IMG/VR virus record: IMGVR_UViG_3300011335_000231
Coordinates: 1 to 58,814 of that record
Strand: one strand, 5' to 3'
Length of the DNA stretch: 58,814 bases
Source of the DNA: a virus
Taxonomy: Duplodnaviria; Caudoviricetes
In this document: piece after piece, positions 1-58,814 of the stretch
Position numbering within the stretch: position 1 is the first letter of the stretch
Layout of the letters: the number at the start of each line of letters is the position of its first letter
Notes under the pieces: model-generated
What the model saw: only the letters and a program-made list of their open reading frames with translations
What the model was told of the DNA's origin: nothing
The model's database searches: none
Made by a program: the position numbers and the translations under genes

Positions 1-191
1 CCTGCTCCCTACAACACACCATATGTCAGAGTCTTGGTAACATTCCTAGCCTGCTTGTGCTCAGGATTGTTATCATCTTTCACAGTGCCTTTGTCAACTA
101 AGCCAAAACTCTGTGCATTGAACCAGTGGATATCACCTTTAAGCAGCTCAGTGATCCACTCTTGGTCATTGAGATAGTGACCTAAGCAGCG
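1..191 (+). repeat. Terminal overlap of the assembly, copy of 58624-58814
   Basis: 191-bp alignment with 5 mismatches (positions 9, 53, 57, 146, 179). It lies inside polA, so it marks circularity rather than a physical terminal repeat. Confidence 0.95.
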
Positions 192-1265
192 TAGCTCAAT
201 GCCTGACAGGTCAACACCCACCTGCTTATATCCCTTAGGCACTGTCCATACTTCTCTACACTCAGCACCATATGGACCACCCACTGCAGGAATCTGCGCC
301 ATATTAGGACTGCTATGTGTCGCCCTTCCTGTAACTGCGCCATTGGTAGTTACCCTACCATGCACTCTGCCATCATCAGCTACCAGTTCAAGCCAACTAC
401 TTATCTGAGATACACGCTTTTGAATCATTAAGTATTCAGCTACAAGCTTAGCTTCTGGTAAGTCAATCTTCTCAAGCACAGCCTCATCAACAATGACATT
501 GCCTTTGTCTGTCTTCTTTGTGAAGACAACACCAAGCCCTGCCAATCGCTCAGCAATCTGCTGCCTACTACCAGAATTAAAAATGGTAATCTTATCTTTC
601 AGTTGCTTGCCTGTCTTCTCAGAGATACGCTTCTCTACGATGGGAGGAAACACCTGCTGCATGCTCTCTTCAATGTCGGACATACGCCCACTAAGGGTTG
701 CATGTAACACCATAGCCTTAGGCATATCAAGCATGAAGCCATTGTCTTCCATGCCACGGCAGATGATGGCAACCTCATGCTCAAGCTGAATGCTCTGTAA
801 AGAGAAGCCTTCCTTTACCATCACTGTACTTAAGTAGTTGTAAAGTTTCTCAAGCAGCAACACATCCTGCTCACAATAGAGAGCCATGCTCTCAGTGTAA
901 CCACCATCAAAGGCAGTGAAGCCAATCTTGTGACTACCTAAGCGATAGCCCCATGCCTCTAAGCTATGTGGACTAGGGGCTTTGCCCTGCTCAGGAATAA
1001 CAATGTCAATGTCAGGTTTGTACAGCCGTGACATTACTAGGGTATCCACTAGGCTGTTGTCAGGAATGCCAACACCCCATACCTTCTTCAGGATGGGAGC
1101 ATCAAAGCCAATGATGTTATGGCCTACCACTTGCTCACCATCTAAGTATTGCTGCAAACTGTCGGCTTCCTGCCAGTGCCTCACCTCACCAGTGGTGTTG
1201 TGCTTGGTTACACACAGCCAAATGGTGTCATGTTTCAGGTTGGTTTCTATGTCTAAGAAGATCAT
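1..1265 (-). CDS. polA: Family A DNA polymerase, N-terminal part (3'-5' exonuclease and polymerase motif A); continues across the join to 58173
   Basis: ExoI FLDIET, ExoII GHNIIGFD, ExoIII YCEQDV, TGR..S.PN..QIP, motif A DLSGIELR. Start probably at 1265 (1283 possible). Joined protein is about 571 aa. Confidence 0.95.
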
Positions 1266-1428
1266 CGTTCTTGTCCTTATCATTTTGTCGGAGATTGTTA
1301 ACATCTACCGACTGTTTGTAATCTTCTAATGAATCTTTACCAAAGATGGCATTCCATCTGGTAGCCCACTCCTCATCAGCTATTGACTTAGGACGCTGAG
1401 CGTGTCCCTTACCACCATCACTCGTCAT
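1228..1428 (-). CDS. Hypothetical protein
   Basis: 66-aa ORF tiling between the adjacent genes. Confidence 0.55.
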   Translation of the reverse strand: MTSDGGKGHAQRPKSIADEEWATRWNAIFGKDSLEDYKQSVDVNNLRQNDKDKNDDLLRHRNQPET

Positions 1429-1648
1429 ATCTCTGCCACACCAGTACAGGTGTGTCCTCTCCTATGTATGCACCTTCAATGTTGAAGAGGATGTATTCAT
1501 TGGCTTCCTCTTCAGACATACCATCTCTGTCCACGAATACCTTGATCATCTTGTCAGCATCGTAGACTAAGACCTCCACTCTCTTATTACCATTCCATAT
1601 GGAAGCTTGTCCAATGATGGAATCATCAAGATCATCCCATTGTTTCAT
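1418..1648 (-). CDS. Hypothetical phage protein
   Basis: 76 aa; ATGA overlap with the primase-helicase stop. Confidence 0.75.
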   Translation of the reverse strand: MKQWDDLDDSIIGQASIWNGNKRVEVLVYDADKMIKVFVDRDGMSEEEANEYILFNIEGAYIGEDTPVLVWQRYDE

Positions 1649-3258
1649 AGCATCATTCCCTCCATAGTATCTGCTACCTCAAACATTCTGCCAGTGTCTT
1701 TGTTGTAAAGCAAGCTGCAAGCAGGACCAGTTTGTCCACTGTATCTATTCTTCAACACCCTAACCTTGGTGGTGTTGCGCTCAATAGGATCATCGTGCTG
1801 TCCATTTCTTTCCAGTGATATCACCATGTCACTAAGTTGTGCTATAGCTGCACTGCCTCGTAGCTGAGCTAGGCTAGTGGCTGCACCTTCTTCATGTCCC
1901 TTATCAGAGGGACGCTTGAGGTGGCTAACAATGATGAGAGCAATGTTAGTTTCCTGCACAAGCATGCGAAGCTTGGTCATAATTTCATCAATTGCCTTAC
2001 GTTCATCACCATTGTCCTGACTGGATACGATGATGCTTAAGTGGTCTAAGAATATATACTTACAGCCTAGTCCCTTAGCCATATATTTAACACGATTGAC
2101 AATGTTCTCAATGGCTGTACTTCCGAAGTGATCAAAGAAGAACAAGCGTCCAGTGCCTAAGGTCTTCTCAAATGCATCCTTGCGTACAGCATCAGACACT
2201 ACAGATGTAGGCAAGTGTAAGGGGGCATCAGCAGCTAGGCTCATCATCGATAGTGAAGTTTTGCGAACACTCTCTTCAAGAAACATCAAGCCAATGTTAG
2301 TGTCACTATTCTGTAGAAGATGCCAAACTATTTCTCTTAGGGTTTGACTCTTACCTAAGCCACTACCTGCTGTGAATGTAACCAGTTCCCCTGCTCTAAT
2401 GCCATAGGTAATTTCATTCAGCCCCTTCCAAGGATAGAAACAGTCTGCTACTTCCATTGGTTTAGATACTAGTTCCCATAGACTAGAGCCACACACAATG
2501 CCATCAGGCACGAATGGTTCTGCTGCCCACCATCTAGATACAAAGGCAGCTTCCTTGTTATCAGCAAGCCACTCACATGCATCCTTGTATGCAGGATCAG
2601 GTTTAAATATCTTGCACTTGCTACCAAACAATTCAGCAACTTCCTTTGCTGCCTTCTGTCCTGCCTCATCACCATCAAAGCACAGCACAATGTTTTCAAA
2701 GCTGTTGATGTATTCGTAATTTGCTTTGGCATCCTTCAATGCACTACCTGCGCCTGTGCGTATAGACACCACGGGATATTTACTGCCTGTCAATTGGTAT
2801 GCAGCCAGTGCATCAAACTCACCTTCAGTGATGGTCAGGTACTTGCCATTGGAGGGGTACAGGTTCTGTCCAAACAGAGTACCCTTACTCCACCCACCCA
2901 CTGTTGTAAACTTCTTGTCCTTCACCTCTCTACGCTTAGCCGCCACCAGTTGGGAGTTGCTATCGTAATAGGGAAAGTAGTAGTGGCCTTCGCTACGAAC
3001 TACACCATAGCGTTCCATTGTAGTTTTGTTAATGCGTCTGTCTGAGACACTCACACTAACGCCTTCGTTGTAGCTTTTAATAAAGCCACTTGTATCTTTT
3101 GTTTCACTATCTACATCAATCACTTCAAGTCTTTCGTTGTTAGTTGATGGGATGTATGTATCACATACAAAACATTTAGTGGACATGTCTTCATTCAGTG
3201 ACAAACCATCACTGCTGCCACATGTCTCACAAGGTAGGTGGGTTTTTAGAAATGCCAT
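1645..3258 (-). CDS. T7 gp4-like DNA primase-helicase
   Basis: Zn ribbon CETC..CFVC, TOPRIM EGEFD/FDGD, SF4 Walker A AGSGLGKS, DHL, LRGS, KNR. Confidence 0.95.
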   Translation of the reverse strand: MAFLKTHLPCETCGSSDGLSLNEDMSTKCFVCDTYIPSTNNERLEVIDVDSETKDTSGFIKSYNEGVSVSVSDRRINKTTMERYGVVRSEGHYYFPYYDSNSQLVAAKRREVKDKKFTTVGGWSKGTLFGQNLYPSNGKYLTITEGEFDALAAYQLTGSKYPVVSIRTGAGSALKDAKANYEYINSFENIVLCFDGDEAGQKAAKEVAELFGSKCKIFKPDPAYKDACEWLADNKEAAFVSRWWAAEPFVPDGIVCGSSLWELVSKPMEVADCFYPWKGLNEITYGIRAGELVTFTAGSGLGKSQTLREIVWHLLQNSDTNIGLMFLEESVRKTSLSMMSLAADAPLHLPTSVVSDAVRKDAFEKTLGTGRLFFFDHFGSTAIENIVNRVKYMAKGLGCKYIFLDHLSIIVSSQDNGDERKAIDEIMTKLRMLVQETNIALIIVSHLKRPSDKGHEEGAATSLAQLRGSAAIAQLSDMVISLERNGQHDDPIERNTTKVRVLKNRYSGQTGPACSLLYNKDTGRMFEVADTMEGMML

Positions 3259-3481
3259 AGCCTTTATAAGTTACTTTGTTGGTCTTCAATACTTGATCGT
3301 ATCCATTAAACAGCTTAGTCATTCTAGCATCGTGTAGGCTGTGAAGTCCAATTAATAAATTGGCAAGCTCGTCTTCATCGGGTTGCTTCTCTCTGTCCAT
3401 CAACACCCACAGGATGGAGTCAATGTCCTCCTTAGTTATCCAAGCAGCCATGATGAGGTCTTCAAGTTCATGTAGTTTCAT
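3227..3481 (-). CDS. Hypothetical protein
   Basis: 84 aa; tiles the operon. Confidence 0.7.
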   Translation of the reverse strand: MKLHELEDLIMAAWITKEDIDSILWVLMDREKQPDEDELANLLIGLHSLHDARMTKLFNGYDQVLKTNKVTYKGYGISKNPPTL

Positions 3482-3482
3482 T

Positions 3483-3863
3483 TTATTTTCCTATGTACAA
3501 AGGCACATCACCTTCTTCTTCAACAAGTCCAACATTTACTCGCCAATCTTTTGCACCTGCCAATGCATTAGCCCTCATAACCATCAGTTCTACTGCACCT
3601 ATCCATGCTACAGGCTCTTGCTCTGGCTGTGCCATTGGAATGGCTTTAGGTGCTGGCCCTGCAATTTCCTCATACTTGGCAAGCCACATAGCAGACTTGC
3701 GTTTTTCTTTTTCGTACAAGTCTTTGTAGTCGTGCTCTGGCTGTGCCAAGGCTTCTTTGATGGCGTTAATCTGAAAATCAAATTCACCTGCAAATATAGA
3801 ATCCACATGGTTCATGAATTCAAATTTCTCCAGCGCCAGCTTCAATGCTTCGTCTTTGGTCAT
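3483..3863 (-). CDS. Hypothetical phage protein with QEPVAW motif
   Basis: ALAQPE..QEPVAW motif common in phage early proteins. Confidence 0.7.
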   Translation of the reverse strand: MTKDEALKLALEKFEFMNHVDSIFAGEFDFQINAIKEALAQPEHDYKDLYEKEKRKSAMWLAKYEEIAGPAPKAIPMAQPEQEPVAWIGAVELMVMRANALAGAKDWRVNVGLVEEEGDVPLYIGK

Positions 3864-4006
3864 TTCGCAGCCTCCATATAAAGCCCAACATTACCCAGTG
3901 CATAACCAACAAAGGCTATGCCTAGCCCAGTGTTACCCTTGAGTAGCAGATCCACTGCCACACCTGCATACACCACACCTACAATTGCAATAAGCCATGC
4001 ACTCAT
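3860..4006 (-). CDS. Small membrane protein (48 aa, not in ORF track)
   Basis: MSAWLIAIVGVVYAGVAVDLLLKGNTGLGIAFVGYALGNVGLYMEAAK; ATGA overlaps at both ends. Confidence 0.75.
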   Translation of the reverse strand: MSAWLIAIVGVVYAGVAVDLLLKGNTGLGIAFVGYALGNVGLYMEAAK

Positions 4007-4188
4007 TTGATCACCTTGAATTCTTGAAGCACTCTTATAGTTGCTTTAATAAGTTCAACATCTTGAGTTGCCTCAGGCAATGCGCTTTCCCACCTCAATA
4101 GAAATTCCAATTGTTCAGCAACAATTGCTTCTTGTTCCATTTGATTTAGTTCCATATTAGTCCCATAGTCCTCTGTAATATTTACCAA
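4003..4188 (-). CDS. Hypothetical protein
   Basis: Tiles the operon; true start is probably an internal Met (MELNQ). Confidence 0.6.
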   Translation of the reverse strand: MVNITEDYGTNMELNQMEQEAIVAEQLEFLLRWESALPEATQDVELIKATIRVLQEFKVIK

Positions 4189-4753
4189 ACAACATGAAAG
4201 CTTTCTTCATCCTTGCTTCATGCACCTCTATACCTGCATAGTCAATCTTAATCTGACCTATCTGTTTCTCTAGGCCAGCCTTCTTATCCACAGAAGAATG
4301 ATCATAAAACTTTTCAGTTGAGTTGTCATCAACCATCTCCCCAAAAGCCCAGATCATTTCATCTAGCACCCAGTCCCACCTTTTGAAATGGTTATCATCA
4401 ATGTCCCAACTGTTTTCCTTAGGCAAACAAGAGTTGCTTTGCAAAGCCTTAGGCACATCTTCATCATCCACACAAGGGCTACCATGCTGTGTTGCCTTAA
4501 GCTGCTTGAGCATAGGCAAGATGAGTAATGACAATGTATGATCCATTGCCCAAGTATCATACCTATCAATCTTTACATACACAGTGCGCTTCTTCTTCTC
4601 ATGCATCCACTGAAGCAGGTCACCCACCCATGTCTCACTAAGCCACTCGCCCCACTTGTATGCCCTATCCTTATCAACCCCTAGCTTTGTTGTTAGTTCA
4701 GCAAGTTGATATGGCCCAAGCCAATTGGGATACTTTCCTATATACACTTTCAT
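4157..4753 (-). CDS. Hypothetical phage protein (Trp-rich)
   Basis: 198 aa; ATGA-coupled to the recombinase. Confidence 0.8.
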   Translation of the reverse strand: MKVYIGKYPNWLGPYQLAELTTKLGVDKDRAYKWGEWLSETWVGDLLQWMHEKKKRTVYVKIDRYDTWAMDHTLSLLILPMLKQLKATQHGSPCVDDEDVPKALQSNSCLPKENSWDIDDNHFKRWDWVLDEMIWAFGEMVDDNSTEKFYDHSSVDKKAGLEKQIGQIKIDYAGIEVHEARMKKAFMLFGKYYRGLWD

Positions 4754-5850
4754 GTTAGTCCTCGCATTTCCTGTGTCACTGTTGCACTACGCAAAGTGTT
4801 CTTGATGTATGGTGTTAGGCTCTGCGGGGTAGCATGACCCGACACCGACATGATGTTGGTGATGGGTACACCCACCTCAATCATCTCTGTAATGGCTGTC
4901 CTTCGTAAGTCTTGTAACACTAAATCACTAGGCAGATTTGCATCAGCTAAGATTTGCTTAGCCACTCTAGACAAGTTGAACAGACTGTAAGGAACCAGTC
5001 CACCCTTCCTATCAGGCACATTAGATGGAGCAATGTATTGCTGCCAACCAAACTCAGCATGTTGTTGTCTCAGCATGGTGAGCAAGCCTTGGCTTGTCGG
5101 GATAGTCACCCTAGACCTACGCTTGCTTTGTTCCAAGTGCAACACACCCTTCTCCAAGTCTACTTGATCCCATCGTAGCTTACGCATGTCACCCATACGC
5201 TGTCCATATTCGTATGCCATCTGCACAATGAGTCCTACATTACGCCACTTGAATGTGCTGTATGCAGTGTTCATGAATGCTCTAACATCTTCCCTAGTCC
5301 ATACAGTTCTGCGAGGTTTGTCTGCTCTTCGTAGCACCTTGCTGAATGGGTTGTGGGTGATGTAGCCATGACGAATAGCGAAGTTGAATAGCAAGCGATA
5401 GACAGCCAAGGTGTGGTTAGCTAGGCTAACACTGTGCTCAGCATGTGTTTCATATATCTTCTGACAATGGGGTGTCACTAAGCTACCAAGCTTGCATTGA
5501 TACAGAGCAACACCATTGGCCTTACTATCCCGCCATCCCTGTAGGTAATACATGTAGTCACGCTGTGCCTTAATGCTCAGCTTGGTGAAGGTGATGTTGT
5601 TCTTGTAAGCTTTGATAAGCTCATGCACTCTTGTATCTTCAGAGATATCTTTAAGATATCTAAGCTCTTTACGCCAGTTGTCTAGCATAGCATTGAGTTC
5701 TTCGGCTAAGGCAAAGGCTTTGTCCTTCTCAGTGCCAAGCACACGCCTAGCCACCACCCCTGCATCCACTGCATCCTGTGGTGGGTTGTAGCGGTACTTG
5801 GTAACACCTTCGGTGGCCTTAGCCAAGGTTACATAGCGAGGTAGGCTCAT
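4750..5850 (-). CDS. Tyrosine recombinase / integrase family protein
   Basis: GQR..D, QSKR, QDLRRT (HxxR position), SGH, C-terminal Tyr. Confidence 0.9.
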   Translation of the reverse strand: MSLPRYVTLAKATEGVTKYRYNPPQDAVDAGVVARRVLGTEKDKAFALAEELNAMLDNWRKELRYLKDISEDTRVHELIKAYKNNITFTKLSIKAQRDYMYYLQGWRDSKANGVALYQCKLGSLVTPHCQKIYETHAEHSVSLANHTLAVYRLLFNFAIRHGYITHNPFSKVLRRADKPRRTVWTREDVRAFMNTAYSTFKWRNVGLIVQMAYEYGQRMGDMRKLRWDQVDLEKGVLHLEQSKRRSRVTIPTSQGLLTMLRQQHAEFGWQQYIAPSNVPDRKGGLVPYSLFNLSRVAKQILADANLPSDLVLQDLRRTAITEMIEVGVPITNIMSVSGHATPQSLTPYIKNTLRSATVTQEMRGLT

Positions 5851-6137
5851 GCTTGTCCCCTTGCTCGGATGGCTTCAGCGCAAATTAACTCAGGACGCTC
5901 TCCATAATAATCTTCAGCACTGTTGATGCCTTCACATTCCTTTGCACACGCCTCACGCTCGGCAGAAGCGGCTCTGGGCATACAAACCTTTTGGCATTGG
6001 TCGTAATTGCCGCAACACGGCTCAACCAAAGCGTGAGAAGCGACAAGGGCGGCAAAGGCTTCAAGACCATTGATGTATGTAGGTTTACCAACTAACCCCG
6101 CCTCTTTTGCCATGCAGATAATGTCTTCTCTGTTCAT
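5847..6137 (-). CDS. Hypothetical phage protein (AEREACA..AEAIRARG motif)
   Basis: Start MNREDII at 6137; common phage motif. Confidence 0.75.
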   Translation of the reverse strand: MNREDIICMAKEAGLVGKPTYINGLEAFAALVASHALVEPCCGNYDQCQKVCMPRAASAEREACAKECEGINSAEDYYGERPELICAEAIRARGQA

Positions 6138-6220
6138 ATACCCCCCGTTAAATAAACAACCCAAACCCAAACCCAAAATATCATTGCGGATAGGATTGCG
6201 TACACCCAAGTATTGTTCAT
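6134..6220 (-). CDS. Small hydrophobic peptide (28 aa)
   Basis: MNNTWVYAILSAMIFWVWVWVVYLTGGI; ATGA overlaps at both ends. Confidence 0.6.
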   Translation of the reverse strand: MNNTWVYAILSAMIFWVWVWVVYLTGGI

Positions 6221-6396
6221 TGCTTCCTCGCCTCCATCATCAGGTCAGCCATCTTGTATGCCCTTGCAGGGATCTCTTCTTGCTTTAAGACCCAAGCAGG
6301 GCCATGCATAGCTTCCATAACCTTAGCTGCAAAGTAGTCACGCAAGGTCATACCAAAATTACCTTCGTCAGGGAAAGCGTATTTTAAATCATTCAT
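6217..6396 (-). CDS. Conserved small phage protein (GMTLRDYFAAK family, 59 aa)
   Basis: AFP..GMTLRDYFAAK..AY.MAD.M..AR. Confidence 0.85.
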   Translation of the reverse strand: MNDLKYAFPDEGNFGMTLRDYFAAKVMEAMHGPAWVLKQEEIPARAYKMADLMMEARKQ

Positions 6397-7225
6397 CTGT
6401 TCCTCCTAGTGCATATAGTGCTTCAGCCATATCAATGAGTTCATCCTTCTTCATCAGCTTGTCAAGCCATCGTGTAGGTATGCCCTTCAGTCCATACTTA
6501 CGCCCTGCTAACATACCTGTCACTGCACCTACAGTGTCAGCATCATAGCCTTTGTTTACTGCCATCACTAAAGCTTTCTCAAAGCTTGATGTTTCTCTAA
6601 CACATTCCCATGCCATGTTGTATGTATACATAATGCTTCCTGATGCATACACATCACGGAAGTGTTTGAGATAGTCGAAGTTGTCTTCTGCTTTGCCTGA
6701 CATAAGTTCAGCAACAAACCCTGCTATGTAATGCACAGTGTCTGCATTGCCATGTGTCATCAATGACACAGCTATGCTCTGTGCCACAGCACTAGGCATG
6801 TTGTTGTGATTGGCAAGCACAATGGGAGCTACTCGCATAATAGATCCGTTACCACTGGAGCTATAGCTACAGCTACCTGCATAGGGATGTGTTGGTGTGA
6901 TGCGGTCAATGGATTCACTGCATGTCCTGCCAATGTCAAAGACATAGTTGCGAGTACCAAAGTGGCCTGTCTTTTTCCACATCTTAAAGTTCATGGCAAT
7001 GGCCTCAGGATCAAAGCGTTTGCTGCCTATGTATGCATCAGCAATACAGGTACTCATAGCACCATCATCACTGTATTCTCCCACTGCCATGTTATGTACA
7101 CCACCACCAATCATTTCAGTCACTGGCTCTACAATTTCATGAGGCCGTAGGAATTCATTAGGAGCACCCAGTGCATCCCCAATATACAGTCCCATAAACA
7201 TTCCGATTGCTTTATCCTGATGCAT
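6389..7225 (-). CDS. ADP-ribosylglycohydrolase (DraG/ARH family)
   Basis: GDALG, YSDD, GNGSIMR and DADT metal-binding motifs. Confidence 0.92.
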   Translation of the reverse strand: MHQDKAIGMFMGLYIGDALGAPNEFLRPHEIVEPVTEMIGGGVHNMAVGEYSDDGAMSTCIADAYIGSKRFDPEAIAMNFKMWKKTGHFGTRNYVFDIGRTCSESIDRITPTHPYAGSCSYSSSGNGSIMRVAPIVLANHNNMPSAVAQSIAVSLMTHGNADTVHYIAGFVAELMSGKAEDNFDYLKHFRDVYASGSIMYTYNMAWECVRETSSFEKALVMAVNKGYDADTVGAVTGMLAGRKYGLKGIPTRWLDKLMKKDELIDMAEALYALGGTDE

Positions 7226-7724
7226 TGTGTTCCTTTAAATAAGCCGTAGCTTTTTCTAATATGTTTATGTTATCTCTGAAAGATCCCAAAGCAGAGTTAC
7301 ACCAATGGCATAACAATGCTCGAACCTTTTTGGTTTCGTGGCAATGATCTACAAAAAGCTTTTTGTTTTTATTATCTTTCTCATCTAGTCCACAAATAGC
7401 ACACTTGTAGTTCTGAGCACAGCGCATGTCTTCGTATTGATCAAGTGTGATTCCATACAACTGTTTGTACTTATGCCCCCTATGCATATCTACATTTCTT
7501 TTACGAAACTCTCCCCTATCTGCAATCTGTTGCTCACGATTTTCATAGTAATATTTCTTGCGTTTATTACGCCTCTCTTCTGCATTATTACTATATGCTG
7601 TTTTGTTGGCTACAGAATTACATGCCTTACACCACGACATATATCCTGAAGCTTTGTTTTTATCTTTATAAAATAAAGAAAGGTCTTTCTCAATAGCACA
7701 CCTTGGACATGTTTTTACTTGCAT
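7212..7724 (-). CDS. Endonuclease VII-like HNH homing endonuclease
   Basis: CxxC repeats; CAIC..VDHCH..VRALLC..CN. Confidence 0.9.
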   Translation of the reverse strand: MQVKTCPRCAIEKDLSLFYKDKNKASGYMSWCKACNSVANKTAYSNNAEERRNKRKKYYYENREQQIADRGEFRKRNVDMHRGHKYKQLYGITLDQYEDMRCAQNYKCAICGLDEKDNKNKKLFVDHCHETKKVRALLCHWCNSALGSFRDNINILEKATAYLKEHNASG

Positions 7725-7744
7725 AAGTTTCTCCTTTGATGGGA

Positions 7745-7773
7745 GTTATATACACAGGTGAGTGAACTGTCAA
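7745..7773 (-). promoter_or_regulatory. Sigma70-type promoter for the EndoVII-like gene
   Basis: TTGACA-17-TATAAC on the minus strand. Confidence 0.75.
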
Positions 7774-7864
7774 GTGAGTGAACAATAGGTGGGGGTACTA
7801 ACGGCTACGGCTGATCATCATCGGGAACCCCCAAAGTCCGACACCCTGTTCCCCCCATTATCTC

Positions 7865-8707
7865 TTAAGCGAAGGCAATGTCTTCGGCAATGTTCCACAA
7901 CTCTGAGTTGATGCGGATGTTTTCTTTTACACTGCTAACAGGCCGAGCCTTACGAGTCACACCATTGGGGTGCTTGTTAGACAGGCTCTTAACGAATGCA
8001 TTGCCACGGATAACACCTTCTTGAATGCGGTTGAACACAGTGAATGCATCCATGTAGTTGTCTTGATAGCGAGAGATCTTCAACACATCAGCAATGGTTT
8101 GAGGGGTAGCATACACACCATTGGTCTGCTGTTCAAGCATGTCCCATCGTGTCTCAATGCCACGCTTAGCCATGATCACTGACTGATGTGGGTCAAGTGT
8201 CACACCACGCAGTCTCTCAAGACGCTCCATCATGGTGGGCAATGTAGCCACAGTGTTACGAAGCATCTCTTCAAAGCCACTCAGTGCCTTGCTGTGGTAG
8301 ATGCGAGACTGGAAACCATCACCTGCAATGAGGCCATTGTCACAGATGAAGCGGAAGCAACCTGCAAACAATCTCACTGAGCCAGTGCCATCGTGAGAGT
8401 TGTATAAAATAATCTCAGGACGAATGTCACCAGTGCCAAAGTCAATGTCCCATGTCTTAGCGAAGGCTACCATGTGACCTGAGTGAGCAGGGTTGTTCTT
8501 ACGGCTACGCTTTTGTGCTGCTTGCACTGGTGCATATCCATAGTCTTGCATCACTGTGATGATGTCGCTTGTGTTCAACGACACATAACGATCTGTAAGT
8601 TTGTCAGACTTGGTTGTGCTGAAAGCAGCAGGGGCAAGTTGTTGGATACGCTCTGTAGAGAGAGCAGAATTGTTAACATTGCGAGAGAAGATTACATGTT
8701 TAGCCAT
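7865..8707 (-). CDS. DUF932/DUF945-like protein
   Basis: PEIILYNSHDGTGS..AG.FRF.C.NG, FNRIQE, N..LW. Confidence 0.85.
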   Translation of the reverse strand: MAKHVIFSRNVNNSALSTERIQQLAPAAFSTTKSDKLTDRYVSLNTSDIITVMQDYGYAPVQAAQKRSRKNNPAHSGHMVAFAKTWDIDFGTGDIRPEIILYNSHDGTGSVRLFAGCFRFICDNGLIAGDGFQSRIYHSKALSGFEEMLRNTVATLPTMMERLERLRGVTLDPHQSVIMAKRGIETRWDMLEQQTNGVYATPQTIADVLKISRYQDNYMDAFTVFNRIQEGVIRGNAFVKSLSNKHPNGVTRKARPVSSVKENIRINSELWNIAEDIAFA

Positions 8708-8753
8708 GATGTTTCCTTAAGAAAAGTGAATGAGTGTCAGCAACTGACGCTTA

Positions 8754-8783
8754 ATTATAACCACAAAAGAAGGGGCAGTGCAA
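8754..8783 (-). promoter_or_regulatory. Sigma70-type promoter
   Basis: TTGCAC-18-TATAAT upstream of the DUF932-like gene. Confidence 0.55.
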
Positions 8784-8795
8784 AGCCCCTACAGT

Positions 8796-9014
8796 TTACT
8801 CGGGCTTTCTAGCCAAAGGTATCACATCTGTCCAAGCGGCTAGATGAATAGTGTCACCGAACATATCTAGGCAGTAGCTATACATGCCATCGATGTGATC
8901 GAAGTAGTAGACAACCTCAGTGCGAGGGCATTGTACATAGCTCTTAGGCTTCACTGAGTACAACGGCATCACTGGTTGTTTGTCGAAGTCCCTGATGTCC
9001 ACTTCGCTTAACAT
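8796..9014 (-). CDS. Hypothetical early protein
   Basis: 72 aa; GAGGA Shine-Dalgarno (SD). Confidence 0.75.
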   Translation of the reverse strand: MLSEVDIRDFDKQPVMPLYSVKPKSYVQCPRTEVVYYFDHIDGMYSYCLDMFGDTIHLAAWTDVIPLARKPE

Positions 9015-9162
9015 AATTTTCCTCCTCTTGTAAGCACATTCGTTTCATTTGCATACCCTTGGCATAGCCTCGGGCATAGTCTTTGTTCATCCATTGGTAT
9101 GCCATCCCCTTGCTTCTGATGCCATGAACATACCCCAGTTGATAGCTAATGTCTACATCCAT
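8944..9162 (-). CDS. Hypothetical early protein
   Basis: Repeated Y..GY..G motif; start MDVDI. Confidence 0.55.
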   Translation of the reverse strand: MDVDISYQLGYVHGIRSKGMAYQWMNKDYARGYAKGMQMKRMCLQEEENYVKRSGHQGLRQTTSDAVVLSEA

Positions 9163-9230
9163 ATCACTGCAATCACAACAGCTACAGCAAGCAAACAGAT
9201 AAACCAATTGTATAAAGTTTCATCATCCAT
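9153..9230 (-). CDS. Small membrane peptide (25 aa)
   Basis: MDDETLYNWFICLLAVAVVIAVIWM; fills the gap between neighbours. Confidence 0.55.
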   Translation of the reverse strand: MDDETLYNWFICLLAVAVVIAVIWM

Positions 9231-9390
9231 TTGTAACATCCTTTCTTTTAACGGGTATGGCTAAGAGCCACTTGTCACCTAAGTATCTAACACTCCGCAC
9301 CCATTGTCGTTGGTTGTGTCTGTTGATACGCCTATCTACACCCTCAGTGTTGAAGAGAGTGCGAACATGTTTTAACATCTTTGTATTCAT
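9223..9390 (-). CDS. Hypothetical basic early protein
   Basis: AAGGA SD; RHNQRQWVRS.R.LGDKWLLA. Confidence 0.7.
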   Translation of the reverse strand: MNTKMLKHVRTLFNTEGVDRRINRHNQRQWVRSVRYLGDKWLLAIPVKRKDVTNG

Positions 9391-9391
9391 T

Positions 9392-9595
9392 TCAATCCTT
9401 AACAAAACGAAAGTTTCCTACATCTACCTGTTCCCTGTTGGCAAAGAACAAGCCATCGAGGTAACGCTCCAGTGCCTTTGATGCATCAGATAGTGTGGCA
9501 TAACGCCTTGGCTTGAAGCTCCCACTCTCAGTCACATCAAACTCTAGGCAGTGCCACTTGTCACGCAGTCTGGTTTGTATCTTGTACATATGCAT
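9392..9595 (-). CDS. Hypothetical early protein
   Basis: Tiles the operon; internal Met start. Confidence 0.6.
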   Translation of the reverse strand: MHMYKIQTRLRDKWHCLEFDVTESGSFKPRRYATLSDASKALERYLDGLFFANREQVDVGNFRFVKD

Positions 9596-9860
9596 ACCTT
9601 TCATAAGACTTAACCTTGCTGTCACCATCGGTGTGTTTGTATACAAACTTAACTGCCACACTGTCGGAGTGCAATCGTTGTAGCAACAGGGATAAGTCGC
9701 AGTCCTCTTCGAGGTAGACATTGTCCTTGTACTGGTAACTGTAGCTGCTTACATCAGGGGCAATGCCCAAGTTCTCTAACACCCTACGCTTCACCTTACC
9801 CCACCCATGTCCTGCATCAGTGTATACAGTGATGGTGAATGTCTTTCCTTTTTTTATCAT
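9561..9860 (-). CDS. Conserved phage early protein (D.GHGW..YLEEDCD)
   Basis: Recognisable motif; AAGGA SD. Confidence 0.8.
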   Translation of the reverse strand: MIKKGKTFTITVYTDAGHGWGKVKRRVLENLGIAPDVSSYSYQYKDNVYLEEDCDLSLLLQRLHSDSVAVKFVYKHTDGDSKVKSYERYAYVQDTNQTA

Positions 9861-10009
9861 GTTGTTTCCTTCAAAACTTGTTGAGCATATTCAATGTCAC
9901 CAGTCAGTGCCTCAATCCAACTACCCTCTTCGATGTACTTGTCAGCCGATTGTGATAGTAAGCGCAGTGCCTTTCGCAATTTGCTAATCTGTTTCTGTTC
10001 ATCAGTCAT
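9857..10009 (-). CDS. Hypothetical early protein
   Basis: GGAG SD before MTDEQ. Confidence 0.65.
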   Translation of the reverse strand: MTDEQKQISKLRKALRLLSQSADKYIEEGSWIEALTGDIEYAQQVLKETT

Positions 10010-10202
10010 GCTTGTCTCCCTTAAGGGTTGTGGGTTGTGCAAGTTCCTTTTCCATCCCCTTGATGAAGGCATAGTAGCCCTTCGTCTTCGGGGTGTAGAA
10101 GGTGGATGCTACTTGCTTAGGCTTCATAGCCTTAGCAAGGTTAGGTAGGGTGGCTACATAACACCTACCAAAAAAGTCTGCAGTAAATTCTATCTTACTC
10201 AT
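10002..10202 (-). CDS. Hypothetical early protein
   Basis: Tiles the operon. Confidence 0.6.
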   Translation of the reverse strand: MSKIEFTADFFGRCYVATLPNLAKAMKPKQVASTFYTPKTKGYYAFIKGMEKELAQPTTLKGDKHD

Positions 10203-10470
10203 CACATGCCCCTTCCATAACATCACTCAGCTTGATGCCACTGCATAAGTCATCAGCACTTCTCTCGAAGGCTCTTCGAGTGTCATCAATAAACTCAGCT
10301 ACCTGTTCAGCCATAAAGTGTTCGACTACTTCCCAGTACACAATGCCATCCACCCTCCAGTCAGAGTCTTCATGCTCTAGTTTCGCTATGATGTCATCAT
10401 AGGGCAGATCATCGGGGTAATCAGACAGCCATTGGTTGAGAGCAAACCTCTCACTTACTTTCATCTTCAT
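10195..10470 (-). CDS. Hypothetical acidic early protein
   Basis: 91 aa, D/E-rich; AAGGA SD. Confidence 0.75.
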   Translation of the reverse strand: MKMKVSERFALNQWLSDYPDDLPYDDIIAKLEHEDSDWRVDGIVYWEVVEHFMAEQVAEFIDDTRRAFERSADDLCSGIKLSDVMEGACDE

Positions 10471-10664
10471 AATGTGTTTCCTTTCAGGATGAGTTCTCGC
10501 TTAATGAGGGGTAAGTAAACTTTGTTACCAAAGAATTGATGCTCAAACAATTGATCGTCAACGATCTTGTCTGAGTGTGCTCTAGCTGCTTTCATTGTCT
10601 TGAAAGAAGCCACAGGGCTAGTGCTATTGGGGTAGCACACAATGTATTTGAATCTGTATCTCAT
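10467..10664 (-). CDS. Hypothetical early protein
   Basis: Start MRYRF directly after the upstream stop. Confidence 0.65.
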   Translation of the reverse strand: MRYRFKYIVCYPNSTSPVASFKTMKAARAHSDKIVDDQLFEHQFFGNKVYLPLIKRELILKGNTL

Positions 10665-10665
10665 A

Positions 10666-11046
10666 TCACCACCATGAATCGTAGAACACTGCCTTGCCAT
10701 CAGAGATGGCCTGTCTTGCCACCTTAACAAAGGTAGCTACACTCTCAAGATCTTCGGGGTATATTTCCTGAGCACCGAAGAAGAACCCGTTGCGGGGTAT
10801 CAAATTGTTATTGCCAGTGTCCATCTCTAAACGATCAAGATCATTAGCAGTGAGTCTCACTGTGGTGCAGTTGAAACTCTGTTTAGTACCACCCTTTTGG
10901 CGGTACAAATCTTCCATCCAACCATGCAAAGCATTGAACTTTCGCCAGTAGCAGATCTCTGTAGCAGTGTCACCCAGTGCCACATCAGTGCTACCACCTC
11001 TTGCTACCTCAACATCCACAATGAATGCATACATATCAAGTCCCAT
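10666..11046 (-). CDS. Conserved phage early protein (MGLDMY..YWRK.N.LHGW family)
   Basis: Characteristic N-terminus, GFFFG and Y.SWW end. Confidence 0.85.
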   Translation of the reverse strand: MGLDMYAFIVDVEVARGGSTDVALGDTATEICYWRKFNALHGWMEDLYRQKGGTKQSFNCTTVRLTANDLDRLEMDTGNNNLIPRNGFFFGAQEIYPEDLESVATFVKVARQAISDGKAVFYDSWW

Positions 11047-11197
11047 AATTGTTCCTCGGAAAGTTAATTGTTGAATAATAAAAGTCAAGGATTTCATCCT
11101 CAGTTAGCTCGAAGTCTACATCACACAGTGCCTTAGCAATGTCAGTTTCATACTTGTACCTAGACCAACCTGTCTTCAGTATCAGGGAGGTAGTCAT
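11036..11197 (-). CDS. Hypothetical early protein
   Basis: AGGTG SD; tiles the operon. Confidence 0.55.
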   Translation of the reverse strand: MTTSLILKTGWSRYKYETDIAKALCDVDFELTEDEILDFYYSTINFPRNNYGT

Positions 11198-11198
11198 G

Positions 11199-11342
11199 TC
11201 ACCTACAGCAAACATGCACCACCATCCTGTCCTCATCCACTGTCAGCCATGCCTTCCGAGTGAATGAATCGTAAACAATAATGTCACCGACATTAATGAT
11301 TGCCCCTGTCTTGCAACAGATACCTTTGTATCTAGCCTTCAT
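11199..11342 (-). CDS. Small Cys-containing protein (47 aa)
   Basis: MKARYKGICCKTGAIINVGDII...; ATGA overlap. Confidence 0.65.
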   Translation of the reverse strand: MKARYKGICCKTGAIINVGDIIVYDSFTRKAWLTVDEDRMVVHVCCR

Positions 11343-11533
11343 GATCCGTTCCATGTAGCCTCCGAATGTTGTTCTTCAATGTGCCAAGTGCCTATCTTGA
11401 TAGCCTCTGCTATGGTTTCTGCGAAACCAATGTAACCCACTGCATCTGAGTCTGAGAATAGCTCAAACACCTCAGCAGTGGCATCCCACTTAGCCCACAC
11501 TTCGTAGCCCTTCTTAGCAAGGATTTTCCGCAT
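11339..11533 (-). CDS. Hypothetical early protein
   Basis: GGAG SD before MRKIL. Confidence 0.7.
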   Translation of the reverse strand: MRKILAKKGYEVWAKWDATAEVFELFSDSDAVGYIGFAETIAEAIKIGTWHIEEQHSEATWNGS

Positions 11534-11867
11534 TGTATTTCTCCAAATATTTAAACAAATATTCCAGTGCCTCTGACTCTCTGTCGAAGCATCGGTACTC
11601 ACCATCACTATCTATCCATTCACAAGACACAGTCTTGGCAAACAGTACATACTGATCATCATCAACATGTTCCACATACCAGTCCTTCATCTCATTCAAT
11701 GCCCAGTCTTTGAGATAAATCTCATGGCAAATTTTCTTGCACCTCTCATCACTCTCCCTAGTGAGTCGGGCTAGTTCTGCAGGATGGTTGTCTGATAACA
11801 ACCCCATCACTGCATACTTGAACATAAATCTTTTATGTTGGTCATCGTCAAGCCACTCTGGAATCAT
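11514..11867 (-). CDS. Hypothetical early protein
   Basis: 117 aa; ATGA overlap. Confidence 0.75.
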   Translation of the reverse strand: MIPEWLDDDQHKRFMFKYAVMGLLSDNHPAELARLTRESDERCKKICHEIYLKDWALNEMKDWYVEHVDDDQYVLFAKTVSCEWIDSDGEYRCFDRESEALEYLFKYLEKYNAENPC

Positions 11868-12274
11868 ACAAAGTCCCTCATGTAAATAACACCACGCTTG
11901 ATGCCATCTGCCATCGGCATCACCTTCATTGCCACCACATCAGCCTTGTCCACAGGTTGTTCAGTGGTCTTGTATACAAAACTGTCATACTTATAAGGGT
12001 TATAAGTAACTTGCCTACCTACAATGCTGATGAAATCAAATTGATTGTCAGCTCTGTTGGTGCAGTAGTTAATCCAAGTGCCACTAACACCAGCATGTAC
12101 ATTCTTACGCTTCTCTCGAAGCACTCGCTGTCGCCCTGCCTCAGACACCATCAGCTTGCATCCATCAAGCACCACAGTGTCACGATGGGCAACTACTCTG
12201 CCCTTGTCAGCACCTTCCAAGGCTTTAATGCTGAAGCATTTCTTGTGTAAATTAAAGTAGACAAATACTCTCAT
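11864..12274 (-). CDS. Conserved phage early protein (VYFNLHK..KRKNVHA family)
   Basis: Recognisable motifs including YNPY. Confidence 0.85.
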   Translation of the reverse strand: MRVFVYFNLHKKCFSIKALEGADKGRVVAHRDTVVLDGCKLMVSEAGRQRVLREKRKNVHAGVSGTWINYCTNRADNQFDFISIVGRQVTYNPYKYDSFVYKTTEQPVDKADVVAMKVMPMADGIKRGVIYMRDFV

Positions 12275-12483
12275 GTTGTTGCCTCAGCCAGTGCATTTTC
12301 ACTGTCAATTGTTATCTGATCAAACACCTGTTGCTTCGTGCCTTTGTAACCCATCCCTTTAAGAATTGCATAGCAAGTCTTACCTTTGGATGTTAGTCGC
12401 ATTCCCACCATCTCCAATCTAAGACCTTGTCTTAGAGAACGGAGACGGAAAGCTTCGATTTTCTGTGGAGTATCTAGTACCAT
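12271..12483 (-). CDS. Hypothetical early protein
   Basis: AAGGA SD before MVLDT at 12483. Confidence 0.75.
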   Translation of the reverse strand: MVLDTPQKIEAFRLRSLRQGLRLEMVGMRLTSKGKTCYAILKGMGYKGTKQQVFDQITIDSENALAEATT

Positions 12484-12615
12484 TGTGTTTCCTTTCAGGA
12501 AGAGTTGCTTGAGAGAAGAAGTTACTGTAAGTAACATCCTCTCAGAAACCCACTGTCTAGCACCGACCCCAGTGCCACAATGGAATTGTCTCTCATATAC
12601 ATTATCAACATGATG

Positions 12616-12688
12616 TATTAGCATGTCCTATGCATTCACCCTGCATAGACTGGGCTGATCCATAGTGATGACGCAAGCCTTGCTAATA
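12616..12688. ncRNA. Candidate three-way-junction structured RNA
   Basis: Stems TATTAGCA/TGCTAATA, CTATGCA/TGCATAG and GGCT/AGCC within a 340-nt intergenic gap. Confidence 0.45.
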
Positions 12689-12715
12689 GCATGCACCCTC
12701 ACCGACTTCAGTCTT

Positions 12716-12751
12716 AATTTTTAAAGAACATTCGTTTGAAGCTTTGCTTCA
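12716..12751 (-). promoter_or_regulatory. rrn-like boxB-boxA antitermination element
   Basis: Hairpin TGAAGC-AAA-GCTTCA followed by TGTTCTTTAAAAATT on the minus strand. Confidence 0.55.
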
Positions 12752-12792
12752 CAGCAGGGCTTCACCCTATAGAGAATACTCAATGGCACTCT

Positions 12793-12814
12793 GAAAAGCC
12801 CCTAAGGGCTTTCC
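12793..12814 (-). terminator. Hairpin/terminator after the GP88-like gene
   Basis: AAAGCCC-TTAG-GGGCTTTT. Confidence 0.5.
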
Positions 12815-12823
12815 GGAAGGTCA

Positions 12824-13540
12824 TCAAACAACAAAGCCAGTGGTATCAAGCTTCGCTTTACCTTTAGCATACAAACCGACAATGACTTTGTCATCAAGGT
12901 GACGAACATCAGAGTTGTCTCCAGAGACAACAGGGATTCCCATAAAAGTAGCAGGGATATCTTGTTCCTTACGGAACACTACTGCCATTCTCATGTTGTT
13001 AAGCAAAGCTTTTTGAACGAAGGGTTGAAAACCCTCAACACCGCTATAACTGAAAGTTAAATCATAATTAGCAGGTAAATCTTTACGATTTACATCCTTG
13101 GTGTAGTCATAGAAAGTAACCTCAGGGAAAGCGGCAAATATGTTTACATATTCAATGCCATCAGTATCAGTAAAACCTATGGTTTCCCACCGAATGTCAC
13201 TAGTACCATTCAATCTAACCAAAGGCTGTAAGCCTTTCTTCTTTGCTTTCTTAATAATTTTGGCAATATCAACAACAAGTTGTTGCATGAAAGTATTTCG
13301 CTCTGTAAAAAACCAAATGGTTTTGTTGATTCGAGCCGTTTGAACGGAGTTCATAGCACCTCGCCCTGCTTTGTACAAACAGGCCACATCACATTTGGCA
13401 GTCTTTGCCATAGAACAAGTGTTCCACTTGGTAGTTGTTGCCGGAGCTAGATAGAGAATGCCAGTTAAGAAACCTAAGGTTTCTCCCTTGACAGTTTTGG
13501 CATCGGACGACACAGAAAGCAGAGCTTTAGACTTGAACAT
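12824..13540 (-). CDS. GP88-like protein (Cys cluster, radical-SAM-like)
   Basis: C.......C...C, VRLNGTSD, FYDYTK, YDLTFS, GD..D.R.LD, GL.AKG. Confidence 0.8.
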   Translation of the reverse strand: MFKSKALLSVSSDAKTVKGETLGFLTGILYLAPATTTKWNTCSMAKTAKCDVACLYKAGRGAMNSVQTARINKTIWFFTERNTFMQQLVVDIAKIIKKAKKKGLQPLVRLNGTSDIRWETIGFTDTDGIEYVNIFAAFPEVTFYDYTKDVNRKDLPANYDLTFSYSGVEGFQPFVQKALLNNMRMAVVFRKEQDIPATFMGIPVVSGDNSDVRHLDDKVIVGLYAKGKAKLDTTGFVV

Positions 13541-13587
13541 TTTGTTTCCTTTAGGAAGGTTGTGGCAACATTGCCGTTGAGGTTTCA

Positions 13588-13616
13588 ATTATATCGATCA
13601 ATAAAGACCATGTCAA
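13588..13616 (-). promoter_or_regulatory. Consensus sigma70 early promoter
   Basis: TTGACA-17-TATAAT, perfect match. Confidence 0.9.
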
Positions 13617-13853
13617 TCACAGGGCTTTTCTGCTACCAACAAGGGTTTTACCCTTGAACAACAGTGCCTCATCGTAACATCCCATCCACTGTAATGCTTC
13701 AGCTTTGCTGAGTGTGTAATGGTGTTTCTTGAAACCGACACCAGTTACTTTGTAACCAAACTTTTTGGCAACCAGTGCCATTGTGTCGTCTTTGACGGCA
13801 TAGATGAACGATGCAAGTGATGCAAAGAAAATTGTAGGGGCAATGTATTCCAT
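13617..13853 (-). CDS. Hypothetical early protein with hydrophobic N-terminus
   Basis: AAGGA SD; 78 aa. Confidence 0.75.
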   Translation of the reverse strand: MEYIAPTIFFASLASFIYAVKDDTMALVAKKFGYKVTGVGFKKHHYTLSKAEALQWMGCYDEALLFKGKTLVGSRKAL

Positions 13854-13882
13854 GATTTGTTTCCTTTAGGAAGGGTTAAAAA

Positions 13883-14206
13883 TTAAGCTCGGGCTTTGCT
13901 CAGTGCCAACAATTCGGCATATCCTGCTTCTTCTGAAGCATATTCATGACCTTTGAGAGCTTCTATGATACGGAGTTCATCACAAAGATAACTTCTGAAT
14001 TCAGTGATCTGAGAGTCAGAAAATTCCCCTTTTGTCAGGATGCTTCTAATGAACTTCTGAGTTTTCCGACCCTCAGAATCGTGAAACTCTTCAAGGACAT
14101 CCCAAAGGATGTCACCACAGTTATCAAGAACTGCTTTTGCTAGATTCAAAAAGCGAACCGGATCAGGTTGGTTTTGGTCAACAACTTTCATCTTCATGTC
14201 TTTCAT
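13883..14206 (-). CDS. Hypothetical protein, first gene of the early arm
   Basis: 107 aa; start codons lie within a long hairpin and no clear SD. Confidence 0.6.
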   Translation of the reverse strand: MKDMKMKVVDQNQPDPVRFLNLAKAVLDNCGDILWDVLEEFHDSEGRKTQKFIRSILTKGEFSDSQITEFRSYLCDELRIIEALKGHEYASEEAGYAELLALSKARA

Positions 14207-14282
14207 TTAATGAATTCAAGAGAAAATACCCTTTTTTCACTACCATGAAAAAGGATATTTTCTCTATTAAATGAAAGACATG
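14195..14282. repeat. Long imperfect inverted repeat 1
   Basis: CATGTCTTTCATTTAA/TTAAATGAAAGACATG plus an inner ~20-bp stem. Confidence 0.9.
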
Positions 14283-14305
14283 GATTCAGGCATGTAGGCG
14301 CAGAT

Positions 14306-14374
14306 CTTTCTATATTTAAACAAAAGAAGATGCCAACAAGTTGGCATGTCTTTTGTGATTATAAATATAGAAAG
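14306..14374. repeat. Long imperfect inverted repeat 2
   Basis: CTTTCTATATTTA/TAAATATAGAAAG, ACAAAAGA/TCTTTTGT, ATGCCAAC/GTTGGCAT. Confidence 0.9.
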
Positions 14375-14384
14375 TAATAGAGAC

Positions 14385-14570
14385 TTATCCACAACTTGTT
14401 CTTGGCTCGGTTTGGCAATCGGTGGATAACCCAGTGTTGTGCTGTGGATAACTTTGGAAATTGAAGGTTGTTGATAACTTTGGTTTTGCTGTGGATAACT
14501 TTACCGATTGGGGTATTCTCTTTAGAGGGTGGTGGATATACCGACCCTTCTGTCAATGGGGTTATGCAAA
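14385..14570. promoter_or_regulatory. DnaA-box cluster
   Basis: TTATCCACA at 14385; TGTGGATAA at 14443 and 14490; one-mismatch boxes at 14421 and 14469; weaker boxes at 14531 and 14562. Confidence 0.8.
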
Positions 14571-14614
14571 AAAAGCATAACTTTTTTGACACTTTTTAAC
14601 CATGAGAACCGATT

Positions 14615-14712
14615 TTGAATCAGTATTCAAGATCTTCTAAGTCCTTGAATTCATTAAAGAATCTTTTCTTTGAGTTGAATGCAGTTAAGATCTTTGAATC
14701 ACCTAGAGATCT
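14615..14712 (+). repeat. AT-rich TTGAAT..AGATCT repeats
   Basis: Units start at 14615, 14645, 14675 (30-bp period) and 14694. Confidence 0.65.
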
Positions 14713-14742
14713 GCATCGCATTGCAGGGCTGCTACGGCTGCA

Positions 14743-14782
14743 GGGCTGGGCGGCAGCGGGGCGGGGCGTGGGCCAGTGGGGG
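14743..14782 (+). other. G-tract cluster (G-quadruplex-forming potential)
   Basis: Six runs of at least 3 G within 40 nt. Confidence 0.6.
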
Positions 14783-14874
14783 TGTAGGCGCTATTGTATA
14801 TGGCCTCGTCCAAAAATCAGGAAAATTGAGTCTGTTAACCAAACTCCATATTTGGCAGCTTCCACACACCCCTA

Positions 14875-14986
14875 AAACAATTAGGGACAGATCAACTTTA
14901 GCGATCTGCACCGTCAACTACCCAGAGATGTGTACACGCTAGTATAGGAATTGTTCAGTATTCTAAACAATTAGGGACAGATCAAC
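14875..14986 (+). repeat. 22-bp direct repeat, two copies
   Basis: AAACAATTAGGGACAGATCAAC at 14875 and 14965. Confidence 0.9.
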
Positions 14987-15171
14987 ACTACACATAAAGA
15001 TGCACAAACAGCTACTAAGCGGTAACATATATGTTACTAGATAAGAACTATTCTCATTGAAATTTCATGCAACTTGATACTTAAAAGCTTTGACTAGATA
15101 CTTAAACTACACCCCCATATGGACCATTTTGTTATTTAGGCAATATTTCTGATTGTCCCTACAGAAAAAGC

Positions 15172-15200
15172 TTGACATTGGTTTCAATGTGTGTAAAACT
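15172..15200 (+). promoter_or_regulatory. Sigma70-type promoter heading the late arm
   Basis: TTGACA, then TAAAAC(T) after 16 nt; weak -10. Confidence 0.5.
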
Positions 15201-15203
15201 ACC

Positions 15204-15662
15204 AGTACCTGCACCATGTATGCCTAGAGCATACAGGCGATACGAAACAAAGTATGAGCTACCTTCCGGCTACAGGTAAAGAAATGAGCTTGCAATCGGC
15301 TGCTGAAGAGAAAAGACTCAGAGAGAACAATAGAGGGGCCACTCTGTTGTTCTACTTTGGACACTGGCAGTGGTACACCTTACACTGACCAGACTAGACT
15401 TGATGTGGGTACTTGTTAAAAGCTGTTGCTAAAAGGGTGGGCTAACAACAGCCATAGATGAACACATCCCTTATGGGCTTTCTAGGTGTATGTTCTAGAT
15501 ATTAGTGGTAGGTGGTATGTATTTCATAATGTGATATGTACCGTTCCCTACAGGTAATGGTAGTAGTTTCTTCACAGGACTTCTACCGTTACCTTCATAG
15601 ACACTATAGACATACATTGGGATAGGTTGTTATGTGTAGCAATAAATGCTACCATACCACCT
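15204..15662 (+). ncRNA. Candidate large structured ncRNA
   Basis: No ORF of 60 aa or more; at least 8 stems, several with G-U pairs that work only on the plus strand. Confidence 0.55.
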
Positions 15663-15694
15663 TAGCTAGGCTATGTGTGTTAGCATGAAGCATT

Positions 15695-15976
15695 ATGAAC
15701 TTATACACCCGACAACAGCTAGATGATAAAGGTTTAACAAACACATACCCCTACAGTGTAGCTACACAAGCTTCACTAGCGTTACACAGAGGTTATGTAG
15801 ACAAGATGCATTTATTCCACAGTGATGTTTATTATGTTAGAGCAGCACTAGAGAAAAACACAGGATATGTATTTCCCTTAGACAGAGTTGAAGATGCTAT
15901 GAGAGCTGAGGGATGGAAAGAACACAGACACCTACCAAAGAAGAAACAACATGGCAACAAAGAAAAGTACAGTTAA
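15695..15976 (+). CDS. Hypothetical protein
   Basis: 93 aa; first ORF of the late arm. Confidence 0.7.
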   Translation: MNLYTRQQLDDKGLTNTYPYSVATQASLALHRGYVDKMHLFHSDVYYVRAALEKNTGYVFPLDRVEDAMRAEGWKEHRHLPKKKQHGNKEKYS

Positions 15977-16130
15977 TGCTGCTGGCAATTACACCAAGCC
16001 TACAATGCGTAAGGCGTTAGTTGCTAGTGTGAAGGCTGGAACTAAAGGTGGTGATGCTGGTGAATGGTCTGCTAGGAAAGCACAGCTTGTTGCTAAAAAG
16101 TACAAAGCTGCTGGGGGTGGTTACAAATGA
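15951..16130 (+). CDS. Small basic protein (DUF5872 N-half-like, 59 aa)
   Basis: NYTKP.MRK..GG..GEWSARKAQ..YK.AGGGY. Confidence 0.8.
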   Translation: MATKKSTVNAAGNYTKPTMRKALVASVKAGTKGGDAGEWSARKAQLVAKKYKAAGGGYK

Positions 16131-16360
16131 AAGCTTCTCAGAAGTCTTTAAAAGATTGGACAGCCCAGAAGTGGACTACTAAGTCTGGTAAGCCCTCTTC
16201 TAAAACAGGAGAGAGATATCTGCCTGAAGCTGCCATTAAGTCTTTAAGCTCTGCTGAGTATGCAGCCACCACCAAAGCCAAGCGTGAAGGTACAAAAGCT
16301 GGTAAGCAGTTTGTTAAACAACCTAAAGACATTGCTAAGAAAGTGAGCAAGTTTAGATGA
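16127..16360 (+). CDS. Small basic protein (DUF5872 C-half-like)
   Basis: QKSLKDWT.QKW.T..ERYLP..A...LS. Confidence 0.8.
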   Translation: MKASQKSLKDWTAQKWTTKSGKPSSKTGERYLPEAAIKSLSSAEYAATTKAKREGTKAGKQFVKQPKDIAKKVSKFR

Positions 16361-16626
16361 TTAAAAAAGGCACTGAAGAGTTTTCAGGGTATAACAAGCC
16401 TAAGGCTACCCCTAAGCATCCTACGAAGAGTCATGCTGTGTTAGCTAAAGAGGGTGATACAGTGAAGCTCATTAGGTTTGGACAGCAGGGTGTTAGTGGT
16501 GCTGGAGCAAATCCAAGCACTCCTAAGGAGAAAGCTAGGCAGAAGAGTTTTAAAGCTAGACATGCTGAGAATATAGACAAGGGTAAGATGTCTGCTGCTT
16601 ATTGGGCAGACAAGGTTAAGTGGTAA
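16357..16626 (+). CDS. Small basic phage protein
   Basis: HPTKSH..IRFGQQG..SFKARH..SAAYWA..VKW. Confidence 0.8.
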   Translation: MIKKGTEEFSGYNKPKATPKHPTKSHAVLAKEGDTVKLIRFGQQGVSGAGANPSTPKEKARQKSFKARHAENIDKGKMSAAYWADKVKW

Positions 16627-16641
16627 CTAAAAGGAGAAACT

Positions 16642-17013
16642 ATGGCTACCGATGCAGAGAAAGTTAAGATGTACCGTGAGAAGGCTAAGGACACTTCCAT
16701 TCCTCAAGAGGTGCGTAACACCTATTTGGATAGGGCTAATGAACTAGAGCGTAAGGCTTATGAAGAGACAAGGAAGGCTCCTACTGCTCCTGAGACAAAG
16801 CTTGCTAAGGGTGGTATGGCTAAGAAGGCTCCTGCTGCTTCTAAGAAGCCTATGCTTGCCATTATGATTGGTGTTGGTAAAGCTCCTGCTAAAGATGCTT
16901 CTAAAAAGACTCCTGCTAAATATATGGAATTTTCCAACAAAGGAAAACCAAAAGGCATGGCTCCTGTTAAAGCTATGGCTAAAGGCGGTATGGCTAAGAA
17001 GGGTAAGTGCTAA
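16642..17013 (+). CDS. Lys/Ala-rich protein with two AKGG motifs
   Basis: AAGGAG SD. Confidence 0.8.
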   Translation: MATDAEKVKMYREKAKDTSIPQEVRNTYLDRANELERKAYEETRKAPTAPETKLAKGGMAKKAPAASKKPMLAIMIGVGKAPAKDASKKTPAKYMEFSNKGKPKGMAPVKAMAKGGMAKKGKC

Positions 17014-17411
17014 TGGCACTGGTTAAGAAGAGATGTCCTGCGGCAACGCAGGATGTTCACATTAATCTGAAGAACAGGAACATAGCTTTCAAAGAGTATG
17101 GTTATGGTCCTCCTAATCCCGAAGCTGAGAACAAAGAGTTTTGGGATGTTAAGATGAAGATGTATAACGCTTCATACGATGATATCAAAGATATGAAGTG
17201 TGGTAATTGTTCTGCCTTCATTCAAACAGATAGCATGATGGCTTGTATTATTGGTGGTCTGGAGAAGGATGAAGCTAAGAATGAATTGTCTTATGACGAA
17301 GAGTTTGTAGCTACTGCTGACTTAGGCTATTGTGACTTGTTTCAATTCACTTGTGCTGCTGCTCGAACATGCGATGCATGGAAGAGTGGTGGACCTATTA
17401 AAGGTAAATGA
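17013..17411 (+). CDS. Cys-rich protein with HiPIP-like spacing
   Basis: CGNC..GYC....C.....C..W. Confidence 0.75.
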   Translation: MALVKKRCPAATQDVHINLKNRNIAFKEYGYGPPNPEAENKEFWDVKMKMYNASYDDIKDMKCGNCSAFIQTDSMMACIIGGLEKDEAKNELSYDEEFVATADLGYCDLFQFTCAAARTCDAWKSGGPIKGK

Positions 17412-17569
17412 TGGCTACTAAAAAACAAACAGCTAAGATTGGTAAAGTGATGGGTGAGTTTAAAGACAAAGGTTTACACAGCGGTAAAGGTGGCCCAGTT
17501 GTTACATCTCCAAAGCAAGCCATTGCCATTGCTTTGTCTGAAGCAAAAGTGAAGCCTAAGAAGAAATGA
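17411..17569 (+). CDS. DUF6496-like small basic protein
   Basis: KVM.EFK...LHSG..G..V.S.KQAIAIALSEA. Confidence 0.8.
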   Translation: MATKKQTAKIGKVMGEFKDKGLHSGKGGPVVTSPKQAIAIALSEAKVKPKKK

Positions 17570-18807
17570 GCATTACCAGCTATCCAGAACTAGTACGCAT
17601 TGCTGGCAGTGGCAACACTGTTAGCATTGGTGGAACTAACACTGATGCCTTTGGAAGGATAAGAGTTAGTCAGCCTTATACATTGTTTGATAGTCACAAT
17701 AGATATAACAGTGATCCAAGCTTTAGTACATCTACTTCTGGTAGTGGGGCCATCACTCATCTTCCTAATGAGTCCACTGTAAATATGGCAGTGACTACAG
17801 CTTCAGGTGATGAAGTTGTTAGACAAACATTCAGAGTGTTTCCATATCAACCGGGTAAGAGTTTGTTGTTATTAACAACATTCAAGATGGATGCAGCCAA
17901 GACCAATCTAAGACAAAGGATTGGTTATTTTAATGCAGCTAATGGTGTGTATTTAGAACAAAATGCTAATGGTATTACATTTGTTCTAAGAACATCTACC
18001 AGTGGTTCTGTAAATAATTCTAGATTTGTAGCCAAAGCAGACTGGAATGGAGATAAACTAGATGGTACAGGTGCTAGTGGCATTACATTAGATCTGACTA
18101 AGACACAAATCTTGTTCATGGATTTTGAATGGCTTGGTGTTGGTAGTGTGAGATGTGGATTTGTTATTGATGGACAATTCATTATTGCTCATACATTCCA
18201 TAATGCCAATCAACAAACTGCTGTTTATATGACAACAGCTACACTGCCTATTAGATATGAAATTACTAATACAGGCACTGTAGCTTCTGCATCAGCAATG
18301 AAACAAATCTGTAGCACTATGATGTCTGAGGGTGGCTATGAAGCTGTCTCAGTTGAATATGCAGCTAGACGAACAAGTGTATTAGCAACCATTGGTAATA
18401 CATTCCTTCCTATGGTTTCTATTCGTTTGAATAGCAGTAGACTAGGTGCAGTGGTGTTGCCTAATAGGGTAGTAGTGTTACCAACAACAAATCAGAATTA
18501 TGAAGTGGCTTTGTTTAAGAATGCTACATTAACTGGTGCTTCTTATGTTACAGGTGCTTTTGAAAATGTAGACTACGATGTTTCTGCTACAGCAATCAGT
18601 GGTGGAACACTGGTACAGACAGACTTCATCACTTCTTCTGCACAGGGTAGAGCCATCCTTGCTGCACCAACTGGTTACAACTTTGATTTACAGCTTGGTG
18701 TTTCATTGGCAGGTGTCAGTGATGTATATACGATAGCAATAAGAACAGTGAGTGGTGCAACTACTGGTGATGCTTTTGCTTCTCTCACCTTCTACGACTT
18801 AACATGA
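17566..18807 (+). CDS. Putative virion structural protein (beta-rich)
   Basis: DAFGR.RVS.P, YQPGKS, WNGDKLDG, WLGVG; T/S/G-rich. Confidence 0.7.
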   Translation: MSITSYPELVRIAGSGNTVSIGGTNTDAFGRIRVSQPYTLFDSHNRYNSDPSFSTSTSGSGAITHLPNESTVNMAVTTASGDEVVRQTFRVFPYQPGKSLLLLTTFKMDAAKTNLRQRIGYFNAANGVYLEQNANGITFVLRTSTSGSVNNSRFVAKADWNGDKLDGTGASGITLDLTKTQILFMDFEWLGVGSVRCGFVIDGQFIIAHTFHNANQQTAVYMTTATLPIRYEITNTGTVASASAMKQICSTMMSEGGYEAVSVEYAARRTSVLATIGNTFLPMVSIRLNSSRLGAVVLPNRVVVLPTTNQNYEVALFKNATLTGASYVTGAFENVDYDVSATAISGGTLVQTDFITSSAQGRAILAAPTGYNFDLQLGVSLAGVSDVYTIAIRTVSGATTGDAFASLTFYDLT

Positions 18808-19139
18808 CAACAAAGAACAGAACTGTAGCTGCTGTATTAACAACCAGCAACCAAGACATCTACACAGCCCCTCCAACATTTAGAGCTGCTGTCGATAGCA
18901 TCTTTGTCACCAATGTAACCAGCAGTGCTGTAACCTTTTCTTTAGACTGGTACAGCCACATTAACACAACCTATTACACAATTGCTGAGTCTGTAAGACT
19001 AGAACCTAATAGCTTGTTACAAATTACAAATGCTTTCTATTTGTTACATGATGACAAGATTAGAGGACTATGCAGTGTAAACAGTGCGGTGGAAGTAAGC
19101 GTTAGAGTGTCTGAACAATTCACCACTTCAAATATATAA
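18804..19139 (+). CDS. Putative small structural protein
   Basis: Beta-rich, 111 aa; ATGA overlap. Confidence 0.7.
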   Translation: MTTKNRTVAAVLTTSNQDIYTAPPTFRAAVDSIFVTNVTSSAVTFSLDWYSHINTTYYTIAESVRLEPNSLLQITNAFYLLHDDKIRGLCSVNSAVEVSVRVSEQFTTSNI

Positions 19140-19148
19140 AGAAACATT

Positions 19149-19517
19149 ATGGCAAAAAGAGAACTAAGCGAACAACAGAAGAAATTCATTGAGGTGTTAT
19201 TTGCTGAGGCTGGAGGCAATCCAGCTAAGGCTAGGCAGCTTGCTGGCTATAGCGAAGGCTATGCTACCAAAGCTATCATGGACAACCTCAAAGAAGAAGT
19301 GATTGAAGCTACACAGCTATACATCGCCATGAACGCCCCTAGAGCAGCTATGGCTGTTGTTAGTGGCATTGCCGATCCCACAGAGCTAGGCTTGAAAGAG
19401 AAGCTCAATGCTGCTAAGGATTTGTTAGACAGGGCTGGCTTGGTGAAGACAGAGAAAGTTCAGGTGACAGCACCTAACGGCATCATGATTTTACCAGCTA
19501 AAGATAGCAGTGAGTGA
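19149..19517 (+). CDS. terS: Putative terminase small subunit
   Basis: LSEQQKKF...GN...A..AGYS HTH-like start; AAKDLLDRAG; upstream of terL. Confidence 0.7.
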   Translation: MAKRELSEQQKKFIEVLFAEAGGNPAKARQLAGYSEGYATKAIMDNLKEEVIEATQLYIAMNAPRAAMAVVSGIADPTELGLKEKLNAAKDLLDRAGLVKTEKVQVTAPNGIMILPAKDSSE

Positions 19518-19992
19518 GAGAGACTTAGGGGCTTGGATATTACCCCAACCGAAAGCAAAGGAAACATATGTACCTATTCCAAAAATTAGAAGAACAATAC
19601 CATTTGGTTACAGACAAGATGAAGAAAATCCTGACCTCCTGCAGCCAATACCTACAGAGCTTGAAGCGTTAGAACTAGCTAAGAAACATTTAAAACAATA
19701 CAGTTCTAGGCAGGTAGCAGCTTGGCTTACCACAACTACAGGTAGAACCATAAGCCATGTGGGATTGTTAAAAAGAATAAAGACTGAAAGAAAGCATGGA
19801 TTCAAATCCGCTACTTACCGCAACCTTGCCAGAAGGCTCAAAAAAGCCCTTGAGCAAGCGGAAAGGTACGAAGAGAAATCAAAGAGGCTCGGCAGGGAAG
19901 ACCAAACAGGATACTTCGAGTCAGAGCAGTACAGCAAGCTTACCCAATATATCGATAGCAAGCTCGGAGGAGACACAGCTACCGATAGCTGA
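19510..19992 (+). CDS. DNA-binding protein (PFGY / HTH-like)
   Basis: IPFGY..S.RQVA.WL...TGR.ISH.GL. Confidence 0.7.
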   Translation: MSERDLGAWILPQPKAKETYVPIPKIRRTIPFGYRQDEENPDLLQPIPTELEALELAKKHLKQYSSRQVAAWLTTTTGRTISHVGLLKRIKTERKHGFKSATYRNLARRLKKALEQAERYEEKSKRLGREDQTGYFESEQYSKLTQYIDSKLGGDTATDS

Positions 19993-21391
19993 TGACAGGG
20001 AAGTATTGTTTAAGCCCAATCCCGGGCCTCAAACATTCTTCTTAGCTTCATCAGAGAGGGAAGTATTATATGGTGGGGCTGCTGGTGGTGGTAAAAGCTA
20101 CGCTATGTTGGCAGATCCGCTTAGGTATATGGTACATCCACAGTTTTCTGGGCTTCTGTTACGACACACTACAGAGGAACTTCGAGAACTTATTTGGAAG
20201 AGTCAAGAGCTTTATCCAAAGATTTATCCCGGCATCAAGTGGAGTGAGAGAAAGATGCAATGGGAAGCACCGTCAGGGGCTAGACTGTGGATGTCTTACC
20301 TTGATAGAGATGAAGATGTATTGAGATATCAGGGTTTGGCGTTTAGCTGGATTGGTTTTGATGAGTTGACGCAGTGGCATACGCCATTTCCGTGGAACTA
20401 TATGCGTTCTCGCTTGCGTACAGCAGCATCAGACCTACCAATCTTCATGAGAGCTACAACAAATCCGGGTGGTCCGGGTCATGCTTGGGTGAAGAAGATG
20501 TTTATTGATCCTTCTCCAGCAGGTAAAGCCTTTGATGCAACAGATATTGAGAGTGGAACCACCTTAGTCTATCCCAAAGGACACAGTAAAGAGGGACAAG
20601 CACTGTTCAAACGTAGGTTTATCCCTGCTATGTTGACGGATAATCCCTATTTGATGCAAACGGGTGACTATGAAACCATGTTGTTGTCTCTTCCTGAGCA
20701 CCAACGCAAACAATTGCTTGAGGGAAACTGGGATATTGCTGAAGGTGCAGCCTTTACAGAGTTTAATAGGCAAATACATGTAGTGGAACCGTTCCACATA
20801 CCAAGTAATTGGACTAAATTTAGGGCTTGTGATTATGGATATGGTAGTTATAGTGCTGTTGTGTGGTTTGCTGTGTCTCCAAGTGAGCAATTGGTGGTCT
20901 ATCGTGAGCTATATGTTAGCAAAGTGCTTGCCAAAGACCTCGCTCACATGGTAATGAGGGCTGAAGAGAACGATGGTCCTATGAGATATGGTGTATTGGA
21001 CAGTAGTTGCTGGCATAAGCGTGGTGATACAGGTCCATCACTGGCAGAACAGATGATTGCAGAGGGTTGTAGGTGGAGGCCAGCGGATAGAAGTGCTGGA
21101 AGCAGGGTGTCTGGTAAGAATGAGCTGCATCGAAGGCTACAAATTGACCCCTTTACAGAACAGCCAAGACTAGTTATAACAAGCAACTGTGTGAATACGA
21201 TTGCTCAGCTTCCCATCATACCTTTGGACAAAAGAAACCCAGAGGACATTGATACTAAAGCTGAAGATCACTTATATGATGCTATTCGCTATGGTGTGAT
21301 GAGCAGACCTAGAAGCAGCTTGTTCGATTACAATCCATTAACCTCTGGTGGTAGTGGTATGAAGATGGCAGACCCCACATTTGGGTATTAA
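19796..21391 (+). CDS. terL: Terminase large subunit
   Basis: Walker A GGAAGGGKS, Walker B IGFDE, TNP, nuclease DYG and DH..DA.RY; exact start uncertain. Confidence 0.95.
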   Translation: MDSNPLLTATLPEGSKKPLSKRKGTKRNQRGSAGKTKQDTSSQSSTASLPNISIASSEETQLPIADDREVLFKPNPGPQTFFLASSEREVLYGGAAGGGKSYAMLADPLRYMVHPQFSGLLLRHTTEELRELIWKSQELYPKIYPGIKWSERKMQWEAPSGARLWMSYLDRDEDVLRYQGLAFSWIGFDELTQWHTPFPWNYMRSRLRTAASDLPIFMRATTNPGGPGHAWVKKMFIDPSPAGKAFDATDIESGTTLVYPKGHSKEGQALFKRRFIPAMLTDNPYLMQTGDYETMLLSLPEHQRKQLLEGNWDIAEGAAFTEFNRQIHVVEPFHIPSNWTKFRACDYGYGSYSAVVWFAVSPSEQLVVYRELYVSKVLAKDLAHMVMRAEENDGPMRYGVLDSSCWHKRGDTGPSLAEQMIAEGCRWRPADRSAGSRVSGKNELHRRLQIDPFTEQPRLVITSNCVNTIAQLPIIPLDKRNPEDIDTKAEDHLYDAIRYGVMSRPRSSLFDYNPLTSGGSGMKMADPTFGY

Positions 21392-21400
21392 AGGGTATTT

Positions 21401-23482
21401 ATGGCTACAAATAATTTCATGGATGACAAGTCCATTGGTTTAGGAGATGAAAAGAAGAATGAAACCACTCCTTTCAGGGGTGATAAGCTTTTAAATTTCT
21501 TAAATGAGAGATATACAAAGTCTGAAGAGAGCCGCAGACAGGATGAGCAGCGGTGGTTAAGAGCCTATCGAAACTATCGTGGCTTGTATGGACCTGATGT
21601 TAAATTTACAGAGACTGAGAAGTCTCGTGTGTTTGTTAAGGTGACAAAGACCAAGGTGCTTGCAGCATATGGCCAAATCACGGATGTGTTATTTGCTAAT
21701 AACAAGTTTCCTTTGAGTGTTGATCCCACTGTCTTACCAGATGGTGTAGTTGATTCAGTACATATTGATCCTAAAGCACCAGAAGAAGACATGGTTTCTC
21801 CTTTTGGTTATAAAGGTGATGGTAAAGACCTAGCACCGGGTGCTACACTTTCTTCTTTGATGGACAAGCTTGGCCCCTTGAAAGAACAGCTTGGTGGTCA
21901 AGAAGGTTTGAAGGAAGGTCCGGGAGTAACTCCTACTTCCATCACATTCCATCCTGCTATGGTGGCAGCTAAGAAGATGGAGAAGAAGATACATGACCAG
22001 TTAGACGAAAGTGGTGCTAATAAGCATCTTCGTTCTACTGCCTTTGAGATGGCTCTGTTTGGTACAGGCATCATGAAGGGTCCATTTGCTAAGACCAAAG
22101 AATATCCAAACTGGGATGAGGAGGGTTCTTATCAACCAGAGATGAAGACAGTACCAGAGACATCACATGTCTCCATCTGGAACTTCTATCCTGATCCTGA
22201 TGCCACTAACATGGAAGAAGCTCAATACATTATTGAGCGTCACAAGCTTAGTGCTACACAACTTAGAGCTTTGAAGAATCGTCCACATTTTAGAGCTAAT
22301 GTCATTGAAGAAGTTATTGAGGGTGGTGCTTCCTACATTAAGAAGTATTGGGAAGATGACTTAAGAGACTACACTCCTAATCTGGGAGTGGATAGATTTG
22401 AAGTATTAGAGCATTGGGGCAGCGTGTCCTTAGATTTGCTAGAAGAAAATGATATAGATATTCCAGAGGCTTTGTTGGAAGCTAAGGAGTTGCAAGCCAA
22501 TATTTGGTTCTGCAATGGTAAAGTGATTCGCTTTGTATTGAATCCGTTTAAGCCCGCCAACATTCCGTATTACGCTGCTCCTTGCGAATTAAACCCCTAC
22601 TCTCTATTTGGCATTGGTGTTGCCGAAAACATGGACGACACCCAGACCCTCATGAATGGTTTTATGCGTATGGCTGTAGATAATGCAGTGTTGTCGGGCA
22701 ACCTTGTATTTGAGGTTGATGAAACCAACCTTGTTCCCGGTCAGGACATGACAGTCTATCCGGGTAAAGTGTTTAGGAGACAGGGTGGTGCTCCGGGTCA
22801 GAGTTTGTTTGGAACACAGTTTCCTAATGTGGCTGCACAAAACTTACAACTGTTTGATAAAGCTAGACAGTTGTCAGATGAGTCAACAGGTATTCCTTCT
22901 TTCTCACATGGACAGACAGGTGTGAGTGGTGTAGGTAGAACAGCCTCTGGCATTTCTATGTTGATGAATGCTGCATCAGGCAGTGTTAAAACCATCATCA
23001 AGAATGTGGATGATTATTTGTTAGCTCCTTTGGGTAAGGCTTTCTTTAGCTTCAACATGCAGTTTGACTTTGACAGCTCTATCAAGGGCGACTTAGAAGT
23101 TACAGCTAAAGGTACAGAGAGCTTAATGGCTAATGAGGTGAGAAGCCAACGATTAATGCAGTTCTTGCAGATTGCAAGTTCTCCAGCATTAATGCCGTTT
23201 GCTAAGTTCCCTTACATCATTCGTGAAATTGCTAAGAGTATGGACTTAGATCCAGACAAGGTTACTAACAATATGGAAGAAGCAATGCGTCAAGCGTTGT
23301 TGATGCAGAAGGCTACGGCTCCTGCAGAGGGTGCTCCTCCTGTTGCTGGTCCTGAAGGTGGTCCTCCTCCAGTGGCTGATATGACTGGTGGTGGTGGTGG
23401 AAATATTGGCGTTGGTGCTGCACCAGTGCCGGGTGAACAAGGATTTGCTGGTAATGTCCAAGCTGTACCTCCCCAAGCTTAA
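21401..23482 (+). CDS. Portal protein
   Basis: 693 aa after terL; FGTG..K, NFYPDP, TASG.SML. Confidence 0.9.
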   Translation: MATNNFMDDKSIGLGDEKKNETTPFRGDKLLNFLNERYTKSEESRRQDEQRWLRAYRNYRGLYGPDVKFTETEKSRVFVKVTKTKVLAAYGQITDVLFANNKFPLSVDPTVLPDGVVDSVHIDPKAPEEDMVSPFGYKGDGKDLAPGATLSSLMDKLGPLKEQLGGQEGLKEGPGVTPTSITFHPAMVAAKKMEKKIHDQLDESGANKHLRSTAFEMALFGTGIMKGPFAKTKEYPNWDEEGSYQPEMKTVPETSHVSIWNFYPDPDATNMEEAQYIIERHKLSATQLRALKNRPHFRANVIEEVIEGGASYIKKYWEDDLRDYTPNLGVDRFEVLEHWGSVSLDLLEENDIDIPEALLEAKELQANIWFCNGKVIRFVLNPFKPANIPYYAAPCELNPYSLFGIGVAENMDDTQTLMNGFMRMAVDNAVLSGNLVFEVDETNLVPGQDMTVYPGKVFRRQGGAPGQSLFGTQFPNVAAQNLQLFDKARQLSDESTGIPSFSHGQTGVSGVGRTASGISMLMNAASGSVKTIIKNVDDYLLAPLGKAFFSFNMQFDFDSSIKGDLEVTAKGTESLMANEVRSQRLMQFLQIASSPALMPFAKFPYIIREIAKSMDLDPDKVTNNMEEAMRQALLMQKATAPAEGAPPVAGPEGGPPPVADMTGGGGGNIGVGAAPVPGEQGFAGNVQAVPPQA

Positions 23483-23663
23483 AGGCTTTGTAAATACTAA
23501 CGCTACATGGGAAGCGTTCTTAGAACTACTTGATGCTGAAATTTCTCAGCAACATAAAAACTTAGAACAAGCTACTGATGTTCGTGAAATTGGAAAGGCT
23601 CAAGGAGCCGTTGCTGCTTTACGCAGACTAAAACATCTAAAGGATGAAGTTAATGTACACTGA
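23454..23663 (+). CDS. Small helical protein downstream of portal
   Basis: AQG....LRRL..L motif typical of post-portal proteins. Confidence 0.75.
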   Translation: MSKLYLPKLKGFVNTNATWEAFLELLDAEISQQHKNLEQATDVREIGKAQGAVAALRRLKHLKDEVNVH

Positions 23664-25155
23664 TAACATGGCTAGATTGTTTGCTGAAGGCGGCATGAAT
23701 GATGAAGGTGGCACAGTAGATCCTGTGTCAGGTAATGATGTACCTCCCGGTTCTTTACAGAACGAAGTGAGAGATGACATTGATGCTAAGCTAAGCGAGG
23801 GTGAGTTTGTCATTCCTGCTGATGTTGTTAGATACATTGGTCTTGAGAGATTGATGAAGCTTCGTGATGAAGCTAAGCAAGGCTTATCTCGTATGGCAGA
23901 GATTGGTCAGATGGGTAATGCTGATCAAGTAGAAAATCCAGAAGCTCTGCATGAAGATGAAGAAGGCTTTGATTCTGAGATTGATGACATCATGAAAGAA
24001 GTTGATGGTGAGGCTATGGGTGAGCCTAAGTTTGCAGGCGGTGGTGTTGTTAATGTACCCGCTGCAGATAAAGACATCTTAGCTAAATACAACATTCAAA
24101 GAACAGCAATAACAAATCCAGCATTAGATGTTAGACTATTAAAGAATGCTGCTGGTGATTCTTTGTACATGACCTATTTCAATGGAATGCCCGGTGGTGC
24201 TATTCCTGAAGGCTATTCTGTAGTGGATGCAAATCCAGCTAGTAGAATGACTGGTACAGGTTTAACAAATACAAAAACTACAGGAAGCACTGTTAAACAA
24301 AATGTAGAGAGTGCTGCTAGTGTAGACTCTGGAAATCAAATAGTAACAAAGATTGATAACAACACTTTAGCAACAGACTTAGCTTTAGCCAATGTAGCTG
24401 TCACAGGCAAGGATGGTAAAGTTACTAAAGTGGGTGATAGTGAAACAACAACAGATGGAGGTTTAGGTGTCAATGCTTACGGTAGTAATATTACATCTGA
24501 TGCTGCAGGAGGTGTTAGTGCTGGTGGTGTTGGAGGTACTGCCTTTGGTAGCTTCACTTTAAATGCTGATGGTTCTGTAACTCCTAATAAAGTTAATAGT
24601 GGTTTAACTTTAGCTGCTGGTATTGCCAATCCCATTTTAGGAGCTGCTGCTAGACTTAATAATGCTTTTGCTACAAATGCTGCTGATAAATATAGAAGCA
24701 CTTTTGCTGATACTATGGGTGCTAACCTTGTTGCAGATCCTAATGCTGCCACTGCTGGTCCTACAGGAACTGGAAGAACTGCAGCACAAGCCGCTGCTGA
24801 TGCAGCCTATGCTGCTTCTACTATGGGACTAAGTGATGCTGCTGCTGGTGCAGCTAGTCAGGCTGCTGCTGATGCCATTACTAGAGGTAAGAATGCTGCT
24901 GATGCTGCTGAGGCAGGTAGGAGTGCTGCTGCTGAAATTGCTAAAGGTGAACAAAGCAGTACAGAAATATTAGGACAAGAAGAACTTCAAAGAGATACTA
25001 CTAAAGAGTTGGGCGGTTGGAATGAGCTTGATACTGGATTTAGTGGGGGCATGAGTGGTGGTGGAGGTAAATACTTTGATGACCAGAGTATGGCTACTAT
25101 GTCTATGGCTAAGGGTGGCTTAGTAACTAAAAGATCTAAGAAATCTAAAAAGTAA
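23653..25155 (+). CDS. Putative internal virion protein with AxGG motifs
   Basis: DDIDAKLSEGEFVIPADVV domain; FAEGG, FAGGG, MAKGG. Confidence 0.75.
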   Translation: MYTDNMARLFAEGGMNDEGGTVDPVSGNDVPPGSLQNEVRDDIDAKLSEGEFVIPADVVRYIGLERLMKLRDEAKQGLSRMAEIGQMGNADQVENPEALHEDEEGFDSEIDDIMKEVDGEAMGEPKFAGGGVVNVPAADKDILAKYNIQRTAITNPALDVRLLKNAAGDSLYMTYFNGMPGGAIPEGYSVVDANPASRMTGTGLTNTKTTGSTVKQNVESAASVDSGNQIVTKIDNNTLATDLALANVAVTGKDGKVTKVGDSETTTDGGLGVNAYGSNITSDAAGGVSAGGVGGTAFGSFTLNADGSVTPNKVNSGLTLAAGIANPILGAAARLNNAFATNAADKYRSTFADTMGANLVADPNAATAGPTGTGRTAAQAAADAAYAASTMGLSDAAAGAASQAAADAITRGKNAADAAEAGRSAAAEIAKGEQSSTEILGQEELQRDTTKELGGWNELDTGFSGGMSGGGGKYFDDQSMATMSMAKGGLVTKRSKKSKK

Positions 25156-25272
25156 TATATAATTAGCATACTCAAGCCAGAGGTGGGCTGGTGAGTATCC
25201 ATAATTTCCCACCATATGGCTACCTATCTCCCTGCTATGCAGCTACAGTTAGCCCCAACTTAAAGGTATGTT

Positions 25273-26133
25273 ATGACAGAAGCAGTAGTTAATCAGAATC
25301 AACAAGCTCAGGCTTTCTCTCCGTTTGGTAAGCGTAATGCTAACAAGGATCGGATTGAACAAGAAGAAGCTGAGTTGAAACAGTTGGCTGAAGATAAGAG
25401 CAGTCCTCAAGAACCACAAGACCCTGAGGATAACAACTTAAGCGCAGAAGAGAAAAGCTTTAAAAAGCGTTATGGAGATCTGCGTAGACATTCTCAGCAA
25501 CAGCAAGTAGGTTTGCAAAAGCAAATTGATGAGCTTCGCTCACAGCTACAGAGCAGCACAGAGAAACAAATTAAGCTGCCTAAGAGTGAAGAAGAATTGA
25601 ATGAGTGGGCTAAAGCCTATCCTGATGTTGCAAAGATTGTTGAAACCATTGCAATTAAAAAGGCTAAGGAACAAACCCAAGCATTGGATGAGCGATTCAA
25701 ACAACTAGATGAGCGTGAACATCAAACATCTAAGGACAAAGCAGAAGCTGAATTGATGCGTCTACATCCAGACTTTGACTCCATCCGTGATGATGATGAG
25801 TTTCATACTTGGGTTGATGAACAACCTAAGTGGGTACAAGATGCTTTGTATGATAATGAGAGCGATGCAAGGGCGGCTGCTCGTGCCATCGATCTTTACA
25901 AAGCTGATAAAGGTATTAAGACAAAGAAACAAAGCAAAGATAATGGTGCAGCAGAGAGTGTTAATACACGGGGAAGTCGTTCTGCACCCACAGGCGAGAG
26001 CAAAGATGGTGTCTTTTATGAGTCAGATGTAAATAAAATGACTACATTTCAATATGAAAAGAACCAAGAAGCTATTGCTAAAGCATTACAATCAGGTAAG
26101 TTTGTATACGATGTTAGCGGAAACGCACGTTAA
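25273..26133 (+). CDS. Capsid scaffolding protein
   Basis: Acidic coiled coil, FKKRYGDLRRH, HPDF; precedes the capsid gene. Confidence 0.8.
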   Translation: MTEAVVNQNQQAQAFSPFGKRNANKDRIEQEEAELKQLAEDKSSPQEPQDPEDNNLSAEEKSFKKRYGDLRRHSQQQQVGLQKQIDELRSQLQSSTEKQIKLPKSEEELNEWAKAYPDVAKIVETIAIKKAKEQTQALDERFKQLDEREHQTSKDKAEAELMRLHPDFDSIRDDDEFHTWVDEQPKWVQDALYDNESDARAAARAIDLYKADKGIKTKKQSKDNGAAESVNTRGSRSAPTGESKDGVFYESDVNKMTTFQYEKNQEAIAKALQSGKFVYDVSGNAR

Positions 26134-26136
26134 GTA

Positions 26137-26164
26137 TTGACAAATCTGAAACAACTGGTATAAC
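26137..26164 (+). promoter_or_regulatory. Promoter for the capsid gene
   Basis: TTGACA-16-TATAAC with TGn extended -10. Confidence 0.7.
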
Positions 26165-26169
26165 TTTAA

Positions 26170-26345
26170 GCAGGACTAGGTATCTAGTCTTGCTCCTATA
26201 GGCCGTAACAATGCTAGCTACCCTACCCTATAGAGTTATCTGTCACGCAAAACAATAAACTGTCAGAACAACCTGAAGTTTGTTGGCCTGTATAGACAAG
26301 TGGAGGCATCCCTGTTCTATACACACCCATCAAATACAGCCTCTG
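26170..26345 (+). ncRNA. Structured 5' leader of the capsid mRNA
   Basis: Three stem-loops with recurrent CC/xAC internal loops. Confidence 0.5.
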
Positions 26346-26402
26346 TAGTAATGTTGAGCGTATTTAATTATATGCCTAACACATATCTAGGAGGATATTA
26401 AT

Positions 26403-27473
26403 ATGGCCTTTCCAAAAGCCGTTGGCTATGGTAACCTGCCGAATGGAAACTTCAGCCCGGTTATCTATTCAAAGCAAGTACAACTTGCATTCCGTAAAGC
26501 GTCTACTGTTGAAGACATCACCAATAACGATTACTTTGGTGAAATCGCAAACATGGGCGACAGTGTCAAAATCATTAAAGAACCTGAAGTGTCTGTACAG
26601 AGCTATGCTCGTGGTACACAAATCACTGCTCAAGATCTGAATGATGAAGACTTCACATTGGTTGTTGACCAAGCTAACTACTACGCTTTCAAGATTGATG
26701 ACATCGAAGCAGCTCACTCACATGTGAACTTCATGCAGATGGCTTCTGATCGTGCAGCGTATCGTTTGCGTGATCAATATGACCAAGATGTGTTGGGTTA
26801 CTTGTCTGGTTTCTCACAAGCAGCTAAGCATACAAATGCAAGTACAGCTCGTACAACAGCTCCCGGCACAAAAGCATTGAGCGAAGCAGGTTCTGACGAA
26901 CTCTTGGCTTCAATGAAGTTGAAGAAGGGTAGCTTTGGTAACATCACTACAGGTTCTGCTGGTGATCACTCCATTCCTTTGGCTCCTCGCCTTCCCGGTG
27001 CAACAACTGTTCCTACCGATGTAGCTTCTCCTTTGATGGTGGTTGCTCGTATGGGTCGTTTGTTGGATCAACAGTTTGTTGATTCCGCTGGTCGCTGGTT
27101 GGTGGTTGATCCTGTGTTCATTGAACTGTTGAAGGATGAAGACAGCCGTTTGTTGAATGGTGACTTTGGTGGTTCTGGTTTGCAGAATGGCTTGGTCATT
27201 AACAACTTGCATGGCTTCCGCATCTATGTTTCTAACAACCTGCCAAAAATTGGTACTGGTCCCGGCACTACTGGTGCTGCTAACCAGAACACCAACTATG
27301 GTGTGATTGTTGGTGGTCATGACTCTGCTGTTGCAACTGCTCAGCAAATCACTAAGACCGAGACATATCGTGATCCAGACAGCTTCGCTGACATCGTGCG
27401 TGGTATGCATCTTTATGGTCGCAAAATCTTGCGTCCTGAAGGCATTGTCACTGCTAAATACAACGCTGCTTAA
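26403..27473 (+). CDS. Major capsid protein
   Basis: FSP.IYSK, GD.V.I, SFAD.VRG.HLYG.K.LRPE; GGAGG SD. Confidence 0.92.
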   Translation: MAFPKAVGYGNLPNGNFSPVIYSKQVQLAFRKASTVEDITNNDYFGEIANMGDSVKIIKEPEVSVQSYARGTQITAQDLNDEDFTLVVDQANYYAFKIDDIEAAHSHVNFMQMASDRAAYRLRDQYDQDVLGYLSGFSQAAKHTNASTARTTAPGTKALSEAGSDELLASMKLKKGSFGNITTGSAGDHSIPLAPRLPGATTVPTDVASPLMVVARMGRLLDQQFVDSAGRWLVVDPVFIELLKDEDSRLLNGDFGGSGLQNGLVINNLHGFRIYVSNNLPKIGTGPGTTGAANQNTNYGVIVGGHDSAVATAQQITKTETYRDPDSFADIVRGMHLYGRKILRPEGIVTAKYNAA

Positions 27474-27484
27474 GGAGAAACTAA

Positions 27485-27979
27485 ATGGCAACTATTACTA
27501 CTCTCTCAAACACTGTTGGTGCAGGTACACAACCTAGTCGTGCTCTTCGCAACATGCCTTATGTTGTAGAAAACACTATCAGCTTGGCTGCTGCTGTCAC
27601 AGCAAAAGGTTCTGCCTTGGCTGCTGCTGATGTGATTGAAGCTTTGCAGATTCCCGCACAATCTATTGTGTTGGCTGCTGGTTTTGAAATCACTGGTGCT
27701 GTTACAGGCAGCTGTACAGTGAGCTTGGGCGTTACTGGCGTAACAGCCGCTGCTTATGTGTCTGCCTTTGGTGTGACTAACGCTCTTTCTGTGGGTACTT
27801 ATGCTACTCCCGCAACTGCTGGTTATCCAATCGTGTCACAATCTGCTGATACTTTGGACTTGCTGTTGGTTACAGAAACCACTACACTGAGTGCTGGTTC
27901 AATTCGTGTTTTTGCTGTCATCGTAGATGCACAAGACCGTGTTGGCCCTGCCTCTGTAGACCGTGAGCAACTGGCTTAA
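27485..27979 (+). CDS. Putative capsid decoration/minor structural protein
   Basis: Follows capsid gene; AAGGAG SD; beta-rich. Confidence 0.7.
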   Translation: MATITTLSNTVGAGTQPSRALRNMPYVVENTISLAAAVTAKGSALAAADVIEALQIPAQSIVLAAGFEITGAVTGSCTVSLGVTGVTAAAYVSAFGVTNALSVGTYATPATAGYPIVSQSADTLDLLLVTETTTLSAGSIRVFAVIVDAQDRVGPASVDREQLA

Positions 27980-27994
27980 TAGCTAGTTAATACT

Positions 27995-28025
27995 GGGAGG
28001 GGCTTAACCGCCTCTCCCTTTTATT
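27995..28025 (+). terminator. Intrinsic terminator
   Basis: GGGAGGGGC-TTAACC-GCCTCTCCC-TTTTATT. Confidence 0.8.
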
Positions 28026-28036
28026 GTTTAAAAATT

Positions 28037-28747
28037 ATGTCTACATACATTTCTTTAACGAATGAATTGCTACGAAGAATGGGTGAGGTTGTCTTAGACT
28101 CCACCGAATTCGATGGAGCTAGAAACATCCAGTCTCTAGCTAAGAATGCTATCAATTCATCTGTTAGAGAGTTGATGCACTCTGCACAAGAGTGGCCTTT
28201 TGCTCTTGTTACTCACACACAAACACTGACAGTGGGTACAGGAACATATTCCTTTCCTTCTGCTTTGTCCAGTGTTGATTGGGAAAGCTTCTATCTTAAG
28301 AAGCTAACAGCAGCGGATAATGATCCTCTTCGTCTTTCTGTTCTCACTTACACAGACTACTTAGATAACTACCGTCCCGGTGAAGACATGAATGGTACTG
28401 GTGGGTATGGACCAGCCATTGCTGTTTATCAAACACAAGAGTCTAAGTTTGGTTTAACTCCACTGCCTGATCAGGCTTATGAGGTGGAGTATAAGTATTG
28501 GTCTTTTCCTGCTGATCTGTCTCTCTCTACAGATGTCTGTATTATTCCTGATAGATTTACCAGCGTATTAATTGATGGTGCTATGTTCTATATGCTTATG
28601 TTCAGATCTAATGAACAAGGTGCAACTTTATATAAAGAGAAGTTTGATACAGGTATCAGGACAATGCGTAGGCTTTTGTTAGATGAGCCTTTGTATATGC
28701 GATCAACAATGATTGTTAAGCCTTCCTTTAATCCTAGAGTGTTTTAA
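28037..28747 (+). CDS. Tail adaptor / tail tubular protein A-like
   Basis: LTNELL..GE, WPF, P.PD..Y; synteny. Confidence 0.75.
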   Translation: MSTYISLTNELLRRMGEVVLDSTEFDGARNIQSLAKNAINSSVRELMHSAQEWPFALVTHTQTLTVGTGTYSFPSALSSVDWESFYLKKLTAADNDPLRLSVLTYTDYLDNYRPGEDMNGTGGYGPAIAVYQTQESKFGLTPLPDQAYEVEYKYWSFPADLSLSTDVCIIPDRFTSVLIDGAMFYMLMFRSNEQGATLYKEKFDTGIRTMRRLLLDEPLYMRSTMIVKPSFNPRVF

Positions 28748-30303
28748 TGGCAGACAGAATTAGTGGCTTTAAGGTTACTTGTATTGGTGGTATGAACACC
28801 AATAGGGATGTACTATCTCAAGGTGAGATATATCCCGGTTCAGGTACACAGCTTATTAATTATGAGCCAGCTATTACTGGTGGTTATAGACGGATTAGTG
28901 GATATGCTAATAGTTATGGAACTGTAACTGGCACAGGTAGTGTACTTGGTGTTATGGTTTCAGAGAGTTTAAATGACGGAATATTTGCTTGTCGCAAACC
29001 TTCTACTGGTACAAATTACTTTTATAAGTGGGTAGCTTCTTCATCCACTTGGTCAGCCATCTCAACTCCCGGAACTGTTACAATGGTGGGAGTTAAGAAG
29101 GTTAGATTTACTAGATATAATTGGAGTGCTCCTAAGTTTGCATTAACTGATGGTATCAATCCGGCTGCTGTGTATGATGGAACTACATATACACAAATTA
29201 CGGATGCCAATGCTCCTAATAGTCCTAAGTATTCTGCTGCGTTTAAGAACCATTTGTTTTTAGCTGGCGATCCTACAGATCCTTATAACTTATATATTTC
29301 TTCTCCGCTAAGTGAGACAAACTTTAATCCAGCTAATGGTGCTGCTGTTATTAATGTAGGCTTTGAGATTGTTCAGATTAAACAGTTTAGAGATACACTG
29401 TACATCTTTGGTAAGAATGCCATTAAGAGTTTGACAGGTACTAACATTGCTGACTTTGTAGTTGGTGAAGTAACCACAAATTTAGGTTGTGTTGTTCCAG
29501 ATAGTGTGATAGAACTGGGTGGAAATCTAGTATTTCTTGGTCCTGATGGTTTTAGACCAGTAGCTGGCACAAGTAAGATTGGTGATGTGGAATTGGAAAC
29601 AATTTCAAAACAAATTCAATTCACCATTACATCAATCTTACAAGAACTTGTAGCTGGTTCTATTGATCCAGAAACATTAAGTTCTGTAGTAATTCGTAAG
29701 AAGTCACAGTTTAGATTGTTTTTACCAGCAGAAGGAACCTTTGGTTTGTTAGGTGGTCTTAGGGCCAGCGAAGGTGGTGTGTCTTTTGAGTATAGTCAGC
29801 TTTTTGGATTTACAATAACATGTGCTGCTAGTGGATACATTGGGCTTGATGAAGTTATTATTCATGGGGATGCTTCTGGTAAAGTGTATAAACAAGAGAC
29901 AGGAAGTTCTTTTAATAATATAGAAATATTGAGTGTTTACCAAACACCTTTCTATTATTTTCAAGATCCGTCAATCCGTAAAAACTTCTATAACATTTCT
30001 ACATTCTTGCGTAGTGAGGGATCGACTAATATTGTGATGGGCGTGGCGTATGACTTTGATGACTCTGTTAGTGTCTTCAATCCAGCTAACTATAATATTT
30101 TAACCACTGGTGCTGCTGCTTATTATAATGAAGCTATTTATGATGCTTCAGCAATTTACGATGGTAATCCATCACCAGTGGAAAAGACAAACATTGAAGG
30201 TTCTGGATTCTCCATTGCTTTCAAATATGTGACTAATGATACGAATGCTAGTCATACAATTCAGGGCTTGGTCTTGAATTATTCAATGAATGACAGACGC
30301 TAA
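28747..30303 (+). CDS. Tail nozzle / tail tubular protein B-like (beta-propeller)
   Basis: GGM N-terminus, GGY.R..G, aromatic beta repeats; synteny. Confidence 0.75.
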   Translation: MADRISGFKVTCIGGMNTNRDVLSQGEIYPGSGTQLINYEPAITGGYRRISGYANSYGTVTGTGSVLGVMVSESLNDGIFACRKPSTGTNYFYKWVASSSTWSAISTPGTVTMVGVKKVRFTRYNWSAPKFALTDGINPAAVYDGTTYTQITDANAPNSPKYSAAFKNHLFLAGDPTDPYNLYISSPLSETNFNPANGAAVINVGFEIVQIKQFRDTLYIFGKNAIKSLTGTNIADFVVGEVTTNLGCVVPDSVIELGGNLVFLGPDGFRPVAGTSKIGDVELETISKQIQFTITSILQELVAGSIDPETLSSVVIRKKSQFRLFLPAEGTFGLLGGLRASEGGVSFEYSQLFGFTITCAASGYIGLDEVIIHGDASGKVYKQETGSSFNNIEILSVYQTPFYYFQDPSIRKNFYNISTFLRSEGSTNIVMGVAYDFDDSVSVFNPANYNILTTGAAAYYNEAIYDASAIYDGNPSPVEKTNIEGSGFSIAFKYVTNDTNASHTIQGLVLNYSMNDRR

Positions 30304-30314
30304 GGAGAACTACC

Positions 30315-32105
30315 TTGACAGGTTATGTAAGACAATCTGCTGCTGATATTGTACCAACAGGTGTAGTTCGTGCGGCTCCTATTAACAATGAGTATAATGC
30401 TCTGCGTGATGCTTTTGCTGCTAATGGTGGACATAGGCATGATGGCACTGCTGCTGAGGGACATCCTGTTCCTGTCATTGGTGACACTGATTTATTAAAT
30501 AAGATTGCCACTGATACAAATAACAACCGTCATGGGGTGTTTGTTGAGGTGGCTGCTGCTGCTGTTGAGCAGGTGCGCTTTCAAGATGGAGCTATCGTTC
30601 CAGTAACAGACAATGACATTGACTTAGGTACAAGTGTTCTTGAGTTTAAGAATCTATTTATTACAGGAACAGCAAACATTGATAGCTTAGTAGCTGACAC
30701 TGCTGATATCAATGGAGGCACTGTTGATGCTGCTGTTATTGGTGCAAGCACTGCTGCTGCTGGCACATTCACTTCTCTCACTGCTAATACTTCTTTAGTT
30801 GCAGCAACTGCTGACATCAATGCAGGTACTATTGATGGTGCTGTTATTGGTGGTAGTTCTGCACAGGCCATTACAGGCACTACAGTGACAGCCACTGTGG
30901 GATTTGTGGGTGGCCTTACTGGTGCTGTCACTGGTAATACAGAGGGTACACATACAGGTGCTGTTGTTGGTAATGTCACTGGTAACTTAACTGGTAATGT
31001 CACAGCTTCTACAGGTACATCTTCTTTCAATGATGTCACTATTAATGGTGGGTTGAATATGAATGCTGGCACTGCTGCCACCATCACCAACTTAACCTCT
31101 CCCACAAATGCTAATGATGCAGCTACTAAAAGTTATGTTGATACATCTATTAGCAACTTGGTTGCTTCTGCTCCATCTACACTTGATACATTAAATGAGA
31201 TTGCAGCAGCTTTAGGTAATGATGCTAGTTTATCTACCACTCTTACAAATTCCATTGCAACTAAACTAGCACTTGCTGGTGGCACTATGAGTGGTGCTAT
31301 TGCGATGGGTACAAACAAGATTACAGGTCTTGGCAATCCTACAGCAAATCAAGACGCTGCTACTAAAACATATGTAGACACTGCTGATGCATTGAAGCTG
31401 TCGTTAACTGGTGGCACAATGTCTGGAGCCATTGCGATGGGTACTTCCAAGATTACAGGCTTGGGAGATCCTACAGCAAATCAAGATGCAGTTACTAAAA
31501 ACTACATTGATGTCTTGTTTGGTAGTACCTCTTCTGCTGCTACCTCTGCTGCGGCTGCAGCCACTTCTGCTTCTAATGCAGCCACCAGTGAAAGTAATGC
31601 ATCTACATCAGCATCTAGTGCTTCTGCTTCTGCCACTGCTGCTGCTTCAAGTTATGATTCTTTTGATGATCGTTACTTAGGTTCTAAGAGTTCTGCTCCT
31701 ACGTTAGACAATGATGGTAATGCTTTACTAACAGGTGCTTTATATTGGAACTCTACTTCAAATAATTTATTTGTTTGGTCAGGCTCAGCTTGGACAAGTG
31801 CTGCTTTTTCAATTAGTGGTATTGCCACTTTAACGGGTGTTGAAACACTTACTAATAAAACACTCACTTCTCCTACTTTAACTGCCCCTGTTTTAGGTAC
31901 ACCTGTATCAGGCAATTTTAGTACAGGAACATTTACTTGGCCTACATTTAATCAAAACACAACTGGTACAGCTTCTAATGTAACGGGTACAGTTGCTATT
32001 GCAAATGGTGGTACAGGCGCAACTACAGCAGGTGCAGCATTAACTGCACTTGGTGGCGCAACAACAGGTAAGGCTATTGCTATGGCAATGGTCTTTGGTG
32101 GTTAA
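30315..32105 (+). CDS. Tail fiber protein
   Basis: TTG start after AAGGAG; GH.HDG, LDTLNEIAAALGND, GGTMSGAIAMG..KITGLG.PT..QDA repeats. Confidence 0.85.
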   Translation: MTGYVRQSAADIVPTGVVRAAPINNEYNALRDAFAANGGHRHDGTAAEGHPVPVIGDTDLLNKIATDTNNNRHGVFVEVAAAAVEQVRFQDGAIVPVTDNDIDLGTSVLEFKNLFITGTANIDSLVADTADINGGTVDAAVIGASTAAAGTFTSLTANTSLVAATADINAGTIDGAVIGGSSAQAITGTTVTATVGFVGGLTGAVTGNTEGTHTGAVVGNVTGNLTGNVTASTGTSSFNDVTINGGLNMNAGTAATITNLTSPTNANDAATKSYVDTSISNLVASAPSTLDTLNEIAAALGNDASLSTTLTNSIATKLALAGGTMSGAIAMGTNKITGLGNPTANQDAATKTYVDTADALKLSLTGGTMSGAIAMGTSKITGLGDPTANQDAVTKNYIDVLFGSTSSAATSAAAAATSASNAATSESNASTSASSASASATAAASSYDSFDDRYLGSKSSAPTLDNDGNALLTGALYWNSTSNNLFVWSGSAWTSAAFSISGIATLTGVETLTNKTLTSPTLTAPVLGTPVSGNFSTGTFTWPTFNQNTTGTASNVTGTVAIANGGTGATTAGAALTALGGATTGKAIAMAMVFGG

Positions 32106-32120
32106 TTAAAGGATATTATT

Positions 32121-32495
32121 ATGGCTGCACCCAATATAGTTGCTGTTGCAACAATCACAGCAAAGACTGCTTATTTAACACCAGCAAACACCACAGTAAA
32201 TGTACTGCTTGCAAACGCTGCCTCATCTGGTAAAGTGTTTAAAGTTAATATGGTCATTGCTGCCAATGTGGATGGAACAAATGCCTATGACACCACTGTG
32301 GCGGTAAATACTGCTGCTGCTGGCTCTGGCACTTCATACCCATTGGCATCGACTGTCTCAGTTCCTCCAGATGCGTCTTTGATTGTCTCTGACAAGTCAA
32401 CTGCGTTCTATCTGGAAGAAGACAAGTCTGTTGTTGTTACAAGTAGCACAGCGTCAAAAATAGCTTACACGATTTCATACGAAGAACTCTCATAA
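32121..32495 (+). CDS. Tail-associated small protein
   Basis: ANVDG..VP.DASL..YLEE; follows the fiber gene. Confidence 0.75.
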   Translation: MAAPNIVAVATITAKTAYLTPANTTVNVLLANAASSGKVFKVNMVIAANVDGTNAYDTTVAVNTAAAGSGTSYPLASTVSVPPDASLIVSDKSTAFYLEEDKSVVVTSSTASKIAYTISYEELS

Positions 32496-32505
32496 GGACT
32501 TAATC

Positions 32506-33435
32506 ATGTCCAAAAGAGTAGGTGGAATTCTAAGTGCTGGGCGTAACGGCATTAACTACCCTGTCACATCGGTGGAATACCTTGTTGTGGCTGGCGGGGG
32601 TGGTGGTGGGTATTGTAGTGGTGGTGGTGGTGGTGCTGGAGGTGGTGGTGCGGGTGGCTTGTTAACCGCTACTGCATACGCTGTCACTGTTGGTTCTTCA
32701 ATCACAATTACTGTTGGTGCTGGAGGTTCTGGTGGAACTTCAGGTGCTGGTTCTCAAGGTGCTACATCAAGTATCGTAGGTGGTACAACAATTAGTGCAA
32801 CTGGTGGTGGTGCTGGCTCTGGTATTTCTTCTGGTGCTGGTGGAACTGGTGGTTCTGGTGGTGGTGGTAATGGTAATGGTTCAACTGCTGGTGGAAGCGC
32901 AACATCAGGTCAAGGCTATGCTGGAGGTGCTTCCAATAGTCCTACTGCCAACGGAGGTGGAGGTGGAGGCGGCTCTGGTTCAATCGGCATAAATGCTGGC
33001 CCTGCGGCTTCAAGTTCAAGTTCAAGTTTTGGCGGTAGTGGTGGCACAGGCACTAATTCTTCTATTTCAGGTTCAGCAATTCAATACGCTGGCGGTGGCG
33101 GTGGTGGAATGTATTTTGGAAGTAACTCTGTTGCATTTAATTCTGGATTAGGTATTGCTGGTGGTGGTAATGGTGGGTTATTTATTAACGCATCTGGTTC
33201 AGGAACAAATGCAACTTCTGCTATTGCTAACACTGGTTCTGGCGGTGGTGGGGGTGGAGGTGCAAATGCTGGAAGTTTTGCACAAATAGGTGGCGCAGGC
33301 GGCTCTGGAATCGTAATCCTACGCTACCCATCTTACTTAGCCCCTGCCACATCAACAACAGGCTCACCAGAAACTTATGTCACAGGCTTTTGGCGTGTGT
33401 ACAGATTCGTAGCCTCTGGCACGATTACTTTCTAA
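32506..33435 (+). CDS. Glycine-rich tail protein, paralog 1
   Basis: VEYLVVAGGG...GGSGIVILRYP...SGTITF. Confidence 0.85.
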   Translation: MSKRVGGILSAGRNGINYPVTSVEYLVVAGGGGGGYCSGGGGGAGGGGAGGLLTATAYAVTVGSSITITVGAGGSGGTSGAGSQGATSSIVGGTTISATGGGAGSGISSGAGGTGGSGGGGNGNGSTAGGSATSGQGYAGGASNSPTANGGGGGGGSGSIGINAGPAASSSSSSFGGSGGTGTNSSISGSAIQYAGGGGGGMYFGSNSVAFNSGLGIAGGGNGGLFINASGSGTNATSAIANTGSGGGGGGGANAGSFAQIGGAGGSGIVILRYPSYLAPATSTTGSPETYVTGFWRVYRFVASGTITF

Positions 33436-33443
33436 GGGTAAAT

Positions 33444-34343
33444 ATGGCTACAGGACTTTTTACACTTAGACAACAAAACCAAGCATTAAGACAAGGTGCT
33501 TGGAGTGGTACGCAAAAGACTGCTTGGGTTGAATATCTAGTTGTCGCTGGTGGTGGTGCGGGTGCTATCAATAGGGGTGCTGGTGGTGGTGGCGGTGGCG
33601 GTTTATTAACTGGCATATTAAATGTTGCTACTGGTGTTTCTATCACGGCTACTGTTGGTGCTGGAGGAACTGGAGGCACAGGTGCTGTAACTAGCGGTGC
33701 AAATTCAGTATTTGGCTCTATTACATCTACTGGAGGTGGTGCTGGCGGTTCAAGTAACCAAGCATCTTTTAACGGCTCGTCTGGTGGCTCTGGTGGTGGC
33801 GGTGCGGGTAGTGCTGGCTCTAGTGGTTCTGGAGGACAAGCAACTTCAAATCAAGGCAATACTGGTGGCACTTCATCAGGTGGTGCTACTACTTCAAACA
33901 GTGAAGGTGGTGCAGGTGGTGGCGGTGCTGGAACAGTTGGTTTAAACGCAACTGTTGCAACATTTGCCGCAAATGGTGGTGCAGGTATAGCATCATCAAT
34001 CAATGGAACAGTTACTACATACGCTGGAGGAGGTGGTGGTGCGGCTAATGGCACAAGTGGTTCAACCGCAGGTGCTGGTGGCGTAGGCGGTGGCGGTGCT
34101 GGTAGGGCAATTTCACAAGGTAATGGTAACGCTACATCTGGAACTGCCAATACAGGTGGCGGTGGTGGTGGTCATCCAAATCAAACCATAACAGGTTCAT
34201 CAGGCTCTGGCGGCTCTGGCATTGTCATCATCCGCTACCCAAGCACATTTGCTGATGCGGCAAGCGTGACAAACGGCACAAAGACAACTGCTAACGGCTA
34301 CACGATTTACACATTCACTTCTAGCGGGTCAATCACAATATGA
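33444..34343 (+). CDS. Glycine-rich tail protein, paralog 2
   Basis: Same terminal motifs; start MATGL. Confidence 0.85.
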   Translation: MATGLFTLRQQNQALRQGAWSGTQKTAWVEYLVVAGGGAGAINRGAGGGGGGGLLTGILNVATGVSITATVGAGGTGGTGAVTSGANSVFGSITSTGGGAGGSSNQASFNGSSGGSGGGGAGSAGSSGSGGQATSNQGNTGGTSSGGATTSNSEGGAGGGGAGTVGLNATVATFAANGGAGIASSINGTVTTYAGGGGGAANGTSGSTAGAGGVGGGGAGRAISQGNGNATSGTANTGGGGGGHPNQTITGSSGSGGSGIVIIRYPSTFADAASVTNGTKTTANGYTIYTFTSSGSITI

Positions 34344-35197
34344 GCAACCTATTAGGCGGCTATTTATCCGCAACCTTTAACCCTTTGAGTGGCGCACCTA
34401 CTGCTGTTGAATACCTTGTGGTTGCTGGTGGTGGTGGGGGTGGATATCTTGGAGGTGGCGGAGGGGCTGGTGGTCTTTTGACTGCCGCTGGATTTGCTGT
34501 TGCCTCTGGTTCTGCTTTGACTATTACAGTAGGCGCTGGCGGTGCTGGGGCAACTACATCAAATGGTGCGTCAGGCGTTAATGGTAGTAATTCTGTATTT
34601 TCATCTATCACTTCAACTGGCGGTGGTGGTGGTGGTACAAATGATAATCCTCCAAATGGTACTGGTCAAAATGGTGGCTCTGGCGGTGGTGGCGCTTCAT
34701 CTGGTTCTGTAAGAGCGGGTGGAACTGGAGTTTCTGGGCAAGGTTTTGCTGGAGGTTCTAGCGGTGGTGCGGCTTCAAACTATGGCTCTGGTGGCGGGGG
34801 TGGTGCTGGTTCTATAGGTGTAAATGGAACAGGTAGTACAGCAGGCGGTGGTGGTGCGGGTCTTTGCTCAACTATTACTGGTTCTAGAGTTTTTTATGCT
34901 GGCGGCGGTGGCGGTGGTTTGCAAGGTTCGGGTGGTGTTGCAGGACTCGGTGTTGCTGGCGGTGGTGATGGTGGTTTGACTAACCAAGCAGGAACAAATG
35001 CAGTTGCCAATACTGGTGGCGGAGGTGGAGGCGGTGGAAATAGTGGCTCTGGTGGCGCAGGTGGCTCTGGCATCGTAATCATTCGTTACCCTGCAACACA
35101 ATCAGCACCAACTGCAACAACTGGCTCACCACAAATTTCATACGCTGATGGCTACCAGATTTACACTTGGACAAGTTCTGGGACTGTGACATTCTGA
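34340..35197 (+). CDS. Glycine-rich tail protein, paralog 3
   Basis: Same terminal motifs. Confidence 0.85.
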   Translation: MSNLLGGYLSATFNPLSGAPTAVEYLVVAGGGGGGYLGGGGGAGGLLTAAGFAVASGSALTITVGAGGAGATTSNGASGVNGSNSVFSSITSTGGGGGGTNDNPPNGTGQNGGSGGGGASSGSVRAGGTGVSGQGFAGGSSGGAASNYGSGGGGGAGSIGVNGTGSTAGGGGAGLCSTITGSRVFYAGGGGGGLQGSGGVAGLGVAGGGDGGLTNQAGTNAVANTGGGGGGGGNSGSGGAGGSGIVIIRYPATQSAPTATTGSPQISYADGYQIYTWTSSGTVTF

Positions 35198-35859
35198 TGA
35201 ACACTAAAACTTGTACAAAATGCCAAACTGAGAAATCAGTTGACTTGTTTCATTTGTGCAGAAACAAACCTATAGCCGTTTGCAAAGAATGCAAGAAGGC
35301 TTATGGTCGCCAGTATTATATTGACAACAAAGAAACAGTTAAAGTTAAACGGGCGGCTTATCAAAAAGCACATCGACCTGAACAATACGAACACTTAAAA
35401 AAGTGGCGCAAGAATAACCCTGAAAAATCCCGTGAAGCAGGTAGACGGCAATATGCGGAAAACATTGAACATCATAGAGCAGTTAAAAATGCTTGGAAGT
35501 TGCAAAACCCTGAAGCAATTAAAAGTGCTTTAGAACGCTACAGGTTACAACATTTGCCAAAGATGGCTGAAAAGTCACACAAACGCAGAGCAAAGTTGCG
35601 TGGCAATGGCGTGTTTCAAGTTACCGAAAAAGAGTTAATTCGTTTATACGCATCGCCATGCGCCCATTGTGGCACTATGGAAAATGTAACAATTGACCAT
35701 ATCATTCCTGTTGCTCGTGGCGGTAGACATAGCATTGGGAATCTGCAACCATTATGTTTAAGTTGCAACTCTAGCAAAAATGCCAAAACAATGGCTGAAT
35801 GGAAATATTTTTTGAACACTGAAAGGACTCAAAATGGCGCACTACGCTCATGTAACTAA
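35197..35859 (+). CDS. HNH homing endonuclease
   Basis: CAHC..DHIIP..GG.H..NL..LC..CN..K. Confidence 0.9.
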   Translation: MNTKTCTKCQTEKSVDLFHLCRNKPIAVCKECKKAYGRQYYIDNKETVKVKRAAYQKAHRPEQYEHLKKWRKNNPEKSREAGRRQYAENIEHHRAVKNAWKLQNPEAIKSALERYRLQHLPKMAEKSHKRRAKLRGNGVFQVTEKELIRLYASPCAHCGTMENVTIDHIIPVARGGRHSIGNLQPLCLSCNSSKNAKTMAEWKYFLNTERTQNGALRSCN

Positions 35860-36178
35860 TGGCATCGTAGATCAGGTAATTGTGATTGATGCCGAGACTC
35901 TGGCTTTGGGACACTGGGGTGATCCAAGTGAATGGGTGAAAACCTCGTATAACACGCATGGGAATCAGCACCCAGAGGGCAGACCTCTCCATAAAAATTA
36001 CGCTGGGATTTCATACACATGGGATGGCACAGGATTTGCCCCGCCACAACCATTTGCATCATGGACTAAGAATTCTGAGACATACCTGTGGGAAGCCCCA
36101 ACACCTATGCCTACTGATGGCAAGTTTTATCGTTGGGAAGAATCTACATTGTCATGGGTTGAAGTAACGAGTGCCTAA
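35834..36178 (+). CDS. Small tail-associated protein
   Basis: MAH.A..W..TSYN..KNYAG..F..PQP..SW..W.AP.P.P. Confidence 0.8.
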   Translation: MAHYAHVTNGIVDQVIVIDAETLALGHWGDPSEWVKTSYNTHGNQHPEGRPLHKNYAGISYTWDGTGFAPPQPFASWTKNSETYLWEAPTPMPTDGKFYRWEESTLSWVEVTSA

Positions 36179-36179
36179 T

Positions 36180-36671
36180 ATGTTTGAACTTACGCAGTCT
36201 TTGTTAAAGGAAATGTTTTCCTACCATGCTGACGGATATTTAATTCGTCATAGCAATGGCAAAGCTGTGGAGTCCAAACTTCACAAAAACCATCGGTATG
36301 CCCGTGTGGTTATTAACAACAAACCTTACGCAATGCACAGGGTTATTTTTCTATATCATCATGGATATTTGCCAAAAGTAACAGACCATATTGACAATGA
36401 CAGGCTAAACAACCGCATTGAAAATTTGCGTTCAGTTACACACCAGCAAAATTCTTTGAATAGAAAACGTGACTTTAATAGTGCATCACCTTATAAAGGT
36501 GTTAAACCAGCCAGCAGACCAAGAAAAGATGGTTTTGTGCCTTGGGAAGTAAGCGTGTCAATAAACAGAAGGCTAGTGCATCTTGGTACATTTGATGACA
36601 TTGAAGTTGCCAATCAAGTAGCAATTGCGGCTAGAGAAAAACACCACGGGCAGTTTGCCCGTCACACATAA
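36180..36671 (+). CDS. HNH endonuclease with AP2-like C-terminus
   Basis: HR..F..DHID..RLNNRIENLR; YKGV..HLG.F..A..A....HG.FA. Confidence 0.9.
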   Translation: MFELTQSLLKEMFSYHADGYLIRHSNGKAVESKLHKNHRYARVVINNKPYAMHRVIFLYHHGYLPKVTDHIDNDRLNNRIENLRSVTHQQNSLNRKRDFNSASPYKGVKPASRPRKDGFVPWEVSVSINRRLVHLGTFDDIEVANQVAIAAREKHHGQFARHT

Positions 36672-36681
36672 GGAGCGCAAA

Positions 36682-37620
36682 TTGAGCCAATATTCTGGGA
36701 TGTGGACACTCTCGCAGGTGTCCCAAGCTGTAAAAGACAATAACTGGACTGGCATCCCTGCCCAGAATGTGGAGTATTTGGTCGTTGCTGGTGGTGGCGG
36801 TGGCGGTGCTTATACAGGCGCTGGCTCTGGTGGTGGAGGTGGAGGTGCTGGTGGTTTGCTTGCTGGCTTTTCAGGCGTAACTGCGGGAACTCAACTTTGG
36901 GTAACTGTAGGTGCTGGCGGGGCAGGGGGTATTGGCACTGGTACTAATTCCATTTCAGGCTCTAATTCAGTTTTACTTGCCGCATCTTCTGGAGCAACTA
37001 CAGGAAATATTGTTGCTTCTGGTGGTGGTAATGGCGCAATGTATAACTTTGCCACAACTGGTGGTTCTGGTGGTTCTGGTGGTGGCGGCTCTGGCGGTGC
37101 TACAGCAGGTGCTACAGGATATGGTGGCTCTGGTATTTCTGGACAAGGAAATACTGGTGGAAATGGAATGAACATTGGGTCAGCTTCTGGCTATGGCGGT
37201 GGCGGTGGAGGCGGTGCTGGAACTGTAGGATTAAGCACAACTGCCGCAACTTTTTGTGGAAATGGTGGTGCGGGTATTGCCTCTGCTATTAGTGGAACTG
37301 TTACGACATACGCTGGTGGCGGTGGGGCTGGTGGTTATTCAATAAATGGTGGCTCTGGCGGTGCTGGCGGTGGTGGAGCAGGCGGCACAACTAGCGCATA
37401 CGCAGGAACTGCTGGAACGGCTAATACAGGCGGTGGTGGTGGTGGTGCAGGGTCTGCGGGTGCATCCTTTACTGGCGGTGCAGGCGGTTCAGGTATCGTA
37501 ATCCTCCGCTATCCAGACACATTCAGAGCCGCTACAAACACAACAGGCTCCCCAACAATCACTGTGGCTGGAGGCTTTCGGGTCTACAAGTTCACAGCCT
37601 CTGGCTCAATTACTTTCTAA
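36682..37620 (+). CDS. Glycine-rich tail protein, paralog 4
   Basis: TTG start after AAGGAG; same terminal motifs. Confidence 0.85.
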   Translation: MSQYSGMWTLSQVSQAVKDNNWTGIPAQNVEYLVVAGGGGGGAYTGAGSGGGGGGAGGLLAGFSGVTAGTQLWVTVGAGGAGGIGTGTNSISGSNSVLLAASSGATTGNIVASGGGNGAMYNFATTGGSGGSGGGGSGGATAGATGYGGSGISGQGNTGGNGMNIGSASGYGGGGGGGAGTVGLSTTAATFCGNGGAGIASAISGTVTTYAGGGGAGGYSINGGSGGAGGGGAGGTTSAYAGTAGTANTGGGGGGAGSAGASFTGGAGGSGIVILRYPDTFRAATNTTGSPTITVAGGFRVYKFTASGSITF

Positions 37621-37629
37621 GGGTAGACA

Positions 37630-37857
37630 ATGAAGGATGAAGTTACACACGAACATATCTATGAACGTCTACTGGCTGTAGAGGCTAAAGTGGACAACAT
37701 AGAAAAGAATACAGAAGATGTTATCAAAGCTTTTAATGCAGCACAAGGAGCCTTTGTTGTTCTTGAATGGCTTGCTAGAGCAGTAAAACCCATCTTAATT
37801 ATTGGGGCTTTCTGTGGGACTATATGGCTTGCTATAGAAAACAAGCTGCATCAGTAA
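37630..37857 (+). CDS. Small membrane protein (holin/XhlA-like)
   Basis: N-terminal coiled coil RL..VE, C-terminal TM segment. Confidence 0.65.
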   Translation: MKDEVTHEHIYERLLAVEAKVDNIEKNTEDVIKAFNAAQGAFVVLEWLARAVKPILIIGAFCGTIWLAIENKLHQ

Positions 37858-37988
37858 TACTTTTATTATTAATATCTTTCCCTATCGGGTCCAAGGAGGA
37901 AAAATATAGATGTGTCCGTTGGACATGGACCGGAGATGTGTACAACAGAAAAGTTGTATGTCTTGAATGGAAAAAGGTTGAGCGATGA
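37824..37988 (+). CDS. Small exported Cys/Trp protein (54 aa)
   Basis: Hydrophobic N-terminus, then YRCVRWTWTGDVYNRKVVCLEW. Confidence 0.6.
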   Translation: MACYRKQAASVILLLLISFPIGSKEEKYRCVRWTWTGDVYNRKVVCLEWKKVER

Positions 37989-38479
37989 TTGATCCGATGA
38001 CAGCCCTAGCTGGCATACAGAGTGCAATCAGCATGGTCAAGAAGGCCAGCAAAGTAGCTAACGATCTAGGCTCTCTTGCTCCAATGATTGGCAAGATGTT
38101 TGATGCTAAGAGCGTAGCTACTAAGGCATTGATTGAGGCAAAGAAGGGTAAAGGTTCTAACATGGGAGCCGCCCTTCAAATTGAAATGGCTCTTGAGCAA
38201 GCTAGAGCTTTTGAAGAAGAGCTAAAGATGTTGTTTATGACGACAGGCAAGATTGATGTCTGGAACAAGATTAAAGAACGTCAAGCCCAGATGGACAGGG
38301 ATGATGCTAGAGAGCTTGGTGCTTTGCAAAGAGCAGAGAAAAAGGCTAAAGAAAAAGAAGAAGAAATGCAAGAGCTTGCCATCATCATTGGTGGTGTTGC
38401 TTTTGTATTGTTGTTAGTATTTATTGGTATCAATGAGTTGATGGACTTCTGTCAAACAACAAACAGGTGTGGCAGGTGA
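37985..38479 (+). CDS. Coiled-coil membrane protein
   Basis: C-terminal TM segment. Confidence 0.75.
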   Translation: MIDPMTALAGIQSAISMVKKASKVANDLGSLAPMIGKMFDAKSVATKALIEAKKGKGSNMGAALQIEMALEQARAFEEELKMLFMTTGKIDVWNKIKERQAQMDRDDARELGALQRAEKKAKEKEEEMQELAIIIGGVAFVLLLVFIGINELMDFCQTTNRCGR

Positions 38480-38631
38480 ATGAATACCAAAAGACATTTG
38501 ACTTAGCCCTTAGGATATTCATCTATGGATGCGTTGCTTTGTATTTTCTAGGTTTTCTGAAGTTTCTTCCTGACGATTTGTCTGACAAGATTGTCAATCT
38601 ATTACTTGGAAAAGTTGGACTAGGTAAATGA
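38476..38631 (+). CDS. Small membrane protein (51 aa)
   Basis: GTG start; one TM segment; overlaps both neighbours. Confidence 0.6.
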   Translation: MNEYQKTFDLALRIFIYGCVALYFLGFLKFLPDDLSDKIVNLLLGKVGLGK

Positions 38632-38855
38632 AATATTTATTATTGTTATTGCTGCTTACTGGTTGTGAAGATAGGTACAGATACTTCTGTCAGAACCCAG
38701 ATAACTTTCATGCTGAGCCATGTCAGAAACCTAAGTGTCAATTCACACAGACATGTCCTGAGTATTTAGTTGCACCAATATTGGAGAAACAAATTGAGAG
38801 AACTTCTGATAAAAATGCTGACACCAAGCCAACCAAAACCAAAGCTGACAACTGA
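38628..38855 (+). CDS. Cys-rich lipoprotein
   Basis: Lipobox LLTGC; four further Cys. Confidence 0.75.
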   Translation: MKYLLLLLLLTGCEDRYRYFCQNPDNFHAEPCQKPKCQFTQTCPEYLVAPILEKQIERTSDKNADTKPTKTKADN

Positions 38856-39336
38856 AGAGTTTGAGGTTAGAGTGTGGGGATTTGTAGTGGTGGCTATTAC
38901 AGTCATCCTATTTGGTATTGTGTTTGCCTTACTATATTCTGTTACTTTTGTAACACAACCCATTAAGAGTATGGCCCCAATTGACATGGCCTACACCAAG
39001 ATGCTTAATGATATAGTATTACTTATTGTAGGCGGTATTGGTGGCATTGTAGGTAAGAGAGCAGTTAACTCTGCACAGAATGCTTTCAAACCTCCTCAAC
39101 CTCCAATGCAGGGCTGTGGTGGGTTTAATGGGGGTGGTGGCTATGGTAGCAGCTATGCCCCTCCACAGTCTGCCTATGGCCTTCCTAGCCAGCCCTTTGG
39201 GGCTATGCCTGTGTGGAAGAACCCAGAGCTAGATGAAAGTTGGACTCCCGGTCCTCCACCAACAACGTCTCCTGAACACATGGAGCCTGATGAGGACAGG
39301 GAAGAAATAGCAGCAGCGAGAAAAGAGGCTGAATGA
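38815..39336 (+). CDS. Putative holin-like membrane protein
   Basis: Two TM segments, Pro-rich tail; start uncertain. Confidence 0.6.
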   Translation: MLTPSQPKPKLTTEEFEVRVWGFVVVAITVILFGIVFALLYSVTFVTQPIKSMAPIDMAYTKMLNDIVLLIVGGIGGIVGKRAVNSAQNAFKPPQPPMQGCGGFNGGGGYGSSYAPPQSAYGLPSQPFGAMPVWKNPELDESWTPGPPPTTSPEHMEPDEDREEIAAARKEAE

Positions 39337-39806
39337 TGTTACCTATCCCACTCCCTTGGATAATTATTGGTGCAATGGTTGCACTATTTGGTACATACCG
39401 GGGTGGGTATCACTTTGGTTGGGAAGATCGTGACCAAGAGATGCAGATAGAGATAGCTAAGAAGAATGAAGAAGCCCGTGTAGTAGAGAAAGACATGGCT
39501 TCTAAGCTTGCTAATAAAGAAACAGAGTTGAGAAAGGCAAAGAATGAAATATCTAAGAAACAGTCTGCTATGCGTGAGCTTGCTAACACTGGTAGGTTGC
39601 GCCTCCCCACCGCCAGTTGTGTACAAGCCAGCACAGATACCTCCACTCCCGCAGGAAATAGCAGAGATGAGCCAACCGATCTTGAGCGACAGACTATTGC
39701 AGCTCTTATCGACATCGTTGCCGAAGGAGACAAAGCCATTGTCAAGCACAACGCCTGTGTCGCAGCCTACAACGAAATGAGGGAGCTGGTAAATGGTAAA
39801 CGGTGA
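39333..39806 (+). CDS. Inner-membrane spanin (Rz-like)
   Basis: N-terminal TM, coiled coil, G.LRL, C-terminal C..Y. Confidence 0.8.
   Translation: MMLPIPLPWIIIGAMVALFGTYRGGYHFGWEDRDQEMQIEIAKKNEEARVVEKDMASKLANKETELRKAKNEISKKQSAMRELANTGRLRLPTASCVQASTDTSTPAGNSRDEPTDLERQTIAALIDIVAEGDKAIVKHNACVAAYNEMRELVNGKR
39544..39780 (+). CDS. Outer-membrane spanin (Rz1-like lipoprotein), embedded in +1 frame
   Basis: Lipobox LVGC, Pro-rich; fully nested in Rz. Confidence 0.75.
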   Translation: MKYLRNSLLCVSLLTLVGCASPPPVVYKPAQIPPLPQEIAEMSQPILSDRLLQLLSTSLPKETKPLSSTTPVSQPTTK

Positions 39807-40407
39807 ACAACTAAGACAGTTACAGATTGATGCTTCTCTGGTAGACGCATTCAATGAAACCTTTGACAGGTTTGGTATCACTACACCAGCTCAACAGGCT
39901 TCATGGATTGGTCAATGTGGTCATGAGTGTGGTAACTTTCGTATCTTAGAAGAAAACCTCAACTACAAAGCTGCTACATTGCTTAAGTTATTTCCTCAGA
40001 ATCCTAAGCGAGTGTGGGGATTTACACCTGAGAGTGCAGCAGCTTATGAGAAGCAGCCACAAAAGATAGCCAATAGGATTTATGGTAATCGTATGGGCAA
40101 CAGGGATGAGGCTAGTGGGGATGGGTTCAGGTTCCGTGGATCTGGATTTTTACAGTTAACTGGACATAGCAACTTCTACCACGCAGGTCAAGCCTTAGGT
40201 GTAGATTTTGTTATGCAACCAGAGCTTGTTCGCACTCCCAGATACGCAGCACAAACAGCGGGCTGGTTCTGGCAGACTCATAGGCTTAACCAATATGCTG
40301 ACAGTGGTGACATCCTCACCATGACAAAGCGAATCAATGGTGGTACTATTGGTTTAGAAGATCGTAAGAAGCATATAGAACATGCCTTACATGTATTAGG
40401 TGGTTGA
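39793..40407 (+). CDS. Endolysin, glycoside hydrolase family 19
   Basis: GQ..HE, FRG.G..QLTG..N, A.WFW, INGG..GL..R. Confidence 0.92.
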   Translation: MVNGEQLRQLQIDASLVDAFNETFDRFGITTPAQQASWIGQCGHECGNFRILEENLNYKAATLLKLFPQNPKRVWGFTPESAAAYEKQPQKIANRIYGNRMGNRDEASGDGFRFRGSGFLQLTGHSNFYHAGQALGVDFVMQPELVRTPRYAAQTAGWFWQTHRLNQYADSGDILTMTKRINGGTIGLEDRKKHIEHALHVLGG

Positions 40408-40432
40408 CTAAGCCACCAATTTGTGTTATGAC
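40404..40432 (+). promoter_or_regulatory. Possible sigma70 promoter
   Basis: TTGACT-17-TATGAC with TGn. Confidence 0.45.
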
Positions 40433-40450
40433 AAGGCTTAAAGGTATATA

Positions 40451-40759
40451 ATGTTACCAGCTTCTCTAAGTATTATTGGCAGAGAAGTGCCGATTAGAGT
40501 TGTAGATGTATTCCCAGAACAACTGGGAGAGTACAGCTATGATGATTATGCAATTAAAATAAAGTCTGGTCAGCACCCCTTAGCGGAGGCAGATACATTG
40601 TTACATGAATGTATACACGCTATAGACGACTGCTTCCAATTAAAACTGTCAGAGAGGCAAGTGTATTGTTTAGCTGTAGGAGTGTTAGCACTTCTTAGAG
40701 ATAACAGACATATGCTTGTTTATTTAACTGAAGCAATAGAGAAACCAAGAAACATATGA
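40451..40759 (+). CDS. Small zincin-like (HExxH) protein
   Basis: TLLHECIHA. Confidence 0.75.
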   Translation: MLPASLSIIGREVPIRVVDVFPEQLGEYSYDDYAIKIKSGQHPLAEADTLLHECIHAIDDCFQLKLSERQVYCLAVGVLALLRDNRHMLVYLTEAIEKPRNI

Positions 40760-43572
40760 AAGATTTTACATCACAGCAAAAAGAGATTGTAGCTAGGAAG
40801 CTAGGCTACGATGGTCCTATGCAAGGCTTTGATGAATTCATTGCATCGTCTCCTGCACTAGAGGCTAAGTATGCTGCCATCACTGGTAAGTTTTCTGAGC
40901 GTATGGCTAAGGGTGGGCTTGTTAAGATGAAGCCTAAGAAATATGTTGATGGTGGTGTTGTCACTGACCAACAGATTACTGATTGGTGGAGCAATCCAGT
41001 AAATCAGAAACTATCTGATGCTGAAATTGCTACTACGATGCAGCAGTTTAAAGTGTCTCCAGAACAATTCTCTAAAGCTATTGGTGCTAATGAATCCACA
41101 GCAGCAGACATTGCTAACAGATATACAGCAGCCACAACAGTTGCTCCTGTAAATGCTAATGCTTCTTTCTCTGCTGCTGCTAAAGATGTAAATGCTACTA
41201 ACATTGCAGCAGCTCCTGTTTCTGCTGGTCTTGCTTGGTCTTTAAACAACGGCATTACAAAAGAACAATATGATACCAACTTAGTAACTGCTTATAAGGC
41301 AGCGGTAGACAAGGGATTGGATGATGCTGCTGTAAGAGCAGAGATGGATAAATATGGTGTTAGTGCAGCAGACTTAGCAAGAGCTACAGGTTCTAATTTA
41401 ACAGCAGTACAAACTAGATATGATGCTGCAGACCCTGCTGCCATTGCTGCTAAAGCCGCTGCTGATAAGGCTGCTGCTGACAAAGCTGCCGCTGATGCTG
41501 CTGCTAAAGCTGCTGCAGATAAAGCCGCTAAAGATGCCGCTGACGCTGCTGCTAAAGCTGCTGCTGATAAAGCCACTGCTGATGCTGCTACTGCGGCTGC
41601 TGCCGCTGCCGTTGCTGCTGCCAAAGCTGCTGCTGATAAAGCTGCTGCTGATGCTGCTTCTGCCACCACAGCAGCAGAAAAAGCTGCTGCCGCTGCCGCT
41701 GCTCTTGCCGCCAAAGCTGCTGCTGATAAAGCTGCTGCTGATGCTGCCGCTGCTCTTGCCAATCAAAACGCTGTAAACGATACTTTCAGACAAGCCGCTG
41801 CTGCTGCGGCTGCTGCTAAGGCTGCTGCTGACAAAGCTGCCGCTGATGCTCTTGCTGCGGGTAAAGTAACTGGTGGTGGTGGTGTTACTTTCACACCAAT
41901 AGGTGGAACACCACAAGCTGGTGCTGCTTCACAAATCACCCCATCAAAGATAGTAGCACAAGGTATACAAGATATTAGCACCACTAATAGAGCTGGTGCA
42001 GCAACAACCATTACAGGAACCACTCCTGCTACCACTACACTAGCAGCAGATGTAAAGCCAGTGGCTGCAGAGACTTACTCAGCATCTACTGCTCTTGCAG
42101 ATTTAACTACTAAGCTTGCTACATTTCTTCCTGCCTCAGGCACTGTGTCTGAAGAGGCAAAAGTTAAAGCAGAAGAACTGGCAACAACAGAACTTGCTGG
42201 TGCTGCTGACAGAGCAGAACAAATACTTACTCCTCAAAAAGTAGGTGATGTAACAGAACGCACAATATCAGAAGCTGAGAAAGTTTCCGGCACTGCTGTA
42301 GATCAAGCCGCTATTGATGCAGCATTGGCAAAGAATATAGCAGCCACTGGTGAAGTTACAGCAGACATGACTGTACAGGGACAGCTTGCTAAACTCACTA
42401 GTAATTTTGATGCTACTAACCCACCTCCTTGGGCTGCTGGTGCATTGAGAGCTGTTACAGCAGAGATGTCTGCTCGGGGCTTAGGTGCTTCTAGCTTGGC
42501 TGGTGCTGCTTTGGTACAGGCTGCTATGGAGAAAGCTTTACCAATTGCTTCTGCTGATGCTGCTGTTTATCAACAGATGGCTACACAGAACCTGTCTAAC
42601 AGACAACAGATAGCTGTTCTTACAGCACAACAAAGAGCTACCTTCTTAGGTCAAGAGTTTGATCAAACCTTTCAGACCCGTGTTATTAATGCTGCTCGTG
42701 TTGCTGATATTGCCAACTTAAACTTTAATGCTAAACAACAGGTGGCTCTGGAGAATGCAAGACTTGCACAAACTGTAGACTTAGCCAACTTGAATAGCAG
42801 ACAAGCTGCTTTCATGGCTGAGCTTGCACAGACAGCAACTCTTGAGACAACCAATTTAAATAACAGACAACAAGCTGCTGTTGCTAATGCTCAAGCTGCT
42901 TTGCAGATGGACTTAACCAATCTGTCTTATGAACAACAAACAACTGTTCTTAAGACACAGCTTACATCACAAGCTATTTTGTCTGACGCTGCTGCTGAGA
43001 ATGCTTCTAAGCAATTTAATGCTGCTAGTAAGAACCAGACAAATCAATTCTTTGCTGGTCTTACATCACAAGTTAGTCAGTTTAATGCTGCACAGAGTAA
43101 TGCGATGGAGCAATTTAAAGTTGATCAATCCAACTCTGTTAAGAAGTTTAATGCTGAAGTAACCAATCAAAGAGAACAGTTTAATGCACAGCAACGATTG
43201 GTGATTGATCAGTCTAATGCTCAATGGCAAAGAGAGATTGCCACCATCAACACTGGTGCTATCAACACCATCAACCTGTCTAATGCTCAGCTTGCACAGC
43301 AGATGACAATGACAGAATATAATAATGAGATACAGATGTATCGTGATGCTGTAACGCATGCGTGGCAGTCTTCAGAGAATGATGCTAATAGAACAACCAC
43401 ACTGGCTGCTGCTGAGATGGCTAAGTCTGCACAGCTTGCCATTGCTGATGCCACTACAGCGGCTGCTAATGCTAGAGCAGTAGGAGAACTAACTGCTAGT
43501 ATTGTAGGTAAAACATCTATTGCTGATATCACTAAAGCTGGTACTAGTATTTGGGATTGGCTAACAGGTTAA
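40756..43572 (+). CDS. Internal virion/ejection protein with Ala-Lys-Asp repeats
   Basis: 938 aa, A/Q/N-rich, QFNA repeats; MAKGG and YVDGG. Confidence 0.75.
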   Translation: MKDFTSQQKEIVARKLGYDGPMQGFDEFIASSPALEAKYAAITGKFSERMAKGGLVKMKPKKYVDGGVVTDQQITDWWSNPVNQKLSDAEIATTMQQFKVSPEQFSKAIGANESTAADIANRYTAATTVAPVNANASFSAAAKDVNATNIAAAPVSAGLAWSLNNGITKEQYDTNLVTAYKAAVDKGLDDAAVRAEMDKYGVSAADLARATGSNLTAVQTRYDAADPAAIAAKAAADKAAADKAAADAAAKAAADKAAKDAADAAAKAAADKATADAATAAAAAAVAAAKAAADKAAADAASATTAAEKAAAAAAALAAKAAADKAAADAAAALANQNAVNDTFRQAAAAAAAAKAAADKAAADALAAGKVTGGGGVTFTPIGGTPQAGAASQITPSKIVAQGIQDISTTNRAGAATTITGTTPATTTLAADVKPVAAETYSASTALADLTTKLATFLPASGTVSEEAKVKAEELATTELAGAADRAEQILTPQKVGDVTERTISEAEKVSGTAVDQAAIDAALAKNIAATGEVTADMTVQGQLAKLTSNFDATNPPPWAAGALRAVTAEMSARGLGASSLAGAALVQAAMEKALPIASADAAVYQQMATQNLSNRQQIAVLTAQQRATFLGQEFDQTFQTRVINAARVADIANLNFNAKQQVALENARLAQTVDLANLNSRQAAFMAELAQTATLETTNLNNRQQAAVANAQAALQMDLTNLSYEQQTTVLKTQLTSQAILSDAAAENASKQFNAASKNQTNQFFAGLTSQVSQFNAAQSNAMEQFKVDQSNSVKKFNAEVTNQREQFNAQQRLVIDQSNAQWQREIATINTGAINTINLSNAQLAQQMTMTEYNNEIQMYRDAVTHAWQSSENDANRTTTLAAAEMAKSAQLAIADATTAAANARAVGELTASIVGKTSIADITKAGTSIWDWLTG
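41431..41866 (+). repeat. Low-complexity coding repeat (AAADKAAADAA)n
   Basis: GCT-rich tandem repeats. Confidence 0.9.
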
Positions 43573-43576
43573 ACTA

Positions 43577-43789
43577 ATGAAAAACTTTAATAACTTTTAT
43601 AAAAAAGTAGACGCTCTTGCTAATGAGAAGAAGTCTAAAGATAAAGCATCAGCATCCACTGGTCTTCTTTCTAGAAACAAAGATGTTCCTGATAAGAAAC
43701 CTACTAGTGAAGATGTATACAGTAAAGTTGCAGAATACATTAAAGCTATCCGCAAACAAAAAGAGGAAATCTTAAATGGTAAGTCCTAA
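43577..43789 (+). CDS. Small putative virion protein
   Basis: 70 aa; tiles the operon. Confidence 0.65.
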   Translation: MKNFNNFYKKVDALANEKKSKDKASASTGLLSRNKDVPDKKPTSEDVYSKVAEYIKAIRKQKEEILNGKS

Positions 43790-44255
43790 TTTATTTCTTG
43801 ACGCACCTATTCCCGGTCAATCATTAACGGTTGAGCCGGGCAGCGTTCCTTGGGAAAATCCTCCACAGTATGTAACTCTTGCAGATGCTGTAGGCTTTTA
43901 TACAGATAGGCTGGATGATCCAGAGGCTATTCTTCAACTGTTAGATGCGCTTGAGAGAGACATCCCAATCTTAACTATTGTTAATACCTTTACCAAAGCA
44001 TCGTTGATGTATGGCTACCATACAGTGGATATAGGTTTCTTAGTTACTCCCATCTTGGTTGAGATGATTAAAACCATTGCAGAACTAAATGATGTTCCAT
44101 ACATTGTTTCTTTTGAAGATCAAGCTAAGGATGCAACAGTTAGTCCTAGAGTGCTTAAGAAAATTATTGATGATATGAAGGCTGATATTAAAGCAAACCC
44201 AGAGATGATTGTGAAAGAATCTCGTAAAGGTTTGATGGCTAAAGGAGAAAAATAA
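43776..44255 (+). CDS. Putative internal virion protein
   Basis: PIPGQSLT..PWE.PP; KGLM C-terminus. Confidence 0.75.
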   Translation: MVSPNLFLDAPIPGQSLTVEPGSVPWENPPQYVTLADAVGFYTDRLDDPEAILQLLDALERDIPILTIVNTFTKASLMYGYHTVDIGFLVTPILVEMIKTIAELNDVPYIVSFEDQAKDATVSPRVLKKIIDDMKADIKANPEMIVKESRKGLMAKGEK

Positions 44256-45616
44256 TGGCTAGTTGGTTTGGAAGTTTTGCTGCTGGTTTCTCTAAAGGAA
44301 TTATAGAGCAGATTGCTGAGAAAGAAAAAGAACAAGCTGCTGCAACTGCTGCTAGTGTCAAGAACATGTATCACAATGTTCAAGAGAAGAAGAAAGAAAT
44401 AGCTAAGCAAGCAGAAGAATACCGAAGCACTGTGAGTGAACTTGGTTCTTTTGCTTTTAAAGACGGTACTAAGTTTGATGATAGGCAACTCATCACACTA
44501 GCTTCTAATCCAGAGATGGCTAAAGACATTGTTAAGCGTCTGCGTGATGATCCTGAACTATCTTCTAGGCTTACACCAGATTTCTTCAAAGCAGCAACTA
44601 ATGCACCAACAAATGTTAAAGCTTCTGAATATATGGATAAGTTGTTTACAGTGAAGGCAGCGGCTACTGAACAAACTAAAGAGTTTTATAACACCACTTC
44701 TAAAGAAGGTGGTATTGTTGATAACTTGGTTGCTGGTAATAGCTATGCTAAAGCACAAAGAGCTGCTGCTGCTTATGGCATGACATTGGAACAACTAATA
44801 GGTTATCAAGATATGTCTACTAAGAGAGCACCTAACATGATGGGTGAGATGGACTATAGTAGGCTTGCTAAGACTAAAGGCTTTGATGATGTTGTTAGTC
44901 AGACAAAGCTTGAATACTTTAATGCAGATAGTCCTGAAGGAAAGAAAGTAGCTGCTGATAAGTTAGCTACATTGAACACTGCAGATGCTGCTATGAAGAT
45001 TGCAGGTAAGACAACTGAAGAAGACAAAAGAAGTAAGCTGGCTGATGAAGCTCAAGATCCTACAAGGACTGCTGAACAAAGAGCACTTGCAGGAGCGTTA
45101 TTACAGCAACGTGTTAAGCTTATGTCCAATCCCAAAGAGAATAACGAAGAGAAGGTTACACAAGCCAACCTCATCACTATTGCTTCTAGAGGTTTTGCAT
45201 CTACAGTGGAGTCATTGGCTCCCGGTAAGTTTGTTACTTCAACAGATATGCAGGGTAACATTTCTCTTACACCTAAAGGCATTGCTGATACTCAGATGAA
45301 AACTGCATATGCTCAGGCTCGTAATGGAATCATTAATGAATTCACTACACCTGATGGTAAGCCTAAGTCTGCTACAGCTAAGAATGCTTTGATATCTATT
45401 GGTGTTCAATTTGATCCTAGTGGTAAAGCTATTCCAGCTAAGCCTGAGAGTGTATTGATGGGTGCTGCCCCCGCTGCTCCTTCTGCAACTAGTCCTCGTT
45501 TAAATAGTCCAGCACCAACAGCACCTGTAACACCAGCAATACCTCGTACCTCTTTAACTCCAAACGTAACAGTACCGTTAACTCGTTACAACCCATCTAC
45601 AGGACAATGGGAATAA
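44255..45616 (+). CDS. Putative internal virion protein
   Basis: FAAGF..G N-terminus, helical, 453 aa. Confidence 0.75.
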   Translation: MASWFGSFAAGFSKGIIEQIAEKEKEQAAATAASVKNMYHNVQEKKKEIAKQAEEYRSTVSELGSFAFKDGTKFDDRQLITLASNPEMAKDIVKRLRDDPELSSRLTPDFFKAATNAPTNVKASEYMDKLFTVKAAATEQTKEFYNTTSKEGGIVDNLVAGNSYAKAQRAAAAYGMTLEQLIGYQDMSTKRAPNMMGEMDYSRLAKTKGFDDVVSQTKLEYFNADSPEGKKVAADKLATLNTADAAMKIAGKTTEEDKRSKLADEAQDPTRTAEQRALAGALLQQRVKLMSNPKENNEEKVTQANLITIASRGFASTVESLAPGKFVTSTDMQGNISLTPKGIADTQMKTAYAQARNGIINEFTTPDGKPKSATAKNALISIGVQFDPSGKAIPAKPESVLMGAAPAAPSATSPRLNSPAPTAPVTPAIPRTSLTPNVTVPLTRYNPSTGQWE

Positions 45617-45622
45617 TAAACA

Positions 45623-48600
45623 ATGGCAAAGATTATTGATGTAATTGGATATGGCCCTGTAGAGTTTCCAGATGGAATGTCTCAAGAGGATATGATGGTG
45701 GCTTTAAAGAAGCTACCTCCTCCTCCATCTGCACCTACACAACAAACACAAGCCGCTACACCAGCGGCTGTTCCTTCTGCCCCTGCTGAAAAGCCTCCAG
45801 AAGATTTAACTAAAGCTGCCTTTGGCATTGCTCCTCGCCAAAGAGCTACAGTATTACAAGAAAGAGCAGCAACTATCCGCAAAGAAGAAGAACAGAAGAT
45901 TCCTTTTGATGCTTTGTGGAAAGATGATAAGAACTTTAAAACCATTCAAGACTATGCCGCTGCTCGGTTTGGTAAGGAAGGTGTACCTCTTGCAGGTGAA
46001 ACAAAGCAAGACTATGTCAATCGTTTTGCTACCCACATGCGTATGCTTGATACGGGCAATGAACTTAATAGTGTAGGAGAGCTACAGTATTTAAATAATG
46101 CTAAGCAAGAAGATGTTTTAAAAGCTGGCGCAGCTTATGAATTATTTAAGAACACTGCTGGTGTATTTGATGAACAGAACAGAGGACAAAAAGGGTTCCG
46201 TCCAGTGATGGATGTTATCTCTAGTATTGTTAGTAGTCCGTCTACAGCCCTCACTCTTGGTACAGGTAAGATTGTTAGTAGTGGTTTAACAAAACTAGCA
46301 GCAGAGAAGGGTACTAAAGCTGCCATCACTTCAGCCAAAGGCATCGGCATGGCTACTGCTACTCCTGCTGTTGGTGGTGTTACCACCGCTGCTCAGGATG
46401 TAACCTCACAGAAGATTGAATTGAATGTAGCTCAAGCTGAATTGACTGAAGCTAAGAAGATTGAACCTACCACACTAGATGCTACAGGACAGGCTCTATT
46501 GAAGACTTATGTTGAAGATAGACAGAAGAAACTAGAAGAAGGTGTTAGTGGTAAGCGAGTAGCTTTAGCTGGTGCTATTGGTGCTATCACTGAAACAGCA
46601 GAGGTATTACCTTTCTTGCGTGGAGCAGGTAAAGGAAAGACTAGTCAGCTAGATGACATTCTTAAAACTAGAAACAAACCAGCAGCAGGAGAACCAACAA
46701 CTCCTGCACCTAAGGTTGAAGTAACAGCTAAAGACCCAACAGAAAAAGCACTAGAAGATGCTTATGATATTTATGAGGGACGTAAGCTTCTTGATGCTCA
46801 AGGAAAACCCACATCTGTAGCTCAGATGGAAGTTAGAACAGATCTAAATAAAAGAGCTACACTAATTGCTCAAGACATTTGGAAACAGATTCCTGAGTTT
46901 GCACCACAGGCCACAGAGAAAGTGTCTGATGCTATTAAGCGTACATTTGAATCTGTAGACACCATTGATGATGTTGTATTTGAAAGAGCATTGGCTTCTG
47001 CTGATGTAACACCAGATGAATTTGCTAAGATGTTTAGAACTTCAGCGGGTGATGCTGCTCGTTCTTTGCAGAGCTTGTCTGTAGTTGCTCGTCTACAAAA
47101 CAAACTGAAGAACATTGATCCTGCTGCTGCTGCAGAGCTTAACAAGATGTATGGTGATAGAGGTGCTATCACTTCTGCTTTCACTGGGATCAAAGACTTT
47201 GGTATGCGTCTTGACAGAGAGCTAAAGGGATTGATGGTGTCACAACTATCTACCACTATTCGTAATGCTTTCTCTGGTGTTTCTGTCATTACATTTGGAA
47301 CAGCAGCAGAAGCTATTGAATCTTCTTTATATCGTATAGGTAAGACAGCAGGTGAACTAGCTACAGGTAAGCCTATCACTGGTAGTTTTACTGGTGGTAT
47401 TAAAGGTGTCTATGATGATGCAGTTAGATCTGCTTTCTATTTAGGCCAGAAAGATTTATCTGCTGAAGTTACTGAATCTTTGTTAAATGGTACACCAGCT
47501 CTGTATAGAAAGATGATTAAGACAACAGGTGAAGCTGGTCCTAATGACTTGTCCTATCCTGTTCGTCTTGCTAACACATTCAATGTGGCACAGGATGCTT
47601 TCTTCCGTAAGGCTATGTTTACTTCCTCAGTAGCGAAGCAGCTTAGCCGTGTTGGTATTAACATGTATGATGTGATGGCACAAGGTAAGCAAGTACCTTT
47701 TGATGTGTTACAGAATGCTGTCAATGAAGCACTCACTGGTACATTCAGTAAGATGCCCACCAAAGGTCCGATGTTCCATGCTGTCAAGTTTATTGAAGAG
47801 CTTGGCCCTGTTGGCTCTACAGTTATTCCTTTCCCTCGCTTCATGGCTAATGCTATGGAGTGGACATATAAGCACATGCCTACTGGTGTGTTATCTGGTA
47901 GCACAGACATTGCTGCTGGCCTCACTAAGATGGCTAAAGGTGAGGCAGACATGGGGACTAAACAAGTCACTATGGGCCTTGAGAACTTCTCTAAAGGTGC
48001 TGTAGGCACTGCTGCCTTATATGCTGCTTATAAATACAGAGAACAAAACCAAGACACAGAATGGTACAACAGTAAGAATCCTGATGGCTCCACTGTAGAC
48101 ATGAGAGCCTTGTTTCCTGCTGCTCCTTTCTTAGCCTTAGGTGACTACCTTGTTAAGTTTAACAAAGGTAGAACAGATGAGTTTAAAGCTAAAGAATTCT
48201 TAGAAGCTATGACTGGTTTCAAAGCACCAGCAGGTACATACTCGTGGCTTGGTGATAAGTTTGCTGAAGCTCAGGCTAATGCTGCTACTGGTGAAGACAC
48301 AGCAGATAACAAAGTTAAGACATTCTTTGGTGAATGGGTTGGTGAATATTTAGGTAGAGCACTTGTTCCTTTCCAACAGATCAGCGACATTGTTGGTGCT
48401 ATTGATCGTAATGAAACTTTACCTAGAGATGCTTATCAGATTCCAGCAGGAGAAGAAGGCTTTACTTCTTCAGCTACACAGCAGTTGATGAAGCGTACTC
48501 CTATATTGAAACAAGAGTTGCCTGTATATCAACCACCGCTTAGAGAGACAGCAGCATTTAATGATAATGGTCCATTGAAGATGTTGTCTGGTATTGCTGT

Positions 48601-50746
48601 GAAGGGTACACCATCTGTCTTAGAAGAAGAAGTAATTCGTCTTAAAGTACCCGGCAATAAAATCTTTACTAGCACTGGTGACAAGATTGTTGATGCTGAT
48701 GCCCGTAAGATTATGGCTCCATTGGTTATTGAACAGTTTGACAATCTTAAGAAGACTAGTTTCTATGCAGAAGGTAGCCAAGATTTACAGAAGGTTGCTC
48801 TTCAGAATCTGATTGGTTGGGCGCAAAGCACAGCTAAAGAAATTGCCACTAACAAATCTGAAGCAGCAGCTTATGCTGAAGGTAAGCAGCCTCGCTTGTA
48901 TGAAGTACAGTATTCTAAACTGGCTCCTGAGCTTAAGCGTGTTGTTAATGAGACATACCAACAACAGCAAGGTAAAGACTTAGCCACCACTAAAGACTAT
49001 GCCACTGCGTTGGCCTATGCTGAGGCTATGAGAGCTTTGCCGGGCTATGCCTATGGTGGGGTAGTACACATGGATCTTGGTGGCTTAGCTGCTAAGAAGA
49101 TTGTGGGGGAGGTAGCAGAAGCGGGCCTTAAAAAGGGAGCATTATCTCTAGGTGAGATTGTTGCTAAGCATTCTATTGCCCCTGTTGTAGAACAAACAGC
49201 ACAGGTATTAGCTACCCCTACTGCTAAGGTTAAAAGCAAAGCTAGTGCTGCTATCTCTCAGCCTAAGCCTGTTGATGCTGAGATGGAGAAGCTGGTATCA
49301 GAAGCTGAAGCTTCATTCACACCACCACCTAAGGTAGAGCCAGAGGTGGTTCCAAAGATTAAGACAGAGCTTCCTATGGAGGCTGCTGTTCCTATGTCTC
49401 CTTATAAGAAGGGGCTAGTTGAGGGTGATTTAAATAAAGACAAGTATGGATTTAGCAGAGACTCAGACATCATCTCAGATTTTGAGGTTCGGCAGAATAC
49501 ATTGACTGCTATTAAGCAAATGAGAACAGATGCTTTTGATAAGCTGATTGAGATGCCTAACGTGGCAGGTAAGATTGAGGATGATGTTATTGCTGTAGCT
49601 CAGGGCGAATACAGAGCAGCCAAGGGTAAAGAAGTGGATGTTAATGATCCAAAAGCTGTAGAAGATTTTGTTTCTTTCTCTATGCCTTTACAAGATAAAT
49701 TAAACAAGCTTAGAGAACAATATAAAGATAGACCACCTAAGGTGCTTTATCATGGATCAGAATATAACACATCAGAGAGGGCTACTAAAGGCTTTATAGA
49801 TCCTCAGACACTATCACAAGAGGCTGCTGGACAGAGGGAGATGGGGATAGGAGCAACATCTTTTACCGATGATGCTAGATTTAACTATGCTAACACTAGC
49901 TTTGGTGGAACAAATCCTGAGAACATTGTACAGACAACTATTCCATATGCTGATTATGTGTTTAGAAGAATCAACATGTCTAGAAATCAGTATAAGAAAA
50001 AAGAAGATATGGCAGATATGAATACTGTTGCTAGGTCTATTACTGGATCTCCTACAGTGGCTCGTCCCTTAGGACTTCCTAGATCTATTGGTATGAAAGA
50101 ATCTGAAGATGCTTTCACAGAAAGTGAGAAGCTGGCTATCACTAGAAACATGTATGAGACAGAAAAGAAAACTCCTTTGTTTAAGCAACAAGAAGAAACA
50201 TTTAGAAACTCATTTAAAAATCTAGAAGAGCTGAAGAAAAACTACCTATCTCCAGAATCTCTGAAACCTATTAAAGAAGGCGGGCTAGGTAGTGAAGAAG
50301 TACAGGCGTTAAAAGCTTATCGTCTTATTCGTGGCCTCATTAGAAATGAGTTTAAAGAGACTGGTAATAAAGCTGTTAGTGAAGCTGGCTTAACACCTAT
50401 TGTTACTAGTAATCAAACAACAGCTGCTAGATTAAATAGACTAGCTAGATCTTGGTATGAATTTAAATTAGATTTACCTACATTTATTCCTGATGTTATT
50501 GAATCATTAGAAAAAGCAGGTAGTAAAGATAAGGCCGAGGCTCTTAAAGCATTACAAAAACAATTTAATACATTGCGTAAGAACACTGTTGATTCAAGTA
50601 GTCCTAATGCTGAGATGTCTTCTGCTGTTAAGCAAGAGACTGAGGCAGTAAATAATATTAGAGACTTAGTAGGTGGAAGCTACAGAGAGAAAGAAACTAA
50701 GAAGAGAATTGGCTTAGCTAGGGGTGGCCTCGCTAGTCGTAGGTAA
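45623..50746 (+). CDS. Large internal virion protein (1707 aa) with a possible C-terminal ART-like domain
   Basis: Last late gene; IPF.RF motif; C-terminal LYHGS..GATSFT..ESE. Confidence 0.75.
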   Translation: MAKIIDVIGYGPVEFPDGMSQEDMMVALKKLPPPPSAPTQQTQAATPAAVPSAPAEKPPEDLTKAAFGIAPRQRATVLQERAATIRKEEEQKIPFDALWKDDKNFKTIQDYAAARFGKEGVPLAGETKQDYVNRFATHMRMLDTGNELNSVGELQYLNNAKQEDVLKAGAAYELFKNTAGVFDEQNRGQKGFRPVMDVISSIVSSPSTALTLGTGKIVSSGLTKLAAEKGTKAAITSAKGIGMATATPAVGGVTTAAQDVTSQKIELNVAQAELTEAKKIEPTTLDATGQALLKTYVEDRQKKLEEGVSGKRVALAGAIGAITETAEVLPFLRGAGKGKTSQLDDILKTRNKPAAGEPTTPAPKVEVTAKDPTEKALEDAYDIYEGRKLLDAQGKPTSVAQMEVRTDLNKRATLIAQDIWKQIPEFAPQATEKVSDAIKRTFESVDTIDDVVFERALASADVTPDEFAKMFRTSAGDAARSLQSLSVVARLQNKLKNIDPAAAAELNKMYGDRGAITSAFTGIKDFGMRLDRELKGLMVSQLSTTIRNAFSGVSVITFGTAAEAIESSLYRIGKTAGELATGKPITGSFTGGIKGVYDDAVRSAFYLGQKDLSAEVTESLLNGTPALYRKMIKTTGEAGPNDLSYPVRLANTFNVAQDAFFRKAMFTSSVAKQLSRVGINMYDVMAQGKQVPFDVLQNAVNEALTGTFSKMPTKGPMFHAVKFIEELGPVGSTVIPFPRFMANAMEWTYKHMPTGVLSGSTDIAAGLTKMAKGEADMGTKQVTMGLENFSKGAVGTAALYAAYKYREQNQDTEWYNSKNPDGSTVDMRALFPAAPFLALGDYLVKFNKGRTDEFKAKEFLEAMTGFKAPAGTYSWLGDKFAEAQANAATGEDTADNKVKTFFGEWVGEYLGRALVPFQQISDIVGAIDRNETLPRDAYQIPAGEEGFTSSATQQLMKRTPILKQELPVYQPPLRETAAFNDNGPLKMLSGIAVKGTPSVLEEEVIRLKVPGNKIFTSTGDKIVDADARKIMAPLVIEQFDNLKKTSFYAEGSQDLQKVALQNLIGWAQSTAKEIATNKSEAAAYAEGKQPRLYEVQYSKLAPELKRVVNETYQQQQGKDLATTKDYATALAYAEAMRALPGYAYGGVVHMDLGGLAAKKIVGEVAEAGLKKGALSLGEIVAKHSIAPVVEQTAQVLATPTAKVKSKASAAISQPKPVDAEMEKLVSEAEASFTPPPKVEPEVVPKIKTELPMEAAVPMSPYKKGLVEGDLNKDKYGFSRDSDIISDFEVRQNTLTAIKQMRTDAFDKLIEMPNVAGKIEDDVIAVAQGEYRAAKGKEVDVNDPKAVEDFVSFSMPLQDKLNKLREQYKDRPPKVLYHGSEYNTSERATKGFIDPQTLSQEAAGQREMGIGATSFTDDARFNYANTSFGGTNPENIVQTTIPYADYVFRRINMSRNQYKKKEDMADMNTVARSITGSPTVARPLGLPRSIGMKESEDAFTESEKLAITRNMYETEKKTPLFKQQEETFRNSFKNLEELKKNYLSPESLKPIKEGGLGSEEVQALKAYRLIRGLIRNEFKETGNKAVSEAGLTPIVTSNQTTAARLNRLARSWYEFKLDLPTFIPDVIESLEKAGSKDKAEALKALQKQFNTLRKNTVDSSSPNAEMSSAVKQETEAVNNIRDLVGGSYREKETKKRIGLARGGLASRR

Positions 50747-51172
50747 TACAACATGAGATAGTCTATCAAGAGGAACCTTGTAAAAGAGTTCACCTTGGTA
50801 GACATATTTATTTCTAGACTCTTTAACTTCTGAAGCTAACACAGCAGCAGCTTCGCAATGAAACAGTGCTGTGCCATCTTTGTTAATAGAGAAGAAGTGT
50901 GTAGGCATCTCTTGTGTTAAGAGCTTCTTCTTCCTAGCAGGTACATTCAAATCTTCATAGGGAAACTCTACAGTTTTCCATGACAGTCTGACTTCTACCT
51001 CAGCATACCCCACCAACAAGTCATCTTTGTATAGATGCAAGTCAACCCCGTACCTGTCAGGATTATCTCTAGCTTCCATACCCCAAAAAGAAGAGACATA
51101 GCTCTTAACTATATCTCTTCCAAACTTGTCGTAGGTGTCGTGAAGTTCTTTATCAAACCGCTTGGTAGCCAT
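50714..51172 (-). CDS. PD-(D/E)xK-like nuclease
   Basis: YGVDL..AEVEVR..W; start MATKR. Confidence 0.6.
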   Translation of the reverse strand: MATKRFDKELHDTYDKFGRDIVKSYVSSFWGMEARDNPDRYGVDLHLYKDDLLVGYAEVEVRLSWKTVEFPYEDLNVPARKKKLLTQEMPTHFFSINKDGTALFHCEAAAVLASEVKESRNKYVYQGELFYKVPLDRLSHVVLPTTSEATPS

Positions 51173-51341
51173 TAAGTCTTTCAATGTTATCAAAGTAGCC
51201 ACGATCAAATCCTCGTTGCCACTCTTTACCTGCCACAGATGATGGTTCATATTGATTGACCAACCATCCATGTCTGAAAGCTTTATAGCCTTGTTCAAAT
51301 TGAATACGCAATGGTGCAGATCGTTCAGACTTGACTTGCAT
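51153..51341 (-). CDS. Small protein with RMF-like motif
   Basis: FEQGYKAF..NQY..EWQRGF. Confidence 0.6.
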   Translation of the reverse strand: MQVKSERSAPLRIQFEQGYKAFRHGWLVNQYEPSSVAGKEWQRGFDRGYFDNIERLNGYQAV

Positions 51342-51342
51342 G

Positions 51343-51549
51343 TTATTCCCCTGTAGGTTTGTTACCTTTAATGAGTTCACCAATCTCTTCAAACTCACCA
51401 ATATAGATACTAAGAAAAGGCAACTTGATTAGTATACCACTATAAGAAAACAATTTATCATGTGGTCCACCATCATCAATGATGTGGCAGATGGTGTCAT
51501 TGAATTCAATATCAAGTCCAATGCCCTGTCTTAGTTCTACAACAATCAT
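51343..51549 (-). CDS. Hypothetical protein
   Basis: ATGA overlap with nrdB. Confidence 0.7.
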   Translation of the reverse strand: MIVVELRQGIGLDIEFNDTICHIIDDGGPHDKLFSYSGILIKLPFLSIYIGEFEEIGELIKGNKPTGE

Positions 51550-52505
51550 GCTGCTTTACCCCATACATCATCCCATGTACCTGTGGTAGCACCCTTGCTG
51601 TAGTCTGTTACACGCTGCTCAAAGAAGTTGGTGTGGCTAACACCAAGCATACCATCTACCCACGGCAGAGGATTCTTCTTAATCTTGTAGATGCCTTTCA
51701 TCCCCATAGAGATGAGTCTACGATCTGCAATGTAGCGAATATATTGCTTCACTTCTTCTTTCGTAAGCTTCTCAACTTCAACCATTGAAAAAGCCAGATC
51801 CACAAACTGATCCTCCAGACCCACCATTTGATCTGCAATTTCTTTGATGCGATCCGAAGTCGTTTCATCCTGATGGTGCTTAACATACTCACGATAAACC
51901 TTAATCATACCTTCAGCATGCTGTGTCTCATCCACTATGGACCAAGCAATGATCTGACCTAGTCCTTTAAGCTTACCATTCCTTGCAAAATTAAGCAACA
52001 TAACAAAGCTAGAGAAGAGCTGCATGCCCTCACCAAATGCAGAGATGGCAGCAATCTTCTCAGCCATTGGTGCTGCACTAAGATTGTTAATGTAGTCGTG
52101 CTTCTCCACCATCTCCTTATACTGCAGGAATTCATTGTAGGTAGACTCAGGTAAGCCTAAGGTTTCAATGAGGTGGGCATATGCTGCTACATGCAGAGCT
52201 TCCCTACTGGCAAAGCCACTCATCATCATTCGCACTTCAGGCTGCTTGAACACAGGGATGTAGTGGTCATGATAACCACTGCCAATGTCCAAGTCACCCT
52301 GTACAAAGAAGCGTAATATCTTTGTTAAAAACTCCTGCTCATGGCTGCTCAGTTTCTTATAGTCTTTAACATCCTCAGACATAGGAACTTCTGTATGAAG
52401 CCAATGGCTCTGCTCATGCTGCAGCCAAGCGTCATATGCCCAAGGATATTTAAAGGGTTTGAATGTTGTACGCTCTTGCGTAATATCTATCTTAGTCTTT
52501 ACCAT
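51546..52505 (-). CDS. nrdB: Ribonucleotide reductase class Ia beta subunit
   Basis: FF..GD, EALH...Y (radical Tyr), EGMQLFSSF, DE..H, NFFE. Confidence 0.95.
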   Translation of the reverse strand: MVKTKIDITQERTTFKPFKYPWAYDAWLQHEQSHWLHTEVPMSEDVKDYKKLSSHEQEFLTKILRFFVQGDLDIGSGYHDHYIPVFKQPEVRMMMSGFASREALHVAAYAHLIETLGLPESTYNEFLQYKEMVEKHDYINNLSAAPMAEKIAAISAFGEGMQLFSSFVMLLNFARNGKLKGLGQIIAWSIVDETQHAEGMIKVYREYVKHHQDETTSDRIKEIADQMVGLEDQFVDLAFSMVEVEKLTKEEVKQYIRYIADRRLISMGMKGIYKIKKNPLPWVDGMLGVSHTNFFEQRVTDYSKGATTGTWDDVWGKAA

Positions 52506-52506
52506 A

Positions 52507-54288
52507 TCAACCTTCACATGCTAAACAAGTTTCACCTTCTGCCACCTGCTTCAAATCAATGTCATCTTCAATCTTCTGACGTTTAATCTGAGCACCTACT
52601 TTATCTGCTTTACGCACCTTCTCTGAACGAAGATAGTATAGACTCTTTAGCCCACTCTTCCAAGCAAGGAAGTGGATGGCATGTAAGTATTTAATGGATA
52701 CATTGGCATGGAAGAACAGGTTAATGCTCTGGCCTTGGTCAATATATTTCTGTCTGTCTGCTGCAAGCTCAACCAACCAACGCTGATCAATTTCCATAGC
52801 AGTCTTAAACACTTCCTTCAATTGATCAGGAATGTCTAGGTGCTGTACAGATCCTTCGTTGCTGATGATGGATGCCCATGTGTCATCATCGTCAATACCC
52901 AGTGCAGCAAGTTGTGCTTTCAAGAACCTATTCTTGTATACGAATGCTCCACTGAGCGTGTCTTGGCGAAATATATTCGCTCTGTACGGCTCGACTGAAG
53001 GGCTAGTATTACCCATGATAAGGCTGCTACTAGCGTTAGGGGCAATAGCAGTATGATGACTAAACCTTCTACTAATATTGCCGTGACCAGCATCGATACA
53101 ACTACCACGCTGCTGCTCCAAGACAGAGTCAGCAAGGAGACACGAAGAATGAATGTGCTTAAAGATTTCATTGTTATAACTTTTAGCCATCACACCATCA
53201 ATGGCTACACCTTTCTTTTGTAATAAAGCATGGAAGCCTAGAGTACCTACACCAATGCTACGCTCCATCATTGCACTAAACTTAGCCCTAGCAATTGTTG
53301 AGGGTGCTTTGTCAATGAAGTATTGCAAGACATTGTCTAGCATTTCCATAACATCCAAGATGAACTGCTTATCATTCTTCCAGTCATCATAGTATTCCAA
53401 GTTAAGAGAAGACAAGCAACACACTGCTGTGCGTTTCTCGTTAGTAGGAAGGAAGATTTCTGTACATAAGTTGCTGCCATTAATCTTCAAGCCCTTGCTG
53501 CTCAACCACTTAGGCATAGCCTTGTTAGCTGTGTCAATGAAGACTAGGTACGGCTCACCTGTCTGCATGCGTAGGTCTAAGATTTTCTGCCATAGATATT
53601 TAGCAGATACTGTCTCTACCACCTCACCACTAGCAGGATTTTTAAGCTGAAAGCTGTCATCAAAGTCAGGGTCTTTCATGGCCTTCTCAATGATGGTCAT
53701 GAATTCATCAGTGATGTTGATGCCATGATGCAGGTTTAATGTGCGTACATTCTGATCACCAGTGGGCTTACGCATCTCCAGAAACTGGATGATGTCAGGG
53801 TGGTGGATGTCTAGATAGGCAGCATAGCTGCCCCGTCTCGTGCGTCCTTGACGGTAGGCCAATGAACTAGCATCATAGATCTTAAGGTGGGGCATAACAC
53901 CAGTAGACTTATCATCACCATTACGGATACCAACATGAACCCCGACACCACCACCATACATGGATAGCCAGTTAGTTTCTGATAGGTTATCGACCAAGCC
54001 TTCTGCACTATCATCCATATAGTTAAGGAAACAGCTAATAGGGAGACCACGCTTAGAGCGACCAAAAGATAGGATAGGTGTAGAGTAGCTAAGCCAGTGC
54101 TTACTACTGTAGTCGTACAGTCGTTGAGCATGTTCTTGATTTGAAGCAAACGATTCCGAAACATATGCAAATCTTTCTTGAGGACTGGCCTCTTCATCCT
54201 TCATATAACTTTCTCTCAATCTCTGAATACCAAGTTCATCAAACAAACTATCCCGAGACAGGTCAATGTTGACCTTAAACTTTGCCAT
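52507..54288 (-). CDS. nrdA: Ribonucleotide reductase class I alpha subunit (no ATP cone)
   Basis: SCFL, GGGVG, SNLCTEI, APNASSS, LYY, C-terminal CLAC. Confidence 0.95.
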   Translation of the reverse strand: MAKFKVNIDLSRDSLFDELGIQRLRESYMKDEEASPQERFAYVSESFASNQEHAQRLYDYSSKHWLSYSTPILSFGRSKRGLPISCFLNYMDDSAEGLVDNLSETNWLSMYGGGVGVHVGIRNGDDKSTGVMPHLKIYDASSLAYRQGRTRRGSYAAYLDIHHPDIIQFLEMRKPTGDQNVRTLNLHHGINITDEFMTIIEKAMKDPDFDDSFQLKNPASGEVVETVSAKYLWQKILDLRMQTGEPYLVFIDTANKAMPKWLSSKGLKINGSNLCTEIFLPTNEKRTAVCCLSSLNLEYYDDWKNDKQFILDVMEMLDNVLQYFIDKAPSTIARAKFSAMMERSIGVGTLGFHALLQKKGVAIDGVMAKSYNNEIFKHIHSSCLLADSVLEQQRGSCIDAGHGNISRRFSHHTAIAPNASSSLIMGNTSPSVEPYRANIFRQDTLSGAFVYKNRFLKAQLAALGIDDDDTWASIISNEGSVQHLDIPDQLKEVFKTAMEIDQRWLVELAADRQKYIDQGQSINLFFHANVSIKYLHAIHFLAWKSGLKSLYYLRSEKVRKADKVGAQIKRQKIEDDIDLKQVAEGETCLACEG

Positions 54289-54310
54289 AAAAATACTCCT
54301 GAAATGGTGG

Positions 54311-54333
54311 AAAAAATGGGAGCCGAAGCTCCC
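54311..54333 (-). terminator. Terminator-like hairpin between thyX and nrdA
   Basis: GGGAGC-TTCG-GCTCCC-ATTTTTT. Confidence 0.65.
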
Positions 54334-54377
54334 GAAAGGAAAGGTAGTTATACCTCAGATGGCTACTGCATGCTCTA

Positions 54378-54989
54378 TTAAAACAAGGATGGAAATAAGT
54401 TAGTTAGTACCACCTTACATTGATCTGCTACGTCACGATGTTCTTTCTGTGTTGCTTTATCACAGCGAATATCAACATAGTGCATCCAACTTCTAAGTGT
54501 ACCATTCATATACATTCTACTGGTGGTTAGTCCCTCAGGCAACACCTTTCGTGCTACTTCCTTAGCTATGCCAAGGCTCAATGCAGCCTCATAGGACTGC
54601 CTAGAAGCCACTAAAACATTTGTCTGTAGCTCATCCCATACCGCCATCAATTCACGGTCCTGTACAGGGATTGAGTTCTGTCTATTCTTGTTATCTTGTA
54701 GCCTCACCTCACTGGTTTGATAGCGTGAGGAAATGGCATAGCGTTGTGAGAATTCCTGAAAGCTAAAGCTTCTGTGTCGCAGGATTTGACGGGCAATGTC
54801 ACGGGTGGTTTCAATTTCCATACACACATTCACCATCTCAAATGGACTCCAGTGTTTGTTGTCCATCAAATACTTCAACAACTTAGGAGCTGTGTCAGGG
54901 CTGTCCTGATTCTCTGGGTTGCTCACCCTCGCCATGTACGCTATTAGGTGTTCCGCATTGGGTGTAGCCCAGATCAGTGTTACCGACAT
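54378..54989 (-). CDS. thyX: Flavin-dependent thymidylate synthase
   Basis: H.SPFE, RHRSFSFQEFSQRY, E.AR.VLP. Confidence 0.95.
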   Translation of the reverse strand: MSVTLIWATPNAEHLIAYMARVSNPENQDSPDTAPKLLKYLMDNKHWSPFEMVNVCMEIETTRDIARQILRHRSFSFQEFSQRYAISSRYQTSEVRLQDNKNRQNSIPVQDRELMAVWDELQTNVLVASRQSYEAALSLGIAKEVARKVLPEGLTTSRMYMNGTLRSWMHYVDIRCDKATQKEHRDVADQCKVVLTNLFPSLF

Positions 54990-55128
54990 ATTTAGCTCCT
55001 TCATTAACGCCATTCTTAAGTGCTGTAATTATACCGAGATTGAGTAAGAGGTTACGCTCTTCCCAGTTCAAATCAAAGTGATAGGTTGCACTACCATCAT
55101 CATGTTCTTCTAACATTTCTACATTCAT
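54895..55128 (-). CDS. Hypothetical protein
   Basis: EH.DGSA motif; ATGA overlap. Confidence 0.65.
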   Translation of the reverse strand: MNVEMLEEHDDGSATYHFDLNWEERNLLLNLGIITALKNGVNEGAKYVGNTDLGYTQCGTPNSVHGEGEQPRESGQP

Positions 55129-55508
55129 TTCTTTTTCCTTTCTGCTTTCTCTAGTTCTGTCTTCACTTTATGACAGGGCTTACACATCACTTGTAGGTTT
55201 TCTATCTCACAGAAGATACGATCAATGAACAAGTCCCAACTAACAAACCCTGTCTTAGGATCTACCACTGGTAACACATGATCAACTTGTACATCTGCTG
55301 CAACAAAGTGTTTCTTACATTTTGCACATTTGTAATGCATCGCCAGCTTGCCTGTCTTCTTGTTAGTCTTCCTACCAACGAAGGCTTCTTTCAAAGCCTT
55401 GAACTTAGGAGGCCAACGCCTAGATGCAGCTCGTAATGCAGAGGTGACGAAGCTTCTGAACCTAGAGTCAGTCCATTCACCACCATTCCTTTTTTTATTA
55501 TCTACCAA
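55125..55508 (-). CDS. HNH endonuclease (replication-module type)
   Basis: SALR..W, CAKC..VDH..P, NLQ..C..CH..K. Confidence 0.85.
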   Translation of the reverse strand: MVDNKKRNGGEWTDSRFRSFVTSALRAASRRWPPKFKALKEAFVGRKTNKKTGKLAMHYKCAKCKKHFVAADVQVDHVLPVVDPKTGFVSWDLFIDRIFCEIENLQVMCKPCHKVKTELEKAERKKK

Positions 55509-55698
55509 TTGGTGTATCTGCTAGGTGTGACATATCAGCAGCATCATAATGCACAAACAAATCCCTAGCTATCGCTAGTGCTTCGTCAATATCAAGAGCA
55601 ACGAACTCAGACAAATACTTATCGTATTCACCCTCAGCTACATGTTCAACAACATAGCCATTGCTTGCTTCTCTAATGGTTACAGAATTAACTTTCAT
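55498..55698 (-). CDS. Hypothetical protein
   Basis: 66 aa; NGY.V motif. Confidence 0.7.
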   Translation of the reverse strand: MKVNSVTIREASNGYVVEHVAEGEYDKYLSEFVALDIDEALAIARDLFVHYDAADMSHLADTPIGR

Positions 55699-55871
55699 TC
55701 TAGTCCTTCGATATCCACGAAACTAAAGATGACATCTTGTGCATCCATTCGTTCCAACGAAGCAGTTAAGTTTTCAGTGATGGCTTCACTCAGCACTTCT
55801 TCATTCAAGTAAACATTAGGAAGATCTTTAATTTTAAAGAATACTTTCAGATGAATATCAACAGAAATCAT
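55695..55871 (-). CDS. Hypothetical protein (58 aa)
   Basis: ATGA overlaps at both ends. Confidence 0.65.
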   Translation of the reverse strand: MISVDIHLKVFFKIKDLPNVYLNEEVLSEAITENLTASLERMDAQDVIFSFVDIEGLE

Positions 55872-56131
55872 AATCGTTCCAATCTTTCTTCCACCAACCT
55901 AGCATAGCCAATGATGTCATGCCATGAGTCATGATACCAAGGATCACCGTTAACAATGCGAGAGATTTTATTACAGATGAGATCAAGGCTTTCCTTCATA
56001 TCATCATCCATCTCTTTCCATTCAGCACCTGACCTGACAGTTTCTTTTAATGCTTGAGAAACTCTAGAGACATCTTCTTTGTAGTTGCCATACCTAACGC
56101 CTCGTTGTATTAGTGTGTCATCTACATTCAT
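55868..56131 (-). CDS. DUF6378-like protein
   Basis: RG..YG, KI.RI.NGDP, DSW.DI.GY. Confidence 0.75.
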   Translation of the reverse strand: MNVDDTLIQRGVRYGNYKEDVSRVSQALKETVRSGAEWKEMDDDMKESLDLICNKISRIVNGDPWYHDSWHDIIGYARLVEERLERL

Positions 56132-56466
56132 TGTATGCCTCCAGTTGTCTTGGTGTTAATAGTGAAACTACCATCACCAAAGCTGTCATGGTCTGCGTTG
56201 TAAAAGAAGTCACCAACATCAGCAAACATCTTACCGCAATACTCAACAAGCTTGTTAGCAAGTTGTTCATCTTCTTCCATGTGTGGTATCACTGATGCCA
56301 ATATTGTAGCCATACCAATTAAATTGTTTACACTATCTTCACTGATAGTGAGTGGTCCAAAGCCACTGACTAACACTTGAAAGTTATTTGTATACACACC
56401 ATCCACAATATTAGGACGGAGGATGAGTGCAATGTCATTAGGCTTTAAGCTTTTGGAGGAGTCCAT
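56128..56466 (-). CDS. Hypothetical protein
   Basis: 112 aa; tiles the operon. Confidence 0.7.
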   Translation of the reverse strand: MDSSKSLKPNDIALILRPNIVDGVYTNNFQVLVSGFGPLTISEDSVNNLIGMATILASVIPHMEEDEQLANKLVEYCGKMFADVGDFFYNADHDSFGDGSFTINTKTTGGIQ

Positions 56467-57146
56467 ATTTGTCCTTCATATCTTCGTAGAAAAAGAAGCT
56501 GAGCATTCTCTAATACTCTCTCAGCATTACCCTCATAAGCTTCCAACACTTTGTTGTATAGCTCAAGTTCATCTGTTGTGTCCCCAATTATCTTGGCTGC
56601 TTTCACTGGACCAACACGAAACAATCCTTTGATGTTATCGGCAGCATCACCTGTCAACATCTGTGTGTACAACTTAACCAAGCCTTCTTCTGGTTTGATG
56701 TAGTAGCCTAGATGTTTTACAAAGTTATAATGCCAACCAACAATCTGATCTAAGTCTTTGTCTAAAGACACAATGACACAATTGTCACCAAGCTTTGTAG
56801 CTTCAATGGCAATGGTGTCATCAGCTTCTTCACCTTCAGATATAGAAGCACCCCACTCCTTAACAAGATAGTTTCTAAGGAAAGCTAAATGCTTTGGCTT
56901 AGGTTTGTCCACTCTGTTACCTTTGTAAGGCACAGTGGTAGCTATCTCATAGCGGAAGTTGTTCTTACCTGTTAAGTGCATACTCCAACTATCCACGAAG
57001 CAATCAGGATAGATGGTGTCAACACCACACATGAGGACATCAACAATTAAACGCTCCAGTGTACGCTGTGCCGTTGCTTCGTCTTCTTCCTCACATGCGG
57101 ATGCTGCTCGATAAGCGAAGATGTCGCTATCGAACAGGGCTTTCAT
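56445..57146 (-). CDS. 5'-3' exonuclease (T7 gp6-like)
   Basis: D.D, YK.NR, EADD, DKD, GD..DNI.G. Confidence 0.92.
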   Translation of the reverse strand: MKALFDSDIFAYRAASACEEEDEATAQRTLERLIVDVLMCGVDTIYPDCFVDSWSMHLTGKNNFRYEIATTVPYKGNRVDKPKPKHLAFLRNYLVKEWGASISEGEEADDTIAIEATKLGDNCVIVSLDKDLDQIVGWHYNFVKHLGYYIKPEEGLVKLYTQMLTGDAADNIKGLFRVGPVKAAKIIGDTTDELELYNKVLEAYEGNAERVLENAQLLFLRRYEGQIWTPPKA

Positions 57147-57566
57147 TTACAGCACATCCTCATCGTCTGCACTGATGCCGCTTGCTGCAGCATACTCAAT
57201 CAAGTCAGTGACAACCAGCTTCTTCAATGAAGGGCTAACACCTTTCTTATTCTTGTATGTCCAAGAGTATGAAGACACAAGAGCCTTGCCCTTGCTACCA
57301 TTGCCAATGGCTTCAGTGATTTCATCATTGTCTGTATCAAAGACACGGATAGGCTTCTCTGATTTGCAAGTGATGTACCTGCCCATATCAGCCTTCTTAT
57401 CTTCACCAGTTTGTACACTGATGCCCATCTCTTCCAGTGCTTCAACAGCAGCATCAGACAGGTTACATAAGTTCAACTGGAACTTACCAGACATGTCATT
57501 TACTTTGTTGTGCTGACACCAGAACAAATCAGCCTTCAGCTTAATCGCTTTCTTTTCTTCACTCAT
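57147..57566 (-). CDS. Putative single-stranded DNA-binding protein
   Basis: IGNGS motif, acidic C-terminus; between polA and the exonuclease. Confidence 0.75.
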   Translation of the reverse strand: MSEEKKAIKLKADLFWCQHNKVNDMSGKFQLNLCNLSDAAVEALEEMGISVQTGEDKKADMGRYITCKSEKPIRVFDTDNDEITEAIGNGSKGKALVSSYSWTYKNKKGVSPSLKKLVVTDLIEYAAASGISADDEDVL

Positions 57567-57581
57567 AATATTCTCCAATAT

Positions 57582-57604
57582 AAAAATGGTCTGAACGGCA
57601 GACC
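57582..57604 (-). terminator. Terminator-like hairpin after the EndoVII-like gene
   Basis: GGTCTG-CCGTT-CAGACC-ATTTTT. Confidence 0.55.
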
Positions 57605-57625
57605 CACAACCGCCTCTTTCGAGGA

Positions 57626-58114
57626 CTAAGCATTTGTAATATCTAAATAATCAGCAGCCTTCCGAAGTAAAGTTGCATCATCTTTTAACATTCCAATTGC
57701 TCTGTTACATTGGTTACATAGTAACCCACGAACTTTTCCTGTATCATGATTATGATCTACAGCAAAGTTCCAGTGTGCTCTCTCTCCTATTACATTGTTC
57801 TCTGTAGTTTCACAGATAGCACATCGATAACGCTGATGTCTTAGTAAATAGTTATAAGCATCTAATGATATCCCATATTTAGATTTGAGGTTATTTTTCC
57901 TCATACTTAATTTGGAAGATATTAAATTATCTTTTCTCCATTTCTTTCTAGCAAGATCATCACAGTCTTTACAGCGATAAGACTTACCATCACTTTTATT
58001 TTTATAGTTATAAAAATAATCAAATGGTTTTCTAATCTCACAAACACAACAATCTTTTTGTTGCTCTGCTATGTCTTTATCAATCTCATCTTTAGTACGC
58101 TTTAGTTTAGGCAT
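57626..58114 (-). CDS. Endonuclease VII-like HNH homing endonuclease
   Basis: CAIC..VDHNH.TG.VRGLLC..CN. Confidence 0.9.
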   Translation of the reverse strand: MPKLKRTKDEIDKDIAEQQKDCCVCEIRKPFDYFYNYKNKSDGKSYRCKDCDDLARKKWRKDNLISSKLSMRKNNLKSKYGISLDAYNYLLRHQRYRCAICETTENNVIGERAHWNFAVDHNHDTGKVRGLLCNQCNRAIGMLKDDATLLRKAADYLDITNA

Positions 58115-58131
58115 AGTTCCTCCTATCTAAA

Positions 58132-58160
58132 GTTATACCAATCAATGACATTAATGTCAA
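58132..58160 (-). promoter_or_regulatory. Sigma70-type promoter for the EndoVII-like gene
   Basis: TTGACA-17-TATAAC. Confidence 0.75.
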
Positions 58161-58172
58161 TACTGTCATTGA

Positions 58173-58814
58173 TTAATGTGTCTGTTTCCAGTTGTCCCCA
58201 ACCTTACCTTCGGCATCAACTGGACAACGGAAACCTAAAGCTTCACCTGCCTTGGTTGCTGCTTGCTCTATGAGCCTAGCTGCTTCCTCTGCCTGATCTT
58301 CTCTAACTTCCCATTGTGTTTCGTCATGAACAAACGCTAACAGTTTAGCATCTATTCCCTTCTCTTGCAACAGCTTTGTTGATTCAACAAGCCATTGTTT
58401 AGCAATGATAGCACCTGCACTTTGTAACAAAGTATTCAATGCTGCATGCTCAGATCTAACCCACACTCTCCTGCCATCTAAAGCAGGGAGGTGCCCCTTA
58501 GCCATGAGCCTAGATATCTTCTTCTTCAAGGCAGAAAGGCCGGGAGTATTATTGATAAAGCTATCAATAAGTTTCTTGCCTTTGCTACTGTTACCACCAA
58601 CAATGCTTCCAGCTTTAGCTGCCCCTGCTCCATACAACACACCATATGTCAGAGTCTTGGTAACATTCCTAGCCTTCTTATGCTCAGGATTGTTATCATC
58701 TTTCACAGTGCCTTTGTCAACTAAGCCAAAACTCTGTGCATTGAACCAGTGGATATCACCTTTAAGCAACTCAGTGATCCACTCTTGGTCATTGAGATAG
58801 TTACCTAAGCAGCG
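58173..58814 (-). CDS. polA: Family A DNA polymerase, C-terminal part (motifs B and C)
   Basis: R...KT..YG.LYGAG, N.LLQS, VHDE, G.NW..TH. Confidence 0.95.
   Translation of the reverse strand, partial: RCLGNYLNDQEWITELLKGDIHWFNAQSFGLVDKGTVKDDNNPEHKKARNVTKTLTYGVLYGAGAAKAGSIVGGNSSKGKKLIDSFINNTPGLSALKKKISRLMAKGHLPALDGRRVWVRSEHAALNTLLQSAGAIIAKQWLVESTKLLQEKGIDAKLLAFVHDETQWEVREDQAEEAARLIEQAATKAGEALGFRCPVDAEGKVGDNWKQTH

Follow-up and report, generated by a model that had tools for sequence, protein, structure and literature searches.

A clustered, convergent array of DnaA boxes in the control region of a freshwater HMO-2011-type podovirus and many of its relatives

The window, which is the whole stretch of 58,814 nucleotides that was analyzed and an entire IMG/VR virus record (completeness estimate, 100%), contains five DnaA boxes inside 114 bp (14385-14498). 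Three of them are perfect and two have one mismatch. It is confirmed that this clustering is far beyond chance. By comparison with related loci, the array is optional, because box-less sister genomes keep the cassette that surrounds it. Its copy number varies, and it belongs to an uncultured freshwater sub-lineage. Judging from these sequences, the phage probably ties its own start-up to host DnaA.

The phage and its DnaA-box array

The window is assigned by sequence to the freshwater HMO-2011-type podoviruses, because its portal protein is 67-75% identical to those of MW202701 (an uncultured freshwater podovirus), the Roseobacter phages CRP-345 and CRP-1, and the Puniceispirillum phage HMO-2011. 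Phages of the HMO-2011 type rank with the most abundant viruses of aquatic habitats. The layout, compared with the HMO-2011 record, includes the core proteins, two divergent arms, DNA polymerase A, integrase, ribonucleotide reductase (RNR), and ThyX. The window stretch is present in DNA runs of riverine and freshwater studies. The DNA polymerase A gene is split across the record ends, and the records of relatives end in assembly-type direct repeats. No clue to the host was found from tRNA or attP. A Polynucleobacter isolate contig (54% identity) was dropped as a host pointer, as it shares only one gene with the window.

The sequence-only reading of this DNA had claimed a T7-type replisome and the absence of a phage RNA polymerase, and both claims held. 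The analysis with Pfam and PHROGs revealed DNA polymerase A, Toprim-DnaB primase-helicase, gp2.5-like SSB, and 5'-3' exonuclease, and two endonuclease VII genes are listed with this replication set. No RNA polymerase was detected among the window's proteins with the same two resources, and the ESM Atlas look-up of a 1707-aa protein of unassigned function gave no RNA-polymerase lead. Other genes assigned with Pfam and PHROGs include RNR, ThyX, a tyrosine integrase, and an SU10-type portal and adaptor. Among the 70 proteins, Pfam and PHROGs revealed no Rep, initiator, or partition family.

The five boxes and two weaker sites next to them are as follows.

14385..14393, plus strand: perfect DnaA box TTATCCACA, inverted relative to the other four
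14421..14429, minus strand: one-mismatch DnaA box TTATCCACC, the first of the four co-oriented boxes
14443..14451, minus strand: perfect DnaA box TTATCCACA, within a 47-bp two-box unit that is tandemly duplicated (repeat families D1 and D3)
14469..14477, minus strand: one-mismatch DnaA box TTATCAACA, the commonest variant among relatives
14490..14498, minus strand: perfect DnaA box TTATCCACA, from motif match and repeat analysis
14531..14539, minus strand: two-mismatch site ATATCCACC, from the motif scan
14562..14570, plus strand: two-mismatch site TTATGCAAA, from the motif scan

These are the three perfect, two one-mismatch, and two weaker boxes that had been reported in ~190 bp; all seven were recovered, in 186 bp. 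The four minus-strand boxes are spaced by 22, 26, and 21 bp, and the plus-strand box at 14385 faces them, as described before. It is likely that neither of the two weaker sites is a true box: the one at 14562 falls within a terminator-like hairpin, and the one at 14531 belongs to the separately conserved GGTATATC motif.

The total number of boxes in the genome is ordinary, but their clustering is not. The genome-wide count that had been proposed as a check gave 20 boxes with one mismatch or less, against 18.2 expected. The array has 5 boxes in 120 bp, whereas the maxima in 300 dinucleotide-preserving shuffles were 1 (191 shuffles), 2 (107 shuffles), and 3 (2 shuffles), and no shuffle gave four boxes per 120 bp. 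When up to two mismatches are allowed, the 186 bp contain 7 sites, whereas 0.81 would be expected in 190 bp from the genome-wide total of 251. Three of the four perfect boxes in the whole window fall in the array.

The array is located in a 1.5-kb ORF-poor gap between the leftward genes (up to 14206) and the rightward genes (from 15695). This gap is the only large non-coding region of the window, and the two gene arms part there, consistent with the earlier placement of the array at the strand switch. The minimum of the cumulative GC skew coincides with the array, in a skew that is not separable from transcription direction.

Distribution and conservation among relatives

Relatives were fetched via the neighboring GP88-like protein, which yielded 80 IMG/VR loci with 41-98% identity. 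For 72 of them, at least 1200 nt of upstream sequence is present, and these were used for counting; a cluster was defined as at least 3 boxes within 200 bp. Clusters of 3-6 boxes are present in 41 of the 72 relatives at the same locus as in the window, and the other 31 have fewer than 3 boxes. At least 4 boxes are present in 19 relatives and at least 5 in 15. Half of the eight shortened loci still have 3-5 boxes. As a control, 76 loci near more distant GP88-like homologues were inspected on bacterial and archaeal genome contigs, and only one has a cluster. It is L204, the closest relative of the 76, with six boxes. The search in related phages, also proposed in the sequence-only reading, thus found the cluster at the same place in many of them, which excludes the possibility raised there that the segment is a chimeric host fragment.

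Genomes with and without the array can be compared. In each of two complete box-bearing relatives, 3 of the 4 perfect boxes are in the cluster, and three complete box-less relatives (52-60 kb) have 0, 0, and 1 perfect box per genome. No cluster of 3 boxes in 200 bp is present in any of the seven HMO-2011-type genomes from GenBank, HMO-2011, MW202701, CRP-345, CRP-1, CRP-3, HTVC033P, and HTVC103P. In L031 the cassette is kept with no box; in the sister genomes L032 and L034, five or six direct boxes follow the GGTATATC motif as an insertion. The cassette was seen in 51 unique versions, including box-less versions. Many early ORFs track the array; this link in gene content mirrors relatedness and was set aside as confounded.

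The arrangement of boxes was compared among 43 unique clusters, from the window and the IMG/VR relatives. Their box orientations are as follows.

Two direct and one inverted: 21 clusters
Four direct and one inverted: 12 clusters
Three direct and one inverted: 4 clusters
One direct and two inverted: 3 clusters
Five direct: 1 cluster
Six direct: 1 cluster
Three direct and three inverted: 1 cluster

Convergent boxes are thus seen in 41 of the 43. The repeat analysis indicated that the four-box form is a tandem duplication of the 47-bp two-box unit, and a further unit of about 46 bp is present in one RNA-library contig. Close box pairs, 2-3 bp apart, are found in L034, L041, L078, and L204.

Substitutions were compared in 44 unique clusters (the window, the IMG/VR relatives, and L204), with boxes outside the clusters taken from the same loci. 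Of 171 clustered boxes, 102 are perfect and 69 have one mismatch. The mismatches are at positions 1, 3, 5, 6, and 9, and once at position 7, but never at positions 2, 4, and 8. Outside the clusters, only 3 of 120 boxes are perfect, and mismatches are seen at all positions. In the alignment of 40 unique sequences, the boxes are more conserved than the intervening spacers. A relaxed DnaA-box consensus, TT(A/T)TNCACA, is quoted in the text of a preprint on T5 (bioRxiv 10.1101/866236). The substitution pattern in the clusters is DnaA-like, and by this pattern the array consists of candidate DnaA-specificity sites. Variants are distributed unevenly: TGTGGACAA, which gives TGGACA, is at the inverted box in 15 of 16 occurrences, and TTATCAACA is at direct boxes in 26 of 27. 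The arrays vary in number, spacing, and position, which argues for a maintained function, though the related sequences are non-independent counts.

DnaA-box arrays extend beyond this lineage, and the literature has barely described them. When IMG/VR was scanned for three perfect boxes in the same orientation with gaps of 2-17 nt, at least 121 contigs were revealed, and the chance expectation by our own estimate is far below 1. Prophage flanks or plasmid-like phages may account for some of the contigs.

The surrounding cassette, predicted promoter, and low-stability DNA

In the direction of the early genes, the cassette is ordered as the GGTATATC motif, direct boxes, a 27-nt spacer, the inverted box, 10 nt, a palindrome (hp1), GATCTGCG, and a hairpin (hp2). 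The features around the boxes are listed below.

14720..14790, plus strand: G-rich block with 15-35% AT, conserved even in the box-less MW202701
14561..14587, plus strand: terminator-like hairpin with a T-run, which holds the 14562-14570 site and is conserved in close relatives
14534..14546, minus strand: conserved GGTCGGTATATCC motif, which overlaps the 14531-14539 site and is also present in box-less relatives
14394..14420, minus strand: 27-nt spacer between the facing boxes, with a conserved A-rich stretch (AAYAACAA-like) beside the inverted box
14306..14374, no strand assigned: hp1, a perfect AT-rich palindrome (repeats I6 and I7) with a core like a bidirectional terminator
14299..14306, minus strand: conserved GATCTGCG in the minus-strand reading, directly after hp1 and one of four AGATCT sites
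14195..14282, minus strand: hp2, a long conserved hairpin (I1 and I2) that ends at the ribosome-binding region of the first leftward gene, in whose leader it lies
13883..14206, minus strand: first leftward early ORF, whose start is uncertain (ATG at 14206, 14197, or 14191)
13588..13616, minus strand: perfect sigma-70 consensus promoter TTGACA-17-TATAAT, which precedes the GP88-like gene and is of a type that recurs in relatives

The A-rich stretch is better conserved than the remaining spacer in the alignment of 40 unique sequences. The first leftward ORF matched no family in Pfam or PHROGs and is variable, being present in 9 of the 80 relative loci. When GenBank phage DNA was searched with 13800-15800, the sole match was 82 bp to the G-rich block. 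Similar G-rich blocks are observed in L031 and L072. AGATCT is enriched near the array, with four sites per 550 bp against about 0.18 expected. Other repeats occupy the same gap in relatives: L072 has a 30-bp unit in five tandem copies and L204 has about nine TTATATAAG repeats next to its six boxes, both iteron-like, and a unit of about 57 bp is repeated in L040.

The two inverted-repeat structures appear to differ in the nature of their conservation. In a 15-sequence alignment, compensatory changes were observed in 36 of 64 predicted pairs. The covariation in hp1 is almost exclusively Watson-Crick, with one U-G, a pattern consistent with selection acting on both strands or at the level of the DNA. 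It is probable that hp2 is an RNA structure, because G-U pairs are tolerated in the minus-strand reading, as in an RNA leader. The Rfam search revealed no known RNA family, and its microRNA-like matches, to hp2 only, were below threshold.

The inverted box contains a -35-like hexamer, TGGATA, on the minus strand (14391-14386). A -10-like hexamer, TATATT (14369-14364), is 16 nt away in the first (5') arm of hp1. The promoter thus predicted is moderate, with 9 of 12 positions matched, and the box overlaps its core element, as in DnaA-regulated promoters. In the main clade, TGGAYA-16/17-TATWTT is found at the same geometry with 8-10 of 12 matches, and several relatives have TGGACA-17-TATATT, with 10 of 12. 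The TGGACA variant is a better -35 and is found almost only at the inverted box, which suggests that this box doubles as a DnaA site and a -35 element. This overlap is absent from the more distant clades that carry boxes. The distance from the inverted box to hp1 is 10, 20, or 31 nt depending on the clade, and the array of L032 and L034 is about 230 nt away. No equivalent promoter was found in box-less cassettes.

The consensus sigma-70 promoter at 13588..13616, repeated in relatives, implies that host RNA polymerase transcribes the early genes. At the GGTATATC motif, a sigma-70 promoter was rejected, as the nearby TTGACA is spaced by about 10 nt. When four metatranscriptome runs were compared with 12000-17000, the assembled contigs of relatives covered both flanks and were thin over 14338-14504; such RNA contigs are broken at palindromes and repeats, and neither strand nor transcript ends can be read from them.

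The 40-mer at 14349-14388, which abuts the inverted box, is 78% AT with a dG of -40.7, and it is the 6th least stable distinct 40-mer genome-wide. An AT-rich element thus lies beside the boxes, as in oriC. Three NAN triplets are also found beside the inverted box (AAG AAC AAG; AAT AAC AAA in relatives), a permissive pattern that, by our own estimate, about one random sequence in three would satisfy. The DnaA-trio rule, as given in PMC8287927, asks for at least three NAN that lead into the unwinding region and lie no more than 16 bp from a box. By the orientation rule, the triplets point into the 27-nt spacer, which is not AT-rich, and away from the palindrome. A DnaA-trio/BUS unit, sought by eye, was therefore not counted as support, since the match is the permissive three-triplet one only and in the wrong direction. 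Neither the IHF site WATCAANNNNTTR nor the exact 13-mer consensus was found in 14200-14750; both are E. coli-type motifs and may not be those of the host. CtrA and GANTC motifs were not found in the region around the array.

Possible roles of the array

The array is not an oriC copy, because the region has no convincing DnaA-trio/AT-rich unwinding unit, and neither an IHF site, a 13-mer, nor an initiator gene was detected. It shares with bacterial oriC, as described in PMC8287927 and PMC6669920, multiple high-affinity boxes, both tandem and facing, beside low-stability DNA. It differs in that there is no clear DnaA-trio run into AT-rich DNA, no dnaA or dnaN neighbor, no 13-mers, and no IHF site, and in that the array is dispensable in sister genomes. 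The interpretation in the sequence-only reading is partly supported. Its label "oriC mimic" is overstated: a trio unit, IHF site, 13-mers, and dnaA linkage were not convincingly found, and an optional array cannot be the indispensable origin of HMO-2011-type phages. Since sister genomes dispense with it, the array must be an enhancer or a sensor rather than a core origin. Its optional presence and its absence from the seven GenBank genomes indicate that DnaA is not required for replication of HMO-2011-type phages generally.

We know of no account of how DNA replication is started in podoviruses that encode a T7-type replisome and lack an RNA polymerase gene. The reading that we prefer, at somewhat less than even confidence, is that the array may be a DnaA-gated promoter plus unwinding element, acting as an origin or in early control. 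Host DnaA would land on the array, which is attached to a conserved early-control cassette, and DnaA on the facing boxes would bend the DNA. The bent complex would either help melt the adjacent low-stability palindrome or set the activity of the promoter reading into the palindrome. The opened or R-looped DNA would be the entry point for the self-loading T7-type primase-helicase and DNA polymerase A, and replication would run outward, co-directional with both gene arms. Phage start-up would be coupled in this way to the host DnaA level, which reports the growth state. As the inverted box overlaps the -35 element and abuts the palindrome, transcription-coupled initiation or promoter control is at least as likely as classical opening by DnaA. 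DnaA binding, promoter activity, and origin function are what we infer from these features.

Phage origins offer partial parallels to a DnaA-gated promoter plus unwinding element. T4 oriF and oriG and the T7 primary origin each consist of a promoter and an unwinding element. They resemble the region studied here in having a promoter-like element that leads into AT-rich, easily melted DNA and a helicase without a host loader. They differ in their use of phage-modified or phage-encoded polymerases and in having no DnaA boxes. Host DnaA reportedly takes part in the transcriptional activation of the lambda origin, in work cited as reference 49 of PMC8477408. An influence of host DnaA on origin-activating transcription would be common to both.

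It is also conceivable, although rather unlikely, that the array is a transcription switch only. DnaA would repress or activate the leftward early promoter, and the first early genes would depend on DnaA-ATP, with no role in replication. DnaA is established as a transcription factor at box-bearing promoters, and all across the main clade the overlap of the inverted box with the -35-like hexamer is kept at a constant distance. The near restriction of the TGGACA variant to this box (15 of 16) points in the same direction. Because a separate consensus promoter serves the next early unit, gating would be limited to the first one or two small genes. However, four to six mostly perfect boxes exceed the need of a simple operator. 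The box-promoter geometry is lost in other box-bearing clades, and the promoter is a predicted one. Small box clusters outside oriC, such as datA and DARS, change DnaA availability, and the array could be a sink or modulator of this kind: with the amplification of the phage genome, hundreds of high-affinity boxes would titrate or recycle DnaA, block or derail new rounds of host replication, and free precursors for the phage. The optional presence of the array, its 2, 4, or 6 direct boxes, and the extra unit of ~46 bp in one RNA-library contig agree with this, as does the predominance of perfect boxes (102 of 171), which have the highest affinity. Together with the occurrence of three-box perfect arrays in at least 121 viral contigs, this would fit a portable, trans-acting device. 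A sink would be free in its location, but the array is always in the same control region and convergent, with a fixed spacing to the palindrome in the main clade. There is also no datA-type IHF site in 14200-14750, a motif that may not be that of the host. A sink, the decoy alternative of the sequence-only reading, is improbable. In plasmid origins with DnaA boxes and iterons, and in P1-type origins, the boxes help the replicon fire. L204 resembles the plasmid origins in combining iteron-like repeats with boxes. The window differs from datA/DARS, iteron plasmid, and P1-type origins in that no IHF site, Rep initiator gene, or partition gene was found, and iteron-like repeats are present in some relatives only.

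Two further explanations, together very unlikely, are a phage protein with DnaA-like specificity and a T5-like tether of the entering genome to membrane-bound DnaA, either of which would give the boxes a role apart from initiation and promoter control. Some marine podoviruses do encode a DnaA DNA-binding domain, as is described for HTVC010P-type pelagiphages in PMC8477408. However, neither Bac_DnaA_C nor another DNA-binding family was found in the 70 proteins (E<=0.001) or in 31 small proteins (E<=1) of the window. For the tether, the model is T5. The preprint by Davison (bioRxiv 10.1101/866236) reports that 25 T5-like phages have 8 conserved DnaA boxes among the palindromes of their injection-stop region, and it proposes that membrane-bound DnaA halts injection. 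The boxes studied here are likewise among conserved palindromes, but the T5 model is itself a proposal. As far as that text describes it, the T5 region and the present one have in common a conserved DnaA-box cluster in a large, palindrome-rich non-coding region of a phage with its own replisome. In both, the most frequent variant is TTATCAACA, and box pairs 3 bp apart are found in T5 and here in L034 and L078. In contrast, the 8 boxes of T5 are within two inverted-repeat pairs in the terminal repeat, far from the mapped origins. Here, 2-6 facing boxes are at a divergent promoter region in another phage family, and they are beside the palindromes, not inside them.

The full-text literature search found no description of DnaA for HMO-2011-type phages. 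In a paper on RCA phages (PMC6918029), there is no promoter passage, and none of the five uses of the word "origin" refers to replication. The claim of novelty in the sequence-only reading thus stands for HMO-2011-type phages, but it does not extend to lytic phages in general, as a DnaA-box array is already in print for T5 (10.1101/866236). What is new here is a DnaA-box cluster in an abundant podovirus type that is optional, convergent, and fused to a promoter-palindrome cassette.

A broader, doubtful suggestion is that such arrays are a portable, copy-number-variable "initiator-capture" cassette. It would be placed before a promoter and a palindrome in unrelated lytic phages (T5-like and HMO-2011-type) and would fire or time the phage replisome, or drain host DnaA. 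If true, phage-host replication control would have a general layer that is essentially unstudied and is present in at least 121 viral contigs. An array of perfect sites that is conserved yet dispensable, at a control hub, is a concrete and testable handle, and the box-less sister genomes are ready-made natural controls. Work on the array may bring to light a phage origin that fires with help from DnaA, a growth-state sensor acting on early transcription, or a sink for DnaA. As the device seems to recur in T5-like phages, the answer obtained here may generalize.

Hairpins, motifs and repeated words around the DnaA-box array

Several features flank the array of DnaA boxes in the intergenic region between the two gene arms. 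They are as follows, in window coordinates.

14195-14282: hp2, the distal hairpin, in the leader of the first leftward gene
14306-14374: hp1, the proximal hairpin, an AT-rich palindrome adjoining the array
14534-14546: motif GGTCGGTATATCC
14561-14587, plus strand: terminator-like hairpin adjoining the GGTCGGTATATCC motif
14720-14790: G-rich block, with AT content down to 15% and multiple G tracts 3-5 nt long
14875-14896 and 14965-14986: 22-nt word AAACAATTAGGGACAGATCAAC, present as two identical copies 90 bp apart

The two successive hairpins upstream of the first early gene are conserved. In the comparison of 15 relatives, compensatory changes were observed at 36 of the 64 predicted pairs of hp1 and hp2. 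G-U pairs are tolerated among relatives in hp2, as would be expected if it acted as RNA, and it is possibly an RNase III-type leader. Substitutions in hp1 are almost exclusively Watson-Crick swaps, which is how an element working at the DNA level or on both strands would be expected to behave. No family matching either hairpin was found in Rfam.

AGATCT occurs four times within 550 bp around the array (14302, 14630, 14688 and 14707) vs ~0.18 expected. The copy following hp1 belongs to the word GATCTGCG, which is retained in 51 unique relatives. Motif GGTCGGTATATCC is conserved in nearly all relatives, whether they bear the boxes or not. A sigma-70 promoter at this motif was considered and rejected due to its poor fit.

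To the right of the array, the G-rich block is the sole intergenic stretch that matches MW202701, an uncultured freshwater podovirus lacking the box cluster (80.7% over 82 bp). Blocks resembling it are present in two IMG/VR relatives, L031 and L072. Judging from its composition, the block could form a G-quadruplex. The AAACAATTAGGGACAGATCAAC pair has no further copy in the genome even at 3 mismatches (0.09 expected), and it may represent an operator or promoter element of the rightward arm.

Record ends and other genes

Opposite ends of the record each carry part of the DNA polymerase A gene (9-1304 and 58173-58769); thus, the record is a circular or permuted assembly opened at an arbitrary point. 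Direct repeats terminate the near-identical relative behind locus L004. The early arm encodes an ADP-ribosylglycohydrolase (6389-7225; Pfam E 1.7e-52), which could have a counter-defence or host-takeover role. The segment 32506-37620 contains a row of four glycine-rich (Gly_rich_2) paralogues that resemble tail-fibre genes. Two genes for HNH endonucleases (35167-35859 and 36171-36671) break up this row, and the layout looks like homing endonucleases within a paralogue array.

Repeat arrays in relatives and other viral contigs

The IMG/VR scan for three perfect co-oriented DnaA boxes with gaps of 2-17 nt revealed at least 121 viral contigs of 4-155 kb (L285-L364). Other repeat arrays occupy the intergenic position equivalent to that of the window's array in two IMG/VR relatives (L072 and L040) and in L204, the closest locus among bacterial and archaeal genome contigs.

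L204, 4040-4280: about nine TTATATAAG repeats immediately ahead of six DnaA boxes
L072, about 5140-5300: five tandem 30-bp units
L040, about 3210-3330: three units of ~57 bp

The presence of differing repeat arrays at one intergenic position in relatives suggests that these arrays are exchangeable protein-binding modules.

What the first reader, a model, noticed from the sequence alone, without database searches (positions are those of the whole stretch)
15204..15662. Candidate ~460-nt multidomain ncRNA heading the late operon
Seen: an ORF-free region starting right after a TTGACA promoter. Domain 1 is closed by 15204-15216/15401-15413 and contains hairpins 15217-15235, 15324-15353 and 15364-15392. 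Further hairpins follow at 15422-15452 and about 15460-15495. Domain 2 is closed by AGGTGGTATG/CATACCACCT (15510-15519/15653-15662) and has a 12-bp inner stem (15552-15594). Several stems use G-U pairs valid only on the plus strand, implying selection at the RNA level. Known: phages carry large structured RNAs (GOLLD, ROOL, HK022 put, phi29 pRNA); I cannot match this one to any of them. Inference: a new RNA class, possibly a late antiterminator, a packaging RNA, or a scaffold for the small basic proteins encoded just downstream.
Basis: partly seen in the sequence, partly recalled or inferred. Interest (0 to 1): 0.78.

Follow-up and report, generated by a model that had tools for sequence, protein, structure and literature searches.

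The report
Conserved structured leader RNA, phage late operon
A freshwater podophage and its close relatives carry a roughly 470-base non-coding RNA between the late promoter and the structural genes; it is better conserved than the neighbouring proteins and matches no known RNA family, and its function is still unknown.

Summary
The feature is real. Window 15204-15674 is non-coding: substitutions show no codon periodicity and most indels are not multiples of 3. It starts about 3 bases after an invariant promoter, TTGACA-N12-TGTGTAAAACTA (15172-15201). It is present in 62 distinct full-length sequences from one phage clade. Outside two variable hairpins, 86.5% of its positions are invariant in 27 sequences, against 20-28% of third and 71-83% of second codon positions next door.

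Folding beats shuffles in the window (z -5.2; domains -5.3 and -4.4), but less so in relatives (-2.3, -1.6). On a curated 130-pair model, 98.9% of cells pair. Eleven pairs show compensatory changes, against 0-5 in slid controls, and they fall in only 5 of 17 helices. The other helices show no compensatory change, and most never vary. G-U pairs mark the plus strand. Rfam gives no match even at E<=10.

RNA-library contigs join the leader to the downstream ORFs.

The function is untested. My best guess is a cis-acting leader that controls late-operon transcription, put-like but six times larger.

The parts
15172..15201 (+). Late promoter: TTGACA (15172-15177), 12-base spacer, TGTGTAAAACTA (15190-15201). 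The second element reads as TG-extended -10-like. The inferred start of transcription is about 15204-15207.
   Evidence: Both elements are invariant in 48 of 48 sequences. The motif occurs once in the window. That it is used as a promoter is inferred, not shown.
15204..15674 (+). Conserved structured leader RNA, about 470 nt.
   Evidence: An nhmmer profile covers 15201-15674. There are 62 distinct full-length copies. In 27 sequences 68.8% of positions are invariant, 86.5% outside the two variable hairpins. z is -5.24. There is no Rfam match.
15206..15411 (+). 5' domain closed by P1 (15206-15216 with 15401-15411). It contains P2 15217-15235, P3 15236-15260, P4/P4a 15263-15308, P5 15318-15360 and P6 15364-15392.
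   Evidence: The same helices appear in the MFE of three sequences of differing composition and in RNAalifold. Domain z is -5.34. No compensatory change is seen in P1, P3, P4 or P6.
15318..15360 (+). P5, a variable hairpin that carries most of the covariation.
   Evidence: Of its 15 pairs, 6 show changes on both sides and 7 show one-sided changes, mostly through G-U. 98.0% of cells pair (helix 6).
15421..15453 (+). P7 hairpin. Its loop holds GGGUGG (15435-15440).
   Evidence: Pair 15422/15452 changes G-C to A-U in 6 of 48 sequences and 9 of 62. Pair 15421/15453 changes A.C to G-U in the same sequences.
15478..15625 (+). Long-range helix P9 (15478-15494 with 15609-15625). It encloses a variable insert region (15495-15605) that comes in three length classes.
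   Evidence: P9 is predicted in all three classes, but all 15 pairs are invariant. The classes number 18 long, 18 medium and 12 short of 48.
15631..15656 (+). P11 hairpin.
   Evidence: Two pairs show compensatory change: G-C to U-A in 8 of 48 sequences, and U-A to C-G in 5 of 48 (helix 17).
15657..15662 (+). CCACCU, a candidate partner of the P7-loop GGGUGG (pseudoknot or alternative nested helix).
   Evidence: The six pairs are invariant in 48 of 48 sequences (helix 9). The pairing is compatible but untested.
15675..15694 (+). Flexible linker between the RNA and the first start codon.
   Evidence: About a quarter of the 48 aligned sequences carry extra bases exactly here, about 20 in most of them (columns 516-535). 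The RNA is therefore not tied in register to the ribosome-binding region.
15695..15976 (+). First ORF of the operon (93 aa, no known family).
   Evidence: Third-position share of substitutions is 0.60. It has 224 relatives in viral contigs. It has no Pfam or PHROG hit.

Best explanation
A clade-specific RNA of about 470 nt forms the 5' leader of the roughly 35-kb structural-gene operon of a freshwater HMO-2011-like podophage.

Inferred steps: host RNA polymerase starts at about 15204, just after an invariant TTGACA-N12-TGTGTAAAACTA promoter. The nascent leader folds into a P1-closed multi-helix 5' domain and a 3' domain, and transcription runs on into the ORFs. The most likely role is cis control of late transcription. 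The folded leader would bind the elongating polymerase, or a factor on it, and make it resistant to the terminator-like hairpins inside the operon. This works like HK022 put but is not a member of that family.

Shown: the sequence is conserved, non-coding, plus-strand, structured and contiguous with the ORFs in RNA-library contigs.

Inferred: the start site, the use of host polymerase and the antitermination role.

Odds: a real structured RNA about 0.85; cis control of late expression of any kind about 0.45; antitermination specifically about 0.3.
For: - Position: the RNA begins about 3 nt after the only copy of the promoter motif in the window. It heads an uninterrupted run of plus-strand genes from 15695 to 50746 that includes the large terminase, portal, major head and tail genes.
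- Conservation: identity rises exactly at the promoter, from 0.72 in the 50 bases before it to 0.89. The RNA core is 86.5% invariant, above second codon positions at 71-83%. This fits binding to a conserved macromolecule.
- Structure: 98.9% of cells pair. Eleven pairs have changes on both sides, against a shuffle mean of 7.1 (0 of 500 shuffles reach it) and 0-5 in slid controls. There are 72 compensated cells, against 22.7 in shuffles and 0-34 in slid controls.
- Strand: 17% of cells are G-U.
- Uncoupled from translation start: extra bases (about 20 in most) between the RNA and the ORF are tolerated in about a quarter of the sequences.
- Terminator-like hairpins lie on the plus strand at 28018, 38402 and 40420.
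- No RNA polymerase family was hit in 40 ORFs scanned.
- A 938-nt contig from an RNA library spans about 15218 to 16155. Contigs from two studies both end near 15218. This is a weak hint only.
Against: - No experiment and no recognisable antiterminator motif support the role.
- The RNA is six times the size of put (about 70 nt; passages of PMC9378689).
- P1 pairs the 5' end with bases 200 nt downstream, which is unusual for an element that must act during its own synthesis.
- In 103 other viral loci with the same promoter motif, the RNA profile finds nothing (0 of 103). Their leaders are shorter and unrelated: in 82 of 95 the first ORF of at least 60 aa starts 97-209 nt after the start site. 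The promoter therefore works without this RNA.
- No terminator follows the leader.
- No compensatory change is seen in 12 of 17 helices, and most of those never vary, so much of the fold is unproven.
- z is weak in relatives: -2.31 and -1.61.
- RNA-library contigs may include DNA.
- The PF00940 search had no positive control.
- One contig (L017) lacks 15294-15479.
Confidence: 0.35

Rival explanations
1. A stable ncRNA in its own right. It would be cut from, or made in excess over, the late transcript and act in trans. Possible roles are a large ornate RNA particle, an assembly or packaging co-factor, or a decoy for a host defence or a host enzyme.
For: - Near-complete invariance over runs of 26-41 nt in 62 distinct sequences resembles RNAs with dense tertiary or intermolecular contacts.
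- The sharp 3' boundary at 15674 and the tolerated extra bases after it make the RNA a self-contained module.
- It sits where late-infection expression would be highest.
- Large phage-associated RNAs of unknown function exist: GOLLD and ROOL (abstract of bioRxiv 10.1101/2024.12.08.627333).
Against: - No terminator or recognisable processing site lies at its 3' end.
- An RNA-library contig runs from the leader into the ORFs.
- There is no Rfam similarity to GOLLD, ROOL, pRNA or 6S RNA.
- The single 16-nt antisense match to the phage's own mRNA is not conserved.
Confidence: 0.3
2. A leader that sets mRNA stability or translation, or a binding platform for a phage timing protein, without acting on the polymerase.
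For: - The 5' end is sequestered in P1 from about the third transcribed base. This is a known type of protection against 5'-end-dependent decay (established knowledge, recalled).
- Relatives with the same promoter carry leaders full of short palindromes that look like protein sites.
Against: - 470 nt of near-invariant sequence is far more than end protection needs.
- The variable-length linker argues against a fixed structure that masks the start codon.
Confidence: 0.15
3. A DNA-level element, such as a replication origin, a primer-RNA region, a packaging site or an operator array. The RNA structure would be incidental.
For: - A cluster of DnaA-box-like sites lies 700 nt upstream. Five of the window's 20 matches, including 3 of its 4 perfect ones, fall in 14385-14498.
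- Many metagenome contigs break inside the region.
Against: - Compensatory changes keep pairing through G-U intermediates. These would be A-C mismatches on the other strand: 98.9% against 82.7% paired.
- The DnaA boxes are a separate, less conserved block.
- Contig breaks are expected where a conserved core meets variable flanks.
Confidence: 0.07

Closest known systems
HK022 put RNAs (putL, putR)
   Same: Both are phage-encoded and lie just downstream of a host-polymerase promoter at the head of a long operon. put acts in cis as a folded nascent RNA without a dedicated protein (passages of PMC9378689). That is the mechanism I favour here.
   Different: put is about 70 nt with two stem-loops. 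This RNA is about 470 nt with at least 12 helices. I found no sequence or Rfam similarity. put heads early operons of a lambdoid phage, whereas this heads the structural operon of a podophage. The activity here is untested.
Lambda late leader (pR' to tR', Q-dependent)
   Same: A strong promoter is followed by a long untranslated leader ahead of all late genes (recalled knowledge).
   Different: The lambda leader ends in a terminator and needs the Q protein. No terminator was found at the end of this leader, and I did not search for a Q homologue.
GOLLD and ROOL large ornate RNAs
   Same: They are large, highly conserved, phage or prophage associated and of unknown function (abstract of bioRxiv 10.1101/2024.12.08.627333; listing of PMC5737381).
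   Different: There is no Rfam match at E<=10. This RNA is smaller and has a fixed position as an operon leader rather than standing as a free gene.
Candidate structured RNAs of IMG/VR phages (Fremin et al. 2023, PMC10690425)
   Same: That catalogue of more than 10,000 unnamed motifs was built from intergenic regions of the same kind of data. Passages describe motifs that sit consistently upstream of particular phage genes.
   Different: I could not check whether this RNA is among them, because the supplementary tables are closed. No passage I read describes a 470-nt late-operon leader.

Membership tests
Any Rfam 15 family (includes GOLLD, ROOL, phi29 pRNA, 6S RNA, riboswitches, self-cleaving ribozymes; that these are in Rfam is recalled) | Covariance-model match | tested here: not met
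   0 matches at gathering score on the whole window. Nothing falls inside 15204-15662 at E<=10 on 14200-16000. 0 matches at E<=10 on 15195-15700 alone.
HK022 put RNA | About 70 nt, two stem-loops | tested here: not met
   This RNA is about 470 nt with 17 modelled helices. The put features come from passages of PMC9378689.
HK022 put RNA | Located just downstream of a host-polymerase promoter at the head of an operon | tested here: met
   The RNA starts about 3 nt after the promoter motif that ends at 15201.
HK022 put RNA | Suppresses terminators in cis by binding RNA polymerase | not testable with these tools
   This needs transcription assays.
Lambda-type Q-dependent late leader | Intrinsic terminator at the end of the leader | tested here: not met
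   No plus-strand terminator-like site lies in 15204-15700 in the tool scan. My own scan found only a weak hairpin inside the variable region.
Protein-coding small ORF | Codon periodicity of substitutions and in-frame indels | tested here: not met
   Phase shares are 0.30/0.32/0.39. Indels number 66 not in threes against 11 in threes.
tRNA or tmRNA | ARAGORN detection | tested here: not met
   0 genes in the window.

The most novel reading that the evidence does not exclude
This is a new class of large phage RNA. Nearly every base of its core is under selection because it docks onto the host transcription machinery, or assembles into a higher-order RNA particle. It would be acquired as a module behind a late promoter that is shared by well over a hundred aquatic phage contigs. 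If so, it would be a protein-free, put-like polymerase modifier several times more complex than any known, or the first ornate large RNA tied to the late operon of a podophage that carries an integrase but was not found in any bacterial genome scanned.
Probability: 0.3. Interest if true: 0.8.

Novelty: new variant of a known kind. Interest (0 to 1): 0.62.

Why it matters
Phages without their own RNA polymerase must drive tens of kilobases of late genes with the host enzyme. Known solutions are few: lambda Q, HK022 put and P4 Psu-type factors. This is a conserved 470-nt RNA placed exactly where such control acts, in an abundant freshwater phage group. It is a concrete candidate for a new RNA-based solution.

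If it acts in trans instead, it adds a well-defined member to the small set of large bacterial and phage RNAs of unknown function. It has 62 natural variants and three natural length classes to guide probing and structure work.

Tried and rejected
1. Conserved small ORF. Rejected. The ATG at 15254 is lost in about half of the sequences.

2. Distant homologues. The nhmmer profile found nothing in MW202701 (L001), CRP-13 (L002) or the six loci whose 93-aa ORF is 56-64% identical (L076-L081). It also found nothing in 103 loci that share the promoter motif.

3. Prophage or host copy. An invariant 34-mer gave 0 matches in genome contigs.

4. Antisense target. A perfect 16-nt complement of 15442-15457 lies at 19348-19363. 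It is perfect in only 37 of 110 locus pairs (not de-duplicated), varies at codon third positions and does not follow the P7 variant. I treat it as chance.

5. Terminator at the end of leaders in relatives. 7 of 101 leaders had one, against 7 of 82 control segments. Not enriched.

6. By eye, part of 15500-15545 resembles the start of marine leaders. An HMM built from 73 such leaders, and one built from 36 of their 5' ends, found nothing in the window at E<=10.

7. An ops-like GGTAG motif and a boxA-like string (on the minus strand), both seen by eye. The ops-like motif lies in the variable part. Not pursued.

8. Absence of cover on 13800-15122 in four RNA-library runs. That stretch is poorly conserved and was laid at 88% likeness, so this counts as no evidence.

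9. PF00940 search of the record found nothing, but the control rang nowhere. It is not informative alone.

10. One literature search with min_terms 1 returned only unrelated papers. Passages of PMC4819975 held nothing on transcription.

11. I built no covariance model. The RNA exceeds the practical model size, and the only distant loci held were already negative.

12. The search of earlier findings and the genome search 'relatives' were not available for this record.

Full report
**Setting.** The window is a complete virus record of 58,814 bases, rated 100% complete by CheckV.
- Minus-strand genes for replication and nucleotide metabolism run from both ends of the record towards the middle. 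They include DNA polymerase A, primase-helicase, integrase, ribonucleotide reductase, thymidylate synthase and exonuclease.
- Plus-strand genes 15695-50746 encode small basic proteins, a virion protein, the large terminase, portal, major head and tail-fibre proteins.
- Weak DNA matches, only inside 15950-16350, are to HMO-2011-type marine phages and one spring-water phage.
- Between the two gene blocks lies a 1.5-kb gap, 14207-14694 onward to 15694, that holds no convincing ORF. The finding is the right-hand third of that gap.

- 15204-15662 folds to -156.9 kcal/mol, against -126.0 +/- 5.9 for 100 dinucleotide shuffles (z -5.24). The minus strand gives z -2.74.
- The two halves score z -5.34 and -4.44 separately.
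- In relatives the signal is weaker: -2.31 for a medium-class sequence and -1.61 for the most divergent short-class one, where 10 of 100 shuffles fold as well.
- All three MFE folds nevertheless give the same helices.

**Relatives.** The 93-aa ORF just downstream has 224 relatives in viral contigs, of which 79 loci were kept.
- Every locus with enough upstream sequence aligns through the finding at 79-99% identity. The exception is L017, which lacks 15294-15479.
- After one scan of metagenome contigs (44 stretches), an nhmmer profile gave 177 hits. Of these 128 were full length and 62 were distinct.
- I aligned 48 distinct sequences as A1. I left out L017, three duplicates (L024, L028, L051) and L082, which is the same contig as L003.

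**Conservation.**
- Identity to the window is 0.58-0.72 over 14850-15149. It jumps to 0.89 at 15150-15199 and stays at 0.84-0.98 to 15699, apart from a dip to 0.68 at 15550-15599.
- In 27 sequences, 68.8% of RNA positions are invariant, and 86.5% outside 15318-15360 and 15505-15605. Adjacent ORFs show 66-71% at first, 71-83% at second and 20-28% at third codon positions. The stretch 14861-15165 shows 13%.
- In the 62 sequences, invariant runs of 26, 35, 29 and 41 nt remain.

**Not coding.**
- Substitutions fall 0.30/0.32/0.39 on the three phases, against 0.60, 0.80 and 0.64 at third positions in the three ORFs downstream.
- Indels number 66 not in threes against 11 in threes. In the 93-aa ORF the figures are 1 and 3.

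**Structure.**
- RNAalifold predicts 139 pairs, 12 of them with compensatory change.
- I curated a 130-pair, 17-helix model. It uses the local hairpin P7 and writes the GGGUGG/CCACCU pairing as a pseudoknot.
- On that model 98.9% of 6126 cells pair. Eleven pairs show changes on both sides, against a shuffle mean of 7.1 (0 of 500 shuffles reach it) and 0-5 in slid controls. Compensated cells number 72, against 22.7 in shuffles and 0-34 in slid controls. The covariation score is 0.093 against 0.066. One measure, further pair types, did not beat the shuffles (282 of 500 reach it).
- Compensatory changes lie in P5 (6 pairs), P11 (2 pairs), P7, P2 and the variable hairpin (1 pair each).
- No compensatory change is seen in the other 12 helices. 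P4, P8, P9 and the GGGUGG/CCACCU pairing never vary at all, and P1, P3 and P6 barely do. These helices are neither supported nor contradicted.
- The 62-sequence set gives the same picture: 0.989 of cells paired, and 40 of 130 pairs vary.

- The domain 2 closing stem fails. All 10 pairs are kept in 21 of 48 sequences and 7-8 pairs in 26, with an invariant 3' strand.
- The 5' strand of that stem instead belongs to a local hairpin whose sequence differs between three length classes: 18 long, 18 medium and 12 short.
- The 12-bp inner stem is absent from the short class.

**Strand.** 17% of cells are G-U. The model pairs at 98.9% read as plus-strand RNA and 82.7% read as the complement.

**Transcription.**
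- The promoter is TTGACA, 12 bases, then TGTGTAAAACTA. It is invariant in 48 of 48 sequences and occurs once in the window.
- The bases just after it (15203-15206) vary. Strict conservation then begins.
- Fourteen runs on record as RNA, almost all freshwater, lake or river metatranscriptomes, hold 12-21% of the words of 14600-16400.
- I laid four of them at 88% likeness. One 938-nt contig spans about 15218 to 16155. Contigs from two studies end at about 15218. Others tile 15364-15810.
- This fits a start near 15204 and read-through into the ORFs. However, contigs cannot show ends or levels, and DNA can be present in RNA libraries.

**A wider promoter family.**
- In 95 loci outside the clade with enough flank, the first ORF of at least 60 aa starts 97-209 nt after the inferred start site in 82, at 276-359 nt in 9 and nearer in 4 (a crude measure).
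- Their leaders are AT-rich, carry short palindromes and are unrelated to this RNA: 0 of 103 loci hit.
- The spring-water phage has a 396-nt leader of different sequence, z -3.0.
- The promoter and an untranslated leader are therefore general features. The 470-nt RNA is one clade's version.

**What it is not.**
- It matches no Rfam family and holds no tRNA.
- No bacterial genome holds the invariant 34-mer.
- No terminator follows the leader.
- It has no conserved antisense target.

**Mechanism.** I favour cis control of late transcription for these reasons.
- The RNA sits at the only late promoter motif.
- Terminator-like hairpins lie inside the operon at 28018, 38402 and 40420.
- No phage RNA polymerase was detected (the PF00940 test had no positive control).
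- The RNA is separated from the start codon by a linker of variable length.
- Its conservation is of the kind expected for a ligand of a conserved machine.

HK022 put shows that a nascent phage RNA alone can do this (passages of PMC9378689). The size, the long-range P1 and the unrelated leaders of sister clades all count against a simple put analogy. I put antitermination at about 0.3, any cis role at about 0.45 and a stable trans-acting RNA at about 0.3.

**Novelty.**
- My searches for HMO-2011 with non-coding RNA, freshwater and RNA polymerase, and for candidate structured RNAs in phages, found no description of this RNA.
- The IMG/VR catalogue of PMC10690425 may list part of it as an unnamed motif. 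I read passages only, and its supplements are closed.

Noticed in passing
window 14385-14498: A cluster of DnaA-box-like sites. Five of the window's 20 matches to TTATCCACA (up to 1 mismatch), including 3 of its 4 perfect matches, fall within 114 bases. The window-wide count is no more than chance. This may be a replication origin or a DnaA-regulated region.
   Followed up: partly
window 14600-14850: A second conserved non-coding block (identity 0.76-0.90), G-rich at 14720-14790. Part of it (14758-14839) is the strongest non-coding match to phage MW202701. It shows no codon periodicity, and its indels number 95 not in threes against 3 in threes. Function unknown.
   Followed up: partly
window 14875-14897 and 14965-14987: An exact 23-base direct repeat 90 bases apart, seen as cross-matches in many loci.
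   Followed up: no
window 13616 (minus strand): A perfect TTGACA-17-TATAAT consensus promoter facing the GP88-family gene 13588-12824.
   Followed up: no
viral contigs L192 and later: The motif TTGACA-N12-TGTGTAAAACTA is shared by at least 119 viral contigs, many of them unrelated in sequence downstream. Their leaders carry repeated short palindromes of the CACTTAAGTG kind.
   Followed up: partly
L017:2440-2462 (window 15294-15479 missing): One contig carries a 186-base deletion that removes P4a through P8. The junction has a short similar word on both sides. Whether it is a real variant or an assembly error is not known.
   Followed up: partly
window 9-1304 and 58173-58814 (minus strand): DNA polymerase A appears as two ORFs across the ends of the record. 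The record is therefore probably a permuted circle, and the gene may be split.
   Followed up: no
window 28018, 38402, 40420 (plus strand): Terminator-like hairpins with T-rich tails lie inside the structural operon. The strongest comes after the ORF that ends at 27979.
   Followed up: no
L155 and L174 (one 57,715-base metagenome contig): The RNA's 23-mer occurs at both ends of the same contig. That assembly therefore closes on itself inside the RNA. Many shorter contigs also start inside 15244-15642.
   Followed up: no
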